NCBI GenBank assembly: GCA_023261805.1
Contig: JAGDXV010000021.1
Coordinates: forward strand, 1-49,437
Direction of reading: 5' to 3'
DNA length: 49,437 bases
Origin: Candidatus Parvarchaeota archaeon
GTDB taxonomy: Archaea > Nanobdellota > Nanobdellia > Parvarchaeales > Parvarchaeaceae
Positions 1 through 49,437 of the stretch are shown piece after piece. Under the pieces are notes generated by a model, which ran no database searches, was not told the DNA's origin, and was given only the letters and a program-made list of their open reading frames with translations. The stretch's first letter is position 1; each line of letters opens with the position of its first letter. A program made the translations under genes and the position numbers.

Positions 1-1020
1 CTGATGTGATGATTCATAGCCATATACATCTACTACAACATTATTATTTAGCGTAATTTGTGTATATGCCCCTCCCCAATCTGATGAAGAAGTCAGAGTT
101 ATGCCATTATTAACCGAGCCGCTCCAATAAGTAGAGCTCCACCCACATTTAAGCGTTGTTCCAGCAAAGTTATCATAGAAGTTGAACACATTCGCCCCAT
201 CATCATACTCTCCATATATTGGAGAAAGCTGTGGAGCTTCACCGACATTTATACTATTAAACAAGTTTGTGGATTTCGGAGCGAAGCCCATATAAATTGT
301 TATAGATGAATCTGCAGGTATAGAGCCTATCTTTATCCACCAAATTGCATTTGTCGACGAATAACTTTCAAGCCAGGACGGTATTATTGTTCCATTGGGA
401 TAGAAGAACTCAACATTCTGTCCGAAATAACCTCTTGTGGTATTGATATAGGGCCAGACGAAACTCGTGTATGAAATATTTACCATCTGCTGAAATGGAT
501 TTGAAGTTGATGAAGATTGTGTATTTGTTATTATAACTGAAATGGGAGAGATCACTTTCCCGCTTCCAACTTGAACGTTCACTACACCGTAGCTATAAAG
601 AGGCGCTGAAACTCCAGACGAGATCATTAGATAGGAGATGTTAACATTCAAAGAAGCACTTGAAAACTTTGAACCGAAATATCCAGATACAAAACAATAG
701 CCAGACTGCCCTGGATAAAGGGTTTTTTGTGTGCAGGAACTGCCGTAGAATGTGCGTCCATTTGAAGTCACAACCCTTATGTTTGTTATATTAACCGGCG
801 AATTCCCGCTGTTCCTCAAAAAAAGACCAAGCAAACTTCCATTTGCAACCGCATCAGATGGTTTAACCCCCGAGAATCCAACTATTGTAGGTGTAGAAGT
901 AAAATAAGAAGGAGTGAATACATTCAAAGAAAAAATTATCGATATAACAAGTGCGATAATCAAAACAATTATCCCATATGTAACCAAAAACTCTAGAGAT
1001 GCCTGAGCCTTTTCCATCAT
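1..1020 (-). CDS. class III (type IV prepilin-like) signal-peptide surface protein, partial (C-terminus lies beyond window start)
   Basis: Absent from the ORF track because it runs off the edge. The reverse frame 1-1020 has no stop in 340 codons (checked triplet by triplet). N-terminus MMEKAQASLEFLVTYGIIVLIIALVISIIF is a QxSxEF(L) motif plus hydrophobic helix, typical of archaeal prepilins. Further on, SSTNAIWWIKIGSIPADSSITIYMGF resembles DUF2341-type surface domains. Confidence 0.6.
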   Translation of the reverse strand, partial: MMEKAQASLEFLVTYGIIVLIIALVISIIFSLNVFTPSYFTSTPTIVGFSGVKPSDAVANGSLLGLFLRNSGNSPVNITNIRVVTSNGRTFYGSSCTQKTLYPGQSGYCFVSGYFGSKFSSASLNVNISYLMISSGVSAPLYSYGVVNVQVGSGKVISPISVIITNTQSSSTSNPFQQMVNISYTSFVWPYINTTRGYFGQNVEFFYPNGTIIPSWLESYSSTNAIWWIKIGSIPADSSITIYMGFAPKSTNLFNSINVGEAPQLSPIYGEYDDGANVFNFYDNFAGTTLKCGWSSTYWSGSVNNGITLTSSSDWGGAYTQITLNNNVVVDVYGYESSHQ

Positions 1021-1043
1021 CTTTTATTACTCTGCATCTAAAC

Positions 1044-1949
1044 TTAAATCTTAAATGATTGAAGGGAAGAGACGAGACTGAGGAACTTGCCTGTGTTCTT
1101 TATTTTCCCGTTTATGTAGTCATCATGTATGTCTCCAACAAATACATCCTCTTTCATCAACGCTTCGCCAAATTCTTTAAAATTTATGACGCACTTCTCT
1201 CCCCTGATTCCGATCACTCTATCCTCGGAGAAAAGAAGTATAAATGAGCTTGGTTGAAACTTTTTAAATTCTCCTATCAGCCTAGAGAAAACTGAAATAT
1301 CTATGCTTCTCAGATCAATAACTCCATTCAATTTCTTCAGAATGATCATGGCGAGCCCTTTTTCAATCCCTTCGCTCTCACTGGCCCTTTTCTTTAGGTT
1401 TTCTATTAATTCGTTCACTTTATCAACCCCAACATTATTTTTGTAAGCCGCTTCAACAACTATTCCGTTCGCATCGCTTAGAAATTTCATGCCTTCTTCT
1501 CCTGCTAAGAACTTTATGGATGTTATTCCACCGATGTATGAAACCGAAACTATAGAAAAGGCGACAACCTCTTTTGTGTTCCTCGCATGCTTGTTTTTGC
1601 ACGCCGAAACATCGTAATCTCCTATCTTCACTATTCTCGCTGGTTCATTCAGATTCAATCTTTCTTCATTGAAACGAAGATTTGGAAATTTCTCCTTTCC
1701 TTCTTTAAGTGTATCGAAATGTATTGTCTCAACCGGCAAGCCCTGAAGTATAACATCGTTCGTCATCTTCAGCGCCTTTCTTATCGCATCCAGCGGTATT
1801 ATTTCTCTTATTTCGACCAGGCCTGGAGAATGCGTTGTATCTGCCTTTCTGACATGAATGTCAAGTCCAAGGTTCTGCAACGATCTTGCAAATATGTGTT
1901 CGCCAGTGTGCAGAAATGCACTTATATCATCTGAATAATCCTCGTCCAT
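1044..1949 (-). CDS. AlaX-like alanyl/threonyl-tRNA editing domain protein
   Basis: HTGEHIF (HxxxH) and SACKNKH (CxxxH) zinc motifs of the tRNA synthetase second additional domain; 301 aa with an extra C-terminal domain. Confidence 0.55.
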   Translation of the reverse strand: MDEDYSDDISAFLHTGEHIFARSLQNLGLDIHVRKADTTHSPGLVEIREIIPLDAIRKALKMTNDVILQGLPVETIHFDTLKEGKEKFPNLRFNEERLNLNEPARIVKIGDYDVSACKNKHARNTKEVVAFSIVSVSYIGGITSIKFLAGEEGMKFLSDANGIVVEAAYKNNVGVDKVNELIENLKKRASESEGIEKGLAMIILKKLNGVIDLRSIDISVFSRLIGEFKKFQPSSFILLFSEDRVIGIRGEKCVINFKEFGEALMKEDVFVGDIHDDYINGKIKNTGKFLSLVSSLQSFKI

Positions 1950-1973
1950 GAGGAGATATGATCGACCGCTGAT

Positions 1974-3239
1974 TTAAATTTGATTTAGATCAGAAAGCAG
2001 GATGTTTTCTATCCTTAAAAGAAGAGTATTTGAGAAGGCCAGTTCCAATTCCCTTGTTCTGCCGTATCTTCCATTGCTCCTTATTTTTGACATTATCAGC
2101 GAATTGTAATCCATGTCTGCTATAAGATCAGAAACCCTTCTGAAGGTCAACTTCTTCAGACCGAACCTGTCAGCATATTTGAAGTAATACTCATATACCT
2201 CTCCGCTGTAAACTTTCCCCATTTTTTTAGCCTTGCTTGCAGCTATCAGAGAATAAAGCACGCATTTCGCCTGTTTCGTCATCGATTTGACCATTTCTTC
2301 TGTTATATTCTGCTCAAGTATTTCATTCGCCTTATCGAGATGCTCCTCTTTTATCATTGAATCGCCCGATTGCTGGGCAATCTCGCCGGCTACACGAAGA
2401 AGATTAAGCGCCTTTCTGATGTCTCCATTTTCTTGTGCAGCCAAGGCCGCACATTTTTGAATTACGCCTTCTCCAAGTGCATTTTCAAAGAAAGCGTCTC
2501 TGGCTCTGATGGAAAGTATGTCCGCTATCTCTACGGCATTGTAAGGCCTGAAAACAATCTCAACAGGACTTAAGGAACTTTTAACTCTTTGGTCGAGAAG
2601 AGACTTAAGATTCGTGTTGTTTGATATTCCTATTATTGATAGCTTTGATTTCTTAAGCAGCTCGTTCATTCTCAACAAGCTGTAAAGTATCTCATCTCCG
2701 CTGTGTTGTATCAGCTTCTCGATTTCGTCTAATATTATTATCACTACTCTTTCCTTTGAATCTATCACAGATATCAGTTTTTTGTACAGGATGCTGACTG
2801 AAAGGCCGCTCACGGGTGCTTTGATTCCAAATATTGTGCATAAATTAGATATAAGGCGGTATTCTGTTATATTGTTCTCGAGTCTGCAGTTTATGTAAAG
2901 GGGCATCACATCAACCTCTTTCTCCATAGCTGTGGAAGCAAGATTGTGCGCAACGTATCTTGTCACAAGCGATTTTCCCGTGCCTGAAAAGCCATAGATC
3001 AAAACATTCGAAACACGCTCTAAAAGAAGACTAGGAGCAAGAACGCTTGAAAGCTTTTGTATCTCTTCATCTCTGTGAAGTATTACATCAGGAACAAAAG
3101 ATGAGGATAAAATCTCTTTATCCTTAAATATTCGTTTCTTTAGAAGAAACTCGTTGAAAATTTCTTTAGGATCAACAGGCTTCTTTGCCTGTGTTTGCGG
3201 TAATAAGTCGTTTATTGGCTTTAAATCATTTTGATCCAT
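1974..3239 (-). CDS. cdc6: Orc1/Cdc6 replication initiator
   Basis: Walker A GFSGTGKS, Walker B IIILDEIE, AAA+ lid and C-terminal winged helix; adjacent to a repeat-bearing AT-rich intergenic region. Confidence 0.95.
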   Translation of the reverse strand: MDQNDLKPINDLLPQTQAKKPVDPKEIFNEFLLKKRIFKDKEILSSSFVPDVILHRDEEIQKLSSVLAPSLLLERVSNVLIYGFSGTGKSLVTRYVAHNLASTAMEKEVDVMPLYINCRLENNITEYRLISNLCTIFGIKAPVSGLSVSILYKKLISVIDSKERVVIIILDEIEKLIQHSGDEILYSLLRMNELLKKSKLSIIGISNNTNLKSLLDQRVKSSLSPVEIVFRPYNAVEIADILSIRARDAFFENALGEGVIQKCAALAAQENGDIRKALNLLRVAGEIAQQSGDSMIKEEHLDKANEILEQNITEEMVKSMTKQAKCVLYSLIAASKAKKMGKVYSGEVYEYYFKYADRFGLKKLTFRRVSDLIADMDYNSLIMSKIRSNGRYGRTRELELAFSNTLLLRIENILLSDLNQI

Positions 3240-3249
3240 ACCTTGACCA

Positions 3250-3269
3250 TTTCCTGTCGAAAACGACGG
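3250..3269 (+). repeat. ORB-like element tttcctgtcgaaaacgacgg
   Basis: Matches 3557-3576 over the core tttccNgtcgaaa; resembles the archaeal mini-ORB ttccagtggaaac. Confidence 0.5.
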
Positions 3270-3315
3270 CTAAATGATAATACTATGAACGTTACTTGTA
3301 TTTAAATGTTTTATT

Positions 3316-3341
3316 GCACTTTAGTTATATAACTAGAGTGC
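3316..3341. repeat. 26-nt near-perfect palindrome gcactttagttat/ataactagagtgc
   Basis: 13-nt arms with one mismatch, read directly from the sequence. Confidence 0.7.
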
Positions 3342-3365
3342 AAGGAGAGAGTAGAGATACCTATG

Positions 3366-3378
3366 TTTCTTATGGAAA
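3366..3378 (-). repeat. mini-ORB-like element (reverse complement tttccataagaaa)
   Basis: Inverted copy of 3486-3497 (ttccataagaaa); together they bracket the AT-rich stretch. Confidence 0.5.
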
Positions 3379-3485
3379 TATTTTGTATATAATATAATTA
3401 ATTATTTTTGAGGATTTCTCTTCTTATTTCTATATTGAATTAAACAAAAATAATAAATAAAATTTCCATAGGAAATTTAAGTGTG

Positions 3486-3497
3486 TTCCATAAGAAA
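3486..3497 (+). repeat. mini-ORB-like element ttccataagaaa
   Basis: Inverted partner of 3366-3378. Related copies are tttccataggaaa at 3463-3475 and tttccaatgaaaa at 3543-3555. Confidence 0.5.
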
Positions 3498-3556
3498 AAT
3501 TCCTAAATTTAGTAGATTTCTGATTACCATTTTCATCCTACATTTCCAATGAAAAG

Positions 3557-3576
3557 TTTTCCAGTCGAAACAGTGG
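3557..3576 (+). repeat. ORB-like element ttttccagtcgaaacagtgg
   Basis: Closest match in the window to the archaeal ORB core (ttccagtNgaaac); direct repeat of 3250-3269. Confidence 0.55.
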
Positions 3577-3660
3577 TAACTTTTTCTATTTTTAATATTT
3601 TGTTGTCATATAAACTTATCATTCTTTTTTACTGTGTAATAATTTTAAAGACCGAAAAGT

Positions 3661-3668
3661 ATTTATAT
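3661..3668 (+). promoter_or_regulatory. TATA box (tttatata) for the 3692 gene
   Basis: Lies 24-31 nt upstream of the ATG at 3692, consistent with a leaderless or short-leader archaeal transcript. Confidence 0.4.
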
Positions 3669-3691
3669 AAGTTAAAACCATAATACTACTC

Positions 3692-6172
3692 ATGCATTCG
3701 AAGATTTTTGATGATGTAACGATGGTGATAATTTTAGTCACACTACTCCTCAGCGTGATAGGCGTATCGCATGCTCAACAACCATGTTCGAATCTTGTGA
3801 TAAATGAGAGTACTCAGCTGACTGGGTTAGTGAATGATTCCGATTGCTTTCTTGTGATTCAAAAGGGTGCAATCCTTTCTGCCGAAAATAGTAGAATAAT
3901 TACTCAAGGTATATTGATAAAAAATGGCACTTTAGATGTGACCGGTTCATTCTATTCTAATGCTAAAGTGATTAATATTACTAGATTCGGTGTTCTTGAG
4001 ACAGATGGAGGAATTATAAATAACGACAATGTGACAATTAATTTATCAAATCTTGTTAATTTTAGTAATTATGGAGTAGTTTATTTGCACCAATTCATAT
4101 TTAAATCAATTAACTTTGATAATTATGGAAAAATTTATCAATATGAAGCATCCACAAACAATTCATTGGGAAACGGGACTTCATATTTTCATTCATATTG
4201 CGGTTCGGGAGCTGGAGGAGAAGGTTACGCATCGTCCGGATCGATAAGCTTCTACGGTGGGAGCACAGTAGCAGCGGGTGGTGCCGGCCAGCTTTCTAGC
4301 GGGTCCTTTACGCAAGGTATGAAGTCTCCATTGAAGTCAACAACTTATGTGTTGAATTATTCTCTTCTTGCTGGGGCGGGTGGCGGCGCCTTTTTCTACA
4401 ATCTTAATACAATCTCAACAACATTCCCGGGCGGTTTTGGAATGTCTGGTTTGGTTATAATAGCCGACAAGTTTTACAATAATGGAACTATTTATGATCA
4501 AGGCCAGGCGTTTGATCCTTATTCGGTGTCAGAGATCAGACATTATGGATATGAGTATGATGGTTTAGGTGGAGGTGGCGGCTCGGGATGTGTTGAGGTG
4601 ATAGCTAACAAGACATATAATCCGGGGTCAATAAATGTTTCAGCGATAAAGTATGCCTATCCGGGCTCTTCTTTCATTACACAAGGCGGATCTGGACAAG
4701 TGTTTTTCTTTAATGTATCTACTAAAAAGTTATCAGAATTAGGGTTAAATCTTACTACAAATAGTGAGAATAACATCACTGAAAATTCACATGAAAACTT
4801 TACTATCAAAGAAGAGGGTTTACCTTATAATACAACTTGGTCGATCAATTATGGAGGCAAGTCATTCATTTTCGATAGCCCAACTATTATACTTAATTTT
4901 TCATCGAATAGTAGTATATTTAATGTTAATATTGTAGACCTCAACGGGAGCATCTACTATCCTTATCCAAGCGCAGGTGAGGCATCAAATAATAAAACCA
5001 TTTTGATAGATTTCTTCCTTCCAAGTAAAACTATTTATAACAATAAAACAACAAATAACGTTTATAAAAATACTATTTTTAACAATAAAACTCTTATCTA
5101 TAATGAGACTATCAATCTGACTTCACTTGAGAACGTTCTGAAGAGTAAACTTTCTAATATAAGCAGCAATATTTCAAGCAGTTTATTGAATAAGTTTTCT
5201 AATTTGATAAAAAACATCTCTGATGAAAATTTATTGATCAATCAAATAGATGAGAACGTCTCAAAAAGTTTTAATGAAAGTTTTCTCTTATTTAAGACTA
5301 TTAAAAATATCTCTTCAGATAACGCATTTACACTCAATTCAACTGAGCAAACAGAGGCCAAGAATATGTCGAAGCTTGATTCACTCTTAAATGATCTTTC
5401 ATCTAAGATTTTATACATGAATGAGAGTCTTGAGAAAATTCAGTCGATTATGAATGATAATGAAATTGACATGAATGATCTTCTTTATTCCATAAATTCA
5501 ACAGATTACAAAAGCGAAGCCAGCATTAATAAAACATTGTACAATGAGATTGCCTCTTTAGATAGATCTGTCCTCCAAATAGCCAGTTCTCAGGCTCAAA
5601 ATTCTTTGAATGTGTCTGCTCTAAACAATTATCTCAACGGGTTAAATTCAAATATTGATGCAAATTCCGCGCAGATTTCAGCTATCAATAAGTATGTTGG
5701 AGGATTAAGCTCCGATCTAAATTCAATTTACGAGACTATAGAAAATGGTAACAATATTACAATAAGTAACGAGAATACTTTGAACTCTCTAATGAATAAT
5801 TTAAGTTATGAAATTAATATGACCCAAAAACTGGTCAATAAAACATCTGATCCGGTTTTGTACGGGAATTATAGCCTCGACATGAAAAACACCAAAGGCC
5901 TTCTTAATATCACACAGAATGGATCAACAGTCACATATTTCTTTGGGCCCGAAAACAACACCGCAGAAAACGTTACTTTGATAGAGGGGAAGCAACGCAT
6001 TAGGATCGTTTTTCTACCACAGGATCTAATGAAGACTTTCACCACAGCCCCATCAAACAGCAGTTCAAACAAAGGCAACCTTTCCTCAGGGCAGACACAA
6101 GGAGGATCTATATTCTCCATATTGAGTGGGTTTTTCTACAAGTTATCATCTTCAATTTCCTCTTTGATTTGA
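3692..6172 (+). CDS. large secreted Gly-rich / Asn-Ser-rich surface protein (beta-helix-like head, coiled-coil-like stalk), function unknown
   Basis: Sec-type signal (LLLSVIGVSHA/QQ). Gly blocks (GSGAGGEG, AGAGGGAFFYN, GLGGGGGSG) alternate with short hydrophobic strands. The C-terminal half is Asn/Ser/Leu-rich with very many N-x-S/T sequons. Confidence 0.7.
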   Translation: MHSKIFDDVTMVIILVTLLLSVIGVSHAQQPCSNLVINESTQLTGLVNDSDCFLVIQKGAILSAENSRIITQGILIKNGTLDVTGSFYSNAKVINITRFGVLETDGGIINNDNVTINLSNLVNFSNYGVVYLHQFIFKSINFDNYGKIYQYEASTNNSLGNGTSYFHSYCGSGAGGEGYASSGSISFYGGSTVAAGGAGQLSSGSFTQGMKSPLKSTTYVLNYSLLAGAGGGAFFYNLNTISTTFPGGFGMSGLVIIADKFYNNGTIYDQGQAFDPYSVSEIRHYGYEYDGLGGGGGSGCVEVIANKTYNPGSINVSAIKYAYPGSSFITQGGSGQVFFFNVSTKKLSELGLNLTTNSENNITENSHENFTIKEEGLPYNTTWSINYGGKSFIFDSPTIILNFSSNSSIFNVNIVDLNGSIYYPYPSAGEASNNKTILIDFFLPSKTIYNNKTTNNVYKNTIFNNKTLIYNETINLTSLENVLKSKLSNISSNISSSLLNKFSNLIKNISDENLLINQIDENVSKSFNESFLLFKTIKNISSDNAFTLNSTEQTEAKNMSKLDSLLNDLSSKILYMNESLEKIQSIMNDNEIDMNDLLYSINSTDYKSEASINKTLYNEIASLDRSVLQIASSQAQNSLNVSALNNYLNGLNSNIDANSAQISAINKYVGGLSSDLNSIYETIENGNNITISNENTLNSLMNNLSYEINMTQKLVNKTSDPVLYGNYSLDMKNTKGLLNITQNGSTVTYFFGPENNTAENVTLIEGKQRIRIVFLPQDLMKTFTTAPSNSSSNKGNLSSGQTQGGSIFSILSGFFYKLSSSISSLI

Positions 6173-6174
6173 TT

Positions 6175-6768
6175 ATGGAAGACAAAGATCTTGATAAATT
6201 ATATGACTTGATATACAAGCTTAATGAAGAAGTCGCCGAATTGAAGAGGCGGAGTGAGGAAGTCAAACAAGATCCTGATGAAAGTCAAATGGATGTTGTA
6301 ACGGATCAGGAGCACGTGCTTGTAGATCCTCATTCCCTCGGCGAATACAAGAATGTATCTTTACCGAATGGAAGCGTGCTGAAGATGCGCACTTATCCTA
6401 TGTGTGTAAATGGTAGGCACGTAATAAATGATCTTAGTGATATTGTTTTCTGCTCGAGATGCGGTGGTGCAATATGCAGCAAACATGCACTCGATATAGA
6501 CCCTCCTTTGTGTAAGAATTGTATCAGGGAAGAAGTGGGTATTCTGAGCGAAGCAGAGATTGCTGTGCTTGTAGCGGTTTCAAAAGGAGTGCCTTTTTGG
6601 AGAATGACAAAGACTTTGAAAGTTAGCAGAGGTCTTGTCAGCAAAAGTCTGGAAAAACTCAGATCGCTTGGTTTCATAAGGCTTGGCTTTCCAAACTTTC
6701 TGCGTTATGAGACGACGATGGATGGAGATAATTTCATCAGACTCGCTAGTTTCATATACGATATTTAA
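6175..6768 (+). CDS. zinc-ribbon plus winged-HTH protein
   Basis: Cys cluster (C...CSRCGGAIC..H...CKNC) followed by LSEAEIAVLVAVSKG...VSRGLVSKSLEKLRSLGFIR. The ATG at 6175 is 2 nt after the upstream stop; the track start at 6169 is TTG. Confidence 0.6.
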   Translation: MEDKDLDKLYDLIYKLNEEVAELKRRSEEVKQDPDESQMDVVTDQEHVLVDPHSLGEYKNVSLPNGSVLKMRTYPMCVNGRHVINDLSDIVFCSRCGGAICSKHALDIDPPLCKNCIREEVGILSEAEIAVLVAVSKGVPFWRMTKTLKVSRGLVSKSLEKLRSLGFIRLGFPNFLRYETTMDGDNFIRLASFIYDI

Positions 6769-6771
6769 TTT

Positions 6772-8709
6772 ATGGATCTGGATAAGCTTTCGCAAATAGT
6801 TGAGGAAATGAATCTTTATAATGGAAAGGCAGACTTATCAAAGCTGAGGAGCTTAGTTGACAGGTACGCGAAAACATATGACAGGCAGATGGGAGAGTTC
6901 ATACTTTCGCAGATTCAAAAAGAGCTTTTTGATTTAAAGAGAAAGGCGCTTATTTCTGTCAATCAAGGGACGACGGCAATAAGAAGTGAAGATGCCGACA
7001 TGCGAATCGGTAAAATAGGCAATAGTGATTTTTTCCTATCCTCAAAAGATTTTAATAGGAATATTTTGATCACAGGCTCTGTTGGCCACGGTAAAACAAC
7101 ATTGGTTGCAGCCATGCTAAGGGAGCTGATCAAGAAGAACATCAACTTTCTGGTTTTTGATATAAAGAGAGATTATTGGAGTCTCGCGCTTAATAAGGAC
7201 ACTTTTTGTGTGGATGTCAGGAAAATAAAGATAAATCCGTTAGAGGCTCCTCCAAATGTAGACCTGAAAGAGTGGGCGGTTCATGTAGCCGATTTCTTTG
7301 CTCATTCTTTCTCTTTGCTTATAGGCAGCAGAGATTTTCTTCTCTTATCGCTCTTATCTCTCTATTCGCAATGGAAACATGAGTATTCTCCTTCATTGAG
7401 CGATTTGTCCAAGTTTATAGAACTTCAGGTTAAACCAAACGAGTACAGCACCGTTGTCCTTAATCGTTTGAGAGCTCTCACTTCGTCAAATAGTTTTCTT
7501 GACTGTAATCATGGCCTTTTACTTGATAAATTTGCGGACAAGAATCTCATCTTAGGTATAGATAAGTTAGGTCTTGCTGAACAGAAATTTGTCGCCTCTT
7601 ATTTTCTTTCTTTTCTATATTTTCTCAACATGAACTCAAATCATAGAAACAAACTTCAGAAAGTTGTTGTGATAGATGATGCGCATTCTCTCCTTGATGT
7701 GAATCAAGAAATGAGTAAAGAGATGGGGATTCCCCTCCTTCACACCATAATAGCCAAAGCAAGAGAGTTTGGGATCGGTTTTGTTTTTGCAGATCAGCAA
7801 GTATCTTCGCTTCTTTCAACGGCAATAGAGAACACAAATACGAAGTTCATAGGGAGAACAAACCTTGTCAATGAGCTGGGTTCAATAATAGATTCTTCTG
7901 CCCTTCAGGAGGCGCAGGATAAAATTAGGTCGTTGGGCGTGGGAGAATTTTTAGTTGTTTCCCCTTCTGTTTCCTCTTTGGAGGTCATGAAGGCAGACAA
8001 CGTTGTTTTGGATAAAGGCATAGACCAGAGCATTCTAGAGATGAAAAATCTGCAGCATAAAGAACTTTTCTCTTTCATAAGGTATTCTGATTCAGAGGAG
8101 AGGACAGCCATTTTCATTAAAGAGCTCTTGGATAACCCATTTGCGAATATTAGTCAGCACATTAAGAATTTATCGGGGAGTATAAACAGGGATGGTTTTC
8201 TACTTTTTAGGAATGAATTATTTCATGATGATTTGATATACGAGGTCAAGATAAAATTAGATGAGAACAGAGAGGCAAAATTTCTTTATGTGAATGAAGA
8301 TAAAAAGGAAAGAGTAATGAAACTCCTCTATGGAGACCCGAAACCGATAGAAAACAACAGAGAATTTAGGCAGATGCCGAAGGTTCTCAGCAGAAGTGAA
8401 TTTATGTCTTTATTACTGAGAAAACTCGCAAAGACTGTTTTAAGGAGAAACAATCTCAGATTTGATGAGGATGAAAATGGTTTGCTCATAAGAGATAAGA
8501 GGGTTTATATTGTCTTTATGCACGACCTTCTTTCACTGGCCAAGTTACTTGAGACGCCTTTCAGCAAGGTAATAGATGTTGTACCGGACAATGTGAATGA
8601 CGCTGAAATAATTGTTGACTTATTGAAGATTATGAAAGGAGGAGATATCTCCGCATTTCATGTTGCCCACATCGACACCCTCGATAAAATCATCTTAAAC
8701 TATCTTTAA
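6772..8709 (+). CDS. HerA/FtsK-superfamily (COG0433/DUF87-like) P-loop ATPase with about 200 aa C-terminal extension
   Basis: Walker A GSVGHGKT followed by FLVFDIKRDY; INPLE; Walker B VVVIDDAH; FADQQVSSL. Starts 3 nt after the upstream stop. Confidence 0.75.
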   Translation: MDLDKLSQIVEEMNLYNGKADLSKLRSLVDRYAKTYDRQMGEFILSQIQKELFDLKRKALISVNQGTTAIRSEDADMRIGKIGNSDFFLSSKDFNRNILITGSVGHGKTTLVAAMLRELIKKNINFLVFDIKRDYWSLALNKDTFCVDVRKIKINPLEAPPNVDLKEWAVHVADFFAHSFSLLIGSRDFLLLSLLSLYSQWKHEYSPSLSDLSKFIELQVKPNEYSTVVLNRLRALTSSNSFLDCNHGLLLDKFADKNLILGIDKLGLAEQKFVASYFLSFLYFLNMNSNHRNKLQKVVVIDDAHSLLDVNQEMSKEMGIPLLHTIIAKAREFGIGFVFADQQVSSLLSTAIENTNTKFIGRTNLVNELGSIIDSSALQEAQDKIRSLGVGEFLVVSPSVSSLEVMKADNVVLDKGIDQSILEMKNLQHKELFSFIRYSDSEERTAIFIKELLDNPFANISQHIKNLSGSINRDGFLLFRNELFHDDLIYEVKIKLDENREAKFLYVNEDKKERVMKLLYGDPKPIENNREFRQMPKVLSRSEFMSLLLRKLAKTVLRRNNLRFDEDENGLLIRDKRVYIVFMHDLLSLAKLLETPFSKVIDVVPDNVNDAEIIVDLLKIMKGGDISAFHVAHIDTLDKIILNYL

Positions 8710-16954: not shown

Positions 16955-18981
16955 ACAAGCATCTTTATGAAGCCCATTCTTGGCTCAAATATCTCACCTT
17001 CTCTTTTAAGGATGCTGATTGCATCATCTACCTGCTCCTTGCTTATTCCACTTTTCTCTGCATCGCTGTAGATCGTTGATATTGGAACGGATGATCCGCT
17101 TGGCAGCGAATTTATCTCATTTGATATTATTGATTTCACAGACAAAACAATGCTTCTTTGTGATGTTGATATTCCCACAGCTATTCTATCTATATCTAAA
17201 TTTCCAGTACTCTTGTCCACACCCACCTCACCAAGATATGCCATTATTAAGTCTATGGCTCGTTTTGCATCCTCTGGCATGACGTAGTTTGATAGTCTGA
17301 CCTTTGCGCTTGCCTCGGCCAATCTTATTATCGCCTCCAGCTGTCTTGCTGAAATCGGTATGGGCCTCAATTTTTCGTCTTCGTTAGAAACCGAGGACCT
17401 TAATTTGAGGTAAAATTCATTTATGGTTTTCATTGCATCGTCTGATAGGATTGGCTTGGATTTTTGTCTGGCGTATGCGATGTATTTTCTAAACAAATCC
17501 ACATCTATCGCTGGCTTATTTTTATCAATGTCTTTGTTTGCTTCAAGTATCTTTTCAGCCACCATCTTATCAACTTCGGGGTTGGGTTTGTCCTGCATTA
17601 TGAATATCAGGTCAAAACGGTTTATCAGCGTCGGAGGAAGATCTATCTGCGCCGCCACGACATCGTAAGGATTAAATCTCCCGAGTTTTGGATTGGCTGC
17701 AGCCAGGACGCTTGTCTGTGATACAAGTGTCGCATGGATGTTCGCTTTAGATACGGCGATTATCTGTTGCTCCAAAGCCGAGTGGAGGGCAGAGCGGTCA
17801 TCTTTGTTCATTTTGTCAAGTTCATCTATGCACAGCAGACCGCCATTTGTAAGTGGCATTGCACCTGCTTCCAAAACAAAGGTTCTGCTGTTCTCATCTT
17901 TTGTGACCGTCGCCGTCAGTCCGGCGGCGCTCGAGCCCATTCCCGTAACGTATCTTGCTTTTGGAGCTATTGTGCTCACATACCTCAGAATCGCGCTTTT
18001 TGCGGTACCCGGATCGCCAACGAGAAGTATATGAATGTCTCCCCTGAAGACACTCGCCTCATCCTGCATGGCTTTTCTAACCCCCCCGAAAAGCTGGAGA
18101 ACTATGGCTTCTTTGATGTTATCATAACCAAATACGTTTGGAGCTATAGAATCCTTGAGCTTTTGGTAGATCAGCTTGTCCTGTGCAAGGGCTTTTATCT
18201 CATCCTCTTCTTTCTTTGATATTGACATCTCCTCAAAACTTTGTTCGACAGATTCTACATACAGCGCCTCTACCTGCAGTTCAGATGTGCTTGATCTTTT
18301 TCCACTAGGCAGGAATATTGGGACTTCTATCACTACACCAGAGACCGTGACCTTGTTTCCAGGGATAATGTTCCTTTCGAACTTCGGATCCACAAGGTCA
18401 TCTTTAAGTATTACGTCGATCTGCTTCGGTTGCTGTCCCCCTTCTAAATCTTCAGGAGCCTCCTCAAGCAGGATTCTTTGTGTATCCACCAATTCCTTGT
18501 CGATTATCTTGAACCTGCCCTTCCTTCCGCAATTACTGCAGACCAAAGGCATCTTTATTGTCCTTTCAGTTTGCTCGACTTTTGTAATATGACCGCAGCT
18601 TTGGCATTCGAAGCTAACACTTTTGGCGACAGGCCTCACGGTTGTGGCCAATTTGATCAATCCCGTTACTTGTATGAGTCTTCCTAGGTGTTTGCTTCTT
18701 ATCTCGTTGATCATCAGAGTCGCATTGTCTGGGAGATCATGAATTCTTATATTCATCTTCACATCCTTGAAGTTCGGATCGACCTCCACTATCACCGCTT
18801 TGAGAAGATCTATTGAATCTATGGGTTTTTTCAAAAACGCATCACCAAGAGCGGGTGAAAATTCGTCTATCTCTTGAAAATCTATCACAAGCGAGGACTT
18901 GTTAGCGGCTATGGTCTCCTTAATGTTGTGTATAAGTTTCGTGGATACAAACCGCTTCATCAATTCCTCTAGTTCCTCCAT
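16951..18981 (-). CDS. mcm: MCM replicative helicase
   Basis: Zn motif CQSCGH...CSNCG, Walker A GDPGTAKS, Walker B CIDELDKM, arginine-finger region NRFDLIF, SARQLEAIIRLAEA. Confidence 0.97.
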   Translation of the reverse strand: MEELEELMKRFVSTKLIHNIKETIAANKSSLVIDFQEIDEFSPALGDAFLKKPIDSIDLLKAVIVEVDPNFKDVKMNIRIHDLPDNATLMINEIRSKHLGRLIQVTGLIKLATTVRPVAKSVSFECQSCGHITKVEQTERTIKMPLVCSNCGRKGRFKIIDKELVDTQRILLEEAPEDLEGGQQPKQIDVILKDDLVDPKFERNIIPGNKVTVSGVVIEVPIFLPSGKRSSTSELQVEALYVESVEQSFEEMSISKKEEDEIKALAQDKLIYQKLKDSIAPNVFGYDNIKEAIVLQLFGGVRKAMQDEASVFRGDIHILLVGDPGTAKSAILRYVSTIAPKARYVTGMGSSAAGLTATVTKDENSRTFVLEAGAMPLTNGGLLCIDELDKMNKDDRSALHSALEQQIIAVSKANIHATLVSQTSVLAAANPKLGRFNPYDVVAAQIDLPPTLINRFDLIFIMQDKPNPEVDKMVAEKILEANKDIDKNKPAIDVDLFRKYIAYARQKSKPILSDDAMKTINEFYLKLRSSVSNEDEKLRPIPISARQLEAIIRLAEASAKVRLSNYVMPEDAKRAIDLIMAYLGEVGVDKSTGNLDIDRIAVGISTSQRSIVLSVKSIISNEINSLPSGSSVPISTIYSDAEKSGISKEQVDDAISILKREGEIFEPRMGFIKMLV

Positions 18982-19014
18982 AGCCTCCTCAACTCAATCC
19001 CTGTCTCTCTGTAT

Positions 19015-19680
19015 TTAAACATTTTTATCCAAAAACTTTTTGTAACTTTTATAGAGGTACTCTCCTGCTGAGTTTAAGTCATTGAAGAAGAGGGTGGAAT
19101 TTTTCAGTCTTTTATTGTACACACCGATGAAATTTATGCCCGCCCTTTTGGAGGCTATAGAATCATATTCACTGTCGCCTATATACACCGTCCTTTTAGG
19201 CAGCATCTTCAGTCTTTTCATCGCAAGTTTAAGTGTATAGGGATTTGGTTTCTCCTGCCACGGTTTCTTTGCGTTTATTATTTTTATTCCAACTTTATTT
19301 AGATCAATTTTTTTCTTTATCACCCTTAGTTCAGCATCATTTATTGAACTTACTATGCACACTTTGACGCCTTTTCTCTGTAGAAATCTTATGATCCGCA
19401 GCGCACCTGGAAATAGGTGTATTCCCTTTGCCCGATTTTTTCTAAAAAGCCTATCTTTTTCTTTTAGGATCTTCCCTCTAGTCTTCTCGTTTATTTTAAT
19501 TCCATACGTTTTCTCGGCGTCGTTGCAGAACATAATGAAAGGAGATCTAACATTTTCTTTGACATATTTATAGGGTATTTTCTTTCCTTCAGGTAGTTTT
19601 TGAAGGGCAAGCCACACATATTTAGCGTGAACCTCTGTGCTATCAAGTATCGTACCATCAAGATCGAATATCACTCCCAT
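19015..19680 (-). CDS. HAD-superfamily hydrolase (phosphatase-like)
   Basis: Motif I FDLDGTILDS and motif IV GDSEYD. Confidence 0.8.
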   Translation of the reverse strand: MGVIFDLDGTILDSTEVHAKYVWLALQKLPEGKKIPYKYVKENVRSPFIMFCNDAEKTYGIKINEKTRGKILKEKDRLFRKNRAKGIHLFPGALRIIRFLQRKGVKVCIVSSINDAELRVIKKKIDLNKVGIKIINAKKPWQEKPNPYTLKLAMKRLKMLPKRTVYIGDSEYDSIASKRAGINFIGVYNKRLKNSTLFFNDLNSAGEYLYKSYKKFLDKNV

Positions 19681-19714
19681 AAATCAAAATATGATGCTTC
19701 TGGATAATTTATCC

Positions 19715-20437
19715 TTAAAATAATCTAAGCCTGAGCATCAGAAACACTGAAAATATGAAGATCATCAACATAGCAAGGGACGCAACATAATTTATCAGGA
19801 ACAGGATGACAGTTATGATCGCTATCAACATAAGGATGTAATACGCTTCTCTGTTGTGGTAAAAGAGCAGGACTCCGTCATTGTAACGATATGGAACAAA
19901 ATCTATCAGCAAGAATATGATCAGGAAGGAGGCGGCCTCGGCGTATGGTATTATGTTGTATGAATCAAAAAGCAGTACAAACGCTGCTGAAATCATCAAC
20001 AAAACTATCGCATAAAGCAAGAAAATGTGACTTCTCTCCTTTGCCGTAACAGGCCCTTCCTTGAGAGCCAGTATCTTTCTGTTAGTTCTACTATATCTTG
20101 CCGATCTTATCAATGGAAAAACTATTGGAAGTCCAAGCAAAGAAATTCCGAAGGTTATTACAAAAGAATAAAGCCACTCAGGCCTGTTGCGAAGATCCAC
20201 GAAGGCATGATACCGTTTCGCTATGAGCTTCTCGCTCAGAGAAATTACAAGGGTCACAACGATTATTGAAAAGAGGGAGTAATAGACATCCTGTCTGTGA
20301 AAGTGGTAAATGCTCATTAAGGACAATATAATCTGATTTGTCGCAAAGACAAGCAATACAAAGAAGAAGATAGATAGTGCCGCCTTCTCATTGTACTTGT
20401 ATTTTATCAGAAAGCGTTTGATTCCTTTCAGTGTCAT
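19715..20437 (-). CDS. polytopic membrane protein, possibly degenerate site-2-protease (M50)-like
   Basis: Six or more hydrophobic helices. DFVPYRYNDG matches the NxxPxxxxDG spacing of M50 proteases, but the expected HExxH position reads SEKLI. Confidence 0.3.
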   Translation of the reverse strand: MTLKGIKRFLIKYKYNEKAALSIFFFVLLVFATNQIILSLMSIYHFHRQDVYYSLFSIIVVTLVISLSEKLIAKRYHAFVDLRNRPEWLYSFVITFGISLLGLPIVFPLIRSARYSRTNRKILALKEGPVTAKERSHIFLLYAIVLLMISAAFVLLFDSYNIIPYAEAASFLIIFLLIDFVPYRYNDGVLLFYHNREAYYILMLIAIITVILFLINYVASLAMLMIFIFSVFLMLRLRLF

Positions 20438-21522
20438 TTTTTCCTCCTAAGATCTATGAAGTATATCGCTAATATTAGAGCGATGACTACGATAGTTAAA
20501 ACGATATACATAAGGACGCTGCTGGATGTTTGTCCCATCGTCTGGATCGGGCTCACAGGTTTATAAAATAGCGTCTGGTTGATGTAGGCTCCACTGGAAG
20601 AAGGGTAAAAGATTTCCACGCGCGATATCGTGCTTGATTTTGGAAGAGGTATCACGATGCTAGTTTCACCAGGAAAGATTGTTCTCGTTACGTTGTACAG
20701 AAATGGGTTCCCGTCGATGTAAAGAAGGAATCTGAAGGTCACGTTTATAGGAACATTGTTACCGTTCGAGAAACTTATTGAATAGTACGTATAGTTTTGT
20801 GTGGAATTCATAGTTCCATTTCCCTTGAACTTCATACTAATCTCCGGATGTATAACTTTAATCGTCAGTGTTTTGTTTATCTCCGTTCCATTGAATTTAG
20901 CTTGAAATGGGAAATCAAGCGTTGCATTGGGAAGGGTTATGGTTATATTCATCGGTAGAAGATAAGTTTGGTTTGGCTCCACTTGAAATACTTGTTTAAA
21001 GTTCTGCATGGATATGTATACTCCATTCAAAACAGGCATCATCCACGTCACGTTGAGAGGAGTATTGCCGGTATCATCTACTTTTATCTCTTCCTGTGCG
21101 GTTTTATTGAAAGCAAAGACACTACTTTCAGTTCCATCGAAACTGAACATGGAGTACGGCTTAATGTACACACTTGTGTTTGAGCATAACGGAGTTTTGA
21201 GTATTGAGGTATCTAAGCACACTTTGTAATTTCCATACATCATATTTGTTACGTTGTAGGCTACGCTGATCTGTTTTGCATAGTTTCCTGGAACTACCCC
21301 TTCATCTATCGTTTTGTTGTTAATGGATAATGAATAGGTCGATGAATTATATGAGAAAACACTGAAATTGATAAGAAGATTCTGGTTTATCCCGACTGAG
21401 GAGTTGATCACATTTAGCGTGGCGCTTTCTGTCACGGAAGCCTTAGTTATAGCGACACTCAGTATCACCGCAACAAGGACAGCTATCGCAATATCTTTCA
21501 TAGTATTATGAGATCCTTTCAA
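20434..21522 (-). CDS. secreted sequon-rich surface protein with C-terminal TM anchor
   Basis: N-terminal signal/TM, many N-x-S/T sequons, C-terminal VLMYIVLTIVVIALILAIYFIDLRRKK; 4-nt overlap with the downstream membrane protein gene. Confidence 0.6.
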   Translation of the reverse strand: MKGSHNTMKDIAIAVLVAVILSVAITKASVTESATLNVINSSVGINQNLLINFSVFSYNSSTYSLSINNKTIDEGVVPGNYAKQISVAYNVTNMMYGNYKVCLDTSILKTPLCSNTSVYIKPYSMFSFDGTESSVFAFNKTAQEEIKVDDTGNTPLNVTWMMPVLNGVYISMQNFKQVFQVEPNQTYLLPMNITITLPNATLDFPFQAKFNGTEINKTLTIKVIHPEISMKFKGNGTMNSTQNYTYYSISFSNGNNVPINVTFRFLLYIDGNPFLYNVTRTIFPGETSIVIPLPKSSTISRVEIFYPSSSGAYINQTLFYKPVSPIQTMGQTSSSVLMYIVLTIVVIALILAIYFIDLRRKK

Positions 21523-21572
21523 TAATTTAAACCATTAGCAAAGAATAAATTCCATCGCTGATTTAGGATAGA

Positions 21573-21929
21573 ATGCAGATCAATCAGTTTTGGCTTTTGT
21601 TAGCCTTTGTCATCGGGGCCATAGCACTTTTCGGCATAGCTCTCGTTATAGAGAAAATCATAAGTCCAGGCGTTAAACCTCAGGGGTTTGGAAGTGAAAG
21701 GATTGAAAGCTCCGAAAGAAGCATCGCCCCATACAGGGTCGTTGGTTTTCAGTACTTTCTTTATGCACTGGTGTTCGTAATCTTTGAGGCGGTTTTCGTC
21801 GTTTCTTTGTTCTTTGTGCAGAATCTTAGGTCCTTCGATTATGTTTCATCGATAATCTTTTCATTTGGTCTCCTATATGCAATACTGTTCATAAGATATC
21901 TTTTGCAGAAGAAGGGGGAAACTATATGA
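21573..21929 (+). CDS. nuoA: NADH:quinone oxidoreductase subunit A
   Basis: 118 aa, 3 TM, conserved FQYFLYALVFVIFEAVFV region; first gene of the nuo block. Confidence 0.8.
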   Translation: MQINQFWLLLAFVIGAIALFGIALVIEKIISPGVKPQGFGSERIESSERSIAPYRVVGFQYFLYALVFVIFEAVFVVSLFFVQNLRSFDYVSSIIFSFGLLYAILFIRYLLQKKGETI

Positions 21930-22462
21930 AAGTGGATGATGCAGTACCAAACGAGTTTTCATATCCGGGCTTGGGTGAGATTTTCATCACAAACACAAGG
22001 AAATTTATCAACAAAGTTTTAAGCTGGGGAAGGGCCAACTCCCTTTGGCCCCTCACTTTCGGTACTTCTTGCTGTGCCATAGAGATGATGGTTTACGGCG
22101 CAACGAAGGTGGACGCTGACAGGCTAGGGAACCTGTTCATAGGAGACTCTCCTAGGCAAGCGGACATGATTTTCGTCAGTGGGACAATAACAAAGAAGAT
22201 GGCTAGACGGCTGTTGACAGTTTATCAGCAGATGCCAGCTCCAAAATACGTTGTGGCAGTCGGGGCCTGCAACATCAGCGGAGGACTTTTCTGGGACAGT
22301 TACAATGTCATAGATGGAATAGACAGAATAATGCCTGTTGACGTTTATATACCAGGCTGTCCCCCAAGACCAGAACAGTTTCTGGATGCGGTTAAAGTGC
22401 TTCAGAAGCTGATAAATGAAAACAAAACGAGAGGAGGGGTTTATGGACCTAGAGAGATTTAG
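21926..22462 (+). CDS. nuoB: NADH:quinone oxidoreductase subunit B
   Basis: N2-cluster cysteines in SCCAIEMM, GACNISGG and GCPPRPE. Confidence 0.95.
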   Translation: MKVDDAVPNEFSYPGLGEIFITNTRKFINKVLSWGRANSLWPLTFGTSCCAIEMMVYGATKVDADRLGNLFIGDSPRQADMIFVSGTITKKMARRLLTVYQQMPAPKYVVAVGACNISGGLFWDSYNVIDGIDRIMPVDVYIPGCPPRPEQFLDAVKVLQKLINENKTRGGVYGPREI

Positions 22463-22886
22463 AGAAAGGTTTGGTGACAAAGTAAAGATAGATAAAAATA
22501 TTCTCACATTAGCCGATAAGAAGGATCTAATAAGGGTTGTAAAGTTTGTCAGCAAGTATTTTGATGTTCTGTACATGCTGATAGTTGTGCACAGGCCACC
22601 GAAGTTTGAACTAAATTACATTTTCTCAAGGTATCAGGATCAGGAGATCATACAAATAAAGGTCGAGATAAGTGATAAGGAAAACATAGCGTCAATATCG
22701 AATGTCTTTAAGTCTGCTGAATGGGAGGAGAGGGAGGCTTATGATATGTTTGGTATAGTTTTTAGAGATCATCCAGACCTCCGTAGGATACTCCTTCCAG
22801 AAGACTGGCCTGGACACCCTATGAGAAAGGATTTTGTTGTGACAGAGGAGATAAAGCACTGGACAGGCTTAGATCTGAAGTTTTGA
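22443..22886 (+). CDS. nuoC: NADH:quinone oxidoreductase subunit C
   Basis: SAEWEEREAYDMFGIVFRDHPDLRRILLPEDW is the 30-kDa subunit signature. Start set at MDLERF (ATG 22443); track start is 22416. Confidence 0.9.
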   Translation: MDLERFRERFGDKVKIDKNILTLADKKDLIRVVKFVSKYFDVLYMLIVVHRPPKFELNYIFSRYQDQEIIQIKVEISDKENIASISNVFKSAEWEEREAYDMFGIVFRDHPDLRRILLPEDWPGHPMRKDFVVTEEIKHWTGLDLKF

Positions 22887-22887
22887 T

Positions 22888-23979
22888 ATGGGGGAGATAG
22901 AATTAAACATAGGACCGGTTCATCCCGCGACTCACGGGGTCCTTAGACTGAAAGCAAGGGTGGAGAAGGACACAGTTTTAGGTGGGGATGTGGAGATAGG
23001 TTATCTTCACAGGGCGATGGAGAAGATAGCCGAGCAACGGCTTTTCAATAGTTTTTTCCCGAATGTCGATAAACTCGAATATGTCAGCGCACTGAATTGG
23101 GAGATACTTTACGCAAGCGTTTTGGAAAAGGCCTTAGGAATAGACATACCGCCGAGGGCGAAGTACATACGTGTAATACTTGCGGAGATTCAGCGTATAA
23201 TGAGTCACCTTATCTTCATCGGTGCTTTCGGTCAAGATCTTGGGAATATTACGGTGTTCACATGGGCTTTGAGGGAAAGAGAGTTGTTGATGGATATCGT
23301 TGAGAAGATAAGTGGGGGGAGGCTGGCTCCTATGTACCTCCGTGTCGGTGGAACGGAGTACGATCTCCCCGAAGGCTTCGATTCTATGATTCTTCCTGTT
23401 TTGGATAGATTAGAGGAGAAGGTGAATAAAGACTATAAAGCAGTCACATATGAGAACAGTCTTTTCAAGATGCGTACAAAGGGGGTAGGGGTCCTTACAA
23501 GAGACACCGTGAAGAAGTATGGGATAACTGGTCCTAATATGAGGGCAAGCGGAATAGAGCGGGATCTCAGAAGGAGTGAACCTTACTTTGTTTATGATTC
23601 GCTTGATTTTGATATACCTGTTGAGGATGCAGGGGATTCATATGCTAGGTTTATGGTGAGGATAAGGGAGATACAGGAGTCAATAAAGATCTTGAGGCAG
23701 GCTGTTAGAGCGCTTCCAAAGGGGAATTACATAAACAAGCAACCTTGGATGTTCAAGATCCCTCCAACAGAAGCCTTTGTTAGGCAGGAGTGCCCAAGGG
23801 GGGAGGGAGCCATGTTCCTTGTTACAGATGGTGGAATGAAGGCATACAGGTTGAAGATAAGGAGTCCCTCGTTTTATACAGTTCAGGCGATGCCAGAGAT
23901 TATAAAAGGTGCAAGAGTTGCAGATTTGTTCACGATAATAGCAAGCCTTGATCCGGTGATGGGTGAGGTGGACAGATGA
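22888..23979 (+). CDS. nuoD: NADH:quinone oxidoreductase subunit D
   Basis: NIGPVHPATHGVLRL and the C-terminal DPVMGEVDR signature of the 49-kDa subunit. Confidence 0.95.
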   Translation: MGEIELNIGPVHPATHGVLRLKARVEKDTVLGGDVEIGYLHRAMEKIAEQRLFNSFFPNVDKLEYVSALNWEILYASVLEKALGIDIPPRAKYIRVILAEIQRIMSHLIFIGAFGQDLGNITVFTWALRERELLMDIVEKISGGRLAPMYLRVGGTEYDLPEGFDSMILPVLDRLEEKVNKDYKAVTYENSLFKMRTKGVGVLTRDTVKKYGITGPNMRASGIERDLRRSEPYFVYDSLDFDIPVEDAGDSYARFMVRIREIQESIKILRQAVRALPKGNYINKQPWMFKIPPTEAFVRQECPRGEGAMFLVTDGGMKAYRLKIRSPSFYTVQAMPEIIKGARVADLFTIIASLDPVMGEVDR

Positions 23980-24974
23980 TCATAAATTTTTTCTATACGA
24001 TCGTAAGGGAATTTTTCTCAGTCAGAGTTTCGATACTTCTTTCGGTCATCATTTTGTTTATCATCGCTTTGATCTTGACAGTTGCGGCGCCTCTGATCCT
24101 TGGATGGGTAGATAGAAAATTTGCCGCGAGGATGCAGTCCAGATATGGACCGATGTACGTTGGAAAATTCGGTTTGTTACAGAATGTCGCTGATTTCATT
24201 AAACTTCTTGGGAAGGACGTTTTATCGAACGCTTATGTCGATGGCCTTGCATTCAACATTGCGCCGCTTCTTTCAAGCGCCTTTGCTGTTGCGATGATAT
24301 CGATAATTCCATTGGGTTCGGCATCGCTTGAGATAATCAACCTACCTTACAATCTCCTTTTCATATACATCTTCATGGCGCTCTCTCCCTTGCTTGTGAT
24401 GCTTGGTGGGTGGGGCGAGAACAACAAATTTGCGCTTCTAGGTGCATTCAGAGGAACAGCGCAGATGATCACATACGAGTTGTCAGTGCTCGTTGTCTTC
24501 ATGAGCATCGCTTTCGTGTCTGGGAGTTTTGATATATCCGCAATAGTCTTATCACAATCAATGGTGTGGAATGCAGTTTACTTTCCGGTTTTATTTTTAG
24601 TTTTTATCATCGGGTCTCTGGCTGTGATAGAAAGGGCACCATTCGATATGCCAGAATCATCACAAGAATTGCAAGCAGGATGGAGAATAGAGTATAGCGG
24701 TCTGAGATACGGTTTACTGATAGTTGGCGATTATGTAAAACTCCTTGTGATATCGATGCTTGCAGTCTATCTATTTCTTGGGGGATGGAACGGACCACTT
24801 CTTCCACCGCTAGCATGGTTTTGGATAAAGACGGCTATCGTGATATTGGTTTTGATGTCCTTTAGATGGTCATTGAACAGGCCGAGGATAGATCAATTGC
24901 TTGACATCGGCTGGAAGTGGTTGCTTCCATTAGGTGTATTGAATCTTGTGGCGGTGATGGTGTTATGGGCATAA
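23976..24974 (+). CDS. nuoH: NADH:quinone oxidoreductase subunit H
   Basis: Polytopic; RKFAARMQSRYGP, ERAPFDMPESSQEL and GWRIEYSG motifs. Confidence 0.95.
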   Translation: MIINFFYTIVREFFSVRVSILLSVIILFIIALILTVAAPLILGWVDRKFAARMQSRYGPMYVGKFGLLQNVADFIKLLGKDVLSNAYVDGLAFNIAPLLSSAFAVAMISIIPLGSASLEIINLPYNLLFIYIFMALSPLLVMLGGWGENNKFALLGAFRGTAQMITYELSVLVVFMSIAFVSGSFDISAIVLSQSMVWNAVYFPVLFLVFIIGSLAVIERAPFDMPESSQELQAGWRIEYSGLRYGLLIVGDYVKLLVISMLAVYLFLGGWNGPLLPPLAWFWIKTAIVILVLMSFRWSLNRPRIDQLLDIGWKWLLPLGVLNLVAVMVLWA

Positions 24975-25450
24975 AAGAGACACTGAAGGGGATAGGCTAT
25001 TCTATTGGTAATTTAAAGAACAAGCCTGCGACATATCTTTATCCAGACAAGCCCCTTCCTGTTCAGGAAAAGAGCAGAGGGATGCTATCATTGGACCTTG
25101 AAGGGTGCATCGGGTGCGAGCTGTGCCAGAAAATTTGCCCTGCGGACGCGATAACTATGATGAAGATCGATCAAAATAAGGCTCACTTTAAGGCAAATGC
25201 AAGGGGTGAGGCACCTGCGGTCGATTTTGCCAAGTGCATTTTCTGCGGTTTATGTGTTGATATTTGCCCTCCGAACGTCTTGCATCATACGCACAAATAT
25301 GATATATCAACCAACAGGAAGGATGATCTCTTCTATGACCCATTCAGATTGAATGAAGTATATAATGAGGAGTATAAACCTCTTAATCTCAAATCAAGGA
25401 ACGAAGAGGAAAAGCCATCTGAACCTTCAACGGAACAGGGGAAGAATTAA
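24965..25450 (+). CDS. nuoI: NADH:quinone oxidoreductase subunit I (2x[4Fe-4S])
   Basis: CIGCELCQKICP and CIFCGLCVDICP. Start set at MGIKETLKG (ATG 24965, overlapping the nuoH stop). Confidence 0.9.
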   Translation: MGIKETLKGIGYSIGNLKNKPATYLYPDKPLPVQEKSRGMLSLDLEGCIGCELCQKICPADAITMMKIDQNKAHFKANARGEAPAVDFAKCIFCGLCVDICPPNVLHHTHKYDISTNRKDDLFYDPFRLNEVYNEEYKPLNLKSRNEEEKPSEPSTEQGKN

Positions 25451-25451
25451 T

Positions 25452-25787
25452 TCACTTGCTCTTTCCAATTATCTCTCTGAGTATTTTCTTATATTCTCTC
25501 TCGCTGATCTCTCCTCTTGCATACCTTCGTTGAAGATCACGAACAGCGCGGTGATTATATGGATACCAAGGCCACCAAAAAAGCCAGGAAAAGAACCATA
25601 TGAGAATCAACACACCAAAAATAGAGCCGACGATTGACCAGCCCCAATTCATCGGCATGCCGTAATAGATTTGATTGCTTCTTGATATCTGCATCCCAAT
25701 AACTATGATGATGACGGCAAAAGCCAAGACAGCGATCAGTCTGATAGTCCTCCACATCTCTATTCTTGTGATTATGTCGTCGCTCAT
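25452..25787 (-). CDS. SHOCT-domain membrane protein
   Basis: Two or three TM helices plus C-terminal RRYARGEISEREYKKILREI (SHOCT-like). Confidence 0.65.
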   Translation of the reverse strand: MSDDIITRIEMWRTIRLIAVLAFAVIIIVIGMQISRSNQIYYGMPMNWGWSIVGSIFGVLILIWFFSWLFWWPWYPYNHRAVRDLQRRYARGEISEREYKKILREIIGKSK

Positions 25788-25868
25788 TTTTTCTCCTTTA
25801 TTTCTTTTCTTCTCAATTCGTCTTTGAGTTTAGCGATCTTCTTTTTAAGGTGTCTATATCTCCCCGCA

Positions 25869-26534
25869 TCAGCTGGCTGGAGCCCCTGTGTTCTCTTTAT
25901 GTTCATTTTTAGGAGTTCCATCTCCAGATCTTCCAGTTTCTCCTCCATCCTTGAATCTCACCTCCCCAGGCATCGGTTTGTTTGTTACGATGGTCACTTT
26001 AATCCCTATCATGCCTCTTTTGAGCAAAAGTTGTTTGGATGCTTTTCTTACCCCATACTGTTCGACTTGGCCGGATTTTGGCAATACACCTCCATTCGGT
26101 CTAAACTTGAAGTGTGCGGCCCTCTCCTTCAGCACCCCTCCGATTTCTATCTCCGCGCCTCTAGCGCCTGCTTTCATCGTGTTATCTAATGCCTTGTGAG
26201 CTATGACTTTGTACTTCATCGGACCAAAGCGGAATATATTGAAGGCTATCGAATCAGCGACTATCTCAGGATCGAGCAATGGATTTTCAACACCCTCAAC
26301 ATCTATTCTTGGTGGTTCTATATTGAATATTTGCCCTATTTTGCTTGAGGCCTCCTTTAAAAGGTTGCTGTACCTTGATATTATAAGATTTGGTTTGTAT
26401 GCGAAAATCACGACCTTTATACCAAGAGGCGTTTTATCTATTTTAACACTGCTGACACCGAGTCTGTTAAATTTCTTTACTAGATACTCGATCGCTATTT
26501 GCTCACGCATCGCATTACTTATTATCTTTTGCAT
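25869..26534 (-). CDS. rps3: 30S ribosomal protein S3 (uS3)
   Basis: KH-domain region with GARGAEIEIGG and GMIGIKVTI. Start chosen at MQKIISNAMREQIAIEYL (26534); the track extension to 26597 overlaps rpl22. Confidence 0.85.
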   Translation of the reverse strand: MQKIISNAMREQIAIEYLVKKFNRLGVSSVKIDKTPLGIKVVIFAYKPNLIISRYSNLLKEASSKIGQIFNIEPPRIDVEGVENPLLDPEIVADSIAFNIFRFGPMKYKVIAHKALDNTMKAGARGAEIEIGGVLKERAAHFKFRPNGGVLPKSGQVEQYGVRKASKQLLLKRGMIGIKVTIVTNKPMPGEVRFKDGGETGRSGDGTPKNEHKENTGAPAS

Positions 26535-26982
26535 TTCCGACGGCCTCCGACACTTGCTGTGGTTGTTGGGCTTTTTCCTGTACTTCGTATTCTCCAACTA
26601 TTCTAATATAAGTACGTTTTCCCCCGCGGCTCACCTTTCCACTCAAATATCTAGGGTATCCGCTTCTTCCAAGAAAATAAGATTTTATGATGACTCTGGC
26701 TTCTCCACTGTCTTTAGCATTCGCTTTCAGCTGTTTTAATAATCTTATCATAAATTTTGTAGCTTTTTGTGGGTATCCCGTTGGTACTCCGTGCTTATGT
26801 CCCTTGCTTTGATATTTTTTGAAGGGTATCCCTTGTTTCTTCTTAAGTACATTTTCTAGCGATGCGATGGCAGTATCGACTGGTTTATTGGTTATGAATT
26901 CTGCTATCTCATGCACATGCTTCATTGATATAGGCATGTTGGCTTGTTTGACAGAAACGGTTTTCGTTGTCATATCCTTCAC
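26515..26982 (-). CDS. rpl22: 50S ribosomal protein L22 (uL22)
   Basis: Position between S19 and S3; KHVHEIAEFI...A...LE and GRSGYPR pattern. Confidence 0.85.
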   Translation of the reverse strand: MKDMTTKTVSVKQANMPISMKHVHEIAEFITNKPVDTAIASLENVLKKKQGIPFKKYQSKGHKHGVPTGYPQKATKFMIRLLKQLKANAKDSGEARVIIKSYFLGRSGYPRYLSGKVSRGGKRTYIRIVGEYEVQEKAQQPQQVSEAVGNAKDNK

Positions 26983-27365
26983 TTAATCGGAACGAAGCTA
27001 CTTGACCTCGTAGCACTAAGTCCAGGTGATCCGTGTTTCACATGTTTCGTTGTCAAAACATACTCACCAAGACGATGGAAAATCATGTTCGGTTTTATAG
27101 TTATCGGGACAAATTCTTTTCCATTGTGGACATTTATTGTCAATCCAACAAAGGAAGGCAGAATAAACATCTCTCTGAGGTGTGTTCTTATTGGTTTTCC
27201 CTTGGCCTTTGCTTTTTCGATGTGCTCCAGGAAGGTCTTCTCTTGTGGCGTAAATCCTCTCCTCAGTCTTCTTCTTAAATCAGCATTCACGATTGGGATC
27301 AGCTCATGAAGCGAAAGCTTTGAAAGATCATCCACGCTTTTCCCACGGTAACGGTATTCTTCCAT
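26979..27365 (-). CDS. rps19: 30S ribosomal protein S19 (uS19)
   Basis: VHNGKEFVPITIKPNMIFHRLGEYVLTTKHVKHGSPG signature. Confidence 0.95.
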   Translation of the reverse strand: MEEYRYRGKSVDDLSKLSLHELIPIVNADLRRRLRRGFTPQEKTFLEHIEKAKAKGKPIRTHLREMFILPSFVGLTINVHNGKEFVPITIKPNMIFHRLGEYVLTTKHVKHGSPGLSATRSSSFVPIK

Positions 27366-27366
27366 A

Positions 27367-28062
27367 TCATCTCTTCATCCCTGTTCTTCTCGGTGCTATA
27401 CTTCCAACCTTTGCACCTGGAGGGGCATTCCTACTGACGCTCTTTGATTTGTGCTGGGTGCTTCTTCTTTTACCTCCGAATTTGTGCTCATAAGCATTCA
27501 TCGCTACAGCAGCTGTCAGAGGCCAGTACCTTCCTCTGGCTTTCATCGCATGATACTTGTTTCCTGCCTTGTAGAAAGGCTTGTCCCTTCTTCCAGCATT
27601 GGCTATGGTTCCTATCACAGCCCTGCAGTTCTCGTCAAGATAGACAATCTTTGAACTTGGAAGCTGAACGGATACCTTGCCCCCAGATTTCTCGACGATC
27701 CGTGCGGTTTCCCCGCCCGCCCTTATCAATTTTCCACCGTCATTTGGCCTCAATTCTATATTGTATACAGTTGAACCTATTGGTATGTCCTTCAGTTTTT
27801 CTATCGATCCAATCGAATCGCTTCCATTCAGATACGAAACGTTCATACCGACATACGCGCCATTGAAAGCAGGAAGATATGAGATGCTGCCGTCCTCAAA
27901 TTTTATTTTTTCTATCGGAGCGGTCCTGTATGGATCATCTATCAGATCAACGATCCTCCCTGTCATCGGGTTCTCGTTCTTGATTATTTTGACTTTAAAT
28001 TCCCCAGGGTTTACCTGAAATATTCTACTCTTTCCCCTTCTTCTCGAACGCGGTACCTTCAT
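27367..28062 (-). CDS. rpl2: 50S ribosomal protein L2 (uL2)
   Basis: NIELRPNDGGKLIRAGG, MNAYEHKFGGK and GSIAPRRTG signatures. Confidence 0.95.
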   Translation of the reverse strand: MKVPRSRRRGKSRIFQVNPGEFKVKIIKNENPMTGRIVDLIDDPYRTAPIEKIKFEDGSISYLPAFNGAYVGMNVSYLNGSDSIGSIEKLKDIPIGSTVYNIELRPNDGGKLIRAGGETARIVEKSGGKVSVQLPSSKIVYLDENCRAVIGTIANAGRRDKPFYKAGNKYHAMKARGRYWPLTAAVAMNAYEHKFGGKRRSTQHKSKSVSRNAPPGAKVGSIAPRRTGMKR

Positions 28063-28175
28063 ATCCGATTACACTCGTTCTAATGCATCCTCGTATTTAA
28101 ATATTAAAGTTTTGTTGTCCTTTTCTTAATAACTATCAAATTAAAATATAAACATTCACAGATTCATTGTTTGTT

Positions 28176-29462
28176 ATGGATATATTTAAAGAGTATGATA
28201 TACGCGGGATTTATCCATCCGAAATCGATGAGGATGAGGCGGTTTTGATAGGAAGAGGGATCGGAAAATTAGCCAAGAAAATATACGTGGATAATGACAC
28301 AAGAAAGGGAAGCAAAGCAATAAATGGACCTTTCATCGATGGTTTATTGAAAGAGGGTGCTGACGTTTTCGACATGGGTCTCGGTCCGGTGACATTAGCA
28401 GCCTTTGCGTCCTTCAGGGAAAAAACATATGGGGTATCGGTAACCGCGTCTCACAACCCAGCGAAGTATACTGGCATTCTGCTGTATAGGAATGGGTTGT
28501 CTGTCAGTCCAAAGCTTGTTAAGAAAGCCATGCTTAAAGGCGGGTTGGAGAACAGGAAAGGAAGGTATGAAAGGATCGATTACAGTGGTGAATATCTTAA
28601 TATCTTAAAGAAAGTAGGAGATCTTTCCAACATAAATATTGGTGTCGATCCGATGGGTGGTGCAGGCACGAAGATCGTCGAAGAAGCTCTAAGGATGTTG
28701 AATGCAAAGCCGTTCATGTTGCACAGCAGGTTTACTGAGAATTTTTATGGAAAAGTTCCAGAGCCGAGCAGAGGGAATTCAGCGGAGCTGATGAATTTTG
28801 TGAGGAAAAATCACCTTGATTTTGGCGTTCAGCTCGATGGAGATGCTGATAGAGCGGTTTTCGTGGACGATGATGGTAACTTTATAGATCCAATGGAGAC
28901 GGCGTTGGTTTTCATAAAATATCTTAAGATAAAGAGTGTCATCGCTGCGGTTTCGTGTTCTCAAAAGATCGAAAAATATGCAAAAGTTGAGTATGTTCCG
29001 GTCGGCAGACCTTTTATTGAAAGAGCTCTGGTAAAAAAGAGGTTTGATTTTGGCGTGGAAAGTTCGGCGCATTACTATTTTAACCGATACTATCCATTTT
29101 CTGATGGAATCCTGGCTGCATTATTGATGGGGAAGATACTTCACGACACAAAGAAAAGGTTGCGTGAAATATTGTCAGGTTTACCAAAGATCTATATGAA
29201 TTCCTTTTCCTTGAATTTTGAGGACGAGAATGAAAGGGAAAAAGTGATTAGAAAGATTGAGGATGAAATAATCTCAAAAGGAAAGATCAGCAAAATCGAC
29301 GGGGTGAAGGTATTTTTAAGCGAAGGGTATATACTTGTTAGGAAATCCAATACAGAACCTTTGATAAGGATAATGTATGAGGGTAAGGACAAGGCTTCTT
29401 TTGAAAGGATAGAAAGGATGGCGGAGGGATTAAAAATTTATGGAGGAGAACTGGCTGGTTAA
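28176..29462 (+). CDS. phosphoglucomutase/phosphomannomutase family protein
   Basis: Active-site TASHNP and metal loop DGDADR. ATG at 28176 (track TTG at 28167). Confidence 0.9.
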   Translation: MDIFKEYDIRGIYPSEIDEDEAVLIGRGIGKLAKKIYVDNDTRKGSKAINGPFIDGLLKEGADVFDMGLGPVTLAAFASFREKTYGVSVTASHNPAKYTGILLYRNGLSVSPKLVKKAMLKGGLENRKGRYERIDYSGEYLNILKKVGDLSNINIGVDPMGGAGTKIVEEALRMLNAKPFMLHSRFTENFYGKVPEPSRGNSAELMNFVRKNHLDFGVQLDGDADRAVFVDDDGNFIDPMETALVFIKYLKIKSVIAAVSCSQKIEKYAKVEYVPVGRPFIERALVKKRFDFGVESSAHYYFNRYYPFSDGILAALLMGKILHDTKKRLREILSGLPKIYMNSFSLNFEDENEREKVIRKIEDEIISKGKISKIDGVKVFLSEGYILVRKSNTEPLIRIMYEGKDKASFERIERMAEGLKIYGGELAG

Positions 29463-30321
29463 AGCCATAGAAGAAAAGACCGGCTTAAGCAAGGAAAAGA
29501 TAGAGGCGATGGTGAAGGAGAAGATATCACAGTTTCCGGCTTTGGAGGAGAATGCTGCCTTAAGGATGATAGCCACTGAGAACGGAGTGGTTCCGGTGCA
29601 AAGGGTTTTCAAGGTGAATGAAGTAAACAGAGATATTAACCATCTAGACCTGTCAGGGGTGGTTTCTAGGAAGTTCAGTACGAAACAGATAAATCTGAAT
29701 GGCAGGTTGGCGCAGCTTCTTAAGTTTTTTGTGGCAGACGAAACTGGGGAAATAGGCGTCGTTGTTTGGGATACAAACAAGATAGCAGCTTTGGAGGCTT
29801 CTTTGCATGAAGGAGATAATGTAACAATAGTCAACGGTTACTCAAAGAAAAACAAGTTCAATGATACCTATGAAATTAACATAGGAAAGGTCGGTACAGT
29901 TAACATAAATTCCTCCTCGAATAAGTTTGTAAAACTGTCAAACATCTCAAAGACAGGAACTAATAGGATAAGGGCTTTTCTTGTTAGGTTGTTCACGGAT
30001 AATACATTTCTCGTGAAATGCACCATATGTAATAAGAGGGTCGTCGACAAATGTGACATACATGGAGATAAGGCCCTGTCGAAGGTTTTAATGTTGACAG
30101 GCATAATAGATGATGGAAACTCGAACATGAGGATCACATTTTTTGATAAAGTTGGCGAGAAGCTTCTTTCCCTCGCGAACGGCGGAACACTGGAGGAAAA
30201 ACTGGCAGATCTTTCATTTGGTCTTTATCAGCTCGATATCGTGGCTGTGGTTAATGAGTTCAATGGAAATATTTCTTTGACAGCAAGGGATGTATCAAGG
30301 GTAAACTATGATCTTCAATAG
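29440..30321 (+). CDS. rpa: replication protein A (single-stranded DNA-binding, OB folds plus zinc motif)
   Basis: N-terminal LSKEKIEAMVKEK...ALRMIATENGV, OB segment VADETGEIGVVVWD, Cys/His motif CTICNKRVVDKCDIHG; overlaps the PMM stop by 23 nt. Confidence 0.75.
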   Translation: MEENWLVKAIEEKTGLSKEKIEAMVKEKISQFPALEENAALRMIATENGVVPVQRVFKVNEVNRDINHLDLSGVVSRKFSTKQINLNGRLAQLLKFFVADETGEIGVVVWDTNKIAALEASLHEGDNVTIVNGYSKKNKFNDTYEINIGKVGTVNINSSSNKFVKLSNISKTGTNRIRAFLVRLFTDNTFLVKCTICNKRVVDKCDIHGDKALSKVLMLTGIIDDGNSNMRITFFDKVGEKLLSLANGGTLEEKLADLSFGLYQLDIVAVVNEFNGNISLTARDVSRVNYDLQ

Positions 30322-30324
30322 TCT

Positions 30325-31434
30325 ATGTTAATCGGCACGGCTACATCCGCCTATCAGGTTGAGGGGAACAATAAGTGGGCGGATTGGTGGTACTTTGAAA
30401 GGAAGGGGGATCTCCCATACAGATCAGGTAAGTCATGCGATCAGTATCATTTCTATGAGAAAGACATTAAGATAATGAAAAGTCTCGGCTTTAATGCTTA
30501 CAGGTTTTCAATAGAGTTTTCGAGGATCTATCCGAGTAAGGGAAAGCTAAACAGGGAAGCGATAGAGCATTACAGAAAGCTCGTCGATTTGCTGAGGAAA
30601 AATGAGATCGAACCGATCGTCACTTTGTGGCACTACACTCTGCCGAAATGGTTTTATGACCTTGGAGGCTTTGAGAGGGCTGAAAACACCGCTTACTTTG
30701 AAAGTTACGTCGAGAAAATAATAAATGCAGGGATAGATGCAAAGTATTTTCTGACGATGAATGAGCCGGTAAACTACGCGACTCAGGGTTACCTGATGGG
30801 AGAATATCCTCCTTTCAAACGCTCCCCGCTTGCATTCAGGAGGGTTCTGGTCAATCTTATAGATGTTAATGATCGTACGTATTCCATGCTCAAAAAGCAC
30901 GGATATACGGTCTCTTTCACAAACGCGATGTACGGATTCAAATATCCAAAGATAGCATACCCTTTTTACAAGATCACGGATTATACACTAAACTGGTGGT
31001 TTCTTAAGCGGGCAAAGTTTGATTTTGTCGGAATAAACTATTATAGGGCGATAAATCCTGTTTCTTTTAGGCAACATGGAAAAGGGGAGATGAATTGGAC
31101 GATCTATCCGCAAGGGTTGTACTATCTGATCTCTAAAGCATATTCCCTTTTCAAAAAACCAGTGATGATCACCGAGAATGGTTTTGCCTCCAGTGATGAC
31201 AGAGAAAGATCGAAATTCATCACTTCGCATTTCAAATACATTGAAGAGGCTATGAGAAAAGGGATTCCTGTGATCGGTTATCTTTATTGGTCATTCATAG
31301 ACAATTTTGAGTGGACCTATGGTTATACGAAGCACTTCGGCCTGGTTTCATTCGACAAGAAAACCATGGAAAGGCACGTCAGAAGGAGCGCTTTCACATT
31401 GAAAAGAATAGCGGATAAATATAGAGGGATTTGA
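30325..31434 (+). CDS. glycoside hydrolase family 1 (beta-glycosidase), compact form
   Basis: TATSAYQVEGN, acid/base TMNEP, nucleophile ITENG, C-terminal DNFEW. Only 369 aa. Confidence 0.85.
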   Translation: MLIGTATSAYQVEGNNKWADWWYFERKGDLPYRSGKSCDQYHFYEKDIKIMKSLGFNAYRFSIEFSRIYPSKGKLNREAIEHYRKLVDLLRKNEIEPIVTLWHYTLPKWFYDLGGFERAENTAYFESYVEKIINAGIDAKYFLTMNEPVNYATQGYLMGEYPPFKRSPLAFRRVLVNLIDVNDRTYSMLKKHGYTVSFTNAMYGFKYPKIAYPFYKITDYTLNWWFLKRAKFDFVGINYYRAINPVSFRQHGKGEMNWTIYPQGLYYLISKAYSLFKKPVMITENGFASSDDRERSKFITSHFKYIEEAMRKGIPVIGYLYWSFIDNFEWTYGYTKHFGLVSFDKKTMERHVRRSAFTLKRIADKYRGI

Positions 31435-31474
31435 CATTTCAACATATTTATTTGTATCTTTTCTTATTCATAAT

Positions 31475-32347
31475 ATGAGTGCGGTTATAAGGAACTATGA
31501 GAAGGAATTTGCGACAGATGTGATGGAGAATCATCACGTTTTCTATGATCTTTACATAAAGAGCGATGATCCGCAAGCCTTGAGGAATCAGATAGCGGAA
31601 GAACTGACCGATCTGGACTTCAAGATCCTATTGAACGAGCTTACAAAGTTTGAGGATGAAGAACTCGATGAGGTTTTCAGGGGAGGAAACGCTAAACCAT
31701 TGCGTGCAGTCATAAAGGCGGCGAAGGACAACAAGAAAGGATCAAAGTACCCTTTGCTATGGAAGTTTTTTCTCGTCTTGGGCATCGCCCTGCTTTTCGT
31801 ATTTTTGGCTTACTCCAGATCGGCCATATATAGCAGTATTTACGGTACAGTAACAAAATTCAGCGAACAGCCATCATCCCTGCTCTTCTATTCATTTGTA
31901 GTTTCTATTCTGCTTTCATTCATCTTCTGGGCGATAAAGTACGTCGTTCCGATATACGCATGGGTAAAGATAATCGGAATATATGATCCAACAGAGAGCA
32001 CGGCGAATGTCAGGATCGTTTTGGCCGGGGATTGTCAATTCAAGGATAAAGATTCATACGGAAAGTTGGAAAATGATATGAGCGAACTTTACAGTGCGCT
32101 TTCAAGAAGATACGCGAACAAGCTTGATAAGAGGACCCTTAGCAATAATGTTGCCTCCGATCTTTCTTTGACCGGTCAGACGCAATCTATCATGAACAAA
32201 TTGAGGGCGACGGAGGATGAACTCTCCCAGCTTGAGAGAAACTTTGCTGCTGGGAAGATATCTGAAAGCTCATACAACGATCTGAAAAACAAGTTAGAGA
32301 TGAAGAAAACACAGATAGAGACACTGTTTGATCTGCTTTCTCCATGA
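31475..32347 (+). CDS. membrane protein with C-terminal coiled-coil / SHOCT-like tail, function unknown
   Basis: Two hydrophobic helices (LLWKFFLVLGIALLFVFLAY, LLFYSFVVSILLSFIFWAI) and C-terminal FAAGKISESSYNDLKNKLE. Confidence 0.5.
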   Translation: MSAVIRNYEKEFATDVMENHHVFYDLYIKSDDPQALRNQIAEELTDLDFKILLNELTKFEDEELDEVFRGGNAKPLRAVIKAAKDNKKGSKYPLLWKFFLVLGIALLFVFLAYSRSAIYSSIYGTVTKFSEQPSSLLFYSFVVSILLSFIFWAIKYVVPIYAWVKIIGIYDPTESTANVRIVLAGDCQFKDKDSYGKLENDMSELYSALSRRYANKLDKRTLSNNVASDLSLTGQTQSIMNKLRATEDELSQLERNFAAGKISESSYNDLKNKLEMKKTQIETLFDLLSP

Positions 32348-33003
32348 AGATTAAGGATTATCCCTCCTTGTTTGATGAGCAGACAAGGCACGAGGCCAAT
32401 GCCTTTGCCGGGCTTTGTTTCAGTAAGAAGCGCTGGTATGGAAGTGGGCTTTTGATAATAATGGATGCATGTTTTGACAGCATAGGCCTGAATTATTTTA
32501 CAGTCGTTGTACCGAAGGTAAAATACTTCTATGATAATTTTTTCATCAAGAAGAATATCAATTCAGTCGAGGCCTTCCTGAAATTTTATAAAGAAGGAGA
32601 AATCGGATTGATTAAAAATGGAAGGGCATGGGGCGCTATACATGCCTTAGCTGACTTTGTCCATAAAAACAGAAAAGAAGGGGAGAAGGATATAGATGTA
32701 CTTTATAGATGGGCTATCAAAGCCGATCCAGAGAAGAAGAATGAGGATCCGATAGGAAGAATAAAAGGGATAGGTATCAACACTTTTCAGTATTTGAGGA
32801 TGCAGGTTGGTGTTGATTCAACCATGCCTGACAAAATAATAAGGAGATGGTTACTAAAGCAGGGGATCAAGACGAAGGACGAGATAGATACAATCAAAAA
32901 GATGGAAGAGGCAGCAGGAGAGCTCGGTATCTCTCAGGTTGAGTTATGCTGGGCGATATGGATCTCGGAGAGCGGCGAGAAAGGGAAGGTTGATATTGTT
33001 TAA
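32344..33003 (+). CDS. hypothetical protein with helix-hairpin-helix (HhH-GPD-like) motif
   Basis: IKGIGINTFQYLRMQVGVDSTMPDKIIRRW resembles GxG..T...(20)...D..v.R of HhH DNA glycosylases; ATGA overlap with the upstream gene. Confidence 0.3.
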   Translation: MKIKDYPSLFDEQTRHEANAFAGLCFSKKRWYGSGLLIIMDACFDSIGLNYFTVVVPKVKYFYDNFFIKKNINSVEAFLKFYKEGEIGLIKNGRAWGAIHALADFVHKNRKEGEKDIDVLYRWAIKADPEKKNEDPIGRIKGIGINTFQYLRMQVGVDSTMPDKIIRRWLLKQGIKTKDEIDTIKKMEEAAGELGISQVELCWAIWISESGEKGKVDIV

Positions 33004-33470
33004 TAAACAGGTGTTTTGACCCTTTCGAGCCTGTCCTTTTCAGCAGAATACCAAAGACCATTTATTCTCAGGAAAGATCTTTCTCCATTTGATACGCGTT
33101 GAACGAAAGGCAGCTGTGATCTTTCTTCTTCCTTCACTTTGACGACGGCCGGTTTAATCTCTCTCTGTTCGCCGCTTATGATCACCTTTATCTTCGGATT
33201 TTCACTCATTTTCTTTTCTACAGGCACAGCCTTTATCGTGATAATTTTCTGTTTTGTCCTTAACACGAAAGAAACTGAAAACAGCCCTATTATTATAGCG
33301 GTGATGTACGATATTCCCGTTGAGAAGGCACCCATCAGAAAAGATGAGAACGTATAAGGTAGAAGCTTTGAGTTGATCAGAAAAACAGAGAGCATTAACC
33401 CAAAGTCAAGTATTGATGAGTATACAGATAGACGTATCGCAGCCTTGTAAAGGTGCTCATGTGTTTTCAT
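33000..33470 (-). CDS. hypothetical membrane protein
   Basis: Three N-terminal hydrophobic helices and a charged C-terminal tail; no recognisable motif. Confidence 0.4.
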   Translation of the reverse strand: MKTHEHLYKAAIRLSVYSSILDFGLMLSVFLINSKLLPYTFSSFLMGAFSTGISYITAIIIGLFSVSFVLRTKQKIITIKAVPVEKKMSENPKIKVIISGEQREIKPAVVKVKEEERSQLPFVQRVSNGERSFLRINGLWYSAEKDRLERVKTPVY

Positions 33471-33507
33471 ACTGATTTAATGATAAGATTAGAATTTATA
33501 ATTTTAT

Positions 33508-33840
33508 TCAGCCCGTGAGGGGGTGTGAAGGCTTGGTTTTATTGAAAAAATCCTGATATATCTCCCATATCTGTTCTCCCTTGTCCTTGGGAAGAACATC
33601 GGAAACAACATTTGGATGCATCAGTATACCATTTTGCTGTATTATTCCATCAAACTTTATTATAACGAAAGCTCCTTCCTCAAGGGAAACATCACCAACA
33701 TTGCATGTGATAATATTGTGATCCCAAGTTTCGATTACGGCTTTGTTCTGGCCTTTGTTTGAGGATTTTATGAACTTTAGAACATGCCCGATATGATAAA
33801 AGTCTATCGCCCTCAATCCATTTTTATTATCTTTTTCCAT
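33508..33840 (-). CDS. hypothetical protein
   Basis: 110-aa ORF with coding-like composition; no motif recognised. Confidence 0.35.
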   Translation of the reverse strand: MEKDNKNGLRAIDFYHIGHVLKFIKSSNKGQNKAVIETWDHNIITCNVGDVSLEEGAFVIIKFDGIIQQNGILMHPNVVSDVLPKDKGEQIWEIYQDFFNKTKPSHPLTG

Positions 33841-33909
33841 CTTCCGATCACTCTATGTAAAGAAAGAAATCTCATGAGTATATAAATTTGATGCTTCGTA
33901 TTGATAACT

Positions 33910-34845
33910 ATGAAGAGAAAGATGTCCTGGGAAACGATCATCATCCTTATCATAGTAGCGGTAAGCATACCACTGCTTATATGGTATGGGTTCATCGACT
34001 CCGTGAGGGCGCTTCTTAGGATAAAGTTATTTTATGTTGCTATCTCTTTCATTGTATTTCTATCATTCACGACTTTGCGTGTTCTTCCTTGGTCTGTCGC
34101 GCTGAGAAAACTGCATATAAAGATGGGATGGATCCACAAGGTTCTTATGACATATTATTTTTGGGGGATCTCAAGTTTTCTCTCGGTTTTTGGTCAGGCC
34201 TTCTCTCTCAGGGAGATGGAAAGATTTAAGAAAAATGCAAGATTTTTCAGCGGTAGCATACTCCTTTCAACAAGCCTTGTGGGGACCCTTGCTCTTTCTA
34301 TAATAATGCTTGTGAGTGCGATCATTATATCTAAATATATCGATTACGCGGTTATCTTCGTGCTTGTTTTTTACGTGCTTTCCTCTCTGCTTGGTTTCAA
34401 TTTCACCTTCAAGTGGTTGATAAACTATCTTAAACATAGGAACGGCAACGTATCAAAGGGGTTGCTGAATTATATTCAAACATTATCTAAGTTCAGAGGG
34501 ATCTTCTCCCAGAGATATATTCTTCTGATGCTTTTAGCTTTTCTGCCGGCCTTGCTACTGGAGGGGTCTCTCATTTATTTCATCTTGGTGGCAGAGAATC
34601 AATCGATCAGCTTCATTGCAGTCATGTTCATATTCTCTTTTTCGGATCTCGTCGGTCTCATAACCTTGAGTCCTTCCGGCATCGGATCTATGGATGCAGT
34701 TCTGATACTTTTGTTGTTGGCAGAAGGGGTTCCGGGTGCTGTCACAATATCAACAGATCTTCTATTCAGGTTGTTTCAGTTCTTCCTTCCTGCTTTGCAG
34801 GGCTATCTTTCAATACCTTTCATAAGACGTTATAGGGCTGGTTAA
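33910..34845 (+). CDS. UPF0104 / lysyl-PG-synthase-TM-like (flippase-like) membrane protein
   Basis: Eight-TM-type profile; C-terminal PSGIGSMDAVLILLL motif typical of this family; convergent with a GT2 gene. ATG at 33910 (track TTG at 33901). Confidence 0.55.
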   Translation: MKRKMSWETIIILIIVAVSIPLLIWYGFIDSVRALLRIKLFYVAISFIVFLSFTTLRVLPWSVALRKLHIKMGWIHKVLMTYYFWGISSFLSVFGQAFSLREMERFKKNARFFSGSILLSTSLVGTLALSIIMLVSAIIISKYIDYAVIFVLVFYVLSSLLGFNFTFKWLINYLKHRNGNVSKGLLNYIQTLSKFRGIFSQRYILLMLLAFLPALLLEGSLIYFILVAENQSISFIAVMFIFSFSDLVGLITLSPSGIGSMDAVLILLLLAEGVPGAVTISTDLLFRLFQFFLPALQGYLSIPFIRRYRAG

Positions 34846-35603
34846 TCATCAACATGCTCAAAATCTCCTCTGTACCTCCTTCCGAGTTTAACTGCGATGA
34901 AAGCATCAAAATACCTAGAAACAGCCCTCACAAAGCCCTCCTTTTTGAATCTTCTCATCGACATCTTAACATACTTCTTTCCAAGGATGAATCGGCCATA
35001 CTTTAAGATCCTCGAATAATATTCTATGTCCTCGGACACGGTGATCTTTTCATTGAAAAGCCCCGCCCTTTTTACCGCCTCTTCTCTGCAAAAAACACAT
35101 CCGAAAGGCAGCTTAGTTAGCAGCCTCATCCTCGTGTATACCGTCTCATAGATAAAACCTATCAGCTTTATCCTTCTCAGTTTTTTCCTTGGTATCCCTT
35201 TAAGATCTGCTTTCTGCGGCGGGACGATCCCAACCACGTCCTTATTTTTTGGATCATTTAACTGGTCAACAACGGATTCAAATAGCGTTGGGGGAATCTC
35301 ATAATCCGCATCTATGAAGGCGATGATCTTCCCCTTCGCTTTTTTAATGCCTGCGTTTCTTCCGGCGGATATGCCTTTTCTTTTTACGGGTATGACCGTT
35401 GCACCAAGCTTCTTTGATATCTTTACAGTATTGTCCGTTGATTTATAATCGCACACGAGAATCTCATAATTTTTGTATGTCTGCCTTTTTATCTCGCTTA
35501 GAAGGGTTTTAATGTATTTTTCCTCATTCCTTGTCGGTATTATGACCGATATCAATGGATTTTCCATTTGTTTCTCCAAAGTTTCTATGCTTAACGATGA
35601 CAT
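34842..35603 (-). CDS. family 2 glycosyltransferase
   Basis: ISVIIPTRNEE, NAGIKKAKG and FIDADYE (DxD) motifs. Confidence 0.85.
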   Translation of the reverse strand: MSSLSIETLEKQMENPLISVIIPTRNEEKYIKTLLSEIKRQTYKNYEILVCDYKSTDNTVKISKKLGATVIPVKRKGISAGRNAGIKKAKGKIIAFIDADYEIPPTLFESVVDQLNDPKNKDVVGIVPPQKADLKGIPRKKLRRIKLIGFIYETVYTRMRLLTKLPFGCVFCREEAVKRAGLFNEKITVSEDIEYYSRILKYGRFILGKKYVKMSMRRFKKEGFVRAVSRYFDAFIAVKLGRRYRGDFEHVDD

Positions 35604-36999
35604 ATGCGTCCTTCACATCAATTATATCAAATCCGCTCTCCTTGATTTTTCTCCTTAGCTCATCAGACTCTTTCCAGTCCTTCCTTTCCCTCGCAGATGC
35701 CCTTCTTTTTGCTAGATCCAAAACCTCCTCTGGTATTGAATAGTCTTGGAGTACTCCAAACACAGAATTCATCTTTTTTATTAACTCATGTATTTTGTCC
35801 CTGTTTTCTTTGGATATTGAATACTTCTTAATGTGCGAGTTTATTATCCCAATAACTTTGAATAATTCTATCAATGCTGAATGTGTATCGAGATCATCGT
35901 TTATCGCCTTTTTAAAAGATTTTTCTATCGCCCTCAGATCGTCTCTCTTTTCTTCTTTCAGTGGAAGTATGTCCATTGTTTTAATTGAGATATCTATATC
36001 ATTCAACGTCTTTTCATATTTTTTCAGTTTTTCAAGTGTGAAGTCTATCTTATCTCTGTAATGTGAATCTATCACCATCAGTCTAAATGAAAGAGGATCA
36101 AAGCCCATTTTCTCAAGGTCCCTGAGCGTGTAGAAGTTCTTCAGGCTCTTTGACATCTTTCTTCCGTTTACAAGCAGGAATTCAACGTGGAACCAGTAGT
36201 TCACGAACTTTTTGCCTGTCGCCCCTTCGGACTGTGCTATCTCATTTGTGTGGTGTATCGGTATATGGTCTACACCCCCGCAGTGTATATCAAAATGTTC
36301 TCCAAGGTACTTCATGCTCATTGCGCTACATTCTATGTGCCATCCGGGGAAACCGACACCCCAAGGGGATGGCCATTCCATCTGTCTTTTCTTGTCTTTC
36401 GGAGAGAATTTCCAAAGTGCGAAATCTGTGATGTTTCTTTTCTGTGGATTGAATTCGACCCTAGCACCTGCTTTGAGGGATTTATTGAGTTCATCGAAGC
36501 TCATCCCGGCCAGTTTTCCATAGTCCTTGAACTTCGATGTGTCATAGTATATTCCATCGTCGATTCTGTACGTGAAACCTTTCTCCTCCAGTCTTTTGAC
36601 GAGAATTATCATCTCATTTATGTTATCTGTGGCTTTGCAGAGGATAGTGGGCGATTCTATATTCAATTTCTTAATATCTTGGAGGAAGAAATCTGTGTAC
36701 ATTTTTGATATTTCCCATGCGCTCTTTTTCTGCTCTTCTGCGCTTTTCTCGATTTTATCAAGTCCCGTGTCAGCATCTGAGGTGAGGTGTCCGACATCTG
36801 TGATGTTCATCACATGTGTCACTTCATATCCATCGTACTTCAAAGTCCTCTTGAGAAGGTCCTCGCAGATGTATGTTCTGAGGTTGCCTATGTGTGCGAA
36901 GTCATAGACGGTCGGTCCGCAACAGTACATTCCGACATGGCCTTTCTTGATAGGTACGAATCTTTCAATTCCTTTTGTTAGAGTGTTGTACAGTAGCAT
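35524..36999 (-). CDS. cysS: cysteinyl-tRNA synthetase
   Basis: CGPTVYDFAHIGN (HIGH), GWHIECS and KMSKS. Confidence 0.97.
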   Translation of the reverse strand: MLLYNTLTKGIERFVPIKKGHVGMYCCGPTVYDFAHIGNLRTYICEDLLKRTLKYDGYEVTHVMNITDVGHLTSDADTGLDKIEKSAEEQKKSAWEISKMYTDFFLQDIKKLNIESPTILCKATDNINEMIILVKRLEEKGFTYRIDDGIYYDTSKFKDYGKLAGMSFDELNKSLKAGARVEFNPQKRNITDFALWKFSPKDKKRQMEWPSPWGVGFPGWHIECSAMSMKYLGEHFDIHCGGVDHIPIHHTNEIAQSEGATGKKFVNYWFHVEFLLVNGRKMSKSLKNFYTLRDLEKMGFDPLSFRLMVIDSHYRDKIDFTLEKLKKYEKTLNDIDISIKTMDILPLKEEKRDDLRAIEKSFKKAINDDLDTHSALIELFKVIGIINSHIKKYSISKENRDKIHELIKKMNSVFGVLQDYSIPEEVLDLAKRRASARERKDWKESDELRRKIKESGFDIIDVKDAYVIVKHRNFGETNGKSIDIGHNTDKE

Positions 37000-37012
37000 A
37001 GGATTGACCCGG

Positions 37013-37339
37013 TCATGTTTTCTCTATTGTCTTTTGCAATTCTTGCAGTCTCTTCGTGTCTGATTCTATCGATTTGTTTAGGGAGTTCAATCTGAATTCA
37101 AGTATATCCTTTTTATCCTTCAGGCCTTCAAGGATTTCAGATTTCTTTTTCTTAATGAGGACCTGACCAACCAGTTCATAAAGATCATCATTCTCTCCGC
37201 TCTTCTCCACTTCCTCTATCGTTCTTTTTATCTCGTTGAATTGCAGCTGTACCGCCTGTTTTTGAGAAAGTGATGCTTGCATCTGCTGTCTCACCGTTTC
37301 ATATTCTTCTTCATTGTCCATAATTATCGATCTCATCAA
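37013..37339 (-). CDS. pfdB: prefoldin beta subunit
   Basis: Two coiled-coil arms around a LYELVGQVLIKK beta-hairpin; conserved neighbourhood with pcc1, rpoP and rpl37ae. Confidence 0.85.
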   Translation of the reverse strand: MMRSIIMDNEEEYETVRQQMQASLSQKQAVQLQFNEIKRTIEEVEKSGENDDLYELVGQVLIKKKKSEILEGLKDKKDILEFRLNSLNKSIESDTKRLQELQKTIEKT

Positions 37340-37559
37340 TCATTTTAATACTTAAAAAGATGGTGTTTAGGACGGACCTGATCACAGTGATATCCCTTGC
37401 GTTTATTTTAACGAGTAGATAGTTTCCATCGGCCTTTAGGTTTATCTTTACCCTGTCGTTGTTGTTCAAACCGCCTTCTATCGAATCTATAAGGGCTTTG
37501 GATGGTTTATTTTTCAGCTTTATTTTGAGCTGTGTTTCAAATTCATCTGGCTTTGACAT
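37311..37559 (-). CDS. pcc1: KEOPS subunit Pcc1-like protein
   Basis: 82 aa; pattern ...ALIDSI......R.KINLKADGNYLLVKINARDITVIRSVLNT and the conserved archaeal gene context. Confidence 0.6.
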   Translation of the reverse strand: MSKPDEFETQLKIKLKNKPSKALIDSIEGGLNNNDRVKINLKADGNYLLVKINARDITVIRSVLNTIFLSIKMIDEIDNYGQ

Positions 37560-37683
37560 GATGCCCGCCTTCAGGTCTTTTCTTCATCAGTATCCTTCCA
37601 CCGCAGTAGGGACATCTTACAGTTTCTCTTATCTCATCGAGCTCAACCGTGGCACCACAGTTGTAGCATGTGTACTTCACCAT
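37543..37683 (-). CDS. rpoP: DNA-directed RNA polymerase subunit P (Rpo12)
   Basis: Below the ORF-track size cut-off. Own translation MVKYTCYNCGATVELDEIRETVRCPYCGGRILMKKRPEGGHHVKAR (46 aa) with a CxxC...CxxC zinc ribbon. Starts 1 nt after the rpl37ae stop. Confidence 0.8.
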   Translation of the reverse strand: MVKYTCYNCGATVELDEIRETVRCPYCGGRILMKKRPEGGHHVKAR

Positions 37684-37684
37684 A

Positions 37685-37879
37685 TCAAATCTTCTCAACG
37701 CTCATAGAGTACGCATCGCTGGCCACAACAAGGCCGCATTTCTTGCACTTCCAAAGGCCGCTGCTGATCCTTTTCATTGAAAAAGTCTTGCATCGGGGGC
37801 ATTTGTACCTTTGTGATGACTTCATCCTTATGCTCTCTACCTTTTTTCTCGTCGTCACACCGTACCTTGGAGTGTTCAT
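37685..37879 (-). CDS. rpl37ae: 50S ribosomal protein L37Ae (eL43)
   Basis: PRYGVTTRKKVESI...YKCPRCKTFSMKRISSGLWKCKKCG. Confidence 0.9.
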   Translation of the reverse strand: MNTPRYGVTTRKKVESIRMKSSQRYKCPRCKTFSMKRISSGLWKCKKCGLVVASDAYSMSVEKI

Positions 37880-37924
37880 AGCAGTATTTTAAGGAATTTA
37901 TTCATATATAAATGATAATCTAAT

Positions 37925-38866
37925 ATGAATTTCAAATTGATTTTACCTGCCTTGGCACTATTACTTTTAGCTATGCCGATCGTACATGCATATCCGTATT
38001 CTAATATAAACATCTCCGCCTCCTTATCCCAGACAGGAAACGTTGTCATCAGTAATGTATCATACAGAATAACTTTCTTCAATCTTACGGGTCAGGCGAG
38101 CATACCCCTTTTTGGTACGGTGAGTTCATTGCATATCTATAATTCAAGCGGTGCGGAGATAGCCTTTGTCAAGACAGTTAGTCCAGAATTCACTTTTGTC
38201 AACATATCAGATGTTTCTCAGGGGAAAACATATCTTCTGACCTTCTTTTCTTCAGAGAGGGTATCAGCAAATGATTCGCTTTATCAGTACTCGTATTCAT
38301 TCGTTCCGCCGACCTTTGTTAGATCGCTGAGCATAATGCTCACACTTCCATTCGGTGCTTATCTTCCCTCCCAGAACGCCAGCTTTCTTTCCCCACCTAT
38401 ATACACAATTTCATCTAATGGAAGGAGCATACAGCTTGTCTGGAGGCTTGAAAATCAGACCTATTTTGATCATGGAAACTTCGTCCTTCCTTTCTCAACC
38501 TCATACATGTTCTATTCACAACCAACAAGCCAGCCTCAGGATCAGTACTTCTTCGTCGGGATAATCGTTTTGGTTGTGGGCGTGTTGATAGTCCTTGTTA
38601 TTTTAGTTATGAGCAGGAAAAGCGTGGCGGCGAAGATAAAGAGGAGAAACACAAAGGCCCAAATAATATCCATACTTACACCTGATGAGAGGAAGGTTCT
38701 TGATATGATCAGAAGAAGAGAGTCGATTTATCAGCACGAATTGCTCGAATTGACGGGCTTCTCGAAGGCGAAGATAAGCAAGATAGTATCGAAGCTCGTG
38801 AATTATAGATTAGTCAAAAAGAAGCAGATGGGTAAGATAAATGAACTGAAGTTCAATAGACCATGA
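37925..38866 (+). CDS. membrane-anchored winged-HTH regulator with extracellular sequon-rich domain
   Basis: Sec signal (LLLLAMPIVHA/YPY), an extracellular domain of about 200 aa, TM FFVGIIVLVVGVLIVLVILV, and a cytoplasmic LTPDERKVLDMIRRRESIYQHELLELTGFSKAKISKIVSKLVNYRLV wHTH. Confidence 0.7.
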   Translation: MNFKLILPALALLLLAMPIVHAYPYSNINISASLSQTGNVVISNVSYRITFFNLTGQASIPLFGTVSSLHIYNSSGAEIAFVKTVSPEFTFVNISDVSQGKTYLLTFFSSERVSANDSLYQYSYSFVPPTFVRSLSIMLTLPFGAYLPSQNASFLSPPIYTISSNGRSIQLVWRLENQTYFDHGNFVLPFSTSYMFYSQPTSQPQDQYFFVGIIVLVVGVLIVLVILVMSRKSVAAKIKRRNTKAQIISILTPDERKVLDMIRRRESIYQHELLELTGFSKAKISKIVSKLVNYRLVKKKQMGKINELKFNRP

Positions 38867-39204
38867 AAAACAATAGGAAAGGATATAGGGTTGAGAGGAA
38901 CATCAGGCTTCTTTTCGAGAGATATGGATGGGGTGTTGTCAGGTCGGGTGGAAGTTTGGGTCTCTACGATCTCATAGCCTTCAAAAACAGGAAGGCACTT
39001 TTCATCCAGGTGAAATCAACAAAGAACCGGATTCTTTATTACTATGGGTATACAGGAAAAAGGATGTACGGCTTTCCGTTTGTGCTTGTGGTCGATTTTG
39101 GCAGAGGAAAAAGGATAATAACCTCTCCAAAGAGAAAGGTCAGAATAGAGGACGGGAAAGACCTCCTAGAGTTTTTGAAATCCAGCAGAAACGGTTTCCA
39201 ATAG
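38863..39204 (+). CDS. hjc: Holliday junction resolvase Hjc-like (non-canonical QVK in place of ExK)
   Basis: KGYRVERNIRLLFERYGWGVVRSGGS...YDLIAFKNRKALFIQVKSTK aligns by eye to Sulfolobus/Pyrococcus Hjc (KGSAVERN...PDIIALKNG..ILIEMKSRK); ATGA overlap with the upstream gene. Confidence 0.75.
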   Translation: MKNNRKGYRVERNIRLLFERYGWGVVRSGGSLGLYDLIAFKNRKALFIQVKSTKNRILYYYGYTGKRMYGFPFVLVVDFGRGKRIITSPKRKVRIEDGKDLLEFLKSSRNGFQ

Positions 39205-39250
39205 TTTCCTGCAAATGCTTTTAATCATACATCAAGATACTTTTCTTAAG

Positions 39251-39298
39251 ATGGTTTTGAGTCAATGCTCGGACCCTCAAAACCATTCTTATTTTTTT
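39251..39298 (+). terminator. 11-bp perfect hairpin followed by a T-run between convergent genes
   Basis: atggttttgag (39251-39261) pairs with ctcaaaaccat (39276-39286) around a 14-nt loop, followed by ttcttattttttt. Confidence 0.4.
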
Positions 39299-39455
39299 AG
39301 AAGAGAGCTCTCAGTACCAAGACGATAGCGACTAGAACTATCCCGGAAACCACAACCATCTTAGGGCTGATCTTTATCTTGCTCTTATATTCAGAGTAAT
39401 ACTGCACCAGACCGCCGAATGACATCGGCATCCTCGTCTGTCCTTTTTTGTTCAT
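39297..39455 (-). CDS. secG: preprotein translocase subunit Sec61-beta (archaeal SecG)
   Basis: Below the ORF-track cut-off. Own translation MNKKGQTRMPMSFGGLVQYYSEYKSKIKISPKMVVVSGIVLVAIVLVLRALF (52 aa) has the GL(V/I)(R/Q)YY...KI.I.P pattern plus a C-terminal TM. Confidence 0.8.
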   Translation of the reverse strand: MNKKGQTRMPMSFGGLVQYYSEYKSKIKISPKMVVVSGIVLVAIVLVLRALF

Positions 39456-39491
39456 ATCAGAGTAAATGATTTCCCTCCTTTTAAATATTTT

Positions 39492-40049
39492 CTAAAATCT
39501 ATCTAGATGCACAATATCCCCTGCTTTAGGGGGAGATGGTTTGTAAGATTTAGCGGTTTCATCTGAATGTCCGACAGGTATCACCCATCTTACGATGTAA
39601 TTTTTTGGTATGTTCAGCAGCTCCTTCATCTCTTCTTGATTTATATTTGTTATCATAGCACTACCCAAGCCGAGTTCCTGTGCGCGCATTACAAGACTGT
39701 GGGCGGCCAGTGCAGCATTATCGATGCAGATCTCATCCGCATTCTCCTCAAACACGTTTTTGATCTTGGTTTCATCGCAGACTATGACGAATATCACCGG
39801 AGCGGAATCTATGTTTGGAACGAGGCATGTCTTGCTTATCTCCCTTTTTTCTTCGTCATCCATCACGATGATTATTTCATACTCATATATCCCGGTTGGA
39901 TTCGGGGCGTATCTTGCGGAATCTATGAGATCTATTATCGTCTCGTCGCCTAATTTCTCCTCTGAGAACTTGTATGTCACAGACCTGTTCTTCAGAAGAT
40001 CTATGATCGTCATAATAGTGATTTCTTCTTTGGATATATATTCTTTCAC
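39492..40049 (-). CDS. nitroreductase-family protein
   Basis: RSVTYKFSEEKL...DSARYAPNPTG near the N-terminus and a family-typical length of 185 aa. Confidence 0.7.
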   Translation of the reverse strand: MKEYISKEEITIMTIIDLLKNRSVTYKFSEEKLGDETIIDLIDSARYAPNPTGIYEYEIIIVMDDEEKREISKTCLVPNIDSAPVIFVIVCDETKIKNVFEENADEICIDNAALAAHSLVMRAQELGLGSAMITNINQEEMKELLNIPKNYIVRWVIPVGHSDETAKSYKPSPPKAGDIVHLDRF

Positions 40050-40243
40050 TTGTAGTTTTCTATGATCTCAGCGAGGATCTCTGCCTTTCCGCCGGTTGGT
40101 TTAGCAAGGACCTCCCCGCACACCAAACATTTGACCTCAGTTGAGGCCATCCTGAATATCACTTGTTCATTCTTGCATTTTTTACATCTTACCTTGACAA
40201 ACTTACTTTCTATCGGTTTAAAGGCTATCTCTTCCATTTTCAC
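40046..40243 (-). CDS. rps27e: 30S ribosomal protein S27e (eS27)
   Basis: FVKVRCKKCKNEQVIF....T.VKCLVCGEVLAKPTGGKA. Confidence 0.92.
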   Translation of the reverse strand: MKMEEIAFKPIESKFVKVRCKKCKNEQVIFRMASTEVKCLVCGEVLAKPTGGKAEILAEIIENYK

Positions 40244-40530
40244 TTTATCTCTACTTTCTTTGCTTTCTTACCTCTGGACTGGGTGGTCATCTTGCCGCAT
40301 TTCTTGCATCTATACCTTATATCGTACCTTTTGGTCGTTTTCACCTTTATCTTCTTATGCTCAAACATCGGGTAGGGGGTACTTCCATATCCATGTTCTA
40401 TGTTCCAGAGCTTCCTCCTGCTTCCCTTTGTGAGGGTCCCCCTATGGCCAGGTTTCACGAGTATTACCTCTTGCTCCGTATGTTCATGACAATACTTACA
40501 ATACCTGTGAACTGTGGATGGTAATTTCAT
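40240..40530 (-). CDS. rpl44e: 50S ribosomal protein L44e (eL42)
   Basis: RYCKYCHEHTEQEV...KGSRR...RYRCKKCGK; conserved pairing with rps27e. Confidence 0.92.
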   Translation of the reverse strand: MKLPSTVHRYCKYCHEHTEQEVILVKPGHRGTLTKGSRRKLWNIEHGYGSTPYPMFEHKKIKVKTTKRYDIRYRCKKCGKMTTQSRGKKAKKVEIK

Positions 40531-40768
40531 CTTTATTGATGAACGTTATATACTATTTAACCTTTTCGTTCTCCTGAAATGTGAGATTGATAGACGAAAT
40601 GACAAGAGATAATAAATATTAATTGAAAAAGAATCACATAGAGATATGCATAATCATATCGTGCCTGTCCTCCACGGAAGGAGGATCTGTCGCAAATCGG
40701 GGTGTTGAAGCTTGAGCCTCGATCGAAGACTTAGTGTGTTCCGCGCATTTGCTGTTTCAACAGGGCGT

Positions 40769-43132
40769 ATGAAAATACTGATCGCTTTGTTTGCGGTTTT
40801 GTTGTTCTTGGTGTTCGTCCAGCCATCTCACGCGGTTTCCGTGAGGGAGGTCCCTTTTCAGGGATCCGTGTGCCCTTATTTGACACCGCAGCAGATACAG
40901 GGCGCATACGGTTTCACTGACCTTTATTCGCAGGGTTTGACTGGAAGCGGCGAAGCCATCGCGATAATAGATGCTTACAATACCCCAAACATATTGCAGA
41001 ATGTTAATACCTTCGACTCATATTATGGTTTGCCTCAGCTGGTCAACGGTTCAAACTTTTTCGTTTACACGCCTCTCGGTCCGCTCGATCCAGCTAATTC
41101 GAATTGGACCGAAGAAACCACATTGGATGTTGAGATGGCCCACTCATTGGCCCCCGGGGCTAAAATATACCTGGTTCTGGCTCCAAATGACGGGGATTTA
41201 CTACAGGCGGTGAATTACACGATAAACAATCTCCCTGTTCAGATAATTTCAATAAGTTGGGGTTCCCCCGAGTTGGATTACTCTGCCTTTTCGATAAATT
41301 ACTATAATTCAATATTTCAGTCGGCCTATTCGAAGGGAATAAATGTATTCGTTGCCACCGGCGACATGGGAGCATACAACGGTTTCAGTACGCCGAATGT
41401 GAATTTTCCCGCTTCAAGTCCTTATGTCATCTCCGTGGGCGGGACGGTCTTGAGCGTCTCCGGTGATTCATACGCCGGCGAGACGGCATGGAGTGATAGT
41501 GGCGGCGGTTTCAGTGAGTATTTTTCGAGGCCCAGTTTTCAGCCAGACCTCGGATCGTATAGGGAGGTACCGGATGTCGCTTTTAATGCGGGCACCACCG
41601 TCTGTGCCTTCGTAAATGGCTCTTGGAGAGGCTTCATCGGCACGAGCCTCGCTGCCCCCTCCTGGGCAGCATTGGATGCTATACTGGATCAGAAACTTGG
41701 AGGAACAAGCCAGTTGCTTCCCACGCTTTACAATATATACAATAACTATGGAAACCTTGCTTTTCATCAGATAACGAGCGGTTGTAATGGATACTACTGC
41801 GCAAATGGTGGCTACAGTCTTGTGACCGGTCTTGGATCACCCATCGCAAATGCACTGGTCCAGATCCTCTCGAAGTCATCGGATACACTGACATTCTCAT
41901 CCAATGTTCCTGTTAAATTCAATCTGAATGGGGTCAATTACACGACCCCAATATCAATAAATCTTAGTTATGGGCAGAAGGTCACGCTTACAGCGTATAA
42001 TTTCTCCTTTGCAAACACAAAATATTCCTTCTCCTCCTTTTCAGGTCAAATCACTTCGAACAATAACACACTAACATTTTTTGTGAATTCATCGATGAAT
42101 ATAGTCATAGATTATGTAACGGAGTACGCTGTAAGAGAAAAACTGATGAACAGCACGAAGATCTTTTGGGTAGAGAATGGGAGCACAATAGATCTCAATC
42201 TCCCTCTCCAATACAATTCAAGTGGCATCCTCGGTACTCTCCTCGGCTTTTCGATGGATGATGGTCCCTTGATTCATCAGGACCATTTTTCATCTGTGGT
42301 GTACGCACCAATAAATATCTCCGCGGTGTTCGCGATTTATAATTCAACAAAGATAGTTTTCACCGGCGCCCCGTTCGGCGCATCAGCCATGGTCAGATAC
42401 GGAATATATACCCCTCTTTCAGCCAGTATATCTGAAACGGAGAGAACGGTATATAATGGTGATACCATCTACTATGCAGGCAGTGTGATATCGATATTTC
42501 CCCTGCCAACTTATGTCAATAACACAAGATACGTCGCTTATAACTTCACAGGTTATCCCGGAATGGAGAAAGTGATACGATTCTATGCTGAGAAGCCGAG
42601 CGGTCTCACTTTTATATCGTTGGACGGCAAAAAGGTGCTTCCCTCCTCGATCGTATTTCAGGATCCATTGGATCTCTATGTTAACGGGACCATCTGGTCT
42701 GTTCCTTCCTCAACACCGATCATAGAGAAGATGACATACGATGGTTTCAGCCTGCTGAATCACAGCCTTCCTGTCACATCTGGCCAGATCAAACTGAATG
42801 TGTCAACCCTTTCATTGAATGTCAATATTTTTTCAATACCCCTATCAAATGCGGCAGTCATACTGAGGATAGGAAACAGATCCGTCCAAAATCAGACAAA
42901 TTTTCTAGGTCAGGTTTCATTTCAAAATGTTCCGGATACAAGCTATAACCTTTCTATAGATGTTTATGGGAGAAACTATGAATATCCGCACATGAGCGGA
43001 TACGAAAATTCCATAGATGTCTATCCTTTGATATATCAGGTTTACCTGATGGTAGGTGCCATAGGCACGGTCATCCTGGTATTCGTGTTCTTTGAGTCGA
43101 TCAGAAGAAGATATATTAAAGGAAAGGTATAA
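40769..43132 (+). CDS. sedolisin (peptidase S53)-like serine-carboxyl protease, membrane-anchored, no recognisable propeptide
   Basis: Sec signal MKILIALFAVLLFLVFVQPSHA. S53 core: TPQQIQGAYGF, IAIIDAY, EETTLDVEMAH (E/D pair), ISISWG, GTSLAAPSWAAL (Ser). Followed by about 400 aa of sequon-rich beta domains and a C-terminal TM plus RRRYIKGK. Confidence 0.8.
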   Translation: MKILIALFAVLLFLVFVQPSHAVSVREVPFQGSVCPYLTPQQIQGAYGFTDLYSQGLTGSGEAIAIIDAYNTPNILQNVNTFDSYYGLPQLVNGSNFFVYTPLGPLDPANSNWTEETTLDVEMAHSLAPGAKIYLVLAPNDGDLLQAVNYTINNLPVQIISISWGSPELDYSAFSINYYNSIFQSAYSKGINVFVATGDMGAYNGFSTPNVNFPASSPYVISVGGTVLSVSGDSYAGETAWSDSGGGFSEYFSRPSFQPDLGSYREVPDVAFNAGTTVCAFVNGSWRGFIGTSLAAPSWAALDAILDQKLGGTSQLLPTLYNIYNNYGNLAFHQITSGCNGYYCANGGYSLVTGLGSPIANALVQILSKSSDTLTFSSNVPVKFNLNGVNYTTPISINLSYGQKVTLTAYNFSFANTKYSFSSFSGQITSNNNTLTFFVNSSMNIVIDYVTEYAVREKLMNSTKIFWVENGSTIDLNLPLQYNSSGILGTLLGFSMDDGPLIHQDHFSSVVYAPINISAVFAIYNSTKIVFTGAPFGASAMVRYGIYTPLSASISETERTVYNGDTIYYAGSVISIFPLPTYVNNTRYVAYNFTGYPGMEKVIRFYAEKPSGLTFISLDGKKVLPSSIVFQDPLDLYVNGTIWSVPSSTPIIEKMTYDGFSLLNHSLPVTSGQIKLNVSTLSLNVNIFSIPLSNAAVILRIGNRSVQNQTNFLGQVSFQNVPDTSYNLSIDVYGRNYEYPHMSGYENSIDVYPLIYQVYLMVGAIGTVILVFVFFESIRRRYIKGKV

Positions 43133-43140
43133 GATAAGAC

Positions 43141-45375
43141 ATGGAGGCAAGAAATTACACGGTAACGAGGGAAGAGGGGGACATAATCCTAACTCTGAAT
43201 GTCCCTCTGAATGTTCTTTACACGAACCCGGAAGACAATGAGGACATTTTTGAAAGAGTTGTGAATGCACTGATAGAGTCTGGCAATGCCACGTCCTTAG
43301 TGATATCGAGCGATAGAAACTACGTTTACGTGAAGGAGCAAGTTGATCTCTTCAACGGTGTCGCAAACGCCTACAAACAGCTTCTTCAGTCGGATATTGT
43401 CAAACCGTTCAGCCCGGATGCGAGGAGGGACTTTCCATCTGAGGTTTCGATGTTCGATTATATTCTTTATTCGAAGTTCAAGAGGGATCCGATAGGTGCG
43501 TATGTTCTAGGTGTGAGGGCATTGAGGGAAATGCGGGTCAAGGCGGAGAGGATCAAATCACCAGAATTGGAGCAGATAATAAATCAGTTCACAGAGCTGG
43601 TGGATGTCCTTGGAAAATTGGAGATCGTGAAGAGAAGCTACGATTATGTCCTTGGCTATAAAGTTGGAGATAGAGCACCTTACAAGGCGCTTCTTAGGCC
43701 GTTGATCAGGCCGAACTTCACGTACACGCGTATAATGGCTGAAGCACCGGTCTCTGCGGTGGAAATTGAGAGCTATAAGATAAACGATGCGGACGGGAGC
43801 GATGTCACAATATACAAGATACCTGGAGTTTCAAATTACCTGTACCATCTTTTTCCCCCTGAGTTAAGCTTGAATGTCGATGAATACAACCTTCTTGATC
43901 AAGTTAGGGCGGCCTTCATAGACTACAAGCCACAGGAGGCGGAATTCACAAACCCTCTGAGGATGAGGGAGGTCTTCTTCAACATAGGGAGGGATATGCT
44001 TGATGATCTGAATGTTAAGTTCAAATACAATCTTAAGTATCAGGAGATAGAAAAGCTCGCCAGGATCCTGGTCAGACTGACGGTCGGGTTTGGGATGACT
44101 GAGGTTGTTCTTTCCGATGAAAATGTGGAAGATGTGTATGTCAATGCACCTATAGGCTTGTCCACCCTTTTCATAAAGCATTCCAAATACGGTGAATGTT
44201 CATCGAACATCGTACCAAATGCTAAGGAGATAGATGCGTGGGCATCTAGGTTCAGATTGATGTCAGGAAGACCACTGGATGAGGGTCATCCGATCCTGGA
44301 TACGGAACTTGAAACTGAGAATGTCAGGGCAAGGGTAGCGATAGCACAGAGGCCCCTTTCACCAGGCGGGGTTAGCATAGCCTTCAGGAGGCACAGAAGC
44401 GAACCATGGACGATGCCGCTTTTCATAGACAATAAGATGGTCTCCCCTTTTGCCGCGGGCCTGCTTTGGTATCTTGTTGAGGGAGCGAGGACGATACTGA
44501 TAAGTGGAACCAGGGGGGCGGGGAAAACATCTCTTATGAGTGCGATGATGTCCCTCTTGATGAAGAAATACAGGATAATAACCGTTGAGGATACGCTTGA
44601 GCTTCCTATAGATTCATTTATAGGTTTAGGTTACGATATTCTCTCGATGAAAGTACAGAGCGCCATCTTCGGCGAGAAATCCGAACTTTCAGCGGAGGAG
44701 GGGATAAGGACCACCTTGCGTTTGGGCGATAGCGCCCTTGTGATAGGTGAGGTCAGGAGCACGGAGGCGAAGGCCCTCTACGAGGCGATGCGTGTGGGCG
44801 CCCTTTCAAACGTCGTCATGGGGACGATACACAGCGAGAACCCATACGGTGTTTTCGACAGAGTTGTAAACGATCTTGGTGTTCCAGTCACAAGTTTCAA
44901 GGCTACCGACATAATCGTTTCAGCTAACAAGATCAAGAGCATCGACAGGCTCACTGAGAAACGCCGTGTTCTTAACATCACAGAGGTTAGGAAGGACTGG
45001 ACAAAAGATCCACAGTATGAAGGGGGATTTGTTGACCTCGTTAAGTACGACATAGAAAAAGATGAACTGATTCCGACAGGAGATCTCCTTGAGGGCGATA
45101 GTTACGTTGTGAAACAGGTGGCTTCCAATGTGAAGGGATGGGCAGGGAATTGGGACGCTGTCCTTGAAAATATACAAACGAAAGGGGAGATACTCGATGC
45201 GATCGTAAAGTACGCAAAGAAGACCGGAAACAGATCAATTCTTGAGGCGAAATTCACATCGAAAGCGATAGACGCGTACTATGACATAATAGCCAATCTC
45301 AATGCGAAGTATGGCTACGCTGAATCTGGCAGTGTTAAAAGCGCATTCAATCTATGGCTAGAAGCACAAAAGTGA
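43141..45375 (+). CDS. FlaI/PilB-family type IV filament ATPase with extended N-terminal region (744 aa)
   Basis: Walker A SGTRGAGKTS, ITVEDTLEL, Walker B region GDSALVIGEVRS, His box MGTIHSE. Starts 8 nt after the S53 gene stop. Confidence 0.85.
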   Translation: MEARNYTVTREEGDIILTLNVPLNVLYTNPEDNEDIFERVVNALIESGNATSLVISSDRNYVYVKEQVDLFNGVANAYKQLLQSDIVKPFSPDARRDFPSEVSMFDYILYSKFKRDPIGAYVLGVRALREMRVKAERIKSPELEQIINQFTELVDVLGKLEIVKRSYDYVLGYKVGDRAPYKALLRPLIRPNFTYTRIMAEAPVSAVEIESYKINDADGSDVTIYKIPGVSNYLYHLFPPELSLNVDEYNLLDQVRAAFIDYKPQEAEFTNPLRMREVFFNIGRDMLDDLNVKFKYNLKYQEIEKLARILVRLTVGFGMTEVVLSDENVEDVYVNAPIGLSTLFIKHSKYGECSSNIVPNAKEIDAWASRFRLMSGRPLDEGHPILDTELETENVRARVAIAQRPLSPGGVSIAFRRHRSEPWTMPLFIDNKMVSPFAAGLLWYLVEGARTILISGTRGAGKTSLMSAMMSLLMKKYRIITVEDTLELPIDSFIGLGYDILSMKVQSAIFGEKSELSAEEGIRTTLRLGDSALVIGEVRSTEAKALYEAMRVGALSNVVMGTIHSENPYGVFDRVVNDLGVPVTSFKATDIIVSANKIKSIDRLTEKRRVLNITEVRKDWTKDPQYEGGFVDLVKYDIEKDELIPTGDLLEGDSYVVKQVASNVKGWAGNWDAVLENIQTKGEILDAIVKYAKKTGNRSILEAKFTSKAIDAYYDIIANLNAKYGYAESGSVKSAFNLWLEAQK

Positions 45376-47450
45376 GCGGAGACTACATAGACAAGTATTA
45401 CCTCAGCGGGGAACTGATACCGCAGGATCTCTATCAGAGTGACGCCCGTATAAGAGAAGAGGTCAAATCATTAGAGTATAAACTTTTCAAGCAGAAGAAC
45501 CCCTCACTTTTCTCAAGGATAATCAGGCTTGGATCCAATACCTTAGGCAGAGTTATAAAGTTTAACATCAATCCAGAGCAGGAGAAGAAGATTAACACGA
45601 TGATTTACCTCATCGGAGGGGACTACGATGCAAGGGAGCTTTATGGTTTCTCAATCTCAGTTCTCATTCTTGGGATGATCATAGGTGCCGCCCTTCTCAT
45701 ATTAGGCCAATACTTAGCAGGCATCGGTGCCATAGCAGCTGGGATCATTCTGATGCCGCTTATACAATCCTATCCAAAAAGAGAATTGAATATTAGGATG
45801 AGCAAGGCATCTAGCGATCTTGTGACTTTTGTTCTATATCTCGTCATATCAATGCGTCAAACCCCAAATTTAGAGACAGCTGTCCAATTTGCGTCAGATA
45901 ACCTTTCAAGCTATCTCGCTTTTGATCTTAAGAAGCTGATTTGGGACACGGCAGCAAGAAAATACAAGAACATAAAAGATGCCTTGGATGATTACTCAAC
46001 AAGATGGGCGAAGACGAGTCCAGCCTTCGTGGATTCGATATTTCTCATCGAGAGTTCGCTTTATCAAAGGGACGAAGAGACAAGACTTGAGCTGTTGGAT
46101 GAGGCATCCAATAGGATCCTGACAGGAACGCTGGAGATGATGAATACATATGCGATGTCCTTGAAGGAGCCTTTGAATATGATATACATGATGGGTATGG
46201 TCCTTCCCGTCCTCGGTCTGGTCCTTGCGCCGATGCTGATGGCTTTTGTAGCCATACCAGATTTCGGTCCTATGCTTTTTGTTGGTTACGATATAATTCT
46301 GCCTTTGATGATATATTTCATGATAAGAGACAGGCTCATCGCCAGACCGGCAGGTTTTGCTCCGCCGGATGTCGACAGGATACCAAACATACCAAAGATA
46401 GGGCACTTTTTTATCAAGATAGGAAAGAAGAAATATGATATCAATGCGATATTCCCAGCTATAGCCGTTTTTGTAGTCTTTCTAGCGGTATTCCTTTATC
46501 TTTCCCCATTGCTCGTAAACTTCTCTCCAGTCCAAGTTTACATCTCTCTCATCCTCACCGCAGGCATAGGCATGTCAATATACACATACCTTAAGCTTTC
46601 AATCTTTCAGATAAAAGCGGTGAGGGATCAGATAGCTTCGATAGAGAATTCATTCGCTGCGGCAACGTTTCAGCTTAGTTCATTCCTGTCGCAGGGGATG
46701 CCGGCAGAGACGGCCATAGTGAAAGTAAGCGAATCGATGAGGAACACTCCAGTATCGACTTTCTTTGATGTCACTGTAAACAACATAAAGCAGTTAGGCA
46801 TGAGTCTTAAAGATGCACTTTTCGATCCGGAGAACGGATCGACGGTTTTCTTTCCATCAGCGATGGTGATCGCTTCTATGAAGGTTTTCATGGAATCGGC
46901 GGAGAAAACCGTCAGGATAGCTGCGATGGCCATGTTATCTATATCAAGGCATCTCACAAATTTGAAGAGGATAGACGATGAGATAAAGAATCTCTTGGAT
47001 GATGTTACATCGGGAATGCGCGTTGAGGTTGGTCTTCTCAGCCCAGTGATGGCGGGTATCGTAGTCGGGATGACAACCCTCATAGGTTCTGTTCTGACTT
47101 CACTTTCATCCTCTATATCATCTATAAGTTCGGATCTTGGAAGCTCATCAGGCCTTGGTGGAGCGAACAGCGCTCTCCCCCTCGCTTTCGGTCTTTTTAA
47201 TCTTTCGGGCGGGGCCATACCACTTTATGTTTTTCAACTTGTCATCGGAATATATCTGATCTTCCTAGGCATCATAATAGGTTATTCGATAGCCAACATA
47301 GACCAACCAAACGATCCGATCGAGATAAGGGAAAAGATAGCCTCTGTCATCTTCAGTTCTATCATAATATATATCCTCATAGCTTTCATCACAACCTTTG
47401 CATTTGCCTCTTTAGGCAGCTCCGTCCTTTCGGCGACTCAGTTCATGTGA
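45354..47450 (+). CDS. FlaJ/PilC-like polytopic membrane platform protein (two T2SSF-like domains, 698 aa)
   Basis: Two cytoplasmic T2SSF-like domains (MRQTPNLETAVQFASDN... and LSQGMPAETAIVKVSESM...), each followed by TM bundles. Ser-rich loop SLSSSISSISSDLGSSSG. Overlaps the ATPase gene by 22 nt. Confidence 0.8.
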   Translation: MARSTKVSGDYIDKYYLSGELIPQDLYQSDARIREEVKSLEYKLFKQKNPSLFSRIIRLGSNTLGRVIKFNINPEQEKKINTMIYLIGGDYDARELYGFSISVLILGMIIGAALLILGQYLAGIGAIAAGIILMPLIQSYPKRELNIRMSKASSDLVTFVLYLVISMRQTPNLETAVQFASDNLSSYLAFDLKKLIWDTAARKYKNIKDALDDYSTRWAKTSPAFVDSIFLIESSLYQRDEETRLELLDEASNRILTGTLEMMNTYAMSLKEPLNMIYMMGMVLPVLGLVLAPMLMAFVAIPDFGPMLFVGYDIILPLMIYFMIRDRLIARPAGFAPPDVDRIPNIPKIGHFFIKIGKKKYDINAIFPAIAVFVVFLAVFLYLSPLLVNFSPVQVYISLILTAGIGMSIYTYLKLSIFQIKAVRDQIASIENSFAAATFQLSSFLSQGMPAETAIVKVSESMRNTPVSTFFDVTVNNIKQLGMSLKDALFDPENGSTVFFPSAMVIASMKVFMESAEKTVRIAAMAMLSISRHLTNLKRIDDEIKNLLDDVTSGMRVEVGLLSPVMAGIVVGMTTLIGSVLTSLSSSISSISSDLGSSSGLGGANSALPLAFGLFNLSGGAIPLYVFQLVIGIYLIFLGIIIGYSIANIDQPNDPIEIREKIASVIFSSIIIYILIAFITTFAFASLGSSVLSATQFM

Positions 47451-47468
47451 TTAAAAAATTCATTCTTT

Positions 47469-48455
47469 TCAGCAAACAACATTCCTAAGTCCGCTACCTT
47501 TTAGCATACCTGATAGGTTTTCTAGCGTCTCATCTATTATCCTCTCAAGCGCTTCATTAGTGTTGTAAGCGATATGTGGAGTAAGGATGACATTGTCGTA
47601 TCTCTTCAATATGCTGTCTTCTAAGGCCAATTTTATAGTGTCATAACTTTCTCCTTTTCTTATGATTTCCATTTCCTTTCCTGCGAACTCTTCTCCCTCT
47701 ATCACATCGAGTGCAGCTCCAGCCAGCGTTTTTGATTCGATCCCATTTATTATGGCTTCAGTGTCCACCACCGCCCCTCTGGATGTGTTAATAAGGTAGG
47801 AGCCCTTTTTCATTCGGAGGATATTGTCCTTATTTATAAGATGATATGTCTCCTTCGTCAGAGGCACATGAAGCGTCACGATATCAGAGGAATTCAATAA
47901 TTCTTCAAGTTCAACCTTGACACCGCCGATACTGTCTATAAGTTGATTGTTTCTGTGTGAATCATACAGGATCCTCATCCCAAACGCTTTGGCTATCTGA
48001 GCCACAATCGTGCCTATCCTTCCCGCGCCTATTATTCCGATGGTTTTTCCATTCAACTCAGAGCCTGGCATGGTGTTTGCTTCACCTCTGCGATTTAGAT
48101 TGATTCCTCTCAAAAGGGAGAGGATCAAGAGGAAGGTGAACTCAGCAACTGTGCGGTCCCCATAGTCCGGAACGTTGCAAACCTTTATTCCTCGTCTTTT
48201 GCATTCATCGATGTCTATGTGGTCGAACCCGGTTGATCTTGTGAGGATCAGCTTCAGATCAGCAAATTTATCAAGTGTTTCCTTTCTTAGTTGGGAGTTA
48301 ATGAAAACGGAGATCACATCTGCGGAATAATCGTCCACCTGCGCGGAATCGACATCAGATCTGTTGATCTTAATGTTTATTTCCTTGTTCTTTTCGGCGA
48401 AGTCATTTATTTTCTTTTCCTCAAGTTCACTTGCATCAAAGAAAACAACCTTCAT
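47469..48455 (-). CDS. D-isomer-specific 2-hydroxyacid dehydrogenase (NAD-binding)
   Basis: GIIGAGRIGTIVA Rossmann motif; catalytic R, E and H in NTSRGAVVD...DV...E and TPHIAYNT. Confidence 0.88.
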   Translation of the reverse strand: MKVVFFDASELEEKKINDFAEKNKEINIKINRSDVDSAQVDDYSADVISVFINSQLRKETLDKFADLKLILTRSTGFDHIDIDECKRRGIKVCNVPDYGDRTVAEFTFLLILSLLRGINLNRRGEANTMPGSELNGKTIGIIGAGRIGTIVAQIAKAFGMRILYDSHRNNQLIDSIGGVKVELEELLNSSDIVTLHVPLTKETYHLINKDNILRMKKGSYLINTSRGAVVDTEAIINGIESKTLAGAALDVIEGEEFAGKEMEIIRKGESYDTIKLALEDSILKRYDNVILTPHIAYNTNEALERIIDETLENLSGMLKGSGLRNVVC

Positions 48456-48575
48456 ACAATTTATGTCTGTTTCTACAAATTAATGCCTTTTTGTGGCTGT
48501 AGTCTTCAGCATTTCCAAAGCTAGTAAATATGCTTTTAAATCAATGTTGCTTAGGAAATAATGAGGTGATTTAAA

Positions 48576-48755
48576 ATGGCGGATTTTGTGAGGAAAAGCT
48601 CCGTTAAGGAGGAAGTGAAGAAGGTCGGCAAGGACATGAGGTGTCCTGATGAAACCGTTGAGGGCCTCGATAAATTAGTCAAGCAATTGATAGCTAAGGC
48701 TGTTGAGAGGGCCAAGGCGGATGGTAGGAAGACCGTAAGACCGCACGACTTCTGA
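48576..48755 (+). CDS. small histone-fold protein (59 aa, ends at the start of helix alpha-3)
   Basis: Below the ORF-track cut-off. Own translation MADFVRKSSVKEEVKKVGKDMRCPDETVEGLDKLVKQLIAKAVERAKADGRKTVRPHDF. It aligns by eye with archaeal histone HMfB (...ERVSDDA...IASEAIKLARHAGRKTIKAEDI...). gaggtga lies 7 nt upstream of the ATG. Confidence 0.6.
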   Translation: MADFVRKSSVKEEVKKVGKDMRCPDETVEGLDKLVKQLIAKAVERAKADGRKTVRPHDF

Positions 48756-48808
48756 ATTCATCCGAAAACTTTGTTGTCTTTTTATTTTAATCTTTTCTTA
48801 TTCTTTTT

Positions 48809-49264
48809 GTGGTTGACATACCTTCAGTACTTGGTGTGGTGATAATAATTGTTGGAGTCATCACTCTCATAAGGATCATCAAGCCGCTTTTGGAAGGGAT
48901 CATAATCGTCGTTGTCATCGTCATCGGCAGTCTCCTTCTCTTTCATTCTGCCCCGATAATAGGCTTGCCAAACTTTCATATGCCCGTATCAACAGGTTTG
49001 AACATTTTTGATGCCCAGCCTGGAAATGGGAACACGACGGATGTAATTGTTTTCAATGCTTACACGTTCTCACTTGATTCATTCACTGCGACACTTAATA
49101 ATAAGCCAGTTGGAGTTCTAGACAAAAACCTTGTGATACCTCCGCTGAAATTTGGTGTTTTGATCCTCAATTCAACGGGCAAAGGGGTGATAACTCTTCA
49201 GGGGATGACGAATATTCTCGGCTTTAACCTTGGGAGTATGACAGCAGAGTACAATTATACATGA
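48809..49264 (+). CDS. hypothetical membrane-anchored extracellular protein
   Basis: Two N-terminal hydrophobic helices followed by a beta-rich domain of about 90 aa with sequons; GTG start. Confidence 0.4.
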   Translation: MVDIPSVLGVVIIIVGVITLIRIIKPLLEGIIIVVVIVIGSLLLFHSAPIIGLPNFHMPVSTGLNIFDAQPGNGNTTDVIVFNAYTFSLDSFTATLNNKPVGVLDKNLVIPPLKFGVLILNSTGKGVITLQGMTNILGFNLGSMTAEYNYT

Positions 49265-49365
49265 AATCAGACCGTAGAGACGGGTAATAGTGAAGCTGGA
49301 TCTCCACGGTCATGAATATCATCAATCAAAAGACTTAAATATTCCTACTTCTATAGAATATAACT

Positions 49366-49437
49366 ATGCATACAAACCCCCTTTATACCAATAGAAAATC
49401 ACAGTCAGCCCTAGAATACATGATGACCTATGGCTGG
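49366..49437 (+). CDS. class III (type IV prepilin-like) signal-peptide protein, partial (only the first 24 codons are in the window)
   Basis: ATG at 49366; own translation MHTNPLYTNRKSQSALEYMMTYGW has the (K/R)xQSAxEY(L/M)xTYGW prepilin motif. The frame is open to the window end. Confidence 0.5.
   Translation, partial: MHTNPLYTNRKSQSALEYMMTYGW

Follow-up and report, generated by a model that had tools for sequence, protein, structure and literature searches.

What is the function of an operon in which the gene for a surface protein directly precedes genes for a zinc-binding winged-helix protein and a HerA/VirB4-like ATPase? The operon lies in a window of 49,437 nucleotides (contig JAGDXV010000021.1) from a member of the Parvarchaeales, tiny archaea of acid mines (ARMAN type), and the placement of this order among the DPANN archaea is in line with the host-dependent organism assumed in the original prediction. 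The window is an ordinary chromosomal region with genes for MCM, aIF2-beta, Nuo subunits and CysRS. At positions 3692-8709, the three tightly spaced genes predicted earlier (here g1, g2 and g3) were confirmed as open reading frames of 826, 197 and 645 aa separated by gaps of 2 and 3 nt. The statement that the triad matches no named system was upheld; no description of such an operon was found in the literature searched, and genes for NurA, an integrase or capsid proteins, already reported to be missing nearby, were absent from the neighbours scanned. The function proposed below for this origin-linked operon, for which none has been described previously, is one that we infer. The features of the locus are listed in Table 1.

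Table 1. Features of the orc1-g1-g2-g3 locus (positions in the window)
Feature	Position (nt)	Residues (aa)	Strand	Remarks
orc1/cdc6 replication initiator	1974..3239		-	Pfam Cdc6_lid 1.5e-22, Cdc6_C 1.1e-18
Probable oriC spacer	3240..3691		.	75% A+T, six ORB-like dyads
ORB-like dyads, TTCCAnnGGAAA type	3251, 3366, 3464, 3486, 3544, 3559			assigned by motif
TTTATATA box	3662-3669			23 nt upstream of g1 ATG
g1, surface glycoprotein (predicted)	3692..6172	826	+	
g1 signal peptide	3692-3778	1-29	+	
g1 Gly-rich head	3779-4741	30-350	+	conserved; 15% Gly
g1 middle		between head and stalk	+	beta-rich, variable
g1 Asn/Ser/Leu stalk		~470-730	+	heptad-periodic
g1 hydrophobic C-terminal tail	6098-6169	~803-826	+	conserved
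g2, putative adaptor	6175..6768	197 from ATG	+	
g2 coiled coil		N-terminal	+	
g2 double zinc module	6403-6522	77-116	+	eight invariant Cys/His
g2 winged helix	6532-6750	~120-192	+	C-terminal to zinc module
g3, HerA/VirB4/DndH-type P-loop ATPase	6772..8709	645	+	
g3 helical N-domain		1-63	+	
g3 ATPase core	7000-8001	77-410	+	
g3 winged helix, PadR/RTP type	8077-8331	436-520	+	
g3 degenerate nuclease-like alpha/beta domain	8392-8706	541-645	+	

The N-terminus of g1 is its sole strongly hydrophobic window and is followed by SHA/QQ, and the protein contains 49 N-x-S/T sequons compared with 21.2 ± 3.8 in shuffled sequences, in agreement with the predicted Sec signal and abundance of sequons. The glycine-rich head and coiled-coil-like stalk were likewise recovered, the latter as a 3.5-residue hydrophobic periodicity of 1.21 compared with 0.39 ± 0.11 in shuffles; the term "giant" was an overstatement for a protein of this length. 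Searches of Pfam, PHROG and PDB with the g1 sequence gave no matches, and a cytoplasmic domain is lacking. Across the Parvarchaeales g1 can be aligned in the head only (22-33% identity), and it evolves much faster than g2 and g3. From its sequence, g1 appears to be a lineage-specific, N-glycosylated and stalked envelope protein.

The zinc ribbon and winged helix predicted for g2 were both present, and in the alignment residues C77, H82, C93, C96, C101, H104, C113 and C116 are invariant. The winged helix matched the C-terminal domain of archaeal CheF (7ovp, 2.5e-4), and there were weak matches to Lrs14 and ArsR. An alternative TTG start at position 6169 would give a 4-nt overlap with g1.

The assignment of g3 as a DUF87-type ATPase proved correct (Pfam 3e-11, above the cut-off), and its Walker A (GSVGHGKT), Walker B (VVIDDAH) and FADQQ motifs are invariant across the family. 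In Foldseek searches with the AF2 model (pLDDT 83.5 over the full length), matches were obtained with DndH-C (7es4, 1e-14), with SsoHerA (4d2i, 1.4e-14, among the top structural matches) and with VirB4 (4ag6, 3e-12), and TrwB was a further fold neighbour. Canonical HerA, which acts with NurA and with Mre11-Rad50, shares the RecA-like hexameric translocase core, but g3 lacks the HAS-barrel, for which the original prediction had proposed a check, and has three helices and one hairpin at the N-terminus instead. Moreover, the NCBIfam HerA models score g3 far below their cut-offs, and no gene for Mre11 or Rad50 is located near g3. The tail described earlier as uncharacterised, named in the same check, is folded in the model: the C-terminal ~210 aa form two additional domains not present in HerA (pLDDT 91.1 for aa 436-645), a winged helix and a domain that aligns with the intact PD-(D/E)xK nuclease domain of relatives, minus the D and ExE/K residues. 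Taken alone, homology of the latter domain to the nuclease is weak (hhalign probability 52%; best Foldseek nuclease match E 0.15; no match in a remote-domain HMM search).

Conservation of the neighbourhood, proposed as a test of the triad, was found within the Parvarchaeales. Every related locus with enough sequence showed the identical order with tight junctions: g2 lies immediately upstream of g3 in 28 of 28 loci having upstream DNA, and g2 is in turn immediately preceded by a g1 homologue of 500-830 aa at all loci with space for one (g1-g2 junctions, -11 to +4 nt). This adjacency is far beyond chance. All 17 related loci extending that far have the orc1/cdc6 gene upstream of g1 in divergent orientation, and synteny of orc1, spacer and triad holds in every informative locus at 34-51% g3 identity, the block remaining constant while flanking genes vary from genome to genome. 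The locus is bound to orc1 and an ORB-rich spacer throughout, and the idea of an isolated surface or DNA-uptake module was not supported.

The spacer between orc1 and g1 is probably a replication origin (oriC), as predicted from motifs only. Its 452 nt contain six distinct ORB-like sites compared with ten in the remaining 49 kb, and ORB-like dyads flank an AT-rich core at ~3380-3460. Enrichment was seen in all 15 loci tested (2-6 distinct sites per orc1-g1 spacer), and a dyad pair spaced by 22 bp is kept in about half of these spacers. The cumulative GC-skew minimum of the window falls within the 2-4 kb bin, which is weak evidence for an origin because gene strand confounds skew. The TTTATATA box may be a TATA box.

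In the closest outgroup, represented by one contig (L036), orc1, g2 and g3 form an operon with 8-nt overlaps, g1 is absent, and ORB-like dyads lie upstream. Its Orc1 is 50% identical to that of the window. A second example of this arrangement was sought in two metagenome scans and not found. The conserved core of the operon is g2-g3.

The wider family of g3 is large, with 183 cluster representatives at E<=1e-30 sharing the plan of a helical N-terminus, a HerA/VirB4/DndH-like ATPase core, a winged helix and a PD-(D/E)xK nuclease. These uncharacterised proteins (e.g., P0066, P0194, P0193, P0053) are encoded in integrative elements and defence islands of archaea and bacteria and are colinear with g3 over its full length (E 1e-60 to 1e-67 against the g3 profile). 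A nuclease-type C-terminal domain is present in 112 relatives, and at least 59 retain EH..E..D..ExE/K, whereas this set of residues is kept by none of the 48 Parvarchaeales-type proteins; both the Parvarchaeales clade and the outgroup have intact ATPase motifs and have lost the nuclease catalytic residues. Seven loci encoding intact-nuclease relatives were examined. In four (L031, L035, L040, L041), a g2-like partner with coiled coil, zinc module and winged helix and a two-TM protein of ~70 aa are encoded directly upstream of the ATPase; an integrase gene follows the cassette in two of these (L040, L041), and the L040 element includes a Cdc6-like gene. The other three loci have genes for an integrase, resolvase, methyltransferase, AbiEii or RadC around them. 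Intact-nuclease relatives are also found beside ThiF plus JAB, AbiEii, HNH and methyltransferase genes. In contrast to these settings, the locus in the Parvarchaeales is found on the chromosome throughout the order, where it is tied to orc1 and oriC; it has gained g1 and lacks the two-TM protein between adaptor and ATPase. The occurrence of g2 homologues with the ATPase in the mobile-element loci and in the outgroup (E 4e-31), far outside the Parvarchaeales lineage, supports the earlier suggestion that g2 is an ATPase adaptor.

Our preferred reading, to which we assign a probability of roughly 0.4, is that orc1, the ORB-rich origin and g2-g3 represent an old mobile-element-derived replicon module now fixed in the Parvarchaeales chromosome. 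Archaeal origins and their orc1 genes have been proposed to be captured from extrachromosomal elements, as in the case of the Sulfolobus origins; this idea fits the mobile-element ancestry proposed here. The captured module would have become an origin-linked DNA motor with its adaptor, co-expressed with an envelope protein. g2-g3 are tied to orc1 in two ways, by an overlapping operon in the outgroup and divergently across the origin in the Parvarchaeales, where the lineage-specific envelope gene g1 is coupled in front. The g3 ring may translocate along or pump double-stranded DNA at the expense of ATP. The winged helix and the dead nuclease domain of g3 would hold DNA or partners instead of cutting, and a g2 dimer formed via the coiled coil could bridge the motor to DNA or another protein; we infer DNA binding, ring formation and the g2-g3 contact alike. 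Together, g2 and g3 would handle the origin-proximal chromosome, acting in its positioning, its segregation or a form of processing coupled to replication, and not in defence.

FtsK/SpoIIIE and Streptomyces TraB combine a ring ATPase with a subsequent DNA-reading winged helix and move whole chromosomes or plasmids. g3 seems to follow the same design logic, and its location close to the origin and to replication genes would fit a chromosome-handling role, but it has no membrane domain, its Pfam FtsK_SpoIIIE match (E 0.043) is under the cut-off, its winged helix is of the PadR/RTP type, for which likeness to the gamma domain is not established, and the adaptor is a separate protein. g1, presumably a stalked surface protein with N-glycans whose transcript, shared with g2-g3, starts beside the origin, might merely obtain high, replication-coupled expression from its placement, or the placement could link envelope growth to the chromosome cycle. 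One point against the origin-module reading is the absence of a mechanistic explanation for translational coupling of an extracellular g1 to cytoplasmic g2 and g3.

In an alternative reading, g1 has no functional link to g2-g3: it would simply be the principal S-layer or envelope gene, which ended up between the origin and a g2-g3 pair already linked to orc1, and inertia would maintain the operon. The absence of g1 from the outgroup, its far faster evolution and an architecture like that of envelope glycoproteins in archaea, with signal peptide, sequons, stalk and tail, agree with such a history. We nevertheless consider it doubtful: the junctions are held within a few nt, often overlapping, over very deep divergence, and such spacing would be hard to keep in the absence of selection. 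In addition, g1 was neither lost nor relocated in any locus.

An apparatus for surface-linked DNA transfer or uptake with mobile-element ancestry, close to the original prediction, is unlikely. Here, g1 would be an adhesin or fusion-type surface protein that makes contact with a host or with sister cells, g3 would pump double-stranded DNA in the manner of TraB/FtsK, steered by its winged helix, and g2 would be the substrate adaptor, with transfer starting at origin-proximal DNA. The ancestral cassette of integrase-bearing elements, in which a small protein with two TM segments adjoins the ATPase in a manner recalling VirB3-VirB4, would suit this proposal, as would the fold neighbours VirB4 and TrwB, the dependence of the organism on a host, and a tightly coupled, extracellular g1 that evolves fast like contact proteins. 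The best curated family match of g3 is the DNA-import ATPase CedD (NCBIfam, E 1.7e-15), but the match covers the ATPase domain only and scores 56.7 bits against a cut-off of 600. CedD has a TM domain, an N-terminal domain and a HerA/VirB4-like ATPase and is essential for DNA import (PMC11868833); g3 has neither a TM helix nor a VirB4-type N-domain, and the ancestral two-TM partner is missing here. Furthermore, the operon encodes no polytopic channel (CedA, VirB6 or ComEC type), which DNA uptake or delivery would require, and neither a pilin nor a relaxase; the type IV pilus-like genes found nearby are not kept as neighbours in related loci, and the outgroup retains g2-g3 with orc1 and without g1.

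Somewhat less likely still is a retained defence or exclusion function, with g2-g3 acting on invading DNA like HerA-type anti-phage systems and lying near the origin by chance. The best PADLOC matches of g3 were mad8 (1.6e-19), DndH and defence-type HerA, but all are confined to the ATPase core. Because intact-nuclease relatives adjoin ThiF/JAB, AbiEii and methyltransferase genes, a defence role is possible for the ancestor or clade. In the Parvarchaeales, however, the nuclease residues of an effector are lost, no other effector gene adjoins g2-g3, and the distribution is order-wide and syntenic rather than patchy; in the outgroup, the pair lies in an overlapping operon with the gene of the replication initiator. 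The assumption that g3 is an FtsK-like secretion or assembly ATPase for g1 (cf. EccC, type VII secretion) with g2 as chaperone or regulator has very little probability: the g1-g2 junctions suggest stoichiometric co-expression in all loci, the conserved tail of g1 might serve as a signal for recognition, the winged helix of g2 is similar to the CheF domain, which binds proteins, and the outgroup ATPase has a weak EccCb match, but Sec export suffices for g1 because it carries a standard N-terminal signal peptide, the outgroup and the mobile elements have g2-g3 but not g1, and g3 bears DNA-type modules (winged helix, nuclease remnant) and no membrane anchor.

As regards the origin-module reading, conserved genes immediately adjoining the main origin and its orc1 gene occur elsewhere in archaea, as in the case of the uncharacterised oap genes of haloarchaea. 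Their proteins are unrelated to those described here, which are a motor ATPase and a putative adaptor, encoded in one lineage within an overlapping orc1 operon.

The triad of g1 (surface protein), g2 (zinc/winged-helix adaptor), and g3 (HerA-like ATPase) was confirmed as three tightly spaced ORFs, with gaps of 2 nt and 3 nt in the window. Some 30 related loci were surveyed for conservation with tblastn, ORF calls, and HMM searches. In all 28 loci having upstream DNA, g2 was located immediately 5′ of g3, and wherever the contig has room a protein of 500-830 aa with the g1 head is encoded immediately 5′ of g2, with g1-g2 junctions ranging from -11 to +4 nt. The neighbourhood conservation by which the original prediction was to be judged was thus found: order and tight junctions are kept across the Parvarchaeales loci. 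Among the full-length g3 relatives (34-51% identity), every label is Parvarchaeota, Parvarchaeum (ARMAN-4, ARMAN-5), Acidifodinimicrobium, or GTDB "Nanoarchaeota". Genes bordering the orc1-g1-g2-g3 block vary from genome to genome, and elsewhere the window carries ordinary chromosomal genes (MCM, aIF2-beta, Nuo subunits, CysRS, tRNAs). As originally stated, the scan of neighbouring genes in the window turned up no NurA, integrase, or capsid gene. Neither the operon nor the locus tags of ARMAN-4 appeared in the literature searched. The parts of the triad fall in known superfamilies; new are its composition, its link with orc1 and the origin, and its dead nuclease.

Location of the features in the window and in related loci and proteins
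Feature	Sequence	Position	Strand	Remark
Predicted oriC spacer	window	3240-3691
g1	window	3692-6172	+	826-aa ORF
g2	window	6175-6768	+	197 aa counted from ATG
g3	window	6772-8709	+	645-aa ORF
N-domain helices	g3 protein	aa 3-14, 23-34, 38-63		AF2; then single hairpin 77-89 before P-loop core
P-loop core	g3 protein	aa 77-410		AlphaFold
Winged helix	g3 protein	aa ~436-520		AlphaFold
Final alpha/beta domain	g3 protein	aa 541-645		AlphaFold
orc1	L036 (outgroup contig)	3092-4339		same strand as g2 homologue and ATPase
g2 homologue	L036	4332-4904		hhalign probability 99.9%, E 4e-31
ATPase P0052	L036	4897-6666		same strand as orc1
ThiF cassette of P0193/P0044 type	L035	4609-9082
ThiF cassette of P0193/P0044 type	L031	5885-10190
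g1 homologue in two ORFs	L001	6122-8578
g1 homologue in two ORFs	L005	840-3926
g1 segment, aa ~367-440	window	4790-5010
Oxidoreductase alpha ORF	window	10068-12038		TTG start
Spurious N-terminal part of this ORF	window	11868-12038	-	~57 residues
~105-nt RNA	window	11965-12064	+
~105-nt RNA	L001	14681-14787	+
~105-nt RNA	L002	3357-3462	-
First pilus-like cluster	window	12101-15572	+
Second pilus-like cluster	window	40712-47450	+

The original prediction treated the triad as an isolated surface module, a view that does not hold, as orc1 and an ORB-rich spacer that it had not seen adjoin the triad. The orc1/cdc6 gene lies divergently upstream of g1 in 17 of the 17 loci reaching that far. In the window the spacer between them is 75% A+T, with an AT-rich core that six ORB-like dyads (TTCCAnnGGAAA type) surround; the remaining 49 kb contain ten. 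Between two and six distinct dyads per spacer were present in all 15 loci tested, and a dyad pair spaced 22 bp is kept in about half of these spacers. As predicted from these motifs, the spacer carries an archaeal oriC signature. A second arrangement is known from a single contig, L036 (33% GC), in which orc1, a g2 homologue, and the ATPase P0052 follow one another with 8-nt overlaps between neighbours, and in which g1 is absent from the operon. Orc1 of L036 is 50% identical to that of the window, and ORB-like dyads are located upstream of its gene. Two metagenome scans yielded no further outgroup loci of the orc1-g2-g3 type. The L036 operon shows that g2-g3 is tied to the initiator in two gene arrangements and indicates that g1 is a later, Parvarchaeales-specific addition.

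The original assignment of g3 to the COG0433/DUF87-type ATPases, based on GSVGHGKT and VVIDDAH, was borne out by Pfam DUF87 (3e-11; 44.3 bits versus a cut-off of 23.2), and the motifs GxxGHGKT (Walker A), hhhDDAH (Walker B), and DQQ are invariant in the family. The "uncharacterised tail" turned out to consist of a winged helix and an alpha/beta domain. The AlphaFold model (pLDDT 83.5) comprises a three-helix N-domain, a P-loop core, and these two domains; the HAS-barrel that was to be looked for is not present in it. Foldseek matched the core to DndH-C (7es4, 1e-14), Sulfolobus HerA (4d2i, 1.4e-14), VirB4 (4ag6, 3e-12), and also TrwB. A separate model of residues 436-645 (pLDDT 91.1) revealed a winged helix of the PadR/LmrR/RTP type, with PadR, LmrR, Pex, and RTP as best fold matches (E 0.03-0.2). 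For the last domain, Foldseek with this segment gave nothing significant; EcoT38I ranked best among the nucleases (E 0.15).

The g3 profile, run in a full HMMER scan, collected 183 cluster representatives at E<=1e-30. The Parvarchaeales clusters were followed by a single intermediate, P0052 (E 1e-89), and then by many proteins of 620-730 aa with the same four-part architecture as g3. Profile hits reach positions 6-628 for P0061, 69-635 for P0176, and 15-612 for P0052, and the relatives are colinear over their full length in the alignment, both C-terminal domains included. The last domain of these relatives bears the PD-(D/E)xK signature EH...E...D...ExE/K, in which H630, E651, and D661 do not vary and E674 scarcely does. 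This nuclease-type domain was matched by 112 relatives, at least 59 of them with the strict motif, which occurs in none of the 48 Parvarchaeales-type proteins. The last domain of the latter aligns colinearly to the relatives' nuclease (hhalign E 1.5e-4, probability 52%, 102 columns) without the D and ExE/K positions, and that of P0052 is degenerate in a like manner. Within this ATPase/winged helix/PD-(D/E)xK family, g3 shows full-length homology, whereas intact EH, E, D, and ExE/K occur only among the remote relatives. Judging from the alignment, we regard the last domain of g3, with moderate confidence, as a degenerate nuclease domain. One family member, P0145 (976 aa), has an extra C-terminal region of ~350 aa whose match to the NrS-1 primase-polymerase helix-bundle domain (HBD) stays below threshold (E 4e-4) and which has no PDB match; it is possibly a fusion to a replication enzyme.

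Where the nuclease is intact, adaptor and ATPase are encoded on mobile elements or in islands of the defence type. The elements of P0066 and P0194 carry, in this order, genes for an AAA ATPase, a g2 homologue (E 5e-17), a 69-aa two-TM protein, the ATPase-nuclease, an acidic protein, and a tyrosine integrase, with a Cdc6-like gene close by in one of the two. The loci of P0193 and P0044 consist of ThiF (E1-like), a g2 homologue, a two-TM protein of 74-78 aa, and the ATPase-nuclease, and in the P0193 locus a Prok-JAB gene precedes ThiF; this cassette has the look of a mobile-element or defence module, ubiquitin-like or E1-linked, that has yet to be described. Neighbours of P0198 and P0200 are DUF8104, methyltransferases, AbiEii, resolvase, and integrases, those of P0053 RadC and small ORFs. 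The g2 protein itself has eight invariant Cys/His within 40 residues followed by a winged helix, as expected from the zinc ribbon and wHTH first recognized in it. Its homologues stand upstream of the ATPase in L036, in the mobile-element loci L040 and L041 (5e-17), and in L031 and L035 (about 1e-10). With g2 the window has the upstream coiled-coil, zinc, winged-helix partner seen in these loci of the g3 family, and the partnering of the ATPase by g2 homologues in these loci argues that the pair is old.

Of the features originally described for g1, a signal-like N-terminus, a Gly-rich head, dense sequons, and a stalk with coiled-coil-like periodicity were recovered. Its sole strongly hydrophobic segment is N-terminal and followed by SHA/QQ, the head (residues 30-350) contains 15% glycine, and 49 N-x-S/T sequons compare with 21.2 +/- 3.8 in shuffles of its own composition, a 2.3-fold excess. 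In the stalk (residues ~470-730) a 3.5-residue hydrophobic periodicity of 1.21 was obtained versus 0.39 +/- 0.11 in shuffles; the same analysis found none in the head. Only the head is alignable order-wide (22-33% identity), the middle is variable among relatives, and a hydrophobic tail of ~20 aa is conserved in the relatives and weak in the window protein. The signal-like N-terminus and sequon excess would suit an archaeal S-layer or envelope glycoprotein; family and sequence searches gave no homology to known S-layer proteins, and a word-based search recovered only g1 itself. A segment FTIKEEGLPYNTTWSINYGG...YYPYP is common only to g1 and the L001 homologue; it may be akin to a beta-sandwich repeat that surface proteins of acidophilic archaea often carry. 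In L001 and L005 separate ORFs encode the head and the stalk of the homologue, divided in L001 by one in-frame stop with an ATG immediately after it; this could be a sequencing error or a genuine two-piece version. Short forms of 500-550 aa without most of the stalk occur in four loci (L026, L027, L028, L030).

The reading we prefer, at a probability of roughly 40%, is that g2-g3 is a captured replicon module that now serves as an origin-linked DNA motor with its adaptor and is co-expressed with an envelope protein. The module would have arrived with a captured replicon; g3 would be a ring DNA translocase, g2 would bridge it to DNA or to a partner, and the pair would act today on the origin-proximal chromosome. 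That g1 is an unrelated passenger with no functional link to g2-g3 appears unlikely to us; L036, which does without g1, speaks for it, and the tight junction that the g1-head gene keeps to g2 in Parvarchaeales speaks against it.

A DNA-transfer apparatus, in line with the surface-linked uptake or delivery module first proposed, is a rather improbable reading. It has in its favour the kinship of the g3 core to VirB4 and TrwB; against it stand the lack of a channel protein in the operon and of g1 in L036. Curated models matched only the g3 core and far under their cut-offs (CedD, 56.7 bits versus 600; VirB4, 30.7 versus 643). CedD is a TM-anchored DNA-import ATPase (PMC11868833). Membership in Ced/VirB4 was rejected, as the scores reach at most about a tenth of the cut-offs and both a TM segment and channel genes are absent; no T4SS-type neighbours are conserved across the related loci. 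FtsK/SpoIIIE proteins likewise have a membrane-spanning N-terminal domain, whereas g3 has no TM-grade window (Kyte-Doolittle maximum ~1.5 at residues 179-198, inside the core). The FtsK motor model PF01580 gave E 0.043 (13.7 bits versus a cut-off of 24), and the winged helix that follows the motor in g3 had no specific gamma-domain match. With canonical HerA, g3 has in common the RecA-like core, Walker A/B, and the HerA/FtsK-type fold; a HerA-NurA system was rejected, as g3 is without a HAS-barrel and a scan of its neighbours in the window and of the 10-kb flanks in L001, L002, and L004 turned up neither NurA nor Mre11-Rad50.

Retention as a defence system, to which the islands of the relatives and core-only matches to defence models (mad8, 1.6e-19; DndH, 1.8e-13) would point, is improbable to a higher degree: HerA-based anti-phage systems (SIR2-HerA, DUF4297-HerA, Mad, Dnd/Dpt) have adjacent effector or modification genes and occur in patchy islands, whereas no effector gene lies beside g3 and the locus is syntenic across the order. 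A role of g3 as biogenesis ATPase for g1, its partner in the triad, is hardly credible given g3 homologues in an operon without g1. A provirus or packaging module (spike plus A32/FtsK-type ATPase) was also rejected: no relatives were found in IMG/VR or GenBank phages, g1 and g2 have no PHROGs matches, and the best BFVD matches are phage HerA-like proteins, with A32-type ATPases reaching just 1e-5 to 1e-3.

Chromosome positioning and separation in archaea are still poorly understood, and we know of no described machinery for them in DPANN lineages. Because a motor ATPase and its adaptor are kept beside, or in an operon with, the initiator order-wide, the module is a concrete, testable candidate for this function. 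The capture would be traceable from integrase-bearing elements with an intact nuclease to a chromosomal form without the nuclease residues. A fuller version, which we consider doubtful, takes the operon as a chromosome-segregation or DNA-translocation machine of DPANN archaea derived from a captured mobile element. An Orc1-coupled, nuclease-off ring ATPase and its zinc/winged-helix adaptor would grasp origin-proximal DNA and, in Parvarchaeales, be coupled to a stalked envelope glycoprotein, tying chromosome handling to the surface or even passing DNA between cells. If so, archaea would have in this operon their first candidate for an origin-linked DNA motor system, and it would clearly exemplify how a replicon module turns to a core chromosome function. 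In these host-dependent cells the operon's tie to a glycosylated, fast-evolving surface protein singles out proteins worth seeking in existing ARMAN metaproteomes and tomograms.

Several further features were observed. The TL2-4.bin18 MAG contains two different g2-g3 copies, on L009 (JAKAAG010000007), which is too short to include orc1 and g1, and on L011 (JAKAAG010000028), which includes both; it is probably a mixed bin. The first pilus-like cluster of the window is a type IV pilus/archaellum-like set made up of a T2SSE ATPase of 506 aa and a pair of T2SSF membrane proteins, with tRNA-Val next in line. It was rejected as part of the operon unit, as only the window, L001, and L002 have it downstream, whereas ARMAN-4, ARMAN-5, and most of the other loci do not. 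A second secretion/pilus-like cluster encodes proteins of 806 aa (with a subtilase domain), 744 aa (a T2SSE-type ATPase), and 698 aa (without family match). Between the genes for a 2-oxoacid:ferredoxin oxidoreductase alpha subunit and the T2SSE-type ATPase lies a conserved structured RNA of ~105 nt, missed by ARAGORN and by Rfam at gathering thresholds; neighbours of the L002 copy differ. The oxidoreductase ORF is translated across this RNA in its spurious part, and its homology to relatives begins at residue 57-58. Rfam YrlA scored 44.7 bits, its gathering score being 69, with an E-value of 4e-9 in 251 nt. Because the parts follow in the order T-arm, acceptor-like hairpin, D-arm, and a long outer stem encloses them all, the RNA looks like a circularly permuted tRNA or Y-RNA-like element; the outer stem shows four compensatory pairs among the three sequences.
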